In this document: positions 1 through 64,000 of the stretch, in pieces
How positions within the stretch are numbered: position 1 is the first letter of the stretch
Layout of the letters: every line of letters begins with the position of its first letter
Source: Trichodelitschia bisporula
Lineage: Eukaryota
DNA length: 64,000 bases
Assembly: GCA_010356995.1 (NCBI GenBank)
Contig: ML996695.1
Location: forward strand, 753,061-817,060
Reading direction: 5' to 3'
Position numbers and translations under genes: made by a program
The notes under the pieces: generated by a model
What the model was told of the DNA's origin: nothing
What the model saw: the letters and a program-made list of their open reading frames with translations, nothing else
Databases searched by the model: none

Positions 1-642
1 AAACGTCACGCCCAGGATTCCTAATGCGGTAGGAACATTGGCCGCCGCGCCCTGGCATTGTGAGCTCTCCGCCGGTGGTGCGATGCCTACGTACTTACAA
101 GACCTTGGAGGGCTCTGAAAATATCAAAGGCGATTTCATTTGGAGCAAATGGAAGAACGACCGTCCAGATTGTGAGCCAGACAGATCCGCAAATGAAGAT
201 GAGCCGTTTTCCAAAGCAATCGGCAATCCGACCCCAGAGGAGGAGAAAACAACCAAAGGGTAGGGCGTAGGCAGATACAATCCACTGCTGTCTGCTGTTT
301 GGGATGTTCAAATCCTTTCCGATACTCGGCAAGACTATCACGACGGCTTGGTTGCTCATAGTCTAATAGAGTCAGATAGCGCTGGACAATCCAGGATGGT
401 CATCTCACATTCAGAAAAGCAGCCCCGGTGAGTGTAAAAACAAGAGCAAGTAACCGTGCCCTAGAAAATGGAAGTTTATCCCGAGCTCCATCATCGCATG
501 AGGCTTCATCCGCTGACTGGCTCGGAGCCGCAACCTTGAGATCAGTTGCATTTTGCTCTAAGTCGACATCAACATCAACGATATCGCTCTTATGGTGATC
601 ATTGACATGTTCTGAAGGCCTAAACTCCTTATCCATGGTCAT
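1..642 (-). CDS. MFS drug/H+ antiporter-type transporter, 5' part (gene runs off the window start)
   Basis: Exons 642-409, 362-99 and ~51-1, with GTGAGA and GTAAGT donors. Translation has hydrophobic helices, 'WIVSAYALPFGCFLLLWGRIADCFGKR' (MFS motif A-like) and 'FRALQGLGAAANVPTALGILG'. Confidence 0.88.
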
Positions 643-1412
643 ATAGGAAAGTTAGAATAAAATTTCTGATTTTGCATCTTTCTTCGGACATGGCCGCTAC
701 TTTTAAGGACTCGCCCTCGCCCACCCCCCCATCCGATATGCCATGCATCAGAGCCATCGCGTAATGCACGCAGAGTGCGGATTGATGCCGCGCCGGCACA
801 CGCAAGGTGCCGTCATGCAGCCAACTGACGGGAAATAGATGCAAAAGGCGGCTAAACTCCAAGTGCTGCAGCCGACAGCGGCGGTCTCGATAGTCGCGGG
901 ACCAAACGAGGTCAAAGACCCATGCCCAAAGGTGGCAAGGCGGTGGGGCCTTTGGGGTTTAGCCGCCAGTTTACCGCTTGTGAGTGCATGATTAGTGGAT
1001 GACGCCAAACAGACGCGCAGAGGCGACTACGGGTGATGGCTTTTGGCCGAATGGAAGTCCAGAAAGTCGGATGAAACGGCATCTTCAAAATCTTGGACAT
1101 GAGGTCGCCTTGGATCAGGGGCATCCATCCAGGGCTCGAACTAGAACTAATACGGTAGAGGGAAATGTCATTGCGCTGAACTCGCGCTAAGTCAAAGAGG
1201 GGAGGCTGCTACAACTTTTTGGTCCAGATCAGTTTGTTCCCATTGGATGCATCTTCAGGGCTGCAAATCAAGGGCCTCCCGTGCCACCTGAGAATATCGC
1301 GGCCACTCCAATCCGCAAAACCTCCCATGAAAGGCGGCTACGACTTTTTTTCAGGTGGCGCTTGGACGGAGCGAGTGTGAAGAATCGCACGAAATCATGA
1401 CCTTTGAATGTA

Positions 1413-1421
1413 TCACGTGAC
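1413..1421. promoter_or_regulatory. E-box TCACGTGAC (bHLH Cbf1/SREBP-type site) about 170 nt upstream of the BBP ATG
   Basis: Exact palindromic TCACGTGA in the divergent promoter region; function is inferred only. Confidence 0.3.
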
Positions 1422-1587
1422 GCCAAGCTTCATGTCACTCTTTCCTGCAGTATAGCTGGCGTTCCGCCCGCCCCTCTCTCCTCCTCGACCTCAACCCCCA
1501 ATTCTCCATCGTACTCACTAACTCGCCATCAACCCTACCTCTCCATTTCGCACCACCTAGCCATCCCAACACATCCCAACCGTCGTT

Positions 1588-3521
1588 ATGGCATGGCGTG
1601 GTGCTCAAGGAATTACCGGGTCCAACAACATACCTCTCGGCAATCGTCGGCGTTTTGGCGGAGACGACTCGATTGAAAGCGAAACTCCTCCCCCGCCGTC
1701 CATCGGCGAGAAGCGCGGCCGTAGCCCGGTTCGCGACGTCAAGAGTGAAGGCGGCCAGCGTCGGAAGAAGCGCAACCGATGGGGCGACGCGAGCGAGAAC
1801 AAGGCGGCCGGTCTGATGGGTCTGCCCACGGCTGTCATGGCACACATGACTAGCGAACAGCTTGATGCCTATGTGCTCTACCTGCGCATCGAAGAGATCA
1901 GCCAAAAGCTGCGCATCAACGAGGTTGTGCCTGCAGATGGTGACCGATCTCCCTCGCCGCCGCCCCAGTACGACAACTTCGGTCGTCGCGTCAACACCCG
2001 CGAGTCTCGCTACCGCAAGCGTCTCGAAGATGAGCGCCACAAACTTGTCGAGAAGGCAATGAAGACGATTCCGAAGTACAACCCGCCGCCAGACTACCGT
2101 CGGCCCACCAAGACGCAGGAGAAAGTCTACGTGCCTGTCAATGACTACCCAGAGATTAACTTCAGTATGATTGCTAACCCTCGATTCCATCCTAACTACA
2201 CATGGGATATCGCTGTTGCAGGCTGATATCTCCCCCTTCTTTTTATAAATGGCAAACACTAACACATGGGCTTCTTTGCTACTAACAGTTGGTCTCTTGA
2301 TCGGCCCCCGTGGCAATACACTCAAGAAGATGGAGGGCGAGTCCGGTGCCAAAATTGCCATTCGCGGCAAAGGCTCCGTTAAGGAGGGCAAGGGCCGTTC
2401 TGACGCCGCTCACACCAGCAACCAGGAAGAAGACTTGCACTGTCTAATCATGGCCGACACCGAGGAGAAGGTCAACAAGGCGAAGAAACTGATCAACAAC
2501 ATCATCGAGACGGTACTTAATCTCTCTTTCCTCCTTTCAAATACTAATTCTTGACCAGGCTGCGTCCATCCCGGAGGGCCAGAACGAGCTCAAACGCAAC
2601 CAACTTCGCGAGCTTGCTGCACTGAACGGAACGCTGCGTGATGACGAGAATCAAGCATGCCAGAATTGTACGTGGCCTCTCTACTAGGCGAGCTTGGCTA
2701 ACGAGACAGGTGGTCAAATCGGACATCGCAAGTACGACTGTCCGGAGCAACGGAACTTCACTGCAAACATCATCTGCCGTGTCTGCGGCAACGCCGGCCA
2801 CATGGCGCGTGACTGCCCCGACCGCCAGCGCGGAACGGACTGGCGCGGCGGCGATCGTGGTGTTGGTGGTGGTCCTCGCCCTGCGGGACGCATCGGGCCC
2901 GCGGACGTGGTCGACCGCGAGCTCGAGTCGCTCATGCACGAAATCTCCGGAGGCGTGTCTTCAGGTGGTGCGCAGCAGCTTCTGGAGTCGGGCCAGGGCC
3001 GTCACGACATGCCGCGCGACGACGCCAAGCCATGGGAGCGCCCTCCGCCTGGTGGTCCTGCGCCGTGGACGCAGCCTCGTAACGACCGTGATGCTGGCAG
3101 TGCTGCCCCTCCGTGGGCGTCGGCCAGCGGAGCTGGTCGTGGCGATACCTACGGTTATAACCAACAACCTGCTGGGTACAACATTCCTGCCGCAGCACAG
3201 TGGCAGGCTGCTGCCCCTCCCGTGGCTCCTGGTTACGATGCGTATGCTGCATATGGCTACAACGCTGCTCCTGGCGCCTATGGTGCCGCTCCCGGCGCTC
3301 CGGGTGCCATACCCCCTGGAATGCCTAGCATGCCTTCATACATGAACTACGGTAGTGCAACGATCCCTCCGCCTCCTCCGCCTTCCGGTGCTCCTCCTCC
3401 GCCCCCTCCAGGTGATGCCCCGCCTCCTCCTGTAAGTGCTCTCTGCATAATGGAAGATGAACAACTACTGACGAAGCAGCCACCGAATGACCAGCCCCCA
3501 CCGCCTCCTCCGGGCATGTAA
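1588..3521 (+). CDS. MSL5: Branchpoint-bridging protein / splicing factor 1 (KH-QUA2, two CCHC zinc knuckles, Pro-rich tail)
   Basis: Exons 1588-2164, 2289-2512, 2559-2667, 2710-3431, 3480-3521. Motifs: ULM 'RKKRNRW', '[10 protein letters not shown]', KH '[15 protein letters not shown]...IRGKGS', [28 protein letters not shown]. Confidence 0.97.
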
Positions 3522-4092
3522 GCGCGGCGACTGCAACTGACAATGGGTCTAGCACGGTTGCTAATTCCTGAGAGGATGCTGCAAGGTGGCTAAATTAACT
3601 AGGGACATTGTTTGAAAGGATGTTCGGTTGCCTGGCCTTAGGCCTGATCCTGCGGATACCTCTGGTTACTGACGGACTGATACGTTACTTTCCGACCTAG
3701 TTTTCCGCACGGTTGCGCCTCGAGATCAGCTGACTACTGTTGTGGCGAGGACTGACCTCCAATAAACGAGAAAGTGTTGTGCCGGAATCTAGTTAACGCG
3801 CAGGTCTCTCATGTGTATTACTACGTACAGCTCGTTTTGATTGAATATTGACGCGTTCTCTGCTATTATCTGATTGTCTGGGTGCTTGGTGTTAATGAGA
3901 TGTTCGAAAAGCGAGCAGAGAGCCCCACGGAAGCCGAAATTGTGCGCTTGATATCCCAGGAATCCCCACCTCATATTTTCCCATTGCACCATGTTCTCAC
4001 AAGTTCATCGCGCCGCCAATTTCTCCGTCCAGCGTCCGCGTACAAAAACTCATCAAAAATGGGAAAGCCACCTCGATTGAGGTGAGAAATTC

Positions 4093-4191
4093 GGTCTGAA
4101 CCGCGAGTCGAACGCGGGACCTCTTGCAGGCCAGTAGTTTACCGGGGTTCGGAAACCCTAAGCAAGAATCATACCACTAGACCATTCAGAC
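4093..4191 (-). tRNA. tRNA-Pro(AGG) with a 27-nt intron (4129-4155)
   Basis: Minus strand reads GTCTGAA-TGGTCTAGTGGTATGATT-CTTGC-TTAGGG-[intron]-T-GCAAG-AGGTC-CCGCGTTCGACTCGCGG-TTCAGAC-C. Acceptor, anticodon and T stems pair; mature length 72 nt; T5 runs downstream (plus-strand A5 at 4044-4048 and 4055-4059) can act as Pol III terminators. Confidence 0.95.
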
Positions 4192-4903
4192 ACCGAAGCT
4201 GATGGGGTGAGGTGAGGGCAACTTAAGTGAACAGAGTGGATCTGACGGAAACGCTGGAGGCACTGGAGACGGTAGAGGAAGGATGACAGGTTAGTTCTGG
4301 TGGATGGATGAGAATGTGCGTGAGACAAGGTGTGGCGGATGGAGTGAACGAGATGAGAAGAAGGGTGTTCTAATGTTGGAGTCAGAATCTGCTAGACCGG
4401 CTCCCTCTTAAAAGTACGGAATGACAACGAGCATGAAGTTCATCCGAGTGTAGCTATTAACTAGAACTACAATGCTCTTGTCCGGCCTCAGAAAATAAGC
4501 TTAACTTGATCCATCACCGAAGGTCACCAGTCAAACAAACCATCCAGTACATTTTCAATCTGTTTCTGATATCAATCTGCTTCTGCTTCAAACATCTAGC
4601 CTACGCTCCTTCCACGCCCCGTCAACTATTTCATTCTCAACGCCGAACGATGCATAGCAAAGAACTTTGTATTCTGGCCCTGCTTGCTCAACCAAGTTGA
4701 CAGAAAAGGGATTACGAGATGAAGGGAAAAAATCGAGCCATGGATGGTCAAGGAAACTGATGACAGGAGGTGAGAGACGCAGTGAGACCAAGGGCCAAGG
4801 GAAAAACACATGGGCATGTAGTAGGAGATAGATCCGGCAACGAAAAACCAAAGACAAATTGCGATAGAGATGGCCTCCCTCATCACCATTCCAAAACAAA
4901 AGC

Positions 4904-7654
4904 TTACACGGGCTTCCTCGCCCACCCGCTCAAATAGCGCCAACTCGCCCCCGTCCGCGCCCCTTCCTCCAGTGCCGCTGGCACACCCTCCAACAGCCGA
5001 TCTCCATCCCGGCCCATCTCGCGATGTAGCTTCAACATCCACCGCTCCCACGCCCAACTGCCCACAAGAGAGGTAACATGGCTTGCGTCGGCGGTGGTAC
5101 CAATTTCGGTACCACCACTCTCATATCCACTCTCGTAAGCATCCCGCCCGACCGGCCCGCCTGCCATTGGCAGTGCCAGCCACGCACGACGCACCTGCCC
5201 AAAACCAGCACGGCGCACGCGGGGGAGCCAGCTCTTCGTCGGCGCGGCGTCGTAGCCGCGCGTGCGGAGAGAGAAGCTGAATTCAACACCCAGGGCAGCA
5301 CAGCGTTGCCCGCCACCCACAATGTCGGCGTCTAGCATGGCAAACTCCAGGTAGCCGCCGGGTTTGAGCACGCGTAGGCACTCGCGGAGACACATGTCAT
5401 ACTCATCGATGGCCGGGGATTGCGGGTACATCATGCCGGCATCTGCTGCCGCGCTTGTCTTGTGAGTCTTGAGGTGCGCGAACAGGTTCCGGGCTGAGAC
5501 TACATCGAAGTAGCAGTCTTCGTAGGGAAGATCCCACAGGCTCGAGATGTGCATTGCTGTGTGGTTATCCGGGCCCGCAATTCCGTTGCTGGCTTCGTGC
5601 TCACGCTCGTCTGTGTAGACGGTGTAGATGTCGGCACTTGGATGTTCCATTGCCACTTGCCATGCCCAGTCGCATGAGGCGTGTCCACCTAGATCGAGCA
5701 GCTTTGCGTCTGGCTTTCGCGCGAACGTGCGGCCTGTTGGAGATGTCAAAAGAGTGCCTCCATTGAGCATCTTGGCTGCCTCGAGGCTCCAAGCAACGGG
5801 CTTTATTTGCTCAAGGGCAGAACGCTCTTTTTGGGCAGTGAAAATGGCCTCAACACGCTCTTCTGGCAAATTGGACCACGTGCCACCGCCTGAAGTACCA
5901 TCTTCATTGCTTTCGGCGCCACTCTTTTTGGATCCAGCCTGGATACCCCATTCAGAAGTTGGCCGCATAGTACCCTTGCGCTCCGGGACTTTGAGCTCGT
6001 ACGTCGCATCCAGGTGCTGGACGTGATTCTCGAAAAGACATCGTCGGTCGAGTCGGAGCTTGTTGGAGCGCGTCTTGCGGTGCACAAATACGTCTCGTGC
6101 AGATTTCTTGTACTGAAGGTACTCGAAACCTCGAAGGAAGGTGTCCTCCTTTGGCGAATCTGGAGGGATCGTCGGGATGGAAGTGGTGGGGGACGTCTGC
6201 TTGGCTTCGGCAAACCGAACGGATTTTGGCGGGATCGAGATCACCGTTTCCGCGCTTGGAGACCTTGGAGCCCTTCGAGCCCGCCTAAAGGCGCTCCCGG
6301 GAATGGGTGGAAGTGGAGTGGTTGGTGGAGGGCTCATTGGAGGGTCTTCAGCCGTCGGTACAATACTAACATCTTGTGAGATGAGCCACATTGCAGTGCG
6401 GTCAAGATGCTCGTTTGCTGACTGGAGCCGTTTCTGTTCGTAGCTCTCGTCGTAGTCCGAAGCTGTAGAGATTGGGGGTGGTAAGGGGTCCTGCACACTG
6501 TTTTCTGCTTGATTTGGTGCAGGCTGGGGGATTTTGATTGCTGTGGGAGGGCCGTCTGATACCTCGTCGTCATCTGGGCGCTTTGTTATGTACCGCTCTG
6601 GGATCGCGGGTACCGGTGGCGCATACTGAACGGAGGCTTTGATCCATGGAACGCCGTAAAATTGTTCGGCAGTGGAAGTCGAAGGTCCGTCCGACTGGCC
6701 GGGAAACCACGTGGTGCGGCTACTCGGCTCCAGTGAGGAAAAGAAGCCTCCAGGTGATGGGACAGTGAGGGCCGACAACTCGGTGTCGGTTGCCGGTTCG
6801 CTTGGGGTAATGTTCACCTGGTCGGTTGATATTCGGACGCTGGGTCGAAATCGTGAGACCTCTTGCATCTCGGAAGAGATGTGAACGGGCGAAGAATTGT
6901 TGGACTGTGCCGCCGTGAGGCATGCCAAGGTTTGGAGCGCATCCGGATGCAGTTGAACTGGGGAAAACCAGCCGCCCCTACTCTGTTGCTCGTCCGGTGT
7001 CAACTCTGGGGTTTGCTGTTGCAGTCCTTCCAGCCAGTCTTGGCTGATTTCTTGCTTGCCCGGGTCAAGGTCTGGGGTGGCGGGACAGCTCATGGGATTG
7101 GACTGCTCCTCCGACGTAAAGCTTTCATTGTCGAGTGACGGAGCTCGACTGCCGTAAAACCGCTGGGAAGCCAGATGGTTGAGTGCTCGCGGACTGGGAC
7201 TCGCAATCATGGGCGAGATGAGGTTCGGGGAGAGTAAGGTAGCGTCGTTTGGCTTTTGATGATTGTGGATTGTGGGCCAATGCGAAGGGGATGGGATGAT
7301 AAGAGACGGGAATCGCCTCGGCGTCTCTGGCGTGAGGTTGGGATCGGGATCCATGGGAGGGGAGAACTGGATCTTGATTTCGTCGACCTCGTCATCCGTC
7401 ACATCGTACAGATCGTTGAAATCGGTACGGGACATTTCTTTGTTCAAGGAGATGGGAAAGGCGTGCTTCTCAGCGTCGGCTGGCGAAGCATCCATGATGG
7501 TAGAGAGCGTGCGGAAGCTGCGAGGAGAGTGCATCATGACGAACTGCTGAAGCACCTGAGGCTCGTCTTCGATTATGGTATTACGAGAGTGCCCCAATTC
7601 CAGCGGAGGCCTGAGGTGACGAAGGTGGGGTTGAGGATGAAGATCCGACGACAT
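4904..7654 (-). CDS. 916-aa protein with a long Ser/Pro-rich N-terminus and a C-terminal class I SAM-dependent methyltransferase domain
   Basis: Single long ORF. C-terminal motifs 'LLDLGG', 'LPYEDCYFDVVSAR' and 'ECLRVLKPGGYLEF'. Confidence 0.85.
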   Translation of the reverse strand: MSSDLHPQPHLRHLRPPLELGHSRNTIIEDEPQVLQQFVMMHSPRSFRTLSTIMDASPADAEKHAFPISLNKEMSRTDFNDLYDVTDDEVDEIKIQFSPPMDPDPNLTPETPRRFPSLIIPSPSHWPTIHNHQKPNDATLLSPNLISPMIASPSPRALNHLASQRFYGSRAPSLDNESFTSEEQSNPMSCPATPDLDPGKQEISQDWLEGLQQQTPELTPDEQQSRGGWFSPVQLHPDALQTLACLTAAQSNNSSPVHISSEMQEVSRFRPSVRISTDQVNITPSEPATDTELSALTVPSPGGFFSSLEPSSRTTWFPGQSDGPSTSTAEQFYGVPWIKASVQYAPPVPAIPERYITKRPDDDEVSDGPPTAIKIPQPAPNQAENSVQDPLPPPISTASDYDESYEQKRLQSANEHLDRTAMWLISQDVSIVPTAEDPPMSPPPTTPLPPIPGSAFRRARRAPRSPSAETVISIPPKSVRFAEAKQTSPTTSIPTIPPDSPKEDTFLRGFEYLQYKKSARDVFVHRKTRSNKLRLDRRCLFENHVQHLDATYELKVPERKGTMRPTSEWGIQAGSKKSGAESNEDGTSGGGTWSNLPEERVEAIFTAQKERSALEQIKPVAWSLEAAKMLNGGTLLTSPTGRTFARKPDAKLLDLGGHASCDWAWQVAMEHPSADIYTVYTDEREHEASNGIAGPDNHTAMHISSLWDLPYEDCYFDVVSARNLFAHLKTHKTSAAADAGMMYPQSPAIDEYDMCLRECLRVLKPGGYLEFAMLDADIVGGGQRCAALGVEFSFSLRTRGYDAAPTKSWLPRVRRAGFGQVRRAWLALPMAGGPVGRDAYESGYESGGTEIGTTADASHVTSLVGSWAWERWMLKLHREMGRDGDRLLEGVPAALEEGARTGASWRYLSGWARKPV

Positions 7655-7920
7655 TTGGGGAACTTTTTGTTTGGTGGTTTTCTGTGGTTCTTTTGGTGTG
7701 ATCGGGGGGATGTGGAATTACAAAGTTCTATTGAATTAGTAGGTTGTATTTAACGAAGGGTGTTGCAGCTGGTCAACAGCTCGCGAACACTGTATGAGAG
7801 CCCTTTCGATCAACGACGGGCTTTTGGAAGCGAAGGATTAAAAGCAGCAAAGACGAAGAAACACGGGATTTACTGGGAAGAATTTGGGCGGAGAGGGAAG
7901 AGAATGGGGATATATCAGGC

Positions 7921-7922
<2 letters not shown>

Positions 7923-7958
<36 letters not shown>
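7923..7958. repeat. G36 homopolymer
   Basis: 36 consecutive G read directly. Confidence 0.95.
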
Positions 7959-7959
<1 letters not shown>

Positions 7960-9125
7960 GTTGATCGAAAGGACATCGGATGACGATTGGCGATGGCTTG
8001 CTTCGAAGCGCCGGACAGGGGTCTATTCAGAGCGTGGGCTTGCAGTGGATGGTGAGCAGCAATTGGCCGGTGAGTGCCCCGCCAATCCCACATTTGTCCA
8101 ATGAGCCTTCCGTATACTACCCAGGCGGCTACTGTACGGAAGGAACCGTCGGTCGTGACCTCTCCGATTGACCACAGCGGTTGAGCGGATTGGCTGTTGA
8201 AGTCTTGGGAAGAGCAAGCACCGGCCGAAGGAGAAGGCGCTGCCCCTCCCCATCGAGACCATGAGTCCATGTCTCTTTCCCCCAGAGGCGAAATATGGAG
8301 GAGACCTATCCGGTCTTTCCTGAAGCGGCCGGCGGTCTGGACTGCGGTTGCGATATGCGGTTGGCATTTGAGGCTGGGCCAAGGATACGGATACTTCGTA
8401 CGCAGCCGGGGTGGAGAAAGCGCTTTCCCATGTCGGAGCGCATTCACTCCATTGCTCTTGCCTTCGTGGCTCATCCCGTCTCATGTGGCAAGTGCGGTGG
8501 ACAGCAGCAGCCGCAGGAGAGAAGGAAGTTGCTCCGGAAAATCGACTGTTCCCCTCTCCCTCCTGCCGTACCGTATGACGCTTCCTTCTTCTTGCCAGTG
8601 CGTTTCCGAGAGCTCTTCTCAGCCACTGGTCGCTGTGCCACGCAACGGTCACGCTCCTCAATCGGACGCAACCATATCCGGATGCACTGCCACCGTCTGT
8701 CTAGCCCTACGAGGGAAGAATAATGGCCAGTGTTTTGAGAGCAAACCCAATTTGCGACTTCTGCCTGGTCATTGCCGCCGTGCTTTCAACTCTTGTTCAG
8801 CGTTGTTGGGAATGGCCGGGTTCGGAATGAAATGGGAGGAGCACGAAGAGACAGGGAAAACTATGGGGTGGAGCTTTTCCGCCCCGGCATCCCGTCACAC
8901 CAGCCCATCTGCCAATATCACGGGCGCCTAAGCCCTGCCGACGAAGCCTCTCTCTCTCCCCTCCACCACCACTCCACACACTCCACCTCCACCCTCTGCC
9001 CGAACCCCTTCTACTGTACGGATACTGTACCGGTACAGTAATCCCATATTCCTAGTCGGGCGCTCGTGTTCGCTGCCACTACGCAAAAGCCATCGCAGCC
9101 GCGTGATTTTCAGAGTTCGCATAAA

Positions 9126-10034
9126 ATGTCTCCGCCTGCCATAATAGCGCCTTCCATTCTTTCGGCCGACTTCGGGAACCTCGGAAAGGCCTGCATCGAC
9201 ACCATGGACCATGGCGCCGACTGGTTGCATGTGGATATCATGGACGGCCACTTCGTGCCGAACATGACCTTTGGCGCACCCATTGTAACCAAGATCAGAG
9301 AGCGTGTCGCGCCCCCAGGACAACCTCTCGGCAAGGGCACGTTTGATTGCCATATGATGATAGCGGAGGTCAGCGCCCTGTATTTTGCTGGCTAGTCCCG
9401 TGGTGTTCTTTTGACTTGTCCGTTTGATGCTTCTTTTCGCCTTCTCTGGCTGTTCATAGTGCTAACCCTCCTACGCAGCCGCACAGATGGGTCAAGGACT
9501 TTAAAAGCGCTGGCTGTGATCTGTATTGCTTTCACTACGAAGCTGCCATCAATTCAACGGCGGCAGAAACACCCTTTGACAAGTCGGATGAGCGCACCAG
9601 CCCGATCAAGTTGATCCGCTACATCCACTCGCTCGGCATGAAGGCTGGCATCGCCATCAAGCCCTCGACCCCAGTAGACGTCCTATGGCCCATTCTCGCA
9701 ACCGAGTCTGCAGACGAGCGACCCGATGTGCGTGTTCTGTTCTCATATATGTTTTTCTTAACTAACTGGCTAGATGGTACTTGTTATGACCGTCGAGCCC
9801 GGCTTCGGTGGGCAATCCTTCATGGCCTCAGAGCTCCCCAAGGTGTCCGCCCTGCGCGCTCGCTACCCGGACCTCAACATTGAAGTCGACGGTGGCCTGT
9901 CAGAAAAGACCATCGACCAAGCCGCCGACGCGGGCGCGAACGTCATCGTCGCCGGCAGCGCTGTCTTCGGCGCCAAGGACCCTGCAGAAGTAATTCGCAA
10001 GTTGCGGGAGGCGGTGGAGCGCCGGCGCTCATGA
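9126..10034 (+). CDS. RPE1: D-ribulose-5-phosphate 3-epimerase
   Basis: Exons 9126-9368, 9479-9727, 9774-10034. Motifs '[10 protein letters not shown]', '[13 protein letters not shown]', 'FDCHMM', '[10 protein letters not shown]', 'IEVDGG', 'VAGSAVF'. Confidence 0.97.
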
Positions 10035-10610
10035 ACTGTAGGGGGAAATGAAGAGTGGAGAGCGCAATATGTGGGGTTAAGCCTTGACGACTTTTCCCAT
10101 CGTGGGATTTGGTGCCCACGCCCGTCACGTCCAAGGCTCCGGCGTCTCGCCGCCGCCGTCATTCCCGCCCTGCGCACTGCGGGCTGAAGGCGTGAATGCA
10201 GATTAAATACCAGCTCCCCATCCATCTTCCCATGCATGGGCCTACCCACGTTACCGCTGACGCCCCAGTCCACCTGGGCGCCACGCACGGGGGCAGACCA
10301 GGTGTTTAAGTGCGTGCTTCCTCTCGAACTCCTCCGGAGCCAGCTACGAGCCGCCCATCGCTGCCCTTCCTGCTTTCCCCTGATGTAGCTCCGGGGTGCT
10401 AGCTCTCCAAGCCATCCAAATCGCGTACCTGATGGTGACGCCACGCCAAGATCCCGGCGCTAAGGTCCCCTGTGGCTGGACTGCCCCGCTCTTCCCCACG
10501 GCGTCTCGCCGATGAAGAAGGGTGAAGGGTCGAACTTGTCTTTCATAGCAGACAGGTGATAGCCTTACCCTATTTCGACCTCACATCACCTGCCTCTATT
10601 CTCCCTCAAA

Positions 10611-11521
10611 ATGCCGCTGCAAGATCACCCCTTCGTATCCTACACCAACACCGCCTGGGCCAAACTCATCGCCCGCGCCGAAGGCGAATATACCGCCCTC
10701 GCCGCCCCGCCCGCCCTCGATGTCTCCTCTCCCGTGGCGCTGGCCGCCATAATTGACCACACGCACCTAACGCCCGGCTCTCCCCCCAGTGCAATCGGGC
10801 AACTCGTCAACGAAGCCGTGATCGGGGAATTCGGAGTCCGCACCTCACCCCCCCATTTCAAGCCGGAAGTACTGACTCCTTACAGGCCGTCTGTATATAT
10901 CCTGAACGTATCCCTCTCGCTCTCTCGCTCCTGTCGTCACCATCCCCGATCCTCCACCGCCCTAAGATCGCGACTGTGATTTCCTTCCCCGCAGGGACGA
11001 AAATGACGGCGGAGAAGGTGGCGGACGGGCAAGCTGCGCTAGCCGCCGGCGCGCAGGAGTTGGACGTTGTACTCAACCGCCGACCATTGCAAGAAGGGGA
11101 ATACGCGGCCGTTTATGCGGAGCTCGCGGCTGTGCGGGCCGGGTGCTCAGGGGTGCTCAAGCTCATTCTCGAGACGAGTCGACTTTCGGCACACGAGATA
11201 ATAGCAGCTACCGTGCTGGCGACGACCGCAGGGTGGGAGTTTGTGAAGACGAGTACGGGATTTCATGGCCCAGGCGCACGGGTGGAGGATGTGCGGGTTA
11301 TGCGGAGGGTGGGCCAGTGGATGGTGAAGTGGATGGGGGAGGAGGGGTTCTCGAGAGGAGTGCTGCAGGTCAAGGCGAGTGGAGGGATAAAAACGGTGGG
11401 GGATGCGAGGGCGATGGTTGAGGCTGGGGCGACGCGGATTGGGGCGAGTGCGGGAGTGGGAATTTTGAAGGAGGCGAAGGGGGATACGGCAAAGACTCGC
11501 GTTGAGGAAGGTGGGTATTGA
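10611..11521 (+). CDS. DERA: Deoxyribose-phosphate aldolase
   Basis: Exons 10611-10835 and 10886-11521. Motifs 'IDHTHL', 'AVCIYP', 'ATVISFPAG', 'LKLILET', Schiff-base 'FVKTSTG', 'VKASGGI', 'ATRIGAS'. Confidence 0.95.
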
Positions 11522-12533
11522 GGAAACAGGGTCGACATCAGGTCAAAGGATTCTGATATCGCCTCGAACGAGCCACGAGCATAAGACAGCACGTAAGGCT
11601 GGGACGAGGCTGAAAACTGTCTCTACGCTCTTAAAAGCACATATATCGCAAAAGCCGATATGGGCAAAGATCGACGGCTACCCGCTAGCCGCCCAATGGC
11701 TCTGTGGTGGTAGGCTGTCGACGATCACATGTAGCGAGATGGGCCCGTTTGACCCAAATGAGTGCCACGGCCCCTCCCGATTGCGTGTTTTGCGACCGGC
11801 GCTTTGGGATCCGGGAGTAGGACGCGGGAGTGAGTGGGACGCAGTACGGACGCAAGGTACGATAATTGAGAGCGGTGAGCGGGGTATGTTGCGTGCCACA
11901 GAGCGCAAAGCAGAATTGGGCACCGCGCATGCAAGTCGTTCACATTCCTCGAAGCATCTGCAGCATGCGTTCACGGCAGACGGGAAAGTGCAGAATGCAG
12001 CAATGCAGTAGCAGCAGCAGCAGCAGGATCAGCAGAGGCGCAGGTACCGTACGGTACGCAGCGGGGCTCCACTTTGTCATCGGGTACAACCGCGAGACAT
12101 GTGCTGCACCGCGCCGATTGCTAGTTCTACCGTAGCGGGTCAACGGCTTTTTGCGTCATCGCGCGACACCGGAAAAAGCAGCTCGGCGCCTGCCGCGCCC
12201 GCGTGCGCTGATCCGAAACCGAGCCGGCTTCCGAGCGGTGCTGGGCTTCTGGGCGGCGGGTGTGGGCTGGCACGACTGGATGGAGGTGCTGTTTGGTATT
12301 TATGGGAAGGTGGGGATGAAGGAGGATGATCGTGGCTGGGGGGGTACAAGAGGGTAGGGTGTTTTATGACGTGATACGGAGGGTTAAGAGGGATGTTGGA
12401 ATAAGACGGGAGGATGAGGGCCTGGAAACCTGGCGAAGGTTGAGATTGATCGACGGGAGGCCGTGGATTTGTATATAAAGATTGCTATGGGGAAGCGGTG
12501 GGGCTGCTAGGTGCTGGGATGGGGAGGGTTTGA

Positions 12534-12575
12534 TGCGGTAGGTAGCTGCGGTAGGTAGCTGCGGTAGGTAGCTGC
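12534..12575. repeat. 13-bp tandem repeat (TGCGGTAGGTAGC)x3
   Basis: Three perfect copies plus a partial copy, read directly. Confidence 0.9.
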
Positions 12576-14723
12576 CGGCTGAGGGAGGGGTGCCCCGAGA
12601 GGAGTGGTACATACTACGTAGTAAGGTGAATGACACTGAGGTATGGAGCCAGTGCAAGGCTGAGATGCGAGAAGCGCAAGAAGCGCAAACGATCAAGCTG
12701 TTGGTCAGTGTATGCATCCAAGTCATGAGCCGACAGGTCATGAGTCTCTCTTCTTTTTCTTGAATCTTGACGCAGAAATATGCAGACAACGACGTCGTGT
12801 TGTGCATTGCAGATGCATCTACGACCCCCTGGATGCAGCATGCACAATGCCCAAAGTAGACTAGAGGCTGTTCCATTGCAGCAGAGGGGGTGGTGAGCAG
12901 TGCGGGCCGCGTTGGCCAATGAGACTTTAGCGCAATGTGGAGTTGCGCGTCGCGTGGCTGTCCAGCCTCTCGGTTGCTTCGAAGTTTCCTTCAGAACTTC
13001 CTTTTTGCGGCTGCTCATTGCGCATTCCGGTCCGGTTTAGCCTTTTGCCGTAATGCCACATGGGCTTTTGATGCCTCTGGCCTTGACGCTAGGGAAAGAC
13101 CTAACGACACAGGGAATTGACAAGCGGCTGAACGACAGGTTTTATCGATTGGAACGCAATGCAGCCTTCTTGAGTCAAAGCCATACCATACTCAACGTTT
13201 GACAGTACAGCGCATCACTCCAGTCCTATTCGTGCAATTAATCGTCGCAGGCTGTGTGTCGAGCGAAGCCGCTTCTGTCAATGCTAGGCGGGGTCTTGGG
13301 GGGGATTGGGGAAGGCTACGGATGGCTGAAACGGGATGGGTCTCTTCGGTCGGTCCCTTCGTCTCTCACTCGTTATTCAGCTCATCCATCCCGTGTGTCG
13401 CCCCGGTCCCCTTCCCCTGTCCCCTTCGTCACTTATTCTCCCCCTCCATGACATTTGACCTTGTCGAGGCGAGAGATGGCAATGGGAAACGGGTAGGGTT
13501 GTCATGTCCAAGGATACCGTAATACAGTATCCTCTGTAATACCGTCTGGACACTGCATCGTAGTTCAACCTCTGTCGTACCCTCTCTTTCCCTCTTCTCT
13601 CTGCCCACCTCTACGGAAGTAGTTCTACTCTCTCCTCTCGCCTCTCTCCACTATCCCCACCCTCCCCGAGGCCCCCTCCCGCTCTCCTAAGTCCCCGCCA
13701 GCACGGCTTCGAAGCGGGTCTACGCAAAGTGGTCAGTGCCACACCTTAGCCTTTCCCTGGTGGCTTCTCCCTGGTGGCTTCTCCCTATCATCTCTCCCCC
13801 CCCCAAGACTAGCTACTGTTCAGCGGTCACTCCCGACTGCAGCGTGTCTTGCTGCTGTACGTCCCTCACTGAAAGTCTCACACAACTCCCTCCTCAATTC
13901 TCATCTCCCAATCTTATCCTCCTCATCCTCCCTCTCCCTCTGCCTCTCCCTCTGCCTCTCCCAGACGTCCTACATCAAATCCCATATTTGCGACTCTCTG
14001 GAAGAGGCTCCCGTAAACATCCCTAGATCTCATTGTCCATCACTCTCTGACCCATCTTCTCACCTCATCTCCCATCCCCCACTTTGTACCGTAGTGTCGC
14101 GACCTGGTCTGACCACGCTATTCTGATGTACGTCAATTCTCCCGCATCCGCCAGTTTCATCCACCACAGCTCCTCTCATCAAACTTGTCCCAAGTCTCAA
14201 AAAGGCTGCCAACCCCCTCAGACACCCCCTCCTCTCTTCCGCTTCTTCTCTTCGCACTCACGCGTTTCCTAATGCGTTCCTTTCCCTTCTCTTTTTGGCT
14301 TCATGCTTGACCTATATTTCATGCTACTATAGCTCAACCGTCTCTAACTATCCAGTACTGTTACTCAGCCGTTTCCACCAACCCAACTTCTTGCTGAACC
14401 TTATTCTTCGGCCGCGCCGCCGCATTTCTTACCATTCGAAAGAGCTGTGCGACACTGGCCGCCGCAACACCCGTTTCCTTTCCTCGCCATTTCCGTCCAA
14501 TGTCCCTGCGCCAGACGCCAGTCGAACCCCATGTGCCTTCTGTGAATGGCCGGATGTCGAAGTAGAGGGCATTAAGTCCGCTCATTCCTTGGAAGCCAAC
14601 CCGTCTGGAATAATCCGACCTTTCTACTCCTCGGGTGACTTGGATCACCGCCTGGCTGGACCCTGATTAACTTGAACCCACGAGACCTGATATCGAGAAA
14701 GAGCAAGGAGGAATTTGAGGTCG

Positions 14724-17366
14724 ATGAGCCACTGGTATCGTGATCCCGGCGCGCCGGGTGGGGAGCAGCGACACGATGCACCGACGGGGTCGATGCGGTC
14801 GGCAAGAGAAAGGTTAGCGGAGGCGCAGCGCTTGCGCGCCGAGAATGCGCAATACCCGGAAAGAAGACCGCCACCTCAGCCTTCAATATCGCCTGCCGTG
14901 GAGGGACCTACTCAGCCTTCCCAATGGCCATTGCGGGACGACAGTGGTATGTACGAACGGCCGGGCGACTGGCCGCAGGATGCGTACAACTATGACCCGC
15001 AGCCGCCGCAGAGGGCCTTTCAGCCGCCTGAACCACCCACATTCCTGGATATGAACGATTCGCCACGCATGCAGCAGCAGTACATAAACCAGCAACAGCC
15101 ACAGGTAACCTACGAAAACGACGATTTTCTCTCACCCTACGCGTACGCTTCTCCCAATGCCTCTCGACTTACCGGCTCCTCATTAGCTTCAACCTCTTCT
15201 TCGTTGGGATCAATACCCGATTTTCCTGTCCCGACTGGTGTTCCGTCTGGAGTACCCGCCGGATATACGACCGGACCCCAAGTGGCAATTCCATCTTCGC
15301 GGCGAAGTCAGACTCTCTTGGGACCCCCTCCTTCTGCGCGCCGAGGGCCGTCGTCATACTACTCACAAATATCATTCGTCTCACCGATCGCCGAGGAATC
15401 CGAAGCTCGAGGATCTCTGGGATCATTTGCATCGAGCCATGCGCTTCCCGGCGAAAATGCAGACTTCTACTTGGAAGAAGGTGAAGGCGAGATGCCGTCG
15501 GACGAGGAGACCCCGAAAGTGGAGACTGGTCGCGAATTCGGCGCCGGAGATCGCCACCTTGAAACGGGACTGGTTCGGCAAGCTAGCATTGGCAAGAGAG
15601 GGAAGCCGTCTCTGACAACAATCCGGAATTCGGATAATGGTGCTTCGAAGTCACCGGCCGTACCCAGTGCGCGGTCAATGCTGCCCTCACAGACCCCACA
15701 GGCGTGGGAAAAGGAGACGAACAGGACGGCCATCAACAGTCCCTTGGGAAACGGAAGCGTACTGCTTGACCCATCGTCGTCAGATGAGACGCTCGGCAAA
15801 GAGGTTGATGGGGCGGTCAGATATATGCCGTCGAGAGAGTCTCTCAGACAGGAAAAGCTATCATCCCCGGACATGATGCACCCGAAAAATTACGTCGTTT
15901 CGCCAAGGTCGTACCGCTCTCCTGTGTCGCACTCCGGGTCAAGGTCGCCGCTCTTTGTTACAGATGGGGGAGACCGTGCCTTCAAGGAGATGGACGGCGC
16001 TTCGATTCACAGCGCCGAGTCTGCCAATGATCTTCAGCGACCAGGCAGTACACTTGGAAATCGTGTCAGCTCGCGCGGCCCATCGCGGATGAACCTGGAC
16101 GCCTCGCGCGAGTCTGAAGTACGCAGCAGCATGACCAGCCTCCCTGACCTGATCCGGCGTGCAACGAGGCTGGCGGCCAATCTCGACCGTGGCAGGACGG
16201 CGAGTAGACTGGGATTCAACTGGGCGCTCGAGGACGGTGCTCGAACACCAAACAGTGAGGGCAGCGGGCACGGCAGACAGCGTAAGTCGCAAGCATCGCT
16301 CTCGGGTATGTTGGACTCTTTCCCGCCTCCCGCGCAAACACCCACGTCGCCACGCACGGAATGGCCATCTACGAACCAGTCTTCCTTTGTCCCGCCGAAC
16401 AAGCGTTTCTATCCTGACGAGAAGCGCGAAAAGAGATCGCTCAGGGAAAGCTGCATCAACATGCGGCGATGGAAGTTCTTCCTTATTCTCGTCATCCTAC
16501 TCGTTTGCATCGCTCTCGCCGTTGCCATTCCCGTCACCCTCATCGTCGTTCCCCGCATGTCCGCATCGACGGACAAATCTAGCGCCGCCTCAGGGAGTGC
16601 GCTGTGCAAGGCGGCTATCGTCTGCCAAAACGGAGGTAGCTCGGTCCTACTTCAGAGTGGAGGCTGCGGATGTCTCTGCACTAACGGCTACACCGGCCCG
16701 CGTTGCACCAATCTGTCAGACGCAGGTTGCGCTACAACATCGTCCGGATCATTTCAAAATGCGACTGTAGGATCGCAGATCCCGGATCTACTTCGTCAGG
16801 CGGGCCCGGTGTTCGGTGTTCCGCTCGAGGGCGACAAGGTGCTCGATATCTTTGCTAGGATGAACCTTACGTGCTCTGGCGAAAATGCGTTGATTACGCT
16901 CACAGGGTCGAGCAACGAAAAGCGGGTGGCCAAAGACCAGCAGGTGCGACGCTTGCGGAGAACCCCTACTCAGATTGCGTCGACGAGCAACGGCATCGTC
17001 ATTGCTGCTTCCACAACATCGGCATATACGGCTACGGCCACATCTACTCCCGTGAGCACCGCTGCGCCGGGAACAAACAAAACTTCGCGGACGTTTGCGC
17101 GGATTGGCGTATTGTACGTGCTGCAGGAGAGTCTGCAGCTGGAGGTAGCGCTCAAGGCGCAGGAAAAGCTGTCGTCATACATGATGACAGCGACGAAGCA
17201 AGGCAGCACGGTCGACTATGCGCGCAACATAACTTTGGGAAACGGGTACGCGATCGACCTGTGGTTTTTCAGCATCAAGACGGCGAATGGGACGAAGGTC
17301 GGGGTAGGGGCGTTGGGGAATGGAACCAAGCCAGCTACGAAGGGGAGAAGAGGGTTGCTGTTTTAG
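14724..17366 (+). CDS. Single-pass membrane protein with a long low-complexity N-terminus and an EGF-like domain
   Basis: Intronless ORF with first ATG at 14724. TM segment 'FFLILVILLVCIALAVAIPVTLIVVP' followed by 'CQNGGSS...CGCLCTNGYTGPRC'. Confidence 0.85.
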   Translation: MSHWYRDPGAPGGEQRHDAPTGSMRSARERLAEAQRLRAENAQYPERRPPPQPSISPAVEGPTQPSQWPLRDDSGMYERPGDWPQDAYNYDPQPPQRAFQPPEPPTFLDMNDSPRMQQQYINQQQPQVTYENDDFLSPYAYASPNASRLTGSSLASTSSSLGSIPDFPVPTGVPSGVPAGYTTGPQVAIPSSRRSQTLLGPPPSARRGPSSYYSQISFVSPIAEESEARGSLGSFASSHALPGENADFYLEEGEGEMPSDEETPKVETGREFGAGDRHLETGLVRQASIGKRGKPSLTTIRNSDNGASKSPAVPSARSMLPSQTPQAWEKETNRTAINSPLGNGSVLLDPSSSDETLGKEVDGAVRYMPSRESLRQEKLSSPDMMHPKNYVVSPRSYRSPVSHSGSRSPLFVTDGGDRAFKEMDGASIHSAESANDLQRPGSTLGNRVSSRGPSRMNLDASRESEVRSSMTSLPDLIRRATRLAANLDRGRTASRLGFNWALEDGARTPNSEGSGHGRQRKSQASLSGMLDSFPPPAQTPTSPRTEWPSTNQSSFVPPNKRFYPDEKREKRSLRESCINMRRWKFFLILVILLVCIALAVAIPVTLIVVPRMSASTDKSSAASGSALCKAAIVCQNGGSSVLLQSGGCGCLCTNGYTGPRCTNLSDAGCATTSSGSFQNATVGSQIPDLLRQAGPVFGVPLEGDKVLDIFARMNLTCSGENALITLTGSSNEKRVAKDQQVRRLRRTPTQIASTSNGIVIAASTTSAYTATATSTPVSTAAPGTNKTSRTFARIGVLYVLQESLQLEVALKAQEKLSSYMMTATKQGSTVDYARNITLGNGYAIDLWFFSIKTANGTKVGVGALGNGTKPATKGRRGLLF

Positions 17367-18170
17367 GTGTTGGTTCTGTTTCTGGCTTGCATGATTTGGA
17401 CGGGTGGGATGGCCGGCACTTTTCGCTTCTTCCCTCGACATCTCACACGCGCTGCGCTATTTTCCCATCCTCCTCTTCGACTCTCCACCACGATGCGCGA
17501 CATCTCTTTACCTCTTACGAGAATTTCGGCGCGCCAGGCGCACCACGGACACGGCCTTGTGAACGCAATTCCCCCTCTTACTCGCACGATCGAGCTCATT
17601 GATCTACCTCTTCTTCATACCTCCGACGGCGTCACTGCTCTTTTCAGTCCGGGGGACGGATACTCCTGATGTGTGCTTATTTAGTGTTCACTTCTTCCAT
17701 GTGCCTAATGTCCTCGGAATTTCGGGGCTAGGAGTGGGCTGGTTTGCCGCGGGCTTACGGTTTGTGTGCACGGCGCCAGGTGTGGACTGTTTTATACCTT
17801 TCTGTTCATGGGTCGGGTGACGGGAATGTTGGAGCTGTACATAGGTTCTGGTGTGATGGATGTTGGGAGTAGGAGCCGTAGCTCATAGTAGCAACTAGTG
17901 AATATACGGCAATTTTAGTGTGCTTTGTTCAGCCACGATCTTGAACTGTAGTCCGCAGAAGAAACGCAATGTGATGCCGTCTTGCCGACTTGCTTTGAAT
18001 TGAGGTCATGTGACAAGCCCCTTGCGCCGCATCACAACTTCCAGCAGCTGCAGGCGCGCCTCGACTCCGAGCTCCCAACGTAACGACACGTCCAGACCAC
18101 GCCTCGTAGCTTCATACGTACACCCTCACTTTACCAACAGTTACGGAGCGCATGTCAAGAGGGGTTCGGC

Positions 18171-18678
18171 ATGCTGTTTTTTAGGTACGTGGGCCTCGCA
18201 GGCTTGACGGCTGCACCGCCAACGCCCCCCGCTCCTCTAACCCCGCCGTCACTGCGGGAAACAGTTCAACTGTGCAGAAGTGCTAACTGTGCATAGCTTC
18301 TTCAAGACCCTCGTAGGGCAAGAGGTCACTGTGGAGCTGAAGAACGACATTTCCATCCGCGGGACACTGAAGAGCGTGGACCAGTTCTTGAATATCAAGC
18401 TGGAGAATATTAGCGTTGTGGAGGAGATCAAGTACCCGCATCTGGTATGCTTGCTTGATTTGGTGCTGGAGTGGATGGCTGATGCGGTCAGAGTGCGGTC
18501 AAGAGCGTGTTCATCCGCGGCAGCACGGTGCGCTTCGTTCACCTCCCCGCGACACAAGTGGACACGGCGCTGTTGCAGGATGCGACGAGGAGAGGTGGGC
18601 CTCATGTGGTGGTGAATGGGACATGGCTGACGAGGCATAGAAGCTGCGCAGGCGGGGGGCAAGGCGAAGCTGGGATGA
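18171..18678 (+). CDS. LSM2: U6 snRNA-associated Sm-like protein LSm2
   Basis: Exons 18171-18184, 18297-18444, 18492-18594, 18641-18678. Gives MLFFSFFKTLVGQEVTVELKNDISIRGTLKSVDQFLNIKL...SAVKSVFIRGSTVRFV...LLQDATRREA. Confidence 0.95.
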
Positions 18679-18985
18679 GGGATGGCGGTGCGGTCCGGAA
18701 TACTACTCGGCGCTTGAACAGGGACGATGTACTGGGATACACTGAGGCATGGTGCGTGGGACAGGACAAGAGGGCAAAATGGGCATTGGCGCCGGAGTTG
18801 TGGAATGGCTCTCTTATCAAGGCGTGGCGCGTGGCTTTGCCTATTCTTGTGCTTGGAGCTTTAGAGCTCTCCGCTGGATATAGCGGCACGGATAAATTGC
18901 CCAGCCCTATGCCCGCGGGCTCATCAAGAACACCTGTGTCTACATATTTTTTTCTTGTATGCCATAGCAACAGCATATCAAACCT

Positions 18986-19543
18986 TCACCCCCTCACACG
19001 TACGAATGCATCCAGTCCAGTGTCAAACTTCTGACACCGAATGGGCATCTCAACTGTATAAAACGGATTTTTCATCACATAATCCGCATACAACTCGTAG
19101 ATCTTCTTCAGTACCACGTCGACATTCGGCTGTGCCGGCTCCGTGAGCAACAGAAACTTCGTCCCCGTCAACGTCTGGAAGCACGTGAGTCGGAAATGCG
19201 ACGACTCTAGGACTTCGAGCCCGGACGGGCGAACGGGGAATGCGGGTGCGCTGGTGCTATTGACCCCGCTGGTGCTTGTTGAGGCGGAGATGGAGGTTGA
19301 GGGTTGGACTGGGCGCACGGCGTCTGGGACGAGGGAGCGTGTTATGGCGTGCACGCCGTGGAAGGTTCCGGCGAGGATCAGCAGGTCGTTGCTGCTCAGC
19401 TTGGCCAGGCCGGCGTGGAATTCCCGCGAGTAGACTAGGCCACCGGCTTTGTTGATTATGAGGAGGGAGAAGACGACCCTACGCCTGGGTTAGTACATGG
19501 GGCTCTTTTTTTAAGGGTGTGGGGTTGGGATGGGGAAGTACAT
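18986..19543 (-). CDS. TRS23: TRAPP complex subunit 4 (sybindin-like)
   Basis: Start codon split AT|G by intron 19541-19479. Translation MVVFSLLIINKAGGLVY...SSNDLLILAGTFHGVHAI...FQTLTGTKF...YADYVMKNPFY. Confidence 0.93.
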
Positions 19544-20230
19544 GGCTATGCGGACAGTGAGGGACGGGGCGAGCGGTGAGTGGGTGGGTTAGCTGTGCGT
19601 TTGGAGTGCTGATAGCATTATGCGATGAGTTGAGGGCGGGGTAGGGTGGGACGTCCGGAAAGAGTAGTGATGGCGCTGGGGATGGCGATATCGAGGGGGT
19701 AACGAGAGGTCGTGGAGTATTGAGCGGTAGGGCTGAAAGCATACATACCTTGGGAATCGATAACGCCAAGGACGGTCCAAGCTCGGGGAGGTTTGCGGAG
19801 AAAGGACCGTGCGTTGGATGCGTGGTTGGAGCCGTGGCGTTTCTGGGCTGGTTGGGGCTTAGTGGCATGTGGCTTGTTCCGACAACTGTGGATGTCCGTC
19901 GGTGACCACACTCAGTTATTGTCCGAAGTTCTCTCATCGCCTTTCCCCCAAGTCGGCCTTTGTCAAACTTGCCTTTCGTCCAAATCTTTCTCGAACGAGA
20001 TAAGATCAAACTTGAACTCTTTCTTTACATTTCCATCTTGCTCTGGTGTCACAAACTTCCTTCTTTCACCGCAACATCGTGCCTAGTCTTTCATATGCTC
20101 AAGCACTAAGCTCCACTTTACCTACCCCCGCTTTACCCCTCCAACCGCCCTTGTTTGCCGCAAGTATCGCTACAGCTACAACACCTCCTCTTGTCCAGCT
20201 CCTAGGTGCTCCTGCAGCCTAGCTACTATC

Positions 20231-21925
20231 ATGTCCGACCATAGTGTTCTACGGATCACTCGTGTACGTAGTCTCTTCAACTTATCCTCGTATGTCTCGT
20301 ATGCAGGCCGCTGATTCTCGACCTTTTTTCTGTAGGAACTCTACGAGCTCACCAAGGGCGGTGATCTATGTAAGCGTCCCAGATAAGCAACAGCATACCG
20401 TAGTCGTGACGATGAGCTGATGCGGATAAACAGCCATTGCCGCGGCCTGCCGTGATGTGGACGTACGGCGCGTCCGCGCCCTTATTATCGGCCCACCGGA
20501 CACGCCGTATGAGTTCGGTTTCTTCGAGGTAGGACCCACCACAATTTGAATTTCCGGGGCATGCGTACTAATACGGATAGTTCCTGATCAAGTTTGGCAA
20601 AGGTGGGGGAGGCCGATTCGGGCCGATGAGAGCCGGGCTGATATGCTAGACTACCCGACTAAGGCGCCATACGTGATCTCTCTGACTACGAACCGTGGCC
20701 AGACTCGTTTCAACCCCAATATCTACAGCATTGGGAAGGTCTGCCTGTAGGTTGTCTGCCTAAGCTTGTTGGGCCTACCACTAATACCTTTAGGTCCATC
20801 CTTGGGTGCGTGATTTCATCCTTATGGGGCCCGCAGCTAATATACGCAGCACATGGCGGGGTTCGAGCGGTGAGGAGTGGTCTTCAGCCCAGGGACTGGA
20901 GTCTGTACTGCTCTCCATTCAGTCGCTCATGTCGTCGAATCCGTACGAGAACGAACCAGGGTTCGAGGAAGCCCGTGGTGAAGAAGACAAGAAGCTCCAA
21001 CAACTCTACGTTGAAAAAGTGCGTTTCGTAAACGTTTTCCTTCCGCAGCTATTGACCGGGGTAGATCCGCCATGAAACTCTCCGCATCTCTGTCATCGAG
21101 CGCCTCGAGGACCATCTGGGCATCGATCGAAAGCAGAATAAGCGGCCCACACACATCACCCCGGACGCTGAGCCCAATCCTGAAGTGGATGAGTGGGAGC
21201 CGTTCAAGGACAAGTGCAAGCTGCGATGTCTCTGGTACTTCCAGTCCTACATGAATAGCATCAATGACGGTATGGCGAAGCACAAGGATGGAACTCGGTT
21301 CGAGCGCATGCCATTCGAAGGTCACGGCAATCAAATGGACGGTCAATTTATGTACTCGCAGCTGAAGAAGCGCCTGCTCGTAGTGCGCGAGAAGCTCGAT
21401 GAGGAGACGGCCTTGTGGGCTGGCGAGGGCCTTATTGCGGTTCAAAAGGAGCTGACTATTGCGAACAACATCAAGCGGCAGTACGAACAGACAGTGGAGC
21501 TGTTCAAGCGCTTGGACAGCCCCTTGGACATTGAGCTCATCGACGACAACCCATTCGTGTGGATCCTGACGCTCGTCGGGCAGCCGATGACGAACCTGGA
21601 CGCGGGTATCGTGCGTATCCGCATGCACATCAGTCCAAACTTCCCTGAGGAGCAGCCACGAGTTGTTGTGCTGACACCGCTGTTCCACCACCGCATCTCC
21701 AGCTCCGGGCAACTCTGCTACTTCACGACCCGCGACTCGAGCAACCTCGCCTCGCACGTACAGGCCATCATAACGGCCATTGAGGATGAGAATCCAGCCT
21801 ACGATCCCCGTACCCTGGTCAATCCCGAGGCGGCGAAGCTGCTGTGGGGCAGCCCCGAGGACAAGAAGACGTACAACCGGCGGCTGCGACGGAGTGTCCA
21901 GGACAGTCTTGAGTATGGCTACTAA
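20231..21925 (+). CDS. Ubiquitin-conjugating enzyme, UBE2Z-like, with two UBC domains
   Basis: Exons 20231-20263, 20336-20369, 20434-20528, 20581-20602, 20650-20746, 20794-20805, 20850-21018, 21065-21925. First domain '[14 protein letters not shown]', '[20 protein letters not shown]', 'PYENEPG'; second domain 'FPEEQPRV...[14 protein letters not shown]'. Confidence 0.9.
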
Positions 21926-22667
21926 GCTGAGCGGCACCGAGATGCTAAGGGTCGTAGGTGCCTTTAGAGTCCTCGCCTCCTTGACATCCGACGTACCAGG
22001 ATCTGTTTGGACTTTAGTCCATGTTCCCTCTTGACCTTTTGTTCCGCACCCCTCAAAATGGTCCACCCAACCCCTCCTCAACACGCATAATATTCACGGC
22101 CTCGTTTCCTTTTCTGTTTCACTAACGGCGCAGGGTTACCTGAAATACTGACTTCGGATTCTTAGAAGAGCATTGATGCGGCATGGGCTAGGTTTTATGG
22201 GATCGGGAGCTTGCGCGCTGCATTATTCGGCTGGCGTTTCCTCTGTCTTTGCGCGTCTGCTCATTTACAGTTGTGTGGCTCTGTCTATGTCGTCGTCGGG
22301 ATGGGACTTGTCATGGAGAAGGGCGCTTCATGGCGTTTCAGTGAAGGTAAAGTGCACGCCCTCTAGGGAGAGGGTGAAAGGGATAATTTGACCTTGTGGG
22401 AATCGGCTTCTTTTGCTCGCTAAGCATGGGGAGGCTCGATAAAAGCTTTTATGAAACACCCTTCGTTCTCTCAAATCTTCATCTACACCCCGCAGCTCAA
22501 TGCTAGTATCGCGCCCAAGTGCCTTCTTCTCGGTGAGAAGTACATAAACCAAACCACCAGGCAACGCCCCAACTCTGAAATACCATTTTGACATATCACC
22601 ACCTTAGAGTTTCTCCTCCCTCACCCTCCACTCCACAGGCAACCAATACCATCGCTCACTCTCCACC

Positions 22668-24116
22668 TCAAAAATCAAACTCCCCACGAAAAACCTCGGG
22701 ATCCATCCCGGGTCCAACCCTGTCCATCAAATCGCGCCGGCCCATATTCGTGAACACACGCCGCAGCGTCTCATAGAGATTCGTGCTCTGGTTCTGCGTA
22801 ATCAACCGGTCGAGCTCCGCGTCCGACACCGACCCACTGCCCCCACCACCCACCAGCTCCTTCGCCTTCTCCCGCCCCTCCTTCTCAACCACCTTATGCA
22901 TCGCCAGCGCACCCAGCAGGTGGCCCGCCGCCTCAGGCAGCACGCCGATGTTGATACAGCTGACGCCGAGGTTATACCGTGCACGGACGAAGTTAGGTCG
23001 CAGGGCGAGTGCATGCTCATACGCCGCAATGGCCTCCTCGCTGCGGCCGGAATTGGCCAGCGTGGCGCCGAGCCGGTTCCAGAGCAGATGCAGGTTGGGC
23101 GCGGCGTTGGCGACGCCCGCATCTGCCGTCTCTAGCGCGCATTGGAAGCAGTCGACTGCCTTGCTGAACTCGTCTGCTGCGTAGAAGAGCACGCCCAGTC
23201 CGACTTGTACGTCTGGGTCTAGGGACTCGGCTTCGGGCCGCAGTTGCGCGGCGCGCAGGAATAGGTTCGTTACCTTTTCATGTAGTGCTGTACGCGAGGT
23301 GACGCCTATGTCCTTGGGCTCGTCAAGCGGCTCGTTGATTAGCTCTGGGTACTTCGTTGCGATCCAACGCTCAAGGGTGCGGTAGGCGGAGGTTTCGTAT
23401 GATTCGTTGGTATAAGAGACGGCGAGGCCCATGAGCGCTTCCAGGTTGTTGGGGTCGAGTTTCAGGGCCTCCTCTAGCGCGCGGATAGCGGGTATCTCCT
23501 TCTCGTTCTGTGCCTGTGCTGAGCCTAGGCGCACCCATGCATCGACGTGGTCGGGCTGCTTCTGAACCGCGGCCTCGAAGGCGAGCGCCGCGAGGGAGAG
23601 ATTCCCACCGGAGTCCATGATGCGCAGACCCTCAGCAAAGGGGTCGGCAAGGTCGGCAAACGGGTTATGCTGCTCGAAGAGGTAATCGCCGAGGGCGGGA
23701 TCGTGGCTGAAGTGGACATTGAGGTCGTCGAAGTCCTTCCAGGCGTCAAGCCCGTCGCCCTCGAGTCCTGTCTCCCACGCCGTATCATCGTCAACCATGG
23801 ACCTAGCAGCCTGCGTCTCAGCCTGGATCCCTCGCCAGATGGACTCGAAATCGCCGAACGCGTCCGTTTCGCCGACTGACCTGTCTAGCCCCTCGAGCTC
23901 GCGCTCTATCGCCGCCTGCGCCGCCGCATCCGTGTCCACCTCCGCGGTCGCCGCCTTGTCCCCCGTCTCCAGCTCCGCGAACTGCGCTTCCCACTGCTGG
24001 TCGTCCAGCTCCACCATGCGCCCCTTGCCCTTCCCCATCTCTTGCTGCGGCTGTGGCTGCGCCCACGCCTGGCCGCCGGCCATCGGACTCGCAAACCGCG
24101 GCTGCATGGCCATGCC

Positions 24117-24152
<36 letters not shown>

Positions 24153-24707
24153 ACCCACGTTCATCATAGGCCGGTAAGCTTGCTGAGCCGGGCCTTGGGT
24201 GTGCGCCTGGTATTGGGCAAACTCGGCGGACGAGAACGCAGGGCCCTGCTGGTGGTGGAGCTGAGGCCCTGGTGACTGGATACCCGGCGACTGGAGCCCG
24301 GGATCGAACTCGGCGGCCCAGGCGGCGGGTGCGGGAGAGTGGGACATGTTGTGTAGCTCCTGGCGCATCTGGTCCATCTGCCATGGGGAGGCGTGGGCGG
24401 GGGCCATAGCGGGGAGGGCACCGGGTGCTTGCATAAACTCGTCCATCATCTGGGTGGCATGTTAGTCTTATGAATATGTGGTGATACAAGGCGCGCAAGG
24501 CTGTGAGTGAGGCATGCGGGGGAGATGTGCGGTACGTACGCCATCTTGACCGGGCGCTGCCTGGCTACGCATGCCTTCTGCCATGCCGCCTGGTCCGCGC
24601 CCAACCAGCCGGTCGCGCTGCAGCGACTTGTCGTCCTGGACATGCTTGGTGAACTGGCTGAGAGGGTTGGCGGCGGTAGAGCACTCAGCCCCTCCGAGAA
24701 ATGACAT
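22668..24707 (-). CDS. PEX5: Peroxisomal targeting signal 1 receptor
   Basis: Exons 24707-24540 and 24449-22668. N-terminal 'MSFLGGAECSTAANPL' with the conserved Cys, WxxxF motifs (WAAEF, WEAQF), TPRs 'LWNRLGATLANSGRSEEA' and 'ARYNLGVSCINIG'. Confidence 0.97.
24121..24150. repeat. (ATGCCC)5 coding microsatellite encoding a (GM)n run in PEX5
   Basis: Read directly; minus-strand translation GMGMGMGMGM. Confidence 0.9.
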
Positions 24708-25363
24708 GGCGGGTCTGTGTACTGCGGGGTCGGTTTGGGGGGGGCAGGAAGCGTTCAGCAGGCCAGTAGCCGGATCCGAAGGTAACAGAGGTGTAAAGAT
24801 TGTGCAAGTGTTTCTCTAAGGATGTGAAGCGGAGTGAGATGGGGAGATGTGGAGGTTTGTGGGGTTAGGGAGTTTGTCAGCTGCGAAAGTGTTTACCTGT
24901 GGGGTTGCCGGGGGGCGATTTATTCGGCTCTCTTCCCGAGGCTCATCACAAGAGGCGGCGGGCCGTGAAAACAAGTCCGTGGCGCGGCTCATTCGAAACG
25001 CCCCTCATCATCGCAAAATGCACCAATACGGATGTAGTCAATTCACATACAAGTCAATTCACAGTAAGTAATGAAGCACATCATCTTTCGAACACACACA
25101 ATTTATTGCCCGTAGATCCCAGAAAACATCAGTAGAGTGGTGATTTCAACGCCACATAAAGTGCAAACCACCCCGCCCTCTAATCCATTTCCCACATCCA
25201 TATCATACAACCCGTTTTTGCTCGTACGTAAAAAACGCATCGCATTATCTACAGGACTTGTGAGCGAAATGCCCTAGGAACAGACTCCACAGGAAGTTCC
25301 CAACTCCACGACATGTAGGGGTCATAATTCCGAGGCACAGATTTCTTCGTCATCCCATCCCCT

Positions 25364-26473
25364 CTACTCCGGCTTGGTCCTAGCACTGGAGAAACTGTAG
25401 TCGATACGAAGTTGGCGTCCATAGACCTCCCTGCCCTCAAGCAATTCCCGGGCCGCCGTGGCGCTCTCGACGTCGGTGAAGTCGGCATGCGCGAAACCAC
25501 GCGGCTGGCCGGTGCGGCGGTCGATGGCCACGCGGACGTCAACGACGTTGCGCACATCACGGAAGAGCTCGTTGAGGTCCTTGTCCGACATGTCGTACGA
25601 CATGTTGCCGACAAACAGCGTCTTGGAGGGGACGTTGGGGTTGCGCCGAGGAGCCTGTGTGCGGGGACGGTGGACCTGGACAGCAAGACGGCGGCCCTGG
25701 AACACCTGCTGGTTCATCTCCTCAATTGCCCTCTGAGCGCTCTCAGCGTTCTCGAAGTCGACGTAGCCAAAACTGCGCTGTATTAGCAATTGTTTTCGTG
25801 GAGTGCAGGCTCCTCTAGAAATGGAGGCCAAACGTACCCCCTGCTCGTGCCGCTCGGGTCGTAGACGATCTTGACACCCTTAACGGGGCCAAAGGCGCCG
25901 AAAAGGTCCCTCAGTGCATCCTCGGACACTTCGAAGAACAGGTTGCCGACGTAGATGGTAGCCTCGGGGTCACCCGGCGTAACATGGCCACGGGTAGGCT
26001 TCCTTCCAGTCGAGGCGCCTGTTGCAGCTTGAGCGGCACCCGCAGACGCTACAGCTGTTAGAAAGCTATAATCCGAATTCCACACGATAAACATACTGAA
26101 AGCCCCATCCGTAACAGCTCCCACCGCTTCGGCCTGCGCCTCCTGTGCCGACTCGGCCTCCTTCACATCGGCGACCTCGGCACTTGAAGGCGCCTCCGGG
26201 ATCGTCTCATCAGTAGTCTTAGCCTCGGTGGCGGGGACAGCATCGGTGCTGTTGAACCGACACTGGAAAGGCGGAATGGCAGCCAGCTTGGGAGTCTGAG
26301 TCGCGCGAAGGTTGGAGATGGTGACAATTGACCGCGGCTTGGACAACAAGGAAGAAGGAGCGGAAGACAGCGCCTTGAAGGCCATGCGCCGGATTGAGTA
26401 CCTGAAGGGGATTGAGAGTTAGCGACCGTGAAGCGATGGGAGGGGACAATTGGAGATGTTTATATACGCACAT
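25364..26473 (-). CDS. Two-RRM RNA-binding protein with a probable mitochondrial presequence
   Basis: Exons 26473-26472 (AT), 26401-26097, 26048-25838, 25772-25364. RNP motifs 'IYVGNL', 'RGFGYVDF', 'LFVGNM', 'RGFAHADF'. Arg/Ser-rich N-terminus MYSIRRMAFKAL...FQCRFNS. Confidence 0.88.
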
Positions 26474-28437
26474 GATGAGTGTAGGGGGGGGGGGGGGGGT
26501 GTCTTAGGTGGAATACGGGGCTATGCAACTGAGAGAGATAACGTGGCCAGATGGAGGGGTGGGAGTGTGAGGGGTGGGAGTGTGAGGGGTGGGAATGGGT
26601 TTGTAGATGGGCAGGCGTTCACGAGAGAGGAAGAAAGTGTGCGTCCGGAAAGTTCGCAAAGTTCGCAGGAGAAGTTTTGGTCCAAGCGAAATCTATCTAC
26701 TGCCAAGACGCTAGTGGGGCTTCCTTGCACCCACTTGAACCCTTTGCGCTGAATTCGCTTGAGAACCACATCTTCCCTCCCACTTCAGCCTCGCAGCTAC
26801 CGTATCCAAGAGAAAATAAACCATCGTCAGCTGCCATTTGCACTGCCCGGTTACCTTGCACGAATGAATCATTCGTTCTGCCTTTGCATGTCGTCATTCT
26901 GCTATCAACTCTCGCTTCTTAGCGAAGCACGGTACCTACGGAGTACCTCCGTACGGTCCACCGCGTCCATGTCGGGGGTGGCGAGCCTCGTCTCTCGCTC
27001 AGTGCCGGCTACCCGGCAGTAGGTTCCAGCGGGCCGGAATTCGTGCAGTGGGTCTGATAGTGCCATGGATCACCGGGCAAGTTGATTTTAAAGTTGTTGA
27101 GCGTTGCCCCCAGTGGTTTGAAGAACAAAGTGCTTGACCAAAGCAGACTCATGGGATATCACTGGAGCCAATCGCGCCCCTTGTTGCATATCACAGACAC
27201 AAGCCACAGCAACGATCCCAAGCCTTAAAGAGGTAGGTAAATGTGGCGGGTGCCCAAGAATAATCACACCACTTTCGGGGTACACAGTAGAGTTAGCTAG
27301 AATGTTCGCTGCAGCAATGACCGTGATGTACGAGTAATACGTCATCCCCACCACCAGCCTCGCTTTGGCAATGCACATCACACCCTGCCTTGTGGCATGT
27401 GAAGCCTCCAAGTTATGCAAGGTAAAGTGGGGGTCGTGTCTTCACCTCGTGGGTTTCGCAGGTCATGCCCCATTGACCAGTTGGAGTCGCCGACATGCAG
27501 CATGCCCATCCGAGCATCACGCTGGTAACTTCGGGTGGCGGCTAGGCATCACCGTCTGGTCCCCTTGCTTTGCTTGCCGTGGAGTCGGAAATCTTCATGG
27601 CGAGGCGGGAGGCATCGAGGCGATTTTGGCCGCAGTATAACCCTCTAGTTCTAGCTGGGCTCCAATTGTCATTGACGCAACAAGGGGCAACATGGACTGT
27701 ACGGGTACAGTAGAAGCGGGGGTACCGTACAGCTGCGTGAATGCATAAGTACCGTAACTGCACGACTACGGGCTCGACTTCACTGTGGTCGTGTGCATCT
27801 GTATACTACGGTATGAAGTAACTCAGATGGTTGATAAGCGACGATAAGGCTTCAGGATAGGGGCTCAACTCGTGAGAGAACAGCTGTTAATTATCCTCTA
27901 ACGTTAGCCAATTGGTACTCAAATTGGGTGAAGACTCGGTCTCTCCGGTGGTCGTTCAGAGTCTTTTCGAGTGCTACTGTATCAATCCTTCGTGGTCAAC
28001 GGCGGTGCTGTATCGGTACGGCATGTACGGATGTACGAAGTACGAAGTAGTTGTTGCGTGTGTTTTGGTGTTGAATCATGGCCGAAGCTCGGGAGTGTCG
28101 CGGGGTGATCCGTGACTGGTCAAAGCGCGACCGGGGGTCGCGTTACTTGTCTCTGTCAAAGTCGACGTGCCATCGAACATCCATCCCGCTCCTCCATCCC
28201 CCACACCCAACAACACTCCCCGAGATCTCCACATTCTCAACCACCAGATACCTTATTCGCCTCATTCTTACACGCCAATTATTCACCAGCATCTTCGACA
28301 TTACTTTCCTCGCCACTACCCCACGAAGTCGGCTGCAGTGACCGCAAATTCGGCCCATGTCTCGACGCGTCCTACGCGTACCAGCCGTCTAGAACGATTT
28401 CTGCTCCGCCTCGACCCACTCTCACCTCGCCTTCACC

Positions 28438-31099
28438 ATGTACCTGCCACGTAATCTCATATCACATCTTTATCTGCACCTCAAACAGACGCACCATCCG
28501 ACCTCTCCTCCGGTTCTTATCCTCGTCTCGCTCGACCCGGACGCGCTCTGTGCCTGTCGCATTCTGACCGCATTGTTCAAACGCGACTTTATCCCACACA
28601 AGATTAAACCCATATCCGGTTATGGAGATCTCATGCGCGTTGGCACGGAGCTTGTCCGTCCCATGCGCACAACAGACGGCGGGAGCGGTGGCGTCGTAGT
28701 ATGTCTCGGAGTGGGTGGCATGGTTGATCTCGAAGCTATGCTCGGACTGGAAGTCGACGAACAAGGAAATGGTGGCATGGGGGATGTCGAAATCTGGGTG
28801 GTAGACGCACGAAGGCCTTGGAACCTGAGCAATGTCTTCGGCATGCAGAATCTGGGCTCTCTAACCGAGAACGGTGAACCCGTCGCCAAAGTCAAAGGCG
28901 TCGAGCAGGGCCGCATATCCGAGTCTTATCGTCCCGGAAGAGGAGCCATTGTGGTTTTTGACGACGGAGACATCGAGGACGAGCTTGCTTCGGAGAGGAC
29001 CGCGTACTGTGCCCTGGCGGAGATGCCCGAACTGGGCGAGGACGATGAGGAGTTCGACGATGGTTCCGATTCAGGCTCCGACACTGCTGTTGAGGACGAT
29101 GTCCCCGAGTCTGGCCAGTCTTCCCGGAAACGGAAATCACCCTCAGACCCGGAAGACAGCGACAGCGAGGCGGACGAAGGCACGCCTCACAAAAAGCGGC
29201 GGAGCAACTCGGTAAGTTCCCTTAGTGCTATCGCGATGTGTCTAACGTGATCAGTCTTCTTCTATCCCGTCCACTCCGGAACGGCCTGCTCGCCGCGGGC
29301 TGCTTGTCACTGAGGGGGGTCCCAGTTCAGATACCGATATTGTTCACTCGGGTTCACCCTCGGAACCTGGGTCACCTGCGCGCAGGGAGCCCTCTGCCCG
29401 CAAACTCCGCCAGCGTCTGCTTAGACTGCGTCGCCAGTATGGCGCCGTCCTGCGCGCTTACTACGACCTCGGAGCCTCTTACTCTGAGCCTATTTCATCC
29501 CTTATTTACAGTCTTGCGTGTGATCTTGGACGCGACGACAATGACTTGCTGTGGCTCACCATCGTCGGTGTAAGCAGTCTGGAAATCTCAGGCCGCACAT
29601 CCAACGGTCTCGGTCTTTCTCCGCTCTCCACCAGCGGTCGTTCATCGGGTTGGACTCGCGATCGCGGCGAGCGAATCCGCGCTGTGCTCCGCGACGAAGT
29701 ACGCCGCCTCAACCCAACGGATCTCAAGGACGTTTCTCGTGAAGCCAATCTCGGTGAGGCGAGCGGTGTGATTCAGACCCACGCGCGGAGCCCAACTGAT
29801 ATGGCCATTCACCTGTCTCCCGAACCACGTTTCCTGCTGGTCCGCCACTGGTCGCTTTACGACAGTATGCTTCACTCGCCTTATCTTTCAGCCAAACTGC
29901 GTGTGTGGAGTGATGCGGGTCGCCGCCGCCTTCACAAGCTCCTTGCTAAAATGGGCATCAGTCTAACGCAGTGTCGACAAGCATACACTCATATGGACCT
30001 GGACATAAAACGCAGCCTGCGAGATCGTCTGCTTAAGTTTGCGCCGCAGTACGGTCTGGATGGTCTGGTACCGCCCGAAGTAGGCCAAGGCACTGTAGGC
30101 AAAGAGGGTTGGGGGTTTGTTCGGTGCTGGGGCTGGAAAGCATGTCTGTCGGCGATGGATGTCGGCATCATCCTTGGTGCCATTCTGGAAGTCGGTGACC
30201 TGGACCCCAAGACTGCCGCGGCCGCAGCGAACTACCGTCCCGGTCAGCCTCAGTCCGTCATTCACTCTGGCATCTCAACGCCGGGTTCTCGCACAGGCCC
30301 CGCTCCCTCGACCTCGTCACCAGGACCGCAAGATGAACTGAAAGCACGCGAGGAAGCACTAATGAAACGGTTTTGGACGGCCTATGACTCACTTGGATCG
30401 GTCGACATTCTTACGTCTCACATCATTACGGCACAACACTTGTACCGGGCTATTCTTCGGACCGGCACATCCCTACTCGAGAAGCGGCAGATTCGTCCCC
30501 TTCGTGCGTTTCGCATGGCTGTGGTCAAGGAGGGTCCGGATGTTGAGCTTTTCACCCACCCGGGTGCTCTGATCAAACTTGCACTCTGGATCGCCGAGGC
30601 TATTGGCGAAACGGAAGGCGATAAGGGCCGCAAGGGCGGCGAGCTCGTTATGGCTGGTTTGGATGAGGAGCGTGGCATCTACGTCGTCGTCGGTCTGGGT
30701 GGTGGTGCCGCAGTCATGGCACAGAAAGAACGCGAAGCACGGCGCAAAGAGCGCAAGGCAGCTCGAGAGAAGAAGCGGGTCGAGAAGCGGGCCGGGCGTG
30801 AGAAAAGGAAGCAGGCACGGCGAGAACAGCTGGAGGCCCTCGGTGAGGAATGGGATGAGGACGACCTCAGCGAGAGTGAAGAAGAGAGTGACAGCGAGGA
30901 CGAGAGTGACGACGAGGAGGAGGAGCGTGAGGAGCGTGGCAAGGCGCTCAATCGGTTCGGTAACGCGTTCCAGGAAGTCATTGCAGAGACGGGCGCTCGT
31001 GTGCGGGTTGACAACTTTGAGCATTGCGTGGTGGAAGTGCGCAAGGAGGACTTAGGCGGGTTCTTAGAGAACTTGAGCATGAAGGCGGTTGTGGGATGA
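28438..31099 (+). CDS. CDC45: DNA replication initiation factor Cdc45
   Basis: Exons 28438-29211 and 29255-31099. Motifs 'LDPDALCACRIL', 'VDARRPWNLSN', acidic insert with NLS, 'RHWSLYDSMLHS', 'NRFGNAF'. Confidence 0.96.
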
Positions 31100-31636
31100 T
31101 GGGATTCGGAGTGTGCATATTGTTCATATGGCTGTATGGTGTCGGGCTGGGGGCATGGGACGGCCTTATTCATACTAGCCTTGGGACGGCGTAGTGATGA
31201 TGCATTTAGCCGCGTTGACAGGTGATGGGGGTCTGTTTAGGGATCGTGTGGCTATTTTTGCTAGATGATGGCATGGAATGATTGCTCTGGGTCTGCCCTG
31301 CTGTGTGTTCATGTTATTACTCCTATTGGTGTTCATGTTTTGGCGTCTCTCTACTGTGTACGGTCTGACTTGTAGTTGACCGCTGATTAGCTCATGAGGT
31401 GTGGCTGAGGTACAGGGCAGGCTGAAAGGATGATGGCGCAGCAACGATGACGCCAGTTTCGCTTCTCCCCTGGCCGAAACTTTCTTTCAACGAAAACACC
31501 AAATCCCCATTTCAAATCCGCTCTTTTTCGCCTCCCAATCTACTCCGTCGCCATGCTCGGCGCTTTAATATGATCTCAGTTCCTCAATCCCAACTCTACA
31601 CCTCACCCTTCAACGCGCCGTACAGCCTCTCCCGAC

Positions 31637-32903
31637 ATGGCCTCCTCCTGCATCCTCGCCCTCTGCAGACCGCACACCCACGCCCTCTCCTCAAGATGCT
31701 GCGCCAGCGCTCTCCGCACCCCCCTCAAAGCTCCCGCCCATAGCGCTCTCAACCTCGCCGTCTCCAGCGCACGGCATTTCTCCAGCACACCACGCGCCGC
31801 ATCCACCCCGGCGCCCCCATCTCCCCTCACCTACGGCATCTCCGCCGCCTACTGCGCCAAACGCTCCAGCACCATCCTGACACAGCCATTCGACCCGTCC
31901 GCTCGTCCCTATACCTCCACCCAAGCGCACAAGCTTCCCCTCCGCACCCGCCGCAAGACCCGCCCCGCCAGCGGCCAGGACGCCTTCTTCGTGGCCACGG
32001 CGCCGGGGGCGCGGGCCCTGGCGCTAGGTGTGGTGGACGGCGTGGGCGGATGGGAGAACGAGGGCGTTGATCCCGCTGACTTTGCCCACTCGATGTGCGA
32101 GCACATGGCTTCTGCGGCGGAGCGGTTCCCCGAGGGATTTGAGCCCCCGCCGCGAACTTTGGCGCCTCGTGCGCTCATGGAAACCGCATATGAAAAGGTG
32201 CTCGCGGATCGCGAGATTGCGGCGGGAGGGTCGACGGCATGTGTTGCTGTGATTGACAGTGCGGGGACAATGGACGCGGCGAAGTGAGCTGCTCCCTGTA
32301 CACCGATATCTAGCTAACCTCCCCAGCCTCGGTGACTCGGGCTTCATCCACCTCGCGCCCTTCCGGATAAGATACGCCTCGCCTCCTCAAACGCACCAGT
32401 TCAACACTCCCTTCCAACTATCCAAAATGTCTGCCCGCCAGACTATGCAGGCACACATCTTTGGCGGCAAGCCCCTGCTCGACCAGCCCTCCGACGCTGC
32501 TCTCACGCACCACACCCTCTCACACGGCGACGTGGTCCTCTTCGCCTCGGACGGCGTGTGGGACAACCTCGCACCCGAAGACCTACTCCGCCTAGTCTCA
32601 CGCATCATGCTCCGGGCAGACGGCTGGGTCATCGTCGCGGACGAAGCGGGGATCGGCCCAGCACTGGGTGCTGGCAAGGAGGGTGCGGGAGTGGTGCAGA
32701 AGGACGGCGGGATTACGAAGCTGGCGCGCCAGATTGCGCTGACGGTGGCGACGGAGGCGAAGAAGGCGAGCTTGAGTGAGCGGGATGGGCCGTTTGCGAG
32801 GGAGGTCAGGCGTGTGCATCCGCAGTGGGGATATACGGGGGGCAAGGAGGATGATATCTGTGTGGTGGTTGCTGTTGCTGGTATGGGGGAAGGCGGGGTG
32901 TGA
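31637..32903 (+). CDS. PTC7: Mitochondrial PP2C-family phosphatase, Ptc7/Azr1-like
   Basis: Exons 31637-32283 and 32327-32903. Motifs 'GQDAFF', 'VDGVGGW', 'GGSTAC', 'ANLGDSG', 'HQFNTPFQL', 'SDGVWDN', 'GGKEDDI'. Arg/Ser/Ala-rich presequence. Confidence 0.92.
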
Positions 32904-34876
32904 GCTGCATTGAGTATTGAGCATTTTCGGCGTCTAGGGGATCTGGATGAATCTAGGAACGGTTGGACTTGATATCCGTCTGTCCTAGGGGGAAAGGATT
33001 ATGGTGGCATGCTGCTTCTGGGAAGTCGATGTTGTCGTTACACCAAGTAATAGACTTAATGATAGTGTGTCTCTCGGTTGACACTCTTCTTGCTGTCGCT
33101 TCTCTCGTCAGGCGGTACAAGTGACCGTTGCGAGCGACGAGTAGCGAAGCTACAGCAGTCAGCCTTGCGGGTCGCGTTTCTTGTTTCAATTATACAGCCG
33201 GCACTATCGTCTAGCCGCACATGCTGAACGAGGCTGACAGCCTTGCCCTTCGTCAATTACGCTAGCATCACGAACACAGGTGCGATTCTGGGCACAGCCG
33301 CGAGCCACTCATCGTGGGGTCACATATCGGCGCTCTCGACGGTCCCAATCTCGCCATCGCAAGCGTGATACCCGGCCCGGCTGTGCGCGGCACGCGGGCG
33401 TACCGTGTAACAGACCCGTTCAACGGAATTCCGCAGCACTGTCAACAGCTCGCCTGCACTATCGTGGGTCAGGCAAGCTCATATCTCACCCTCGCGTCCC
33501 AGCCCGCGTCCAAGTGAGCCACGGAGCATGCTCCGCCAGGTGCGCTTCACACGCGAGCCTCACCCCCTCGCGGGCGATCAATTTCCCCACGCGATTAATT
33601 CCCCGAGCCCCACACGGACCACCGGGCGCCACGTCGGGTTGGCAACGACAACCGTACCCCGCAATCCCGTGAGGCGAGGCCTTATCCTCTTACCTTCATT
33701 CTCTGCTCTCATCCCGTCCCGGAGCAATAGCCCGAAAACCGGAGCGAGTCAGAGTCGGCGGAGCGAGGGGCGGGTGGGGACAAGGTCCAGGCCCGAAGGG
33801 GAATCCCGGAGGCCCGGGTCGTGGAGCGAGGGCGAGTCAGGTTGTGCATGTGGTGCGCGGCACGGGTTTTCTGGGCGGAGGGTGAGGAGATGGGTCCGGA
33901 GTTTATGCGGGGAGGATGGTTCCGGTTGGTGGTGGGTATATTGCGGAGGTGGAGAGGTGTGAGGCGAAGGGGAGGCTTAAGGGAAGGGAGGGGTATACGG
34001 CTGCCCGATAACGACGCCAAAAGGAAGTGTCCTGGTCTTCAAACCGGACGATGTGATTCCGAGGAAGCGACGGCCTGGTCGCGAGAGTAAAGTGCGTTGC
34101 GGCGGTACGTACGGTAGTTCAAGCTGAGGCAGGAACTCAGCGATGCCGAGCCCTGAGGATTTGGGATGATAGAATGAGTGCGTTGTGTTGCGTGAGCATG
34201 GGGCAGGACACCATGTGTACCGGTATGGCCTCTGTAACTACCATCCGTAGTGCCATCTAGAACGCTACGTAGAATCGTCGCTATTATTTCGTTTTGCGCA
34301 CTACGAGTATGCAAAGTAGGCCCAGTTCACACTACCGCAACTGCACGACCTGCGATCAAGCGGGGCTCACCACTAGCTTTAACCCGTCAACCGAAGCGAC
34401 CCTATCACCACTCCGAACACCAGGAACCGGAAATCGACACTTCTGCCGATGCGCGATGCTTCGAGCTGTTCGATTTAACTTCTGGGAGCGGTCTATGGCC
34501 TGATCACATTACGAAACCCTCAAACCCGCCACCCAAATTCCTCTCCCTACCCTCCTGAACACAAGGCCCGCATCACAACCCGCCGTTCCGAAACCCAGGC
34601 CGACACCCAGGGTACAGATAGCGAGATGTATGCCATGCCGAGTTCGTTCTGTCGCAGGTCCCGACGCGGTGGGCACTCGCTACCACCCCTAGGGAGATGG
34701 GGATGTGATGGCTCGGCACCGGGCAGCGGGTTGGGTGGGCGGGATATGATTCGCGCGACATGGACGAGGGGTTCTCACCGCCTGGCAAAAGAACTGGGAC
34801 GAGGACGTTTGGGACGTGGGAAGTTGGGACGTTCTTTTTGAAGAGTTGATGGCTATCTTTTTGTGCTCACCTAGTT

Positions 34877-35748
34877 CTAGTGCGTCGTCCCGTTCGCGGT
34901 GCCGTTGACATGGCCATAGGCCGTGCCGTTGGCATGTCCATTAGAACTAGCATGCCCATTGGCTACCCGGTTCCCGTTCGCAGCCTCCTCAACCACGCGC
35001 GTGAATCCTGTGCGCGTCTGGAAATCGGCTGACGTCTTCGGTGGCCGCCTCATGATGGTGTATTCCGACACCCACTTCTTAGTCCGCACACACACCAGCT
35101 CGACATCCTCAAAGCCGCACGTCTCATACAGGTGATGCCCCGCGGGCGAACCTTCAACCCAGGTAGGCACCATGAGCCGGTCAGCGAGATCGGTGCCCCA
35201 TTTGACCTGGATGGTGCCAGCGCCGCTGCCGTGGTAGGCCGGATCAGTGAAGAGGATGTAGAGCACTGCAAAGGTTAGCCGGCGATAGGGGTAGGATCGC
35301 GACGGAGGCTCGATCGGAGGAAGAGATCGATGCGCCCGAAGGATGAGAGGTGGTACTCACAGACGTGCGGATGGCCGTACATGTGCTTCGCGCGCCGCTC
35401 CATGAAATCCTTCGCCAGAAACGCCGCTTGAGCCTTCAAATCGGGATCCGCATTCGGGTCGTCCTCCTCTGGTGCATGATCATCCGCGACAGGCGTCCAT
35501 GACGGGTATATCTTCCACTGCGCGGCGCTCACGATCTTGCCCGTGTCCGCGTCCGTCAGCTTCATCCAGCAGTCGGTCGGGTCCGTGTGCATCGTTTTGA
35601 TGAATTTGACCTTGGTGGCATCGCGTGCTTCTTTGGTGTTGGGCCCGAAGAGCGCTTGGTGCAGGTCGACTTTGCTGAAGGCGCGGAATTGGATCTCTAG
35701 GAGCTCGTCGAAGTCCTCTTCACGGACGCGCGATTGGATGAGCTTCAT
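34877..35748 (-). CDS. GNAT-family N-acetyltransferase
   Basis: Exons 35748-35361 and 35265-34877. 'LFTDPAYHGSGAGT' (acetyl-CoA motif A) and 'VEGSPAGHHLYETCGF'. Confidence 0.9.
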
Positions 35749-37844
35749 TTCGTATAGCGGGGCAGGAGGATGCCGGGGTTTGAGATTATGTGCAAAGGAG
35801 GATGAATAGGCTCCTTCCCAAGGACTTTTGGGGTAAGTGGTGATCCTGGTGGCAGAGAGAAGGAATCAAGAGGAGTACAGAGCACTCCGGGGAAGAGCCT
35901 GATATGAAGGTCCCAATTACCCGTAGCCAATGGCAAGTACAAGCTCAAGAGAGAAACGCAGGGGAAAAGCAAACAAACACTCTAGACATCTGCTAAACGT
36001 CAAGCCAAACTGAAAACACACTGGAGCTTCCACAAGCGCACTCTCCCTCCGGGTGCCGGCACTAGCCCTCGAACCGGCTCATCCCGGGCAACCGGTACGC
36101 CACAGAGGGATCCCACAGGGTCCCGTCGCAGCCTCACCCCTCGTGTCAAAAGTCAAAATGGCATCCGGAGCCCGCGCTCCGCAGCGAGGAACCCGGTGCA
36201 GTACCGTACTATACCGCAGTAGCAATCAAAGCACCCGACGTCAACGTCGCGGCGTTGCGGGGACGTTACCCGCGCTCGACCCGCGCTCGCGAACCCGCAG
36301 CAGCGCCCGGCTAGCCGAGAGGAACAAGCCGGCGGGTCACCTCACGCATCATGTCTGTCTACGCGATGCAAGAGGTGTCCTGGGTCCCCCCGCGAAATGG
36401 CGAAAAGGCGGTGACGAGGGGTGTTGTCGCCGGGCATGAGGCCGGAGGGTTGTGCGATAAAGCGTTGTGGCCGGTGCGGGGATAATATTGGGCACTGTAT
36501 TGAGTAAGTCGAGCGGAGCCTTATTGGGAGCAGGATCCGTAAGGATGGATGCTGTGATACGGTGGTGGTGTTTGCTTTGCGCGATCGCGTTGCACAGGAA
36601 GCGTTGCGCTCGAGAGCGTGCGGCTGCGAATCCAACGGCGGCCTCATTTTTGTGTGAGGTCGTAATAGCTTCCTATGCGCCCCCACACGCATCCGGGTCA
36701 GAGGGTGGGATGTTTGATATGGCCCTACCACTGCTTCATCCCGCGCAGACAAGGTCCAGTTGCGCCACTTTATGAAGGTACCTGCATGGCGTACACGGCC
36801 GAGCACCGTATCAGGCGGAGCGTTAGTAGGTCTGCAACCAATAACAGAGAGCAGCGTGAACATCAAGGCTGCAAGGTAAACTGCTGCTGCACCAGCCATT
36901 TATGAACATACTGTGCAAAGAGGCCGCGCTTGCACACGCTCTCCTTGCAGAGGATTCGGAGGACGGATACCGGTAGAATGGGAGGAAAAGCCGGGCCCGA
37001 TCAGCGGCTGCCCCGAGCCCACCGGCAAGATCAATGTCGTCATGATCCTTGATGATCCTTCGAACGTCGCTGGCAGGGGGTCGCGGAGAGATACCCAACG
37101 TCAAAGGATATCTGCTCCACCGTACAACCACACACGCAAACCCAGATGCTCCAAGCGAACTGCTGAATGTGAACCATATTTAATCACGTACATACACTTA
37201 GGCATGGTCTTCGCCACTTCGTCACCTCTCCTATCACACTGGCGCCGTACCGCCACCCTATCGGGGAATATTCAAGCGGACGAATGAGATGGCGAGCCCC
37301 CCGGGCACCCGAATCCACAGGATGAGAGACGGCGAGACGGGAGGTGCTCGAGCTGCGTCGGCCGTCGGCTGCACTACTCCCAAAACACCCCTTTGGCCTG
37401 CCGATCTCATTGTAAACTCCGACCGCAATTCGCTGGCATCAACGTTTACACTGCGCTACATTCAACTGCCATGACCTATCATACATAAAATGCTTCCCAA
37501 GGCCCACTAGGTTTATCCTGTAATAGTCCAAGGCTCCGTCGATCTATCTAAACCCGATCGAAAGAGAATTCTCCACCCAAGTGAGGCTGGCTGAGAGAAT
37601 CTCAACAGTCCGCAATGGAGCCCAGGTATTAGACAAACGGATGAATGTAGTAGCTCTTCACACACACGCGGAGCCGAAATTCGGAGATCGGAACTCGTTT
37701 TCTCGCCCAATCGTACATTGCTCCATACCGACACCAACTCCCCGAAAGCAAATATCCGCTCGCTGTCGCTAAGACTGAGTTCAAATCAAGTATATGCATG
37801 AAACCCAAATGGGAAAAGAAGGATTGTGAAGGAGTGTACGGAGG

Positions 37845-39179
37845 CTAATGGCCCGACGTGCTGTAACGAACTGTGTAACCGACAGTCTTCCGGATGATCA
37901 TCTTCTCCGATCCTTCGCTGGAAATAGAGACAGTGTCACCGGCGTGCGCACCATGGCCTATAGTCGTAACAGCATGGGGTACGAACTCTTTCCGGGGGTC
38001 CACCGTTGGTGAAGGTATGCGAGGGGCAGTCCCGGTCGTGGCTTCCGTGGCAGCTCTCGGACGATGCGGCGCGATTGTGGGGGGTTTCGTTCTCGATGAG
38101 ACCACCGAATTCTCCTTCTGCTTGATCTCGCCAATGGATGATCGAGAATTCAATGCGTAGGAATCGTGGCTGCCGTATCCAGGGGCCAGAGCGCGGTCAA
38201 TCGCCCCAGCATCGAGGGCCAAGAGGCCGGTGTTCCATGCCTTCAGGAATGGCCTCATGCAAGGGATAGAAGCAGCAATAAGCGTGTAGTGCATCTCGAC
38301 TTGTCCGAAGATGATAGCGTTGACGACATCAAACGTGTAGTTGTTCGAGGAGTGGATCCTATAGAGTTCCGATAGTCGTGCGATTGCCATGGGGAGAATC
38401 AGGACACGCGACGAAAAGGCTCCGATAACAATCATTTTCGACTTGACGGGCATTTGCAGGCTCCAGACAAGGTACGCCGGCAGCAGCACTAATGCTAACT
38501 CCAGAACACAGCCCACAATCAGGACACCAGACCAGTGAGACGTCTGTAACTGTTAGAAAGGTTCCAGAGGGGAGTAGGGGAACTGACAAAGGAGGAACAT
38601 CTATCCAACAGGTCCCAGGGGTGTGGGAGGCACCTAAGACCAATGGCAAACATAGACCCAACTCCCCACACGGCGATGATGCCGGCAACGGCCCGCGAAG
38701 CGATCAGATGCTCTCGCTTGCGGGTCAGACGTGCCACAAGCTCACATGTCGAAATCTTCCCCAAAGCAACCGTGAAGATGTACAGAATGTCCGCCGCATA
38801 TTGAATCTGGGCGAGTGAGTAAGCTGAAGAGCAATTGGATTGAACCTACAAGTTCGGCCTGCTGCAATTTGTTGGGAGATATAATATCGACATCTTTCCC
38901 AATACCATGGGACACCGCTATCATAGTCACCACCGACTGTGCCACACCGAAAGCCTGCCATGTCAAACACGATTCAGGTGCAAGGGGCGGCTGTCTTACC
39001 GTTGCAACAGTGATAATGATATCATCCGTCGCGAAGAACCCCTTCAGGGCCACAAACCTCACCATGAGACGGAATATGTAAAAGAATACGACAAGCACCA
39101 CCAACAATGCAGACGCGACGGTGATGTAGCCTCCATAATTGTCTGGTGTAATGGTTTGGATGCGCTGGGGCTCGGCCAT
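37845..39179 (-). CDS. Fungal rhodopsin-domain (PTH11-like) integral membrane protein, no CFEM domain
   Basis: Exons 39179-39000, 38954-38850, 38806-38588, 38543-37845. Motifs 'DDIIIT', 'HGIGK', 'ALGKIS', 'LPAYLVWSLQM', 'EMHYTLIAASIPCMRPF'. Confidence 0.88.
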
Positions 39180-40639
39180 ATTGAAGACCGAGGGTCAAAG
39201 GCTCCAAGACAGCCTTCGAAAAGGACCAGGAAGTAATGACAAGCACGACAGCTCAGACAAGAGAGTTGGAGGAGATTCTATTATTTGAGAGGGGATGCAA
39301 ATCCTGCCAGTTCTGTCACAAGCCCAAAGGAGTGCTCGATGCTAGCCGATCCATGTCCAAAAAGAAGGGATTGCCGAGAGTGCACTGTAGGTCAGCTCTT
39401 ACGAGGGACCCGGCAGTGGAACAAAGGTAGCAGGCACTCGGAACGCCTGAATATGCTTATCGTTCCTGATCATCTGGGGGCTTACGGCGCATCTCTGGCG
39501 GCTACCGCGCAGGCAGGAGTAGCCACTCGCGTGCAGATATCGACAGCTGAGTCCCACCAACGAGGTCGGAATGCTAGCCACGAGCATCAGAGCCTGGCCT
39601 AAATTAGCTGAGGCGCATATCCACAGGAGCAAAAGGCAAGAGCAAGCCATAGATGATATGCGCTTCATGTTCGTCATCTGCAAAAGGAAACATGCGGGCC
39701 GTGGCGGGACGTTCGGACGCCGACGATATAGCCCGCCAACCAGATGATCAGGATGGGTGTTGACGTCTGATGGGCGTCGAGAGAAGTACTGATGAGGCAA
39801 CCTATCACACTGGCCACATATTGAATACTTCAGTCGCGCATCTCGGGCTCAGCGGTGTGCAATACTCGGAAATTGTCGCGTGGTTGCCACAGTGAAGGAT
39901 ATATGTGGGGCGAGAGCCACAATGGGGATCTCACACATCTCGTCGACTGCATGACGCCATGCAGAATACGTACGCTACCGTACACGTCAATAACGCTATG
40001 GGTGTGCAAGGTGTGATGTGGATGTGGGACTCACCGCGCCCCACGTAGACAGATATCCGCATATCAGAGTACTGAGCCACTTGAGGGTAAGTGGCGGAGC
40101 CACATGGGCGCGAAGTGAGCGCGATCGGTGTTTCCCGTGGGGGTTGGGCGGTTGACAAGCGGCTGTGCTGCAGCTGTCAGGGCTCAGGATTGAGGTGAGG
40201 TTGAAGGTTGCGCGATGCTGGGCAGCGGCAACTGCGGGGGATTGTGGTCCAAGTGGAGTGGGGTGGCTCCTTCTCATAGGAGAGTTAGCACGGTGATTGG
40301 GCTGGCTAGTGCAACGCACTACGGACACTAGATGGCAATAGTGAGATATCTTCCCGGTGAGAGCAGATCGCATCATAATAGTGTCGATAGATTGAGATCC
40401 AAGTGGCTCAAGCGTTTGACTGGATGGTGCTCCTTAAAACTGCTGCTTCCAATGGAAGATCGAGAGAGTCGCCACTGCCGCGCAAGTTGTCTCTTCGGCC
40501 CGCTGACTGGCTCGGTCTCGAGAATTTGGTTGCCGCCGGCCAGTTCGGATTGCGCTGTTGATGTGAACTCTGACCTCTGACCTCAGGAGCACTCTCAAGC
40601 AGGCCGAACGTCCTTTCACGAGTCACACCCGTCCGCCCT

Positions 40640-40675
40640 CCCGCCCATCCACTCCCGCCCATCCACTCCCGCCCA
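40640..40675. repeat. 14-bp tandem repeat (CCCGCCCATCCACT)x2.5
   Basis: Read directly. Confidence 0.8.
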
Positions 40676-43105
40676 CCCGTCAACAAGCAGGCCGCCGAAA
40701 CGTCACGCGCCCGTCGGGCACCAATTCTACGATTCGAACAACCGGCTTGTTGGGACGAAATGGTTCGCGATGCAACTGAATATTTTGGGACGTTAAGATC
40801 GAGGCCGTCCGCAGCATATTTTAGAGGGTTGTTTTGCTGCTCCGTGGGGGGGCGGGGAGGGCGTGTGCCGCATTGCGCAAGGCCGCCCAACTCCACAGCT
40901 GTTGATCGGAGGGAGGAGAAAAGGGAGGAGGTTGGAGATCCTATGATGGCAAAGCGAGTGGGTCCATATCAAACTTCGCTAACAGAAAAGGCCATCTAGG
41001 CGTGCCAGGTTCCAGGGACGGCCCAGGATCTTATGCAAGGGTGCTGCAAGTGCTGTGCAAGGAAATCCCAAGCTCACCATCCCAAAGTAGACTGGTGAAC
41101 CACATTGTCGGATCAGGTCTGCTCAGCCACCCCTGCTCATGGTCCGTGCCAGAAGGCATCCAGCGCTCCTCTCTGCCGCTCCCGCCGTGGCCCCCTTATC
41201 CTGACCTCACTACCTCGCCGGAACCATTTGGAGGCCCTTTGCGCTCATTTGCTTTTCTCAGCTCATGCAACTTCACGCAAAACCTTGTACCTACCCTCGA
41301 CTCTGCAACAGAGCTGCCAACCAAAGCAACGGAGCAAGCAACCTGCTCGGTACAGCATTTTCTCACCGAAGCCCAGCCTGATCTGTCGCCCTCCCATTTT
41401 CTCCCCCACGCGATGGGCTGCTCGGAGACTTATCTACACGCGCTTGATGTCGCCAATTTATCATCATCTTGCCACTCTGGTCCTGTGGCCGACCGTTGTC
41501 CTCGTATACTGCGTATTCCACGCTGCCGCCAGCCATTTTACGTCAAGTTGTCATTTGCTGCGAGTTCCCATGGCGAGCAGAGTACGGATATACTATGATG
41601 CTCTGCAAAATGTGTTCTATGAGTAGGTCGCACAACCTGCCCTGTGCAGAGTGCGGAGAGAGTCTTGGACGGGTGAGGGGTACCTCTCCCACATGGCTAG
41701 CCATTCATTTGATGATCGGATCTTCACTCAGTATGGCGTATCGCCGAGTGATGTTCTTCCTTCCCGCAGCGGGTCAGCTCACACGCAATTCGATCAGCAT
41801 TGATCAGCAACTGTTCTATCAGAACTTCAGTTGTATGAAGATGGTCGCGACCCTCGAGATGCGCAGTCAAATTTCCAACAAAATCGGCACATCAACAACG
41901 ACCCATACTAACTGTGGTGTAGCGGACAACAGGAACGACGAGCCGGTATCTTCCCTGAGGTCAAGACCCCCCCCCCCCCAGAAGCCTAGAGTAGAGACTG
42001 GGATATTGATCCAGAATGCTTGTCTGCCAGACGGGAAGTATCAGCCATTCAACCCGCTCCTGCGAGGTGCTGCCCTTGTCACAAAGCCACCAAAATAGGC
42101 TCGCAAAATCTGCTGAGACCTATCGACAAAGCTCTCGACCCAGAGATATGGCGGGCAAAAGCTGCTGCGCAGCCACGGCGTTCTCCAAGATGAAGACAGA
42201 GAGCTGAGTGCGGACTGTGCACTACGAGAAACGTCGTGTCCAGCAGAAGGGAGCATCGGCCTATGTCGTAACACTGCCAAAAAAGTGCGGGGAAAATACT
42301 GAAATCAGCATGAATTCCAAAGACATGCACACACCTGCTCATCCCGCGCGTCTCGGATCTGCAAAGTCGAGATTCCGTGGGGTGGGTTGCTGGCCCGGCT
42401 CCCGTTGTCTCCCTCGTTGGAGGCCGTTGGAGAAGAGAGACAGAAGGCCTGGGTTTCCATGCACTTCACACTCGCAGACTGGGGTTGCCTTGCAGTCCTA
42501 CGCACCAGAGGCACGGCTTCGCGAATAGCTTCCCTTGTCCAGAGGAGCGTGCCGTGTCCACTATCTCGTCTCAGTTCATGGTGTTTACGACTGTGATTGG
42601 AGAAGGAGACAAGATGTGGCGTTTTATCCTGGCTCCGCGTCCGAAGCGCAACGCCGGCGTGGCTTGTACTGAACCTTATCCTCCTCACAAAATTACTGCC
42701 AAAGCTGGCAAAAGCAAATAAAATGGGCTTGACAGAGTGATGCGAGTCGAAACACAACGAGAAAGTGGCAACGGCATGGGCCGCGGAGCGAATCGGCCAC
42801 GCGTGCTGGGCGTCGCGTCTGGAAGATGGCCCTTGCGAACACAGCATGCACGAGCATTCCCACATGGAGCCACACTCCGGGGCCCTTCTGCGTTGCGATG
42901 CGCAGCCTTTCCCCGTTAAATATGCTCCCCCGCGCCAGCCGTGTGGCAGCCTTTCCCATCAGCACTCCTTTGATCGCCGCTGTTGGACTACTTCTTCATT
43001 CTTCTCCCACGTGTTTGACTTTCGAGAAGCACAGGAGAGCCTTTAGTCCTGGGGAGTTCTCTTCATTCTTCCATATCATCCTCTCGGCATTAAACGAGGA
43101 CAAGT

Positions 43106-44874
43106 ATGGATCGCGGCGGAGATATGGTCGAGAAGCACGACTACGACGTCCATAGCGGGACCATCGAGCCTGGTGCCAGCGATGACAACCTCAGCGATCG
43201 CCATCGTGGTACCTATCACGATGTCCAGGACATGGGCCGGTTGGGTAAGAAGCAAGAGTTCATGGTAGGGTTGCCATCAATGATTCGTAACATCAATTGA
43301 CATGAAGATAGCGTAACTTCCGCTTCTATTCCATCCTCGGGTTCACGAGCACGCTTATGTGCACGTGGGAAGCAATTCTTGCGTGCGTATCACCTCAACA
43401 TCAGCACTCACATGATGGCTAATTCCCTGCAGCTCGAGTGCCTACGGCCTCATCGACGGCGGCACTGGCGGCCTCATCTGGACCTACCTGGCGACGATTA
43501 TCATGATGACTCTCGTCATCGCCTCCATGGCCGACATGGCGTCCATGGCTCCCACTTCCGGTGGCCAGTACCACTGGGTGTCCGAGTTCGCGCCCAAGAG
43601 CTGCCAGCGTTACCTATCGTATGTCGTCGGGTGGGCTGGTGTCCTTGGCTGGCAGGCCGGTACTGCCAGCGCGTGTTTCCTTGCTGGCACCATGATTCAG
43701 GCCCTCATTGTTCTCTGGGATGAGACATATACCCCTACCCGCTGGCAAGGAACCCTCCTCACCATCGCCATTGCCCTCATCGCTACTTTCTTCAACACCT
43801 ATGGCGCAAAGCAGCTTCCTCTTCTCGAGGGGTTCATCCTCTTGCTGCATGTGTTCGGTTTCTTCGGCATCCTCATCCCACTCTGGGTTGTCGCTCCCAA
43901 GCAGGAGGCCAGCAAGGTGTTCGGCTCGTTCTCGGATGGTGGAGGTTGGGGCAGCATCGGTACTGCTTGTCTCGTTGGCATGATATCGCCCATCTTCTCC
44001 TTCATTGGCCCTGACGCGGGTACCCACATGTGTAAGTGGTGAGCTCGCAATTGCTGTTCTGTACCTAACAACACGACTAGCCGAAGAAATTCGCGATGCC
44101 TCCAAGATTGTGCCTCGCAGCATGATAGCCACCGCCGCCCTGAACGGCACTCTGGGTTTCGTCATGGTCATCACCTACAGCTTCACCATCCTGGACGTTG
44201 ACGAGGCACTCAGTAGCCCAACAGGTCTGCTCGGTTTCCCCTTCATTCACATCTTCTGGAAGGCCACGGGATCCAAGGGCGGTACCACGGCTATGGTCGT
44301 CATCATCGTCGCGCTCCTCACCTCCGCCGCAATTTCCATCCTGGCCACCGCATCGCGCCAATCCTTTGCGTTCGCCCGTGACGACGGCCTTCCCTTCCCC
44401 CACGTGTGGCGCAAGGTTGTCCGCGTCGGCACCGAGCTCCCGCTCAACTCCGTTCTCCTGTCCCTGACGGTGACCATTGGCCTGTCACTCGTGAACATCG
44501 GCTCGACGGCCGCCTTCAACTCCATCATCTCGCTGCTCGTCAGCTCCCTTTTCACCGGCTACTTCGTGTCAATCGGTGCGATCCTGCTTAAGCGCATACG
44601 CGGCGAGCCTCTCCCTCCTAGCCGCTGGAGCATGGGCCGCTTGGCCATCCCCATCAACATCCTGGCCCTGCTGTTTATCGTCCTCTCGCTAGTCATCAGC
44701 TTCTTCCCGCTGGCGCGCGGCCCTACCGCTCAGAGCATGAATTGGTCCCTGCTTGTGTGGGGCGTCATCATGATCGCCGCCACGATTTCATACTTCGTCT
44801 CGGGCCGTCACGTGTACAAGGGCCCGGTAGTGTATGTCAACAAGGACTTCGAGACAGCGTCGCGGCGGTCGTGA
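43106..44874 (+). CDS. APC-superfamily amino acid/GABA/choline permease
   Basis: Exons 43106-43264, 43312-43382, 43433-44031, 44081-44874. Motifs 'GKKQEFMRNF', 'SMADMASMAPTSGGQYHWVSEFAP', 'HMSEEIRDAS', 'SRQSFAFARDDGLPF', 'MNWS'. Confidence 0.93.
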
Positions 44875-46165
44875 GCGCAATGATGAACGCGCAGCCATGT
44901 TCATATGTCGGACTGAGCTTCTGATGATTGGGGTGTGGGATGGATTAAGCTGAGGTTAAACGGTGGCCACAGTCAACGCTTTTTTGCTCACGCACTTCGG
45001 TCTCTCGGGTTTACCACTGCTTTCGCGAGCTACTTTCCACAGAGTACGCAGGTCCCTCACGTTGGTCGGTCAGGGTAAAACGGAGCATGTGTACGATGTG
45101 GCACAACGTGCGGGGGCCTTGGTGTGTGCATTATTCATTCACTTTGTATTAGACTAGTCTCGTAGGGGGTCAATTCCTACTTTTGTTCATATGTAGGGAG
45201 CAGTGCTCAAGCTTATTTTTTGCTGTGGCCACAAAAGTATGGGATCCTAATGAACGAATCTCGTTGCCTCTGCTTGTCTGTGGTATTGATTTTGAAGCAT
45301 CAGTTTGCTCTGAGAGAATCTTCGTGAGCTCACCAAAGCTCTCTCCAAGCAAAGTCGTCCTGGCATCACCAATCTCCAATGCAGCTCAGCCGCAAACTGC
45401 GCGCATGAGGCTTGGTCTAGCGCTTGACTCGGTATCCAACGCCTCCTCGGCAGGGAGCTAAAATCGCCCAAGCAAATCCCTCTAGATGATCACGCGATGA
45501 GCGGCTCAGCGAAGTCGAATCCCAGGCCCCCGGAACCATATGCGGGCACAGAGCGATTTGGCCTCGCCCCACCGCCCACACGGGCAGGCCAGAAAAGCTG
45601 ATAGATATGTAACCGGGTTGACCACCAGGGTCCCGGTGTTCTAGATGGGAGCTTCTAGAACGCGCCATACGTAGCAGTGCCGATCTCGGTTCACAGGCGG
45701 CGGGAACTGACTCCTCTCGGGCGATCATGCTCCTCTTCGGCTTGCCGAATGCACTCGAGGCCACGCCAAAGGCTGCCAAAAAGCCAAGCTCAGGGGCCGC
45801 GTTCGTAGGCCGCTCCTTCCTGGGGAGGACCTGGACGATGGGGGGGTACCCGTATGGAGCGCGCGGGAAAGAGCGAGTGCGAAACTCACGGTACGGGAGG
45901 AGAAAAGGGAAAAGATCCAGGGCGGGTACAATACATATTCAGGGTGCCGTTACAGAAGGTTTCAACCTGCTCTACTCCGTACTTCTTCCTGCCGGGTCTC
46001 GACGAGCTTTTTGAGAGCCTTTTGCTTTTTGGTTCCGCGTGAGGGTTGCTAGGAGCTGTCTTGCTCTTGACGATCCGACATGGAGTTGGACTGACTGCTC
46101 GGTGCCGGAGCGAGGACGGTGGAGAATCCATGAGCGGTTCGAGCAATAGCGGGGCTATACGTGCC

Positions 46166-46532
46166 TCACGCAGTAAACAGTTCGGCTTTAATATGTAGAG
46201 AATGGTTAAATGTCACGTGGAGACGCGACGAGCCCTGGACGTCGTTTAGCCGGATGAGGGAATGCGCGATATGCTGGACGCGTTGGTCTTAGCGTGGATG
46301 ATCCAGGACGCGTACCGCTGTGGGGAGATAAACCACATACCTTCTCGTCGATGCTGTATTTGAAAGCGACACTGACCAGATCATCCAGTTCACGAGACCA
46401 CCTCGCGAAAGTATACCGAAGCGGATATCCGTCTTCACTGCCCATTCCATTCGTTCTCAGGCGCTTTAATTTACTGTATAGCCTCTTCGGAAACCGACTT
46501 CGCCTACCATATACTGTCCAGCCGGTTTCCAT
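46166..46532 (-). CDS. Possible two-exon orphan gene or gene relic, about 99 aa
   Basis: ATG 46532, GTATGT donor 46340, CAG acceptor 46274, TGA 46168-46166. Branch site is weak and no family is recognisable. Confidence 0.22.
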
Positions 46533-47057
46533 TCTGGATCTTTGGAATTGGCCTGAACTCTCGCGGTGTTCTCAAGCTCCCCAAAACGATCATGTCTCAG
46601 CCATTTGATAAGCCGCTTGATCCCTGATTCCCAACCGTTGCCCTTTGCACCACATACATGGCGCGCTCGTCCATACAACTCCTTTACCCCGCTCGTCCGT
46701 CCCCCATTCCACATCAACCACGTCAATCCCACGAGCAACCCTCATCCCGCTTCTCCTCACGCAACAGCTCAACAATCTCCTCCAACAGCTCCACCCCCTC
46801 CACCAATCGCTCCAGTTTTCACCTCACCACAGCGACGGGACGCCTCCGTTTGTCGTTCCTTCTCTGCATTTCTCACCCGCTCCCTTCCGGCGGCTTCTTG
46901 CATCCCCTCCTCCGCTCGCCTTGGTGCGCGGCCCAGCGACTGGTGACTGACTGCTAGAGTGAGGGCGGAGGGTTAAAAGACGCTCCGCTCCTCGGGCTCA
47001 AGACAAGCTCCAACTTCAGCTACTCCTCCAACAACAAGGTCACACCCCCTGGGCATC

Positions 47058-47582
47058 ATGGTCTCAGGACGCGCAGCCGCGCCCCGCGCGCAGAGCCTCG
47101 AGCCGGACGTCTCAGCTGAACTGGTCGCACAGTTCGACGCCCTTGCAATCGGCGAGAATCTCCACCGCGGCACCAAGAAATACAAAGTGAGGTACACGGC
47201 CCATTTTGGTGGGCAGCTCGAGAAGCTCTACCAGAAGGCTGGGAAGCTGGCGGGGCTGCAAGAGCTCTGCCTTGATGTTGGGATCGATCCTGCTCCGAAC
47301 AGCATTACAAAATGCAGGCAGGTATGTGCTCTAGGCTACACCTTGTGTGTTAGCTGATGAGAGGTGCCGCAGGCTCTGAAGGGTGTCAATGTCAACATTT
47401 ACGACCTGGTCCAATTCAAATTGTTCGGCGGCCATTTGCTTCAGTTCGACAGCAAGAAACTGCTGGCAGCCAATGCGAAGAAGAAGGGAAAGATCTTTCC
47501 CAAGGAGTTGGCGAAGGAGAACGGGATCCTGAGTGCTTTGCTCATTAATATGTCCCGGGCACGGTACCAACAAGGAAGTTGA
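47058..47582 (+). CDS. Conserved fungal hypothetical protein, about 157 aa
   Basis: Exons 47058-47321 and 47373-47582 with canonical sites. Pattern 'LQELC..VGI...PNSITKCRQAL..VNVNIYDL...KIFPK..AK.NG.L.ALL' resembles an uncharacterised fungal family (recognised from memory, not searched). Confidence 0.75.
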
Positions 47583-48262
47583 GGTGAAATACTGCGATAT
47601 GGAGGTCGTGCGACGATGAAGATCGTGGTGCTTCGAGGCGGATATTCTGATAACGGAGCGTCCTTAAGACTTCTGGCAGATGCCATGCGGCCTGTTTTTA
47701 GCGATAAAGTCTTTAATCAATCAAAGTGCAGGTGAGAAAATGCGGGGATATGGAGTGGACCGTTCGGACTCGAAATTTGGGAGGGGCCTACCCAACTGAC
47801 AACTCTGTTGATGCCTCCTTAACTCCATTCCTTCACATGAGACAATCACACTCTCGATAGTGGAAAGTAGATGATATTCATACCGCAGTCCAGCCCCCGG
47901 ATGATCCGCTCCTCGACAATATAAAAGGGGAGTGAGAAAGAAGGGTATATCCCGGGGTGCATCCTAATCCAGCACCCAGTCATGAGGTTAAAGTCGTAAA
48001 ACCACGCGATAGACATACCAAAAACGAAAGCGCCCAAAATGTACCTGCAATGTTCACAACCGGTCGGCAAAGTCCAAGTTCTGCGGGAACTCAACAAGCT
48101 GTTCCATCAAAAGAGTTTCGACATCACCCGCGAGAGCACCCAAAATCCCACAATTAAGAAAGCCAGGGGGCCACCGAACCGTGCCAACCACAACCCCAAG
48201 CCCCATTCCCTATGCAACGCTTAATCAAATCCAATCCAGTCTGAGCTCGCCTCAACACCCAT

Positions 48263-49387
48263 TTAAGCGCCTACCCTGGGTGCAGTCCCCGCCCACTTCA
48301 GCCGCCTCAAAGAGTCGCTACTCTCCATGACGATATGCTTACCGTATCTGCCAGCACCCTCCATCTCCGCACGCCCCTGCTCTTTGCCCATGACGTATCC
48401 GGCGGAGAAGCTGATGGCGCTGAACAGGACCACTACCCCCGCGCTTACGACCCACGTCAGAAGCGTCGGGTTAACATCGTCCAGTGCAATAGGCACCGTA
48501 GCAGTGGTTCGTCGCGCCTTTTTGATCGCATGACGCTCCTTGCTGTTGTTCCGAGGGGAAGCGTTGGCCGGTGCAGTAGCCTTGCGCTTCCCAATGTCAC
48601 CAGCACCCGCGGAGCTGCCACGAGAATGACGGGACGTAGGAGAATCGCCGTTACTGGCCCTCAAAGCAACGGACTCCGGGACCATGCGGACAGTCGTTGG
48701 ATCAATCCGGTCGGCATTGGCAGGACGCGTCATTGTCTCAGCCGCAACCCGACCGGACTTAGGCAGACCACGGGCAGCAGCAGCACAGGAAAGAAGCGTG
48801 GAGAGGCTCGCGCGGAGTGCGGCATCGTGGTCGATGTGGTGAGAAGGCGATATCATGTTATATGGTGTATGCTGGTGGGATGGAAGGGAATGACGGTGCG
48901 TGGCGGGGCGAGGACGCTGAGCGAGATTGGAGTTGCCTCGAGTCACCTGAGCTGGACGTGGCTGGGAGAATGCGTGCATCTGGGGTGTGAAGCGCATCTC
49001 GTCCCGAGGAAGGCCGATCGCCGTTGCATTCTCGTCCTCGTCCTCCGACGTCATCGCATTGTCAGATGCAGAAGAGATGTCCGGAGCGCTGGCTGTCTGC
49101 CATCCGCGGCGGAAGGGCGCTTGATGGATGCCTTCGTTTGAGGAAGTCATGACCCTATCGGACTCGCTCTCGCTCTCCTCGTATTCCTCCTGGCTACTGC
49201 CGCCTGCGCTTTGTACCCGAGGTGCGGCAGGGCGGGACTCGTGAAGCGAGCGGCGCTGCCGCCTACGGCGCCCCTGTTGAACGCGCAGTCCAGTCGTGAT
49301 AATTTCCTCGGCAGCTGAGGAAAGGGATGACGATGAGGGTTGAGAGGATACCTCGACCCAGGAGTCTGTTGGTGAGTGGTCAGCCAT
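48263..49387 (-). CDS. Uncharacterised protein with an N-terminal AIM/LIR-like motif and a near-C-terminal transmembrane helix
   Basis: ORF from ATG 49387; upstream in-frame ATGs probably lie in a 5'-UTR intron starting GTAAGT at 49528. Contains 'DSWVEV', 'HDAALRASLSTLLSCAAAARGLPK' and TM 'LLTWVVSAGVVVLFSAISFSAGYVMG'. Confidence 0.85.
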   Translation of the reverse strand: MADHSPTDSWVEVSSQPSSSSLSSAAEEIITTGLRVQQGRRRRQRRSLHESRPAAPRVQSAGGSSQEEYEESESESDRVMTSSNEGIHQAPFRRGWQTASAPDISSASDNAMTSEDEDENATAIGLPRDEMRFTPQMHAFSQPRPAQVTRGNSNLAQRPRPATHRHSLPSHQHTPYNMISPSHHIDHDAALRASLSTLLSCAAAARGLPKSGRVAAETMTRPANADRIDPTTVRMVPESVALRASNGDSPTSRHSRGSSAGAGDIGKRKATAPANASPRNNSKERHAIKKARRTTATVPIALDDVNPTLLTWVVSAGVVVLFSAISFSAGYVMGKEQGRAEMEGAGRYGKHIVMESSDSLRRLKWAGTAPRVGA

Positions 49388-50803
49388 AATTTCGGATAAC
49401 TGCGATAGCATGGTATAAGGATAAAGCACAAGATGCGGTGCAGAGGCCTGCAGTTGGGCAGCGCAAAGGTGCGTAGGTTGAAGTGACGGCCTCATGCGCG
49501 ACCTCTCATATGACAAGGTGGAACTTACCTAAACTGGGCCCGGGGGGGGTCGGCGCCTCGAAGTTAGGGCGCTGCATTTGGAAACAAGTGCCTTGTCTCA
49601 GTGAGTCGATAAGGTCCAAAAGAGCGCGTCGCAAAGGTGATGCTCAGATTGGAAGGACGAGAGTGGTTGGGAGAGAGGGGTGTTGGGAACGGAGGGAGGG
49701 ACAAGTGAGGTGTCATGCAAGGAGCCGATGGGGAGCTGGAGTGGCTTTGTTTGGCAAACGGGCGGTGCTCAAGGAGTACAACTTCACATAACAGGAGACA
49801 GGGGAGCCAACGAGGAGAGATCTGCGAGATATGTGGTTAAAGGTGAAGACAGCAAAGGGAAGTGGAGATGTGGTTGAATATGTGGTCCCAACATCCCAAA
49901 GGGCAAGTGGAAATGGAGGGAGGGGGACGATGATGAAGATGGAGGAGAAGTCGCAGCAGAGGTCGCAAAGTGTCACGCTGGAAGTCCGGGGGAGGGAGGG
50001 GGGGAGGGGGACGCGGGGCTGAGGCCCGACCGCCAATCAAGATAGAATCAAGGCACCAACCCAGGCACCAATCACGGCGTCATACGTTGTACAACAATAC
50101 TGATCACTCTGGTCTCTTGTTCTCTATCAACATCTTCACTTCTGATGTAGCGAACTCTTACTGTCCATTTCTGGCGACAGGGTAGAGTAGCGGTATCTGA
50201 AGAATCGCGCCTTTGGTGTTGAGCGGAATGGCCGGCGTGGCTGGAGGTCCTTGAGCCGTGGTGCTGACGAGCAGATCTTGAACCTCATCTGGAACTCATC
50301 GCCACTGCAGGTGACCTCCCAAAAGAGGTCTGATCCAAGGTCGATAATACTGACTGGGTACTTGTATCTAGTATCAACCCTTCAGCTGACCAGACCTGAG
50401 GTTGAAGGTCTCAAGCCAACCGGGAATCGAGCGTAACTTATTTCTGTCGCCTTCACGCGTGCATCGGTCGACGGCGACAGGTTGACAGCGTAAACTCAAG
50501 AGAAACTCGATGAACTACACGACTAGTCTCTCATCGCCACCGTGTGTAATCCAATATCCGGTGCTTCTAACGTCCCCTCACTCCCCCATCACAGCAAGCG
50601 ACGAAAGCATCACTCCCCGCGGCACAATGTACCCCCGACCCGGCCCCTCCACCAGTGCTCCACTCAGCCTTCTATGACGACTCTCCACCCCTACCCCACT
50701 TCCTTTCAACTGACTCAACCTTTCTACGTTACCCCTCGGGCCTCGACACCAAAAGCTTCGCCCCCCCACTCCACCTCAAGAACAACTCCCGTGCACCCAC
50801 ATC

Positions 50804-51536
50804 ATGGCAGGCAAAAAGACGGCAGGCGAAAACAGCAAAAAGGCGTCCGGCCAAGCCCGCAAAGCCGAAGCCGCCGCCGCAAAAGTCGCATCTAAAGACC
50901 GCGAAGTGGGCACCCGTGAAGAAGCCGAGTGGAACAAAGGGGCCAAGGACACAAGCAAGAAGTACGCTCCCGCTCTCCACTGTCCCTATCCGCCTCTGCT
51001 AACCGCATCACAGGGAAGCCGCCGCCGCCAAAGCCGCCGAAGCCGCGCGCAAAAAGGCTGAGAAAGCCGCCCTCGCTGCCGAAGAAGAAGCCTCCCTCCC
51101 CAGCAAGCCAAAGGGTAACGCCAAGGTCGCCGTAAAGAAGAATCAGAATCGCGGGTTGGATCTGGCGCAGCTCGACGCGCCGGAGGCGTCTGGCAAGAGC
51201 GCTGCGACATCACTCAACGCCACCGGTATTGACAATGCGCTCGATGCGCTGAGCCTCACGGGCAGCGCGAACGACTCCGTCGATCGCCATCCCGAGCGCC
51301 GCTTCCCCGCTGCGTACAAGGCCTACGAGGAGCGCCGACTGGAGGAGATGAAGGACGAGAAGGGTCTGCGCCGCCAGCAGCGCATCGAGCTTATCCGCAA
51401 GGAATTTGAGAAGCACCCCGACAACCCCTATAATCAGGTCGCTGGTCGCTTCAATTCCACCAAGGATGAGTTGGCGCAGCTGCGCGAAGTGGAGCGACTC
51501 AAGGTCGAGAGGCGGTTGGCGGGCGATGTGTCGTAG
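50804..51536 (+). CDS. CCDC124: CCDC124/Lso2/Oxs1-family ribosome-associated coiled-coil protein
   Basis: Exons 50804-50961 and 51014-51536. Motifs 'GENSKK..G.ARKA', 'ATGIDNALDAL', 'DRHPERRFPAAY..YEERRL', 'EFEKHPDNP.NQ'. Confidence 0.92.
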
Positions 51537-52423
51537 GGCGCGGAATGAACATTGGGCGTTGGGTACACCTGCGGCGGGAATGAGTTATGATCTGGTTTGG
51601 CCGGTATGGCTGGGCTGCTAGGGTAGCGCTCGTCCTAGGGAATAGGATACGTTTGAACACCCTCCATATTCGGTGGCACAGGCAGTGTTAAATGTTGGTC
51701 GTATTCAAGCGACATAGAAGCGGTGGCGATTCCGCGTACACTTTCGTCCAATACCCGAGTAAATAGACAAAGCCGCCATGGAGCAGTCTCTACCCGACCA
51801 GGCGCTCCGGAGCCTTCCCGACGTTAAACAGAAGAAGAGAAAAGCGACCAATGAGATAGACATCCCATCCTGTTCCCTGGTGCCAAAAGATAAGAACAGA
51901 AGCAGAGCGGAACTCCATGCTAAAGAGCACGTAACATAACGCAAGCGGACCACTCCCTCCGGCTTGCCAGGCCGGATACCCAAATCCCAAGTCCCGCGCA
52001 GAGCGCCAGGAGCCCAACAGTCGAGCCGAGAAAGGTCCATATTAAAAGATATTGACAAATTTGCGCTTGGACTCTTTCAGTCTGGTTCAAAAGCAGCATT
52101 AACAGAGAAGAAAGCTGACAAAAAAAGCATCCTGGGGCGTGAATACAGAACAAAAGCGCATAAGTCAAAACAAAAAGTCCGCGCTATGCCCAACCCCAGA
52201 ACAAGTATATAGAACGCCGGTCGAAAATGCATGAAACTCGTTTGCTAAGCGTTGCAGCAAAAGTGACGTGGAGTTGCGAGAGGGGAGTTGTGAGGGGCGC
52301 CAGCCGTCAAGCATCAAGCTCGCGGGGGCCGCAGGAGGGGGAGGGTGAGGGGGTGGAGTGGGGGGGTTGACGAGAGGAGTTGAAGTCAAAGAAGCATCAG
52401 TCTCTGCAGAAAAAAACCAACGG

Positions 52424-53440
52424 TCAGTAACCCGCATCGAAACTATTCCTCACACCCGCCGCCGTCGGATGCCAGGCGGGCGGCACAGGTACCTGGGGTG
52501 GAGCGTTTCCTCCTCTGCCGGAGACGACGTACTCTCTGCTCTCCCTTCTCTTGCCGGCCGGACGTTGTGAGTTCGGACCGGGAGTCTGGGGTGGGGCGGG
52601 AGTTTCCCTGCCCTTTACTCGGCGCGAGGCAGACCGCTGCAGGCCCATGGCGCGGATGTTCTCCTCGATAGAGTCGGAGCGCTCGCGCTCGGCCCTGCGA
52701 GGCGGCGGCTTGCGCGTGTCTTTCTTGGGCGGAGCCGTGGCTGAGCGTTGCGGCAGCGACGCGGGATGCGAGGGCGCAGTGAGCAAAGGCGGCGGTGCCA
52801 GCAAGGAGCCGCCAAACGGCACCTCGACGTCCTTTGGCATGGTGACGTTTACTTGGGAGTAGTAGTGGTTCAAGACCTCGGGGTAACGAATAACACACGC
52901 CTTCCAGTCAGCATCAATACCGCGCTTCAGATCCGCGTCCGCATCCGCAATCTGGCGTTGTAGCTGTGCAACGAGATGCGGGTGCAGAGGAGGTCGTCCG
53001 CGATACTGCTCGTAAATGGGCCAGTAGGGCAGCGACTGGAGGTAGGCGGAGTGATTTGCCTTTCGCACTGCCTTATGTTGCTTGAAAAGACTCGTGATGA
53101 AAGAAATAGCGTTGTTCGTAACCCACTCTCTGCTCACATGGAAAACAGCAATCAGCGTCTGTGCTTTCTAGATAGGCGTGGGGATGCGACACAGGGAAGT
53201 TTAAAAAGACTACGATCAACACGCCGCAAAAGACGAGGGGAGAGGGGAGAGGGGAGAGAGGGGATTTGGTGGGCACCTTGGGGTCATTTCCGCATACCTG
53301 GTTCTCGCAATCCATGTTTCTATCCACCTCTTCTCAGCTTGGTCGATAGCTATCTTGAGCCGATCTCCCTCACAAGGGCACTCCGGGTCGCCAGGCCCAT
53401 TGCAAATGGCGCAATTTGGTGTGTAGTCCCGTCTATCCAT
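52424..53440 (-). CDS. Conserved fungal hypothetical protein with an N-terminal Cys cluster (CAIC...CPC)
   Basis: Exons 53440-53298 and 53129-52424 (GTATGC donor, CAG acceptor). Helical core 'LKRGIDADWKACVIRYPEVLNHYY' and a Pro-rich tail. Confidence 0.82.
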
Positions 53441-56362
53441 ATTGTCGAGTGTGTAACAAATGTGTTTAAGAGAAGACACGGGTGCTTCTTGTCTCGAGAT
53501 GCAACGGGAGTAGGGGGGGAGGTGGGTGTGGTGTGGGTCTTATGAAGGACGGGTGCTGAACCAGTGTTGGGCTGATGCGTGACGGGGCGGCTGGTGAGAG
53601 GTGGTGACGTTTGCTGGCAGCAAGCGGTCGTTGCTAGGGGTTGGACGTGCGTGTGTGGACTGGTGGGGAGGGGGGTGGCACCGTACGGCGAAAGGTGCAC
53701 AGCAACAGATGACTGATGCAGGCAATGGAGAGGTGGTCGTTACACGAAGAAGTGTAAAGTGCGGGAGGAAGGATGACTTAAGATGGACGCAGCTATCGAT
53801 GGGGGGGAGACGATGGGTTAGGGTGGCGGGGGGGGGGGGCGTATATTTGTGGGTTGGGTGTTCCGTGTTGATGGTTGATGGAGTGTGGGGGAGGCGAGAA
53901 GGCAACGATGAAATGATGAGATGAATGAGGGGAAGAAGCCAGAGGAGGTGGAAGATGAGAATAGGTTCAGATGTTTAGAGGCAGATGCGGAACATCGTTT
54001 GTTTTTAGAGTCTTCGGGGGTGGCAGTGGTGTGGAGAGTGAGAAGGGAGGGCTGGGGAGGGGGGGTGGGGGAGTGAGTTCAAGCTCCAACGTGAGAGGAC
54101 GGGCGGATGGACGAGGAGGAGTTTGAGTGGAGAGTCGACGAGAGAGGAAATGTGGAGAGAGAAGATTGAAAGACCAGACAGACGCGCGAAGAGGCCACGA
54201 ATGGAAAAAATGGAGGGATGGGCGGAACAAGGGAAGGCAAAGCGCGAATTGAGTGAAGTTGACGAACAACGCTTAGACGCTTCTACTTCGCGTTCCTCAC
54301 GTCTCAAAGCAACAGGCGTCGAAGCATCCAGCGTTAAGCGTAGAAGAGGCGTCAAGCTGCACGCATCACACACTTCTACTTCTCTCTTTCTCCACACTTT
54401 CTCCACACACCGGAAACAAGCAGCGAAAAGTACCAAGCAAAAGAACACGCGCAAGTAGCATCAAAGCATCCAAGCACAGCAAAGCAAAGCAAGTACGAGT
54501 AACGCGATGCGGCGTGCCCGGCACGAGTCCGAAGCGTGAGGCGTGAGGCGGCCAGCTCAGCGATCGGATGCGGAGACGGAGCGAGACGAGACGAGACGAG
54601 GCGAAGAAACCAAAAAGGGAGACCAGCGAGAAGTTGACCAGTCGCGTGTCGTTGCCGTGGCTAACTGGCGCTCTTCTGGCGCTGGCCCATGGCGAGGCCT
54701 GGCATGGGTTGTTGGTGAGAAGGGAGGGGTGTTGATGAGGGTTGATGGAGGGGATGCAACTTTTGTTGCAGGCATAACAACCTACAGTACTGTAGACTGG
54801 CGGAACCGGGGCCAGAAATGAAGATAGTTGGGATTGTTGTTGGTGCCATCTCGCAGCTGGACCTCTAGATCCTCTGGACCTCCGGTGACTTCTGATGGAG
54901 AGAAGACGAAACGCTGTCACGCCGAAGCCAGTGACTTGGCCTTCCTCGTGCCCCATTGCTGCTTGTACACGCCTACAACAAGCATATGGAGTGTGTAAAC
55001 TCTCCACACGATGGCAGGCTCTGTGATATGTGCAGAGCTGCATTGGGTGGATAGAATGGGATAGGCTACCGTACTTCAAGCATAGGACTACTGTATACTC
55101 ACCTAAATAAGGCCGAGTACAGTGAGCAGTGATAACTCGACAAGCTTGCCGACCTTCTTCGACAAGCATTTCAACTGGCCACTTGAATACTCTGCGCAAG
55201 CAAAGACATCTCGAGAGCTACCAAATCTTAGTCCATATGCGGCTTGCCGGCAGCTAGTATCTCCTGCCAGCTGGGCGGTGTGTACGGCACCGATACTCCG
55301 AAGTAAGTACTCAGTACTCCCGAGTTGGCATCAAAACGTACCGAAGACGTGCCCTCGGTACGTCTTGCTCTGGACAAGTGCAGTATATTGCGGAAAGTGG
55401 AATGCGGAACTGCAGAACGGAACTGCAAGAATAATGAGATGCAAGGGTACTGTAGCAAGGGTGACAAGGTCCAGCAAACAGCTCATCAACAACAGCTCAA
55501 CAACAGCACCAACAGTTGTCACCAGCACAACCTAAGGAGGCCTCAATGCCCGTAGCGGGTCGTGATGGTCCACCCCACAAACATGGCGCCTGTGAGGCCC
55601 TGGACAACAGCGTATCCCCTCTCTTCTAGCGATGTGCTGCGTTGTCCAGCTCCATCAAAGCTGCAACTCTAATGCATCGTCGAGCAGTAGCATGTCCTAG
55701 CACCACGGCAAGCCTGCATCATCTGCTGCTACGGGTATGACGGGACTGCTTGTTGAGGTGCGTCCTTTGAGAGGACATATCTCGAGAAAAGCGAGCCTTC
55801 TCCGCATAAATCCTACTGCATCAACCTCCACACCCCGCTGCATAACCCCACACAACCTTCTCCTCTGTCTTCCTCTCCCCTTCTCCCCTCTGAATCTGGA
55901 CGCGGGCTGCGAGGTAGTCAGGTGGAGTCGTATCCCCCGGAACCCCGCGATGCTTTCTCCTTGCCGCCACCTTCCACCTCTCACCTCCCTCCTTCATTTT
56001 CTCCCCCTTCACTCACCCATCGCAAGGGAAAATAGACTTCGGCAACCAGCGGCAGCTCAGCAGCTATAACCCACCCCCATCGACAGTTCGGCATGTGATC
56101 TTCCATTGCACTTACCCGCTCTGAGAGAGAAAGTGGCCAAAAAATGCCGAAACAAGTCCTCCATTACGCCGACCCGACGCCAGCCGTAGATCCGTCATCC
56201 CGCCTCCGCCTCCCCCATGATCCCCCACATTAAGATGCTCGATCGTTGCTCGCCGCTTCACTTTTTTGCTCGTCTCTCCCCAATTACATCGTGCTGCATC
56301 TTAATGTCTGCTTTCTAGTTGTCCAGCTCATCTGTTTATCCAAAAAGCAAGAAAATACCCTT

Positions 56363-57815
56363 ATGACCTCCACGTCGATGATGATGATGATGATGCCGTC
56401 TCCCACCCGCGCCGCCTCCGCCGTTGCACCTCTCCTCCGCACCCCGCGTCCCCGCCATATTCCGTCATCATCTGCTGTCCGCCGGCCATTCTCCTCCTCT
56501 CGTCGCCAAAGGCAAGAAATACAGGATGCATACATCCTCAGCGCCTCGCGCACACCAGTTGGCACCGTACGTGACCTGCCTTCCGCCTCACCCCCCCGAT
56601 CGTTGATCTTCACCGCAACCCCCACACACCCCCACCAACCATGCTGATGAAACACTTTCCCAGTTCAACGGCGCCTTCACCAGCGTGCCGGCGACGCGCC
56701 TCGGCGCCACAGCCATAAAATCCGCCCTGGATAAGTCCACCGTCCCAGCCGATGCCCTATCGGCCGTCTACATGGGTCAGGTGTTGCAGGGCGCATCGGG
56801 ACAATCGCCGGCGCGCCAGGCTGCCCTCTTCGCCGGTCTGCCGGACAGCGTGGAAGCGACGACCGTAAACAAGGTTTGCGCTTCGGGGCTCAAGGCGGTT
56901 AGCCTGGCCGCGCAGCAGATCCAGCTTGGCCAGGCCGATGCCCTCATCGCTGGCGGTATGGAGAGCATGACACGCGTGCCTTACTACCTACCTCGTGCGT
57001 CACTGCAGCCCGCATTTGGCGACCAGAAGCTCCAGGACGGACTCATTGTCGACGGTCTGTGGGACGTTTACAACGAGATCCACATGGGCAACTGCGCAGA
57101 GAACACAGCGAAGAAATTCAGCCTTACGCGCGAGGAGCAGGACAATTACGCCATTGAGAGCTACCGCCGCGCGCAGGACGCATGGGCCAAGGGTCTGTTT
57201 GACGAAGAAATCGCCCCAGTGACCATCAAGAATAAGAAGGGCGAAACCGTCGTCAAGGTCGACGAGCAGTTCAACAAACTCAAGCTAGACAAGGTGTCAA
57301 CGCTCAAGCCCGCCTTTGACCGCTCCGGCAACGGTACCATCACCGCGGCCAACAGCTCGCCGCTCAGCGACGGCGCCAGTGCGCTGGTGCTCGGCTCCCG
57401 CGCCATTGCCGGCCAATACGGACAACAGTCGCGCGTACTAGCGCGCATCGTATCCTATGCCGACGCCTCGGTTGCACCCATCGACTTCCCCATCGCGCCC
57501 GCCGAAGCCGTACCCGCGGCTCTGGCGCGCGCTTCCCTCAAGACGAGCGACATTGCCGTCTGGGAGTTCAACGAAGCGTTTGCGGCCGTGATACGCGCCA
57601 ACGCGCGCATCTTAGGTCTGGGAGACGAGGCGCGGGTCAATCCACGTGGCGGCGCGATTGCCCTAGGTCATGCACTTGGGAGCTCGGGTAGTCGGATTTT
57701 GGTCACGTTACTGCACCAGCTGGAGGTGGGCGAGTATGGCTGCGCGGCCATTTGCAATGGCGGCGGGGCGGCCACGGCGCTGGTGGTGCAGAGGATTGCG
57801 CCGTGCGACTTGTAG
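56363..57815 (+). CDS. Acetyl-CoA acetyltransferase (thiolase II), probably mitochondrial
   Basis: Exons 56363-56566 and 56664-57815. Motifs 'RTPVG', catalytic 'VNKVCASG', 'NEAF', 'GHALGSSG', 'CNGGG'. Arg/Ser-rich presequence 'RRPFSSSRR'. Confidence 0.95.
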
Positions 57816-60800
57816 ACGGCGCGGGTGGTATTGCGAGCCCGAGGGTGCCAGTTTGGCCTTGCCAGCGTCACCTTCGATATGCATTAGCATGCATGCTCGA
57901 AGCATCCGAGTATCCAATGGCCTGTAAGGCTTTGCCGGGCGCGCGGGGTTCTGTGGATGTACGAACTGGGACGGACGCACAGCAGGCAAGGGGGGGTCAT
58001 CGACGTGCTGGCAGGCAGCTGGCAGTGATGCCTTCGAAGAGGTAGCCGACCCTAAAATGTTCAAAATCGACCAAAGAATTTCAACGCCAACGCTGTGCTC
58101 GCATCGAATGGTGCTTGATTGATCTACACTTGCAAAGGCTGCTTCGTTCCAGCAGCGCTTTTGATGCCGTTGTGATCAGCCGGGGTTTTCCATGAGTAGG
58201 AAAGACATGATGTTCCGTGAGATGCGTGGCTTCGAGCATATGTGTCCACTACGGCGAGGCGGTATGTTTGAGACCAGGTGCAACCTTAAGCGAAGTTATG
58301 CTCGATATGGCCCGAGAGAGAGAACGCATCCCCTGGATTAGCTGCTTCCGCGCGCGCAACGTAACTCCCGGACTGCAGGCGCAGAGCGCGACGCTTGTCT
58401 CCGCATAAGACTGGACTAGGGATCTAGTCCGACACCAGCCCGCCCGGCACCGTGCATCCCGCCGGTCCAGCCGGAGATCGGCGGTTCGGGGTCTCGTCGT
58501 TCGCGTTCCTGGTACGTATTCACGCCGCTGTGGGTCACTGCATCGGCAAGAGCATCAGTGACTTCACGGCTCATGGAACACTCCTCCTACCGCACAAATA
58601 TCGGACTTAGCGGTTCATGTGCCGCTGTGAGGCTAGCGCCACGGCGTCTCTAGCGAGGAGCGGGCGCAGATTATCGATAGCTGTCCGAGACTTGGAATTG
58701 CCGCCGGGACTTTGTCATGGAGCGATCGAGATTTTCGGTAGACCCTCATAACGTACGAGGCGACGCTGCATCTTCACAGCTCTTTTTCTCCACGATCGCA
58801 GCCTTCGGATAAGGGAGATCTTGCGGCTCTCCAATAGAGAAATTCCTTTGCAGCGATTTTCCGTAAACCAAGGAATCAGACAATAGACAAGAGGGCACAC
58901 TGTGCAATTGGCCAGGGGTCGGCCTCCGGCCGCGCAGCCGCGTGCAGCGTGCGTCGCTGCGTTGTGTTGTGACTTGTGGCGCTCCGACGTCTGCGGGCAG
59001 CGCGCCACAGCTTGTCTTGGTCTTGGGTCGTCTGCAGGCCGTCAGTTGACCCACTCTGGACCGTAACGTGTACCAATCGACTCCTGACCGCATGTACGTA
59101 CAGAGTACGGATGGAATTTGCTCCTCACCTCATCAAATGTGTTGATGCCTTTGTACGACCAACATCACCAATTGATGTCACGACGCTTAATTTCGCTACC
59201 ACCTCTTTATCGGCATTCGCGAGACGGCTATCTCCAGCTCGTTGCCCGCGCTTTCATTCTCACCGCGTCCGACTTGCAGTACGCCGAACCCCTACCGCTG
59301 CTCCGTGCTAACGGCGAGCACGTTATGTGACCTGCAGCAGCATCAATGCTTTGAGTTTGACGCCGCAGGCCAGCGGCAGCCGCGGGATTATTCAGCTGCA
59401 GTGCCGGGTTGAGAAGACCCTCCAGCCTAAGCCATCTGTAGACAAGCTGACGGAGGCCGTCTTGAAGAGTTAACGCATTTCGGACGTCTATACGTGCAGT
59501 AGCGGTGCGCGTTCTGGAGACACAAAACATGGCATGACGCCGGCAGACCTCGAGCAGCACTTGCGACGTGCATTTCGGAGGGGCATGCTTCCTTTTTCTC
59601 TTTGCTGGCATGGCTGCATCTGTGATCATATTAGCAAGTATGAAGTAGAGAAGCCAAGAAATTCGGAGAATACGGGGACGTGTGGGGTGTGGAGATGACG
59701 AAAGCGGAGAGGTGGCCTCGCCTTTCTTTCGCCAGCAAGCTACCTCAGCTTCGGATCAGTCAGGGGCCGATTCGCTCAATGATGCGCCGAGAGTGCATAT
59801 TAAGGTTGCCACGAAATGGGAATCGCGATTGCACTGCACCTCTCCCGGGATGATAGGACGATGATGCCATCGTAGCTGGCTTCTCCACTGCAGAGCATCC
59901 GTCCGGGCAGACTGTCAGATCAGGCTGGGGACAGGATATGTGCGTGGAACTGATGCCGTGCTTGGATCTTGTGACCGCTTCCTTACAGATAAGGAATGCT
60001 AGGCCTGTAGAATGAAGACAAGTGATATAGCGCACCGTTAGGGCGCGTTGATGATGGCGAAGCAATCAACTGAAGTGATGTGGATATCGACCACTCAAAT
60101 ACCACAGTAGCTCAAGCGCTTGTCGAATATATGCCCTCGATCGAGCGATGCAACCATTGTGAGCTCATAGAGAATGGCGTTCAGGAGTCCGTTACTTTCC
60201 TCAATCCCTAATGTCGTATCAGCTCGGCTGCCTGAATGCCGGTAGAACGGTAGGCAGAATGATGGCCATTAAGACACCTGAGAAAGCCGACAGCATCTAA
60301 ATCATCAGATGATCCGACCACAGTGTCAAATCTTCTTCAAATTAGCTGTGAGACCATCTCTTCAACCTGTACGGAGTCAGGTCTGGAATCGTTGTAATGA
60401 ACCAAAATGTGATGGGGAAGCGCAAACAAGCCTAGGTGATTATTACGGGTCATCATTATGTGTGGAGGCATTACGATTGCGATAGGGTGCTCACCAGTGG
60501 GTCTCGCCAACTCTATCTCTTCATATCAGGTAAACGCCATGAAATCTGTAGTCTTCGGAGCTCGAGTTAAGGCCAATTGCCCCTACTATGCAGTTGAAGT
60601 CTTGGGAAGCCACTCTATGCCTTAGTTCCTCCGACGTCGTTACAACTTCAACATGCTTGTGATACGACCGACCACGACGGCCCATAGTTCATCGGCATGA
60701 AGCGGAGAGCAGTTCCGGACTTCAGTGGTTGTCAATGCTGAAATTGGAGGATATCGGTTCCGCCTCTGACCCAGAAGAAGCTTGGAAGCGTTGAGCTCCG

Positions 60801-62060
60801 GCTAATAACCAACAGGATACAAACAGCGCGCAATCCTCGTCAGCGATCCTTCGCAATGTGGGATTTGCAGGCTCCGCCGTATCTTCCAAAGTCCTGAACC
60901 TCGGATGTTTGAGAGGTCAGAAGATTTGCTCGTCCACATAGCGTTGCGTAACGAAGGCTCGGTTCAGTGACAGCTCGATCTCGACGAGTCATGCATCTTC
61001 ATCGTTGATTATCGGCGACACTATACATTTGAAGCGAAATAGCGCATTCATGACGCCCTGAGAGCTTTGGGGTCCACCGCGGAGCGGCCAGGTCACAATA
61101 TTCACAGCCTTGGGTAGACTAATGTAACCAAGTCTGCGACAGTCAATATCCGAGTTGCAAGGCTGAGCAGGGAACTGATGCCATACCCATAACAGAGAGC
61201 AATAAAGAAAAACTGGCCAATAGGATGAGTCTCGAAGTGACTAGTCGTCGTAGGAAAGCAATGACATGTTAGCAGACGGAACGCGATGCTGCCCTACTGT
61301 CACAAGTGCCTTGAGCGCGTCGGCTCCCTTCAAGAATATTGGGAAACGGTATCGGATTGCTAGGGTTAACGCCAGGATCTCGTGTCAAAGAGAATGTAGG
61401 AATTTGAGCTTGACCAGATACTGATTTCAGCAATCGATCGCAGCGACATCTCCAGTTGCGATGTCAAAGTGGAGCGAGAGACGTTACTTCCATCTGTCGT
61501 GAGTCACTGAGGGGTATTTCGTGACTGAGGCACCAAGGCAAGTAAAGAGGCTGGGCGGTGTGGCTGTGCAGGACCTGCATCGTCCCTAGGCCACAGAACT
61601 TCTTGCACCCCTTGTTTCATATCTTTGCGTACAAATAGGGGGGTAAAAAGGGGTGTCGCTTGGATGAAAGTGGAGGTACTGTTAACATACTCCAGCTTCT
61701 GATGGAGTTACTCTCATTCGACTGGTTGGAAGAATCGCCGTCGATGGCTAATTTGATATGTCGATGATCGGATACAGAGTGCCGGACTTCCATTGTGCCT
61801 ATGCCTTCAGAGCTCACAAAGGTATGGAGTCGATTCTACGAACTTCGCGCATAAAGCTGAGGGGGAGGACAACGCTCATTAGCAGCGGCCAAAATTGCGG
61901 GGGCTTAATAACAGCGCTCTTCATGACGCAACGAAGCAGATGCGACCGGAGGGGAATGTATCCTATTGCTGTCGTTGAGCTTGTATAGACAATGAACATC
62001 AAATCGTATCGACGCCGTTAAATGCTCAACCGTCCAATCCATAAGCACAGTATCGTACAA

Positions 62061-62630
62061 TCAATCCCAACTGCATCGCATGTCAGCCACGCTTCAGACA
62101 TACAAATAATGACTTACCCCTGATCCTTTTGCCGGAAAATATCACCACTCTGTCCCTTCTGCTTTCCAGTCTTGCCGCCTTCGACTACTAACCTGTCAAG
62201 CTGGTAGAACTGGCTTATGACCGTTTGCCGCTTTCGATGCGTCAGCACTGTCCTGTCGCCACTGTTTCGAAACCTCAGGGACACCGAGCTGCTGAGGGAT
62301 TACGTGGGTTAGGTAGCAGAGCATACCTTAAGGACCTGTAGTTCCCTCAAACCCTTTTGCAACAGCTCTTGCCGTACCCGCTCATCAGTATCCTTTTGGT
62401 GCTCCCGGAACGCATCTTTGGTCCTTCGCTTTGCGTACTCGCGAAAGTTGTACGAGGCAAACTGGTTCGACTGGCGCAAGAGCGATCGAAACTGGCGATT
62501 GTTCAGTTAGCTATGTTCGTTTTTTGAGAAGCAAACGGCCGTAAGCAAGTGAAGCTTCGTTCCGGATGCGAAACGGTGGACGTACTAATGACCGCGCTTG
62601 GAAAGCGAGGTCGCCCTGAATTGCTGCCAT
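62061..62630 (-). CDS. ISD11: LYR-motif protein Isd11/LYRM4 (cysteine desulfurase partner); missed by the ORF track
   Basis: Exons 62630-62586, 62491-62327, 62230-62118, 62070-62061. Translation [46 protein letters not shown]...[23 protein letters not shown]...QGWD. Confidence 0.93.
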
Positions 62631-63036
62631 AGCAAGCCTTGAAGGGATTAAGGTCGTTGGTTTTCACTTGTGAAGTGGCGCATTTGAGCCTCCGATTCCG
62701 CTGATGCGCGCGATGACTTCAGCGGAAAATTTGGCGGAGCGGGAAAACCCCGGCGAGCGTGCCGCTAGGGCTGCCGCCTAAGACGTCACCACAATGCTGA
62801 GAACAGTATTTTGGGGAATTGGGACAGTATTCGCATGCTATTTAAGCGCGGAGAAAGCCCATTAACAACGTCCAAACAAACCCCATGCGGTATTAATCCC
62901 ATGAACTCCGTACTGGACCAAGCAACACGTACGCCCGACTGATGCAAATGCTCTAATTTACATAGGCGAATCCTCATTGATCACCCTATTGTTGGTATTT
63001 CTGTTGAATCGCCCGAATCTGTTCCTCAAGATTCAT

Positions 63037-64000
63037 TCATTGCCCAGAAGGGGCGTTAGGCACCGCTCCCATGCCAGAGGCTGCCCGCTTTTGCCTCGCC
63101 TGCTCGTCCTCATTTAGAGGCTGGCCAGTAACTGCGTCAAAAACGTCGGTACGCTGCGACGCAAGCCGCTTGAGATTCTTCGCGACCTCATCTGTGGACA
63201 GGTTGGTGGTTGCCTGACGTTCTCGCTCCTTTTCCTTTTGCTTGCGCCAGTTTGGATCGAGAAGTTCAACTACAAACTATTAGCATGGAGAGTAGATTGC
63301 AAGGGAGTTGCTCACCCTTCATGTGTTGCTCGAGCTCGTCATATGGAATCTGCTGTTTGCAGTTAGGACATAATGCCATTTGGACATTCTTTCTCCGGGC
63401 CATAGCGCGTGGCACTGTCCCGCCCTCGCGAATGCGCATGGGGTTTGCTGCAGCTTTGGCCGCGGCCTGAGCTTGTTGCGCACGCTCGCGCTCCGCAGCA
63501 CGCTCACGAATACGGGCTTGCTCCTCTTCGTCTTGTGCCGACCTATATGCAAGCGGCTCTGGTTGTATTGGGCCTTGCGGGTACTGCCCTGCTGCCGGAG
63601 GTAGCTGAACAGGTGGCGCTGGCGTGGCATCGTAGTAGGGGTCATCGGCGGTAGGCATGGCCTCTTCTATCCGCATGTTGTGCGGCGCGAGGCTCATCAT
63701 TGCCTTCTGCTCAAGAGAGGCAGACTGCAAGTCCGAGAGGGATGTCGGAGGCGGAAGGTCGATGCTCTCATCCTCCTCGGTGAATACGATGGTGCCAACC
63801 ACAGAGAAGTCATGCCAGTCAATCTGAGCATACGCCATCTTTTCCGCCTCAACTTCCTCCTCCTTTTTGGCCTTTTGCATTTCCTGGTATTTGACCCACT
63901 CCGCCCGCTGCTTTGCGCGTCCCAGGAGGTGGAAGCGGTCGCAAACATTGCGCTCGAGTTCTGCGATGCGCGCCCGCTCTAGCTTTCCACCTTCAACTGT
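63037..64000 (-). CDS. PRP21: Splicing factor SF3a120/Prp21, 3' part (5' end lies beyond the window)
   Basis: Exons >64000-63316 and 63269-63037. Motifs 'YAQIDWHDFSVVGTI.F', 'CPNCKQQIP', 'HMKVELLDPNW', 'NLKRLASQRTDVFD'. The first stop is TGA 63039-63037, but a conserved motif continues in frame to 62986. Confidence 0.93.

Follow-up and report, generated by a model that had tools for sequence, protein, structure and literature searches.

A CTAAC-Crowded First Intron Conserved in Fungal BBP/SF1 Genes: A Candidate Sensor of BBP Level

Gene Identity and Exon–Intron Structure

The gene at positions 1588..3521 (+ strand) of the window, i.e., the whole 64 kb stretch of DNA that was analyzed, is identified as a fungal BBP/SF1 on the basis of its Pfam domains and structure matches. 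Exon 1 (1588..2164) begins with the ATG at 1588, harbors the SF1-HH domain (PF16275, E 3.1e-43, profile positions 2-114 of 114), and ends in phase 1 (...AAC TTC A) at 2164, where the contig piece stops. Exon 2 (2289..2512) encodes the KH domain (IGLLIGPRG...), which is matched by the Pfam family KH-I_KHDC4-BBP (PF22675, E 1.6e-20) over profile positions 10-76 of 76, as well as by the structures of yeast BBP (4wal/4wan, E 6e-21) and human SF1 (1k1g, E 2e-19). Because the profile from position 10 onward falls in exon 2, intron 1 splits the N-terminal edge of the KH domain, in line with the earlier note on this DNA, which had placed it within that domain. Exon 3 (2559..2667) contributes the QUA2 helix, matching residues 100-128 of 4wan (E 9e-9), and exon 4 (2710..3431) contains the zinc knuckle (zf-CCHC, PF00098, E 1.4e-9) and a proline-rich tail. 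A second CxxC...H...C, read from the sequence, straddles the exon 3/4 junction. The last exon (3480..3521) runs through the stop codon TAA, with the ORF ending at 3521. In yeast, the KH-QUA2 domain binds UACUAAC (PMC4338336).

The four introns, all on the + strand, are supported by contigs of two runs (X1 and X2) of one sample from one study, for which the label "RNA" is a guess. Intron 1 (2165..2288, GT..AG) is 124 nt long and is joined as 2164^2289 in the contigs of both runs. Intron 2 (2513..2558, 46 nt, joint 2512^2559) is ordinary and carries the branch motif CTAAT; intron 3 (2668..2709, 42 nt, joint 2667^2710) is likewise ordinary, with a single CTAAC whose branch A lies 8 nt before the terminal G. 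Intron 4 (3432..3479) is 48 nt long (joint 3431^3480). The contigs skip all four introns, and the joints are GT..AG throughout. Since they join across every intron, the gene model and the intron lengths are confirmed, including the previously noted disparity between the 124 nt of intron 1 and the 42-48 nt of the others (46, 42, and 48 nt).

Signals within Intron 1 of the Window

Intron 1 starts with GTATGA (2165..2170), a non-consensus donor as judged from the sequence and the comparison with orthologues. It is followed by TGCTAAC (2172..2178), the first site of a donor-side array, whose CTAAC starts at intron position +10, and by CCTAAC (2191..2196), which in a MAFFT alignment corresponds to the third array site of relatives. 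The second array site is lost in the window, where CTCGATTC replaces CTCTAAC in the same alignment. The center of the intron is occupied by a hairpin, GGGAUAUCGCU...GGC.GAUAUCUC(C) (2204..2232), a reduced counterpart of the hairpin found in relatives. It encloses TTGCAG (2216..2221) with the sole internal AG of the intron (2220-2221), A2220 being in the loop and G2221 paired. A TGA (2224..2226) ends both the retained-intron frame (ORF 1561..2226) and the frame that follows AG 2221. The window hairpin has a minimum free energy of -12.3 kcal/mol (z -1.73), with 10 of 200 shuffles being as good and, in a second test, 31 of 100; by itself it is not significant.

The likely working branch site is CACTAAC (2257..2263), with the branch A at 2262, 26 nt before G2288; it aligns with the main ACTAAC block of the orthologues, which is 90-99% conserved. 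ACATGGG (2264..2270) stands in place of the relatives' AC(Y)TAG, such that the decoy YAG described below is absent from the window. A pyrimidine-rich tract, CTTCTTTGCT (2271..2280), separates the main branch site from the productive acceptor, as seen in the sequence and the alignment. The intron closes with a perfect TACTAAC (2280..2286) directly followed by the productive AG (2287-2288; together 2280..2288). This TACTAAC was considered as the branch site for AG 2288 and rejected, its A being 3 nt from the terminal G as compared to the shortest working distance of 8 nt (range 8-23 nt in 64 control introns).

Of the family layout, the window intron thus keeps the main site together with the hairpin, two sites on the donor side, and the TACTAAC at the acceptor; the middle site and the decoy YAG are missing. 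The donor, the four CTAAC motifs, the internal AG, and the TGA all lie where the earlier note had put them, and the 9-mer ACACATGGG does occur behind the second and third CTAAC (copies at 2198 and 2262); a third copy is found at 4806. A stwintron was also considered and discarded, as there is no internal donor: GT occurs only at the donor itself and in the non-donor-like TGTTGC (2215-2216).

Conservation across Orthologous Loci

Seventy-six orthologous loci were compared, all of them metagenome contigs, forming 51 clusters at 90% coding identity, with a taxonomic span inferred from divergence only. An intron is found at the same site and in the same phase in 73 of the 76, mostly 163-245 nt long, and its layout is kept in 50 of the 51 clusters. 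Third-codon identity is approximately 0.50 as compared to 0.75 for the first 24 intron bases. The most conserved intron columns are the CTAAC cores themselves, and a core of ACTAACAC.TAGC is 80-99% conserved. Intron 1 persists where its neighbors are lost: 40 of 51 clusters have intron 2 and 19 of 48 have intron 3. The exceptions are L003, which is without the intron, L001 and L002, with short introns containing no CTAAC, and the L041/L049 clade, without the donor-side array. L014, one of the three loci without intron 1, is a transcript, namely a spliced copy of L036. The alignment of orthologues that the earlier note had proposed as a check on the extra CTAAC motifs reveals a deep, strand-specific conservation of the intron 1 layout.

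Excess and Orientation of CTAAC Motifs

In 200 dinucleotide shuffles of the window intron, CTAAC occurs 0.33 times on average and at most twice, as compared to four times in the actual sequence. The whole window has 30 CTAAC on the + strand, and the only two CTAAC pairs within 40 nt on either strand are both inside intron 1. Among 63 distinct orthologous introns 1, the median is 5 and the mean 4.46, versus 0.48 in shuffles, corresponding to 24.5 CTAAC per kb versus a background of 0.72 per kb. The neighboring introns of the relatives contain zero, one, or two copies (24, 27, and 2 cases, respectively, for intron 2; 16, 9, and 1 for intron 3). Clusters of at least three CTAAC within 60 nt were not found outside intron 1 on either strand of the 281 kb of loci and the 64 kb window.

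The motifs are strictly oriented, with 231 sense CTAAC and 0 antisense GTTAG in 50 representatives. Because all of them are on the sense strand, the element would act at the RNA rather than the DNA level, and a DNA-level element was rejected on the same grounds. The base preceding CTAAC is A at the main site in 44 of 47 cases and C, T, or G at the donor-side sites in 101 of 125. These bases suggest a graded affinity in which BBP is predicted to bind the main site better than the donor-side sites.

Layout of Intron 1 in Relatives

Both splice sites of intron 1 depart from those of its neighbors. Among 61 distinct long orthologous introns, the donor reads GTATGA in 40 and never GTAAGT, a sequence that 33 of 77 introns 2/3 use. 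The base at -3 of the productive acceptor is A in 38 of 61 introns 1 versus 4 of 77 introns 2/3. By this comparison, the donor and the productive acceptor of intron 1 are conserved in a weak form.

The first CTAAC starts at +10 in 46, at +9 in 8, and at +6 in 5 of the 61 introns, and the donor-side array of the relatives has sites at approximately +10, +18, and +27, spaced by 7-9 nt. Four distinct introns carry a perfect TACTAAC that overlaps with the donor (GTATACTAAC). One further CTAAC copy lies downstream of the central hairpin in relatives and is lost from the layout of the window. At the opposite end, the intron terminates in ACTAA(N)AG or ACTAAG in 43 of 61 distinct long introns. A UUUGAUCA block precedes the main branch site.

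Of the 61 introns, 59 have a YAG located 5-7 nt downstream of the main branch A; those without it are the window intron and that of L004. This distance is just under 8 nt, the shortest working distance in the 64 control introns, suggesting that the YAG is a decoy. Its use would insert intron sequence in frame in 11 of 57 cases, 10 of these without a stop, and NMD is therefore not a universal outcome of that route. Retention of intron 1, on the other hand, ends the reading frame within the intron in 50 of 50 representatives. The first AG occurs at a median intron position of 65 versus 26.5 expected, the donor-side half of the intron being depleted of AG.

The central hairpin of the relatives spans 23-68 nt, and 36 of 50 representatives beat all but at most 5 of 100 shuffles. 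Only this local hairpin stands out, as the folding energy of the whole intron is ordinary (median z -0.4, with 4 of 50 below -2). In several introns, RNAfold pairs the donor with a conserved (GA)UCAUAC upstream of the main branch site. This pairing was rejected; clades with a GUACGG donor keep UCAUAC, and no covariation is seen by eye.

RNA Evidence and the Identity of the Decoy Acceptor

Productive splicing is seen in a second species, in which a comparison of L014 with L036 gives the junction 2304|2499 at the distal AG. No unproductive transcript is present in the X1/X2 contigs or in L014, although contigs drop rare forms and cannot show absence. L017 is an ambiguous candidate for a transcript retaining intron 1. 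The earlier note had proposed to compare the junctions 2164^2289 and 2164^2222 with intron retention. The first is found in the contigs; no X1/X2 contig covers intron 1 or uses AG 2221, a result that is uninformative on rare forms, so that the absence of the other two products is not demonstrable from contigs.

The same note proposed TTGCAG as a poison acceptor through which BBP regulates its own message. The premature stop is real, in that TGA 2224-2226 follows in frame; TTGCAG itself has no sequence counterpart in relatives and sits at the loop/stem edge of the hairpin. The broader idea of BBP autoregulation gains from the conserved motif crowding, the motif 6-10 nt behind the donor, the ACTAA at the AG, and the weak splice sites, and has to be amended with regard to the acceptor. 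The conserved putative decoy acceptor of the family is the YAG after the branch A, exactly the one that the window is without, and not TTGCAG.

Proposed Mechanism and Alternative Explanations

Given the conserved crowding, the layout, and the weak splice sites, the simplest interpretation is a regulatory intron that senses BBP. It is hypothesized, with the balance of evidence leaning slightly in favor, that intron 1 senses the level of BBP and exerts negative feedback via decoy branch sites within its own weak intron. The anatomy comprises a weak donor (GTATGA), in most relatives a weak AAG acceptor, and one strong branch site (ACTAAC), together with extra (C)UAAC copies placed where bound BBP cannot result in catalysis. 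These copies are located in the array that begins 6-10 nt behind the donor, in which the bases before CUAAC are mostly suboptimal, after the hairpin, and, as ACUAA, right at the productive AG. At low BBP levels, the main branch site, being the best one, would alone be filled and the intron would be removed; at excessive levels, the weaker decoys would be filled as well. The donor-side decoys may then interfere with U1 snRNP, or the BBP-U1 bridge may form locally on them as a dead-end complex; the acceptor-side decoy may make the pyrimidine tract and the AG harder to recognize. The transcript would be left unspliced with its frame ending in the intron (at TGA 2224 in the window) or, alternatively in relatives, would be spliced to the decoy YAG 6-7 nt after the branch A. 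By either route, no KH-containing protein would be made. The window intron is most likely a shortened version of this conserved regulatory intron, for which regulation is predicted.

A more general form of the proposal, which we put forward tentatively and with somewhat less than even confidence, is that filamentous ascomycetes at large share a BBP homeostat. It would consist of one long, weak intron whose two splice sites are flanked by decoys of graded affinity, in which a decoy YAG falls slightly short of the distance that an acceptor must keep from the branch and in which internal AGs are masked by a hairpin. Such an intron would gauge the amount of free BBP and direct the transcript either to productive splicing or to a dead end, and it would be the first known SF1/BBP autoregulatory circuit. 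The truncated SF1-HH protein without the KH domain might additionally titrate U2AF/Mud2.

The same anatomy also fits the opposite direction of control, in which the array is a capture platform or splicing enhancer that, by concentrating BBP locally on a weak intron, gives the BBP message preferential access and allows it to be spliced even when BBP is scarce. Weak splice sites need help, and only productive RNA has been seen. However, copies as close to the donor as 6-10 nt, or to the AG as 3 nt, cannot themselves be branch sites given the 8 nt minimum to the AG, and the decoy YAG as well as the donor-overlapping TACTAAC of four introns look obstructive. An enhancer alone would also leave an excess of BBP unchecked, whereas autoregulatory circuits of this kind usually serve as a brake. 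This direction of control is accordingly considered unlikely.

Less likely still is that the array has a reader other than BBP (e.g., U2 snRNP or another ACUAA-binding or nuclear-retention factor), in which case the intron would report the general load on the spliceosome. UACUAAC is also the U2 pairing site, being complementary to the GUAGUA of U2 snRNP, with the main site extending as far as ACTAACAC. A competitor of SF1 for ACUAA is known in animals, namely QKI (PMC11483029). Against such a reader, the array occurs only in the BBP gene among the approximately 345 kb examined, the pattern expected for self-recognition, and the analysis turned up no alternative reader.

A third explanation, improbable on the present evidence, regards CTAAC as incidental to another conserved element, be it a structured RNA, a small RNA, a retained-intron peptide, or a DNA-level enhancer. 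It draws on the central hairpin, which beats shuffles in 36 of 50 representatives, on compensatory changes in 4 of 16 pairs in one clade, and on the unexplained UUUGAUCA block before the main site. However, no Rfam family matches at its gathering score in L007, L016, L058, or L012, and window positions 2100-2350 give one chance-level match, to MIAT_exon5_3 (8 bits versus a gathering score of 90, E 0.69). The CTAAC cores are the most conserved columns, and the motifs are strictly sense (231 to 0). The 7-9 nt spacing and a first motif at +6, +9, or +10 keep no reading frame, and a retained-intron peptide was rejected for this reason. Finally, an origin by chance, or by a local duplication confined to this genome, as the ACACATGGG copies behind two motifs might suggest for a duplicated branch-site module, has practically no likelihood in view of the shuffles (4 motifs versus a mean of 0.33 and a maximum of 2) and is refuted by the orthologues, with the layout found in 50 of 51 diverged clusters.

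Implications

How the levels of core spliceosome-assembly factors are set is poorly known. If the negative-feedback reading is correct, copies of a constitutive splicing signal serve as a sensor, and one intron of approximately 180 nt with separable elements offers a compact, genetically tractable system. It would be a model for how branch-site occupancy is converted into a splicing decision, for AG-to-branch proximity, and for introns held by decoys. For annotation, intron 1 should not be shortened to the nearer YAG, and read-through yields a truncated protein.

Comparison with Known Systems

Literature and full-text searches found no SF1/BBP autoregulation and nothing on the fungal BBP intron. 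The fungal RNA-motif survey of Li and Breaker (PMC5640933) makes no mention of branch, SF1, or BBP, and "autoregulat" is absent from the main text of an Arabidopsis SF1 iCLIP preprint, the supplements of which could list SF1's own gene among the targets. In the papers covered, the sole entry for mammalian SF1 is its cross-regulation by RBFOX2 (10.1101/2020.05.20.107375).

The unproductive-splicing autoregulation of RNA-binding proteins such as PTBP1, SR proteins, and RBM39 shares with the BBP intron the clustering of a factor's own motif in its own pre-mRNA and deep conservation. It also shares a transcript without a functional reading frame, which for the BBP intron is only predicted. In contrast to these systems, the factor here is a constitutive reader of the branch site, there is no poison cassette exon, and the putative regulatory sites are copies of a core splicing signal adjoining both splice sites. 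In terms of protein family, the nearest parallel is Quaking (a STAR protein), whose targets include ACUAA elements of the transcripts that encode it (PMC5695090).

Tandem branch-site-like arrays able to hold SF1 from productive use are also a feature of the long non-coding RNA MIAT/Gomafu. Tsuiji and colleagues reportedly provided the original description of its (U)ACUAA(C) repeats associating with SF1 and QKI. MIAT/Gomafu has 16 ACUAA elements (PMC11483029). Its array lies in an exon of a non-coding RNA of animals and acts as a sponge in trans, whereas the BBP array is in cis, within the gene's own intron, in fungi.

Autoregulated introns are also found in yeast ribosomal-protein genes, RPL30 being a further example besides RPL7B. 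In the RPL7B intron, the branch site deviates from the consensus (UGCUAAC), and a zipper stem is present along with an alternative structure (PMC12311795). Introns of this type resemble the BBP intron in being fungal, with weak signals and a conserved stem, and in that the gene product inhibits its own splicing, as is proposed for BBP. The difference is that the RPL7B-type protein binds a structured mimic of its rRNA site, whereas the presumed sites of the BBP intron are linear copies of the normal target.

Extra, non-productive splicing signals are known to keep introns unspliced in other settings, as in detained introns, which contain decoy exons. The BBP intron shares this principle with an intron carrying two branch-like sequences, which is repressed when QKI binds both (PMC11483029). 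In the BBP intron, however, the proposed repressor is the normal activator, BBP itself, and the decoys are arrayed at both the donor and the acceptor.

The BBP/SF1 gene and its first intron

Positions 1588-3521 (+) of the window encode BBP/SF1, the fungal branchpoint-binding protein. Domain matches on the plus strand place the SF1 helix-hairpin domain in exon 1, the BBP-type KH domain in exon 2, and the CCHC zinc knuckle in exon 4; exons 2 and 3 are similar to the KH and QUA2 regions of yeast BBP (4wal/4wan) and human SF1 (1k1g). The yeast KH-QUA2 domain is described as binding UACUAAC (PMC4338336, PMC3378887). Contigs of two small sequencing runs carry the joints 2164^2289, 2512^2559, 2667^2710, and 3431^3480, all GT..AG. 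Both runs derive from a single sample and study, and their labeling as "RNA" is conjectural; the contigs nevertheless skip four of four introns, which confirms both the gene model and productive splicing right after TACTAAC. Intron 4 ends in a tandem acceptor, AAG-CAG (3474-3479), with both AGs in frame, and the contigs take the second. In intron 3, a GAG at 2703-2705, 3-4 nt past the branch A, is skipped in favor of the CAG at +8, consistent with a lower limit of about 8 nt for working distances.

Intron 1 (2165-2288, 124 nt) is a short version relative to its orthologues. CTAAC starts at 2174, 2192, 2259, and 2282, and ACACATGGG directly follows the second and third motifs. The only internal AG lies at 2220-2221, and TGA 2224-2226 is the stop that would be reached either by intron retention or by splicing to that AG. 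The earlier note had located all of these features correctly, and its observation of motif crowding holds: four CTAAC compare with an average of 0.33, and never more than 2, in 200 dinucleotide shuffles. The only CTAAC pairs at most 40 nt apart on either strand of the 64 kb window are the two inside this intron.

The AG at 2220-2221 belongs to TTGCAG, which had been proposed as a poison acceptor. At intron position 56, it is preceded by no other AG; its A lies in a hairpin loop and its G is paired. The first AGs of relatives occur at about the same place, inside the hairpin. A 57-nt intron with CCTAAC as a branch 26 nt away is plausible from the sequence. Of the junctions suggested for checking, 2164^2289 is seen, while the contigs of the two runs, which cannot show absence, contain neither the joint 2164^2222 nor any coverage of intron 1. 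The poison acceptor finds no support.

Conserved layout among relatives

Searching metagenome contigs with the exon-2 protein yields 80 loci at 92-99% identity. Both exon ends can be placed in 76, and 73 of these harbor an intron at the identical site and phase. One of the other three, L014, comes from the organism of locus L036 (exons 100% identical) and is a spliced transcript, whose junction, 2304|2499, uses the distal AG. Clustering the set at 90% identity across 330 coding bases gives 51 clusters; third-codon identity is about 0.50, and the taxonomic breadth of the set is gauged from sequence divergence only. There are 63 distinct intron 1 sequences including that of the window, 61 of them at least 120 nt long, mostly 163-245 nt. 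Intron 2 is present in 40 of 51 clusters and intron 3 in 19 of 48, both always short. Locus L017 (1-1853) lacks four short introns found in L050 (82% identical) and keeps a 207-nt intron 1; one nucleotide is missing at its exon 3/4 junction. This locus could be a partly spliced transcript, and so an RNA with intron 1 retained, or could equally represent a lineage that lost its other introns, like L062, a 69.6-kb genomic contig.

The extra CTAAC motifs, whose conservation the earlier note had left to an alignment, are conserved, with a median of 5 per intron 1 (mean 4.46 vs 0.48 shuffled) and 0-1 in introns 2/3. Their density is 24.5 per kb vs 0.72 per kb, and 50 representatives contain 231 sense vs 0 antisense motifs. 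No further cluster of at least three CTAAC occurs in 281 kb of orthologous loci.

The donor is non-consensus (GTATGA in 40/61, GTAAGT in 0/61; introns 2/3 have GTAAGT in 33/77) and is directly followed by an array of 1-4 CTAAC. The first copy starts at +10 in 46, +9 in 8, and +6 in 5 of the 61 introns; copies are 7-9 nt apart in 62 of 76 intervals, and the base before CTAAC is C, T, or G in 101 of 125. In the clade of loci L004, L020, L024, and L026, the intron starts with GTATACTAAC, such that a perfect TACTAAC occupies positions +4 to +10, overlapping the donor, and a second CTAAC lies 12 nt after it. Next come an AG-poor stretch, the median first AG being at position 65 vs 26.5 expected from uniform placement, and a central hairpin of clade-specific sequence. 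The hairpin is better than shuffles in 36 of 50 representatives (median z -3.2), its 3' arm leads into another (UCA)CUAAC in 19 of 50, and compensatory change is found in 4 of 16 pairs, within one clade. One clade has an extra YAG and then CUUUUGAU about 30 nt past the middle CTAAC. Many clades of the alignment retain a block, UUUGAUCA(UAC), some 10-20 nt before the main branch site, even clades with a donor unable to pair with it.

The main branch site is ACTAAC (A before CTAAC in 44/47), with a core, ACTAACAC, that is 90-99% conserved. Of 61 introns, 59 have a decoy YAG 5-7 nt past the branch A of this site, with T (49 introns) or C (10) at -3. Working branch-to-G distances in 64 control introns, taken from the same genes, are never below 8 nt (mode 10-11). 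The pyrimidine tract is short, and the productive acceptor is ACTAA(N)AG or ACTAAG in 43 of 61 introns, the disfavored A at -3 occurring in 38/61 vs 4/77 in introns 2/3.

The window carries a reduced form of this layout on its plus strand. The motif at 2174 is array site 1 and that at 2192 corresponds in the alignment to site 3, with CTCGATTC left as the decayed site 2. The hairpin is reduced (2204-2232, -12.3 kcal/mol, z -1.7), and the middle CTAAC of relatives is absent. The main branch site, CACTAAC at 2257, lies 26 nt before the AG, and TACTAAC-AG at the 3' end is the counterpart of the acceptor-side ACTAA. ACATGGG replaces the family's AC(Y)TAG; hence, the window has lost the decoy YAG, which is otherwise missing only in L004. 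CCTAACTACACATGGG at 2191-2206 and CACTAACACATGGG at 2257-2270 look like a lineage-specific local duplication of a branch-site module, their common 9-mer being absent from relatives. At E<=1, Rfam gives a single match in the intron region, to MIAT_exon5_3 (part of an ACUAAC-repeat lncRNA) at 2252-2347, which is at chance level (8 bits vs a gathering score of 90, E 0.69). Elsewhere, about 4088-4195 on the minus strand resembles a tRNA on visual inspection, having a GGTTCGA-type arm and perhaps an intron; neither ARAGORN nor Rfam at gathering score reports anything there.

Proposed self-regulation and its rivals

Self-regulation through BBP binding appears to be the best account of intron 1. The autoregulation proposed in the earlier note is much strengthened by conservation, without its specific poison acceptor. 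It is favored because the motifs sit where bound protein cannot lead to catalysis, the weak splice sites are conserved, and intron 1 is kept in lineages without the other introns. The main rival, that the array helps this weak intron capture scarce BBP, is considered unlikely. Self-regulation is also favored because the array is strand-specific and, among about 345 kb examined, confined to the BBP gene. A different reader of the motifs, e.g., U2 snRNP, is less probable still, and another function of the conserved intron RNA is improbable.

Negative feedback of BBP on its own intron 1 is the favored direction, at slightly better than even chances. BBP, U1, and U2AF/Mud2 have established roles in splicing, from which the steps are derived. 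BBP would first occupy the strong main branch site and, in excess, the weaker decoy sites. Donor-side decoys would hinder U1 snRNP or trap the BBP-U1 bridge locally, while the acceptor-side decoy would disturb recognition of the tract and AG. The outcome would be intron 1 retention or, in relatives, splicing to the decoy YAG. In all 50 representatives, retention would run into an in-frame stop within the intron. Predicted decoy-YAG splicing adds 13-22 nt, out of frame in 46 and in frame in 11 of 57 introns; since 10 of the latter are stop-free, NMD cannot be the sole fate. Nuclear retention of unspliced RNA is a known role of yeast BBP, and BBP-bound unspliced RNA held in the nucleus could form an alternative sink. 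The RNA-derived contigs, beyond whose reach rare forms lie, contain no unproductive RNA. The feedback reading is weakened by exceptions, namely, loci L001 (97 nt) and L002 (52 nt) without CTAAC, L041/L049 without the donor-side array, and L003 (36-kb contig) without an intron at the site, as well as by the reduced element of the window.

Comparison with known systems

The full texts searched, mostly from outside subscription journals, yielded neither such a BBP/SF1 intron in fungi nor SF1/BBP autoregulation; an earlier description may exist elsewhere. Unproductive splicing of mammalian SF1 is described as driven by RBFOX2 (10.1101/2020.05.20.107375), and Quaking, a STAR relative, is described as regulating its own transcripts (PMC5695090). 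MIAT/Gomafu is reported to contain repeated ACUAA elements interacting with SF1 and QKI, and QKI to be able to silence an intron via a pair of branch-like sites (both PMC11483029). Autoregulation of yeast RPL7B is attributed to a weak branch site and stems (PMC12311795). BBP intron 1 shares a common logic with these systems. It would differ from them in having a sensor made of copies of a constitutive splicing signal, with the constitutive reader of that signal as the protein being sensed.
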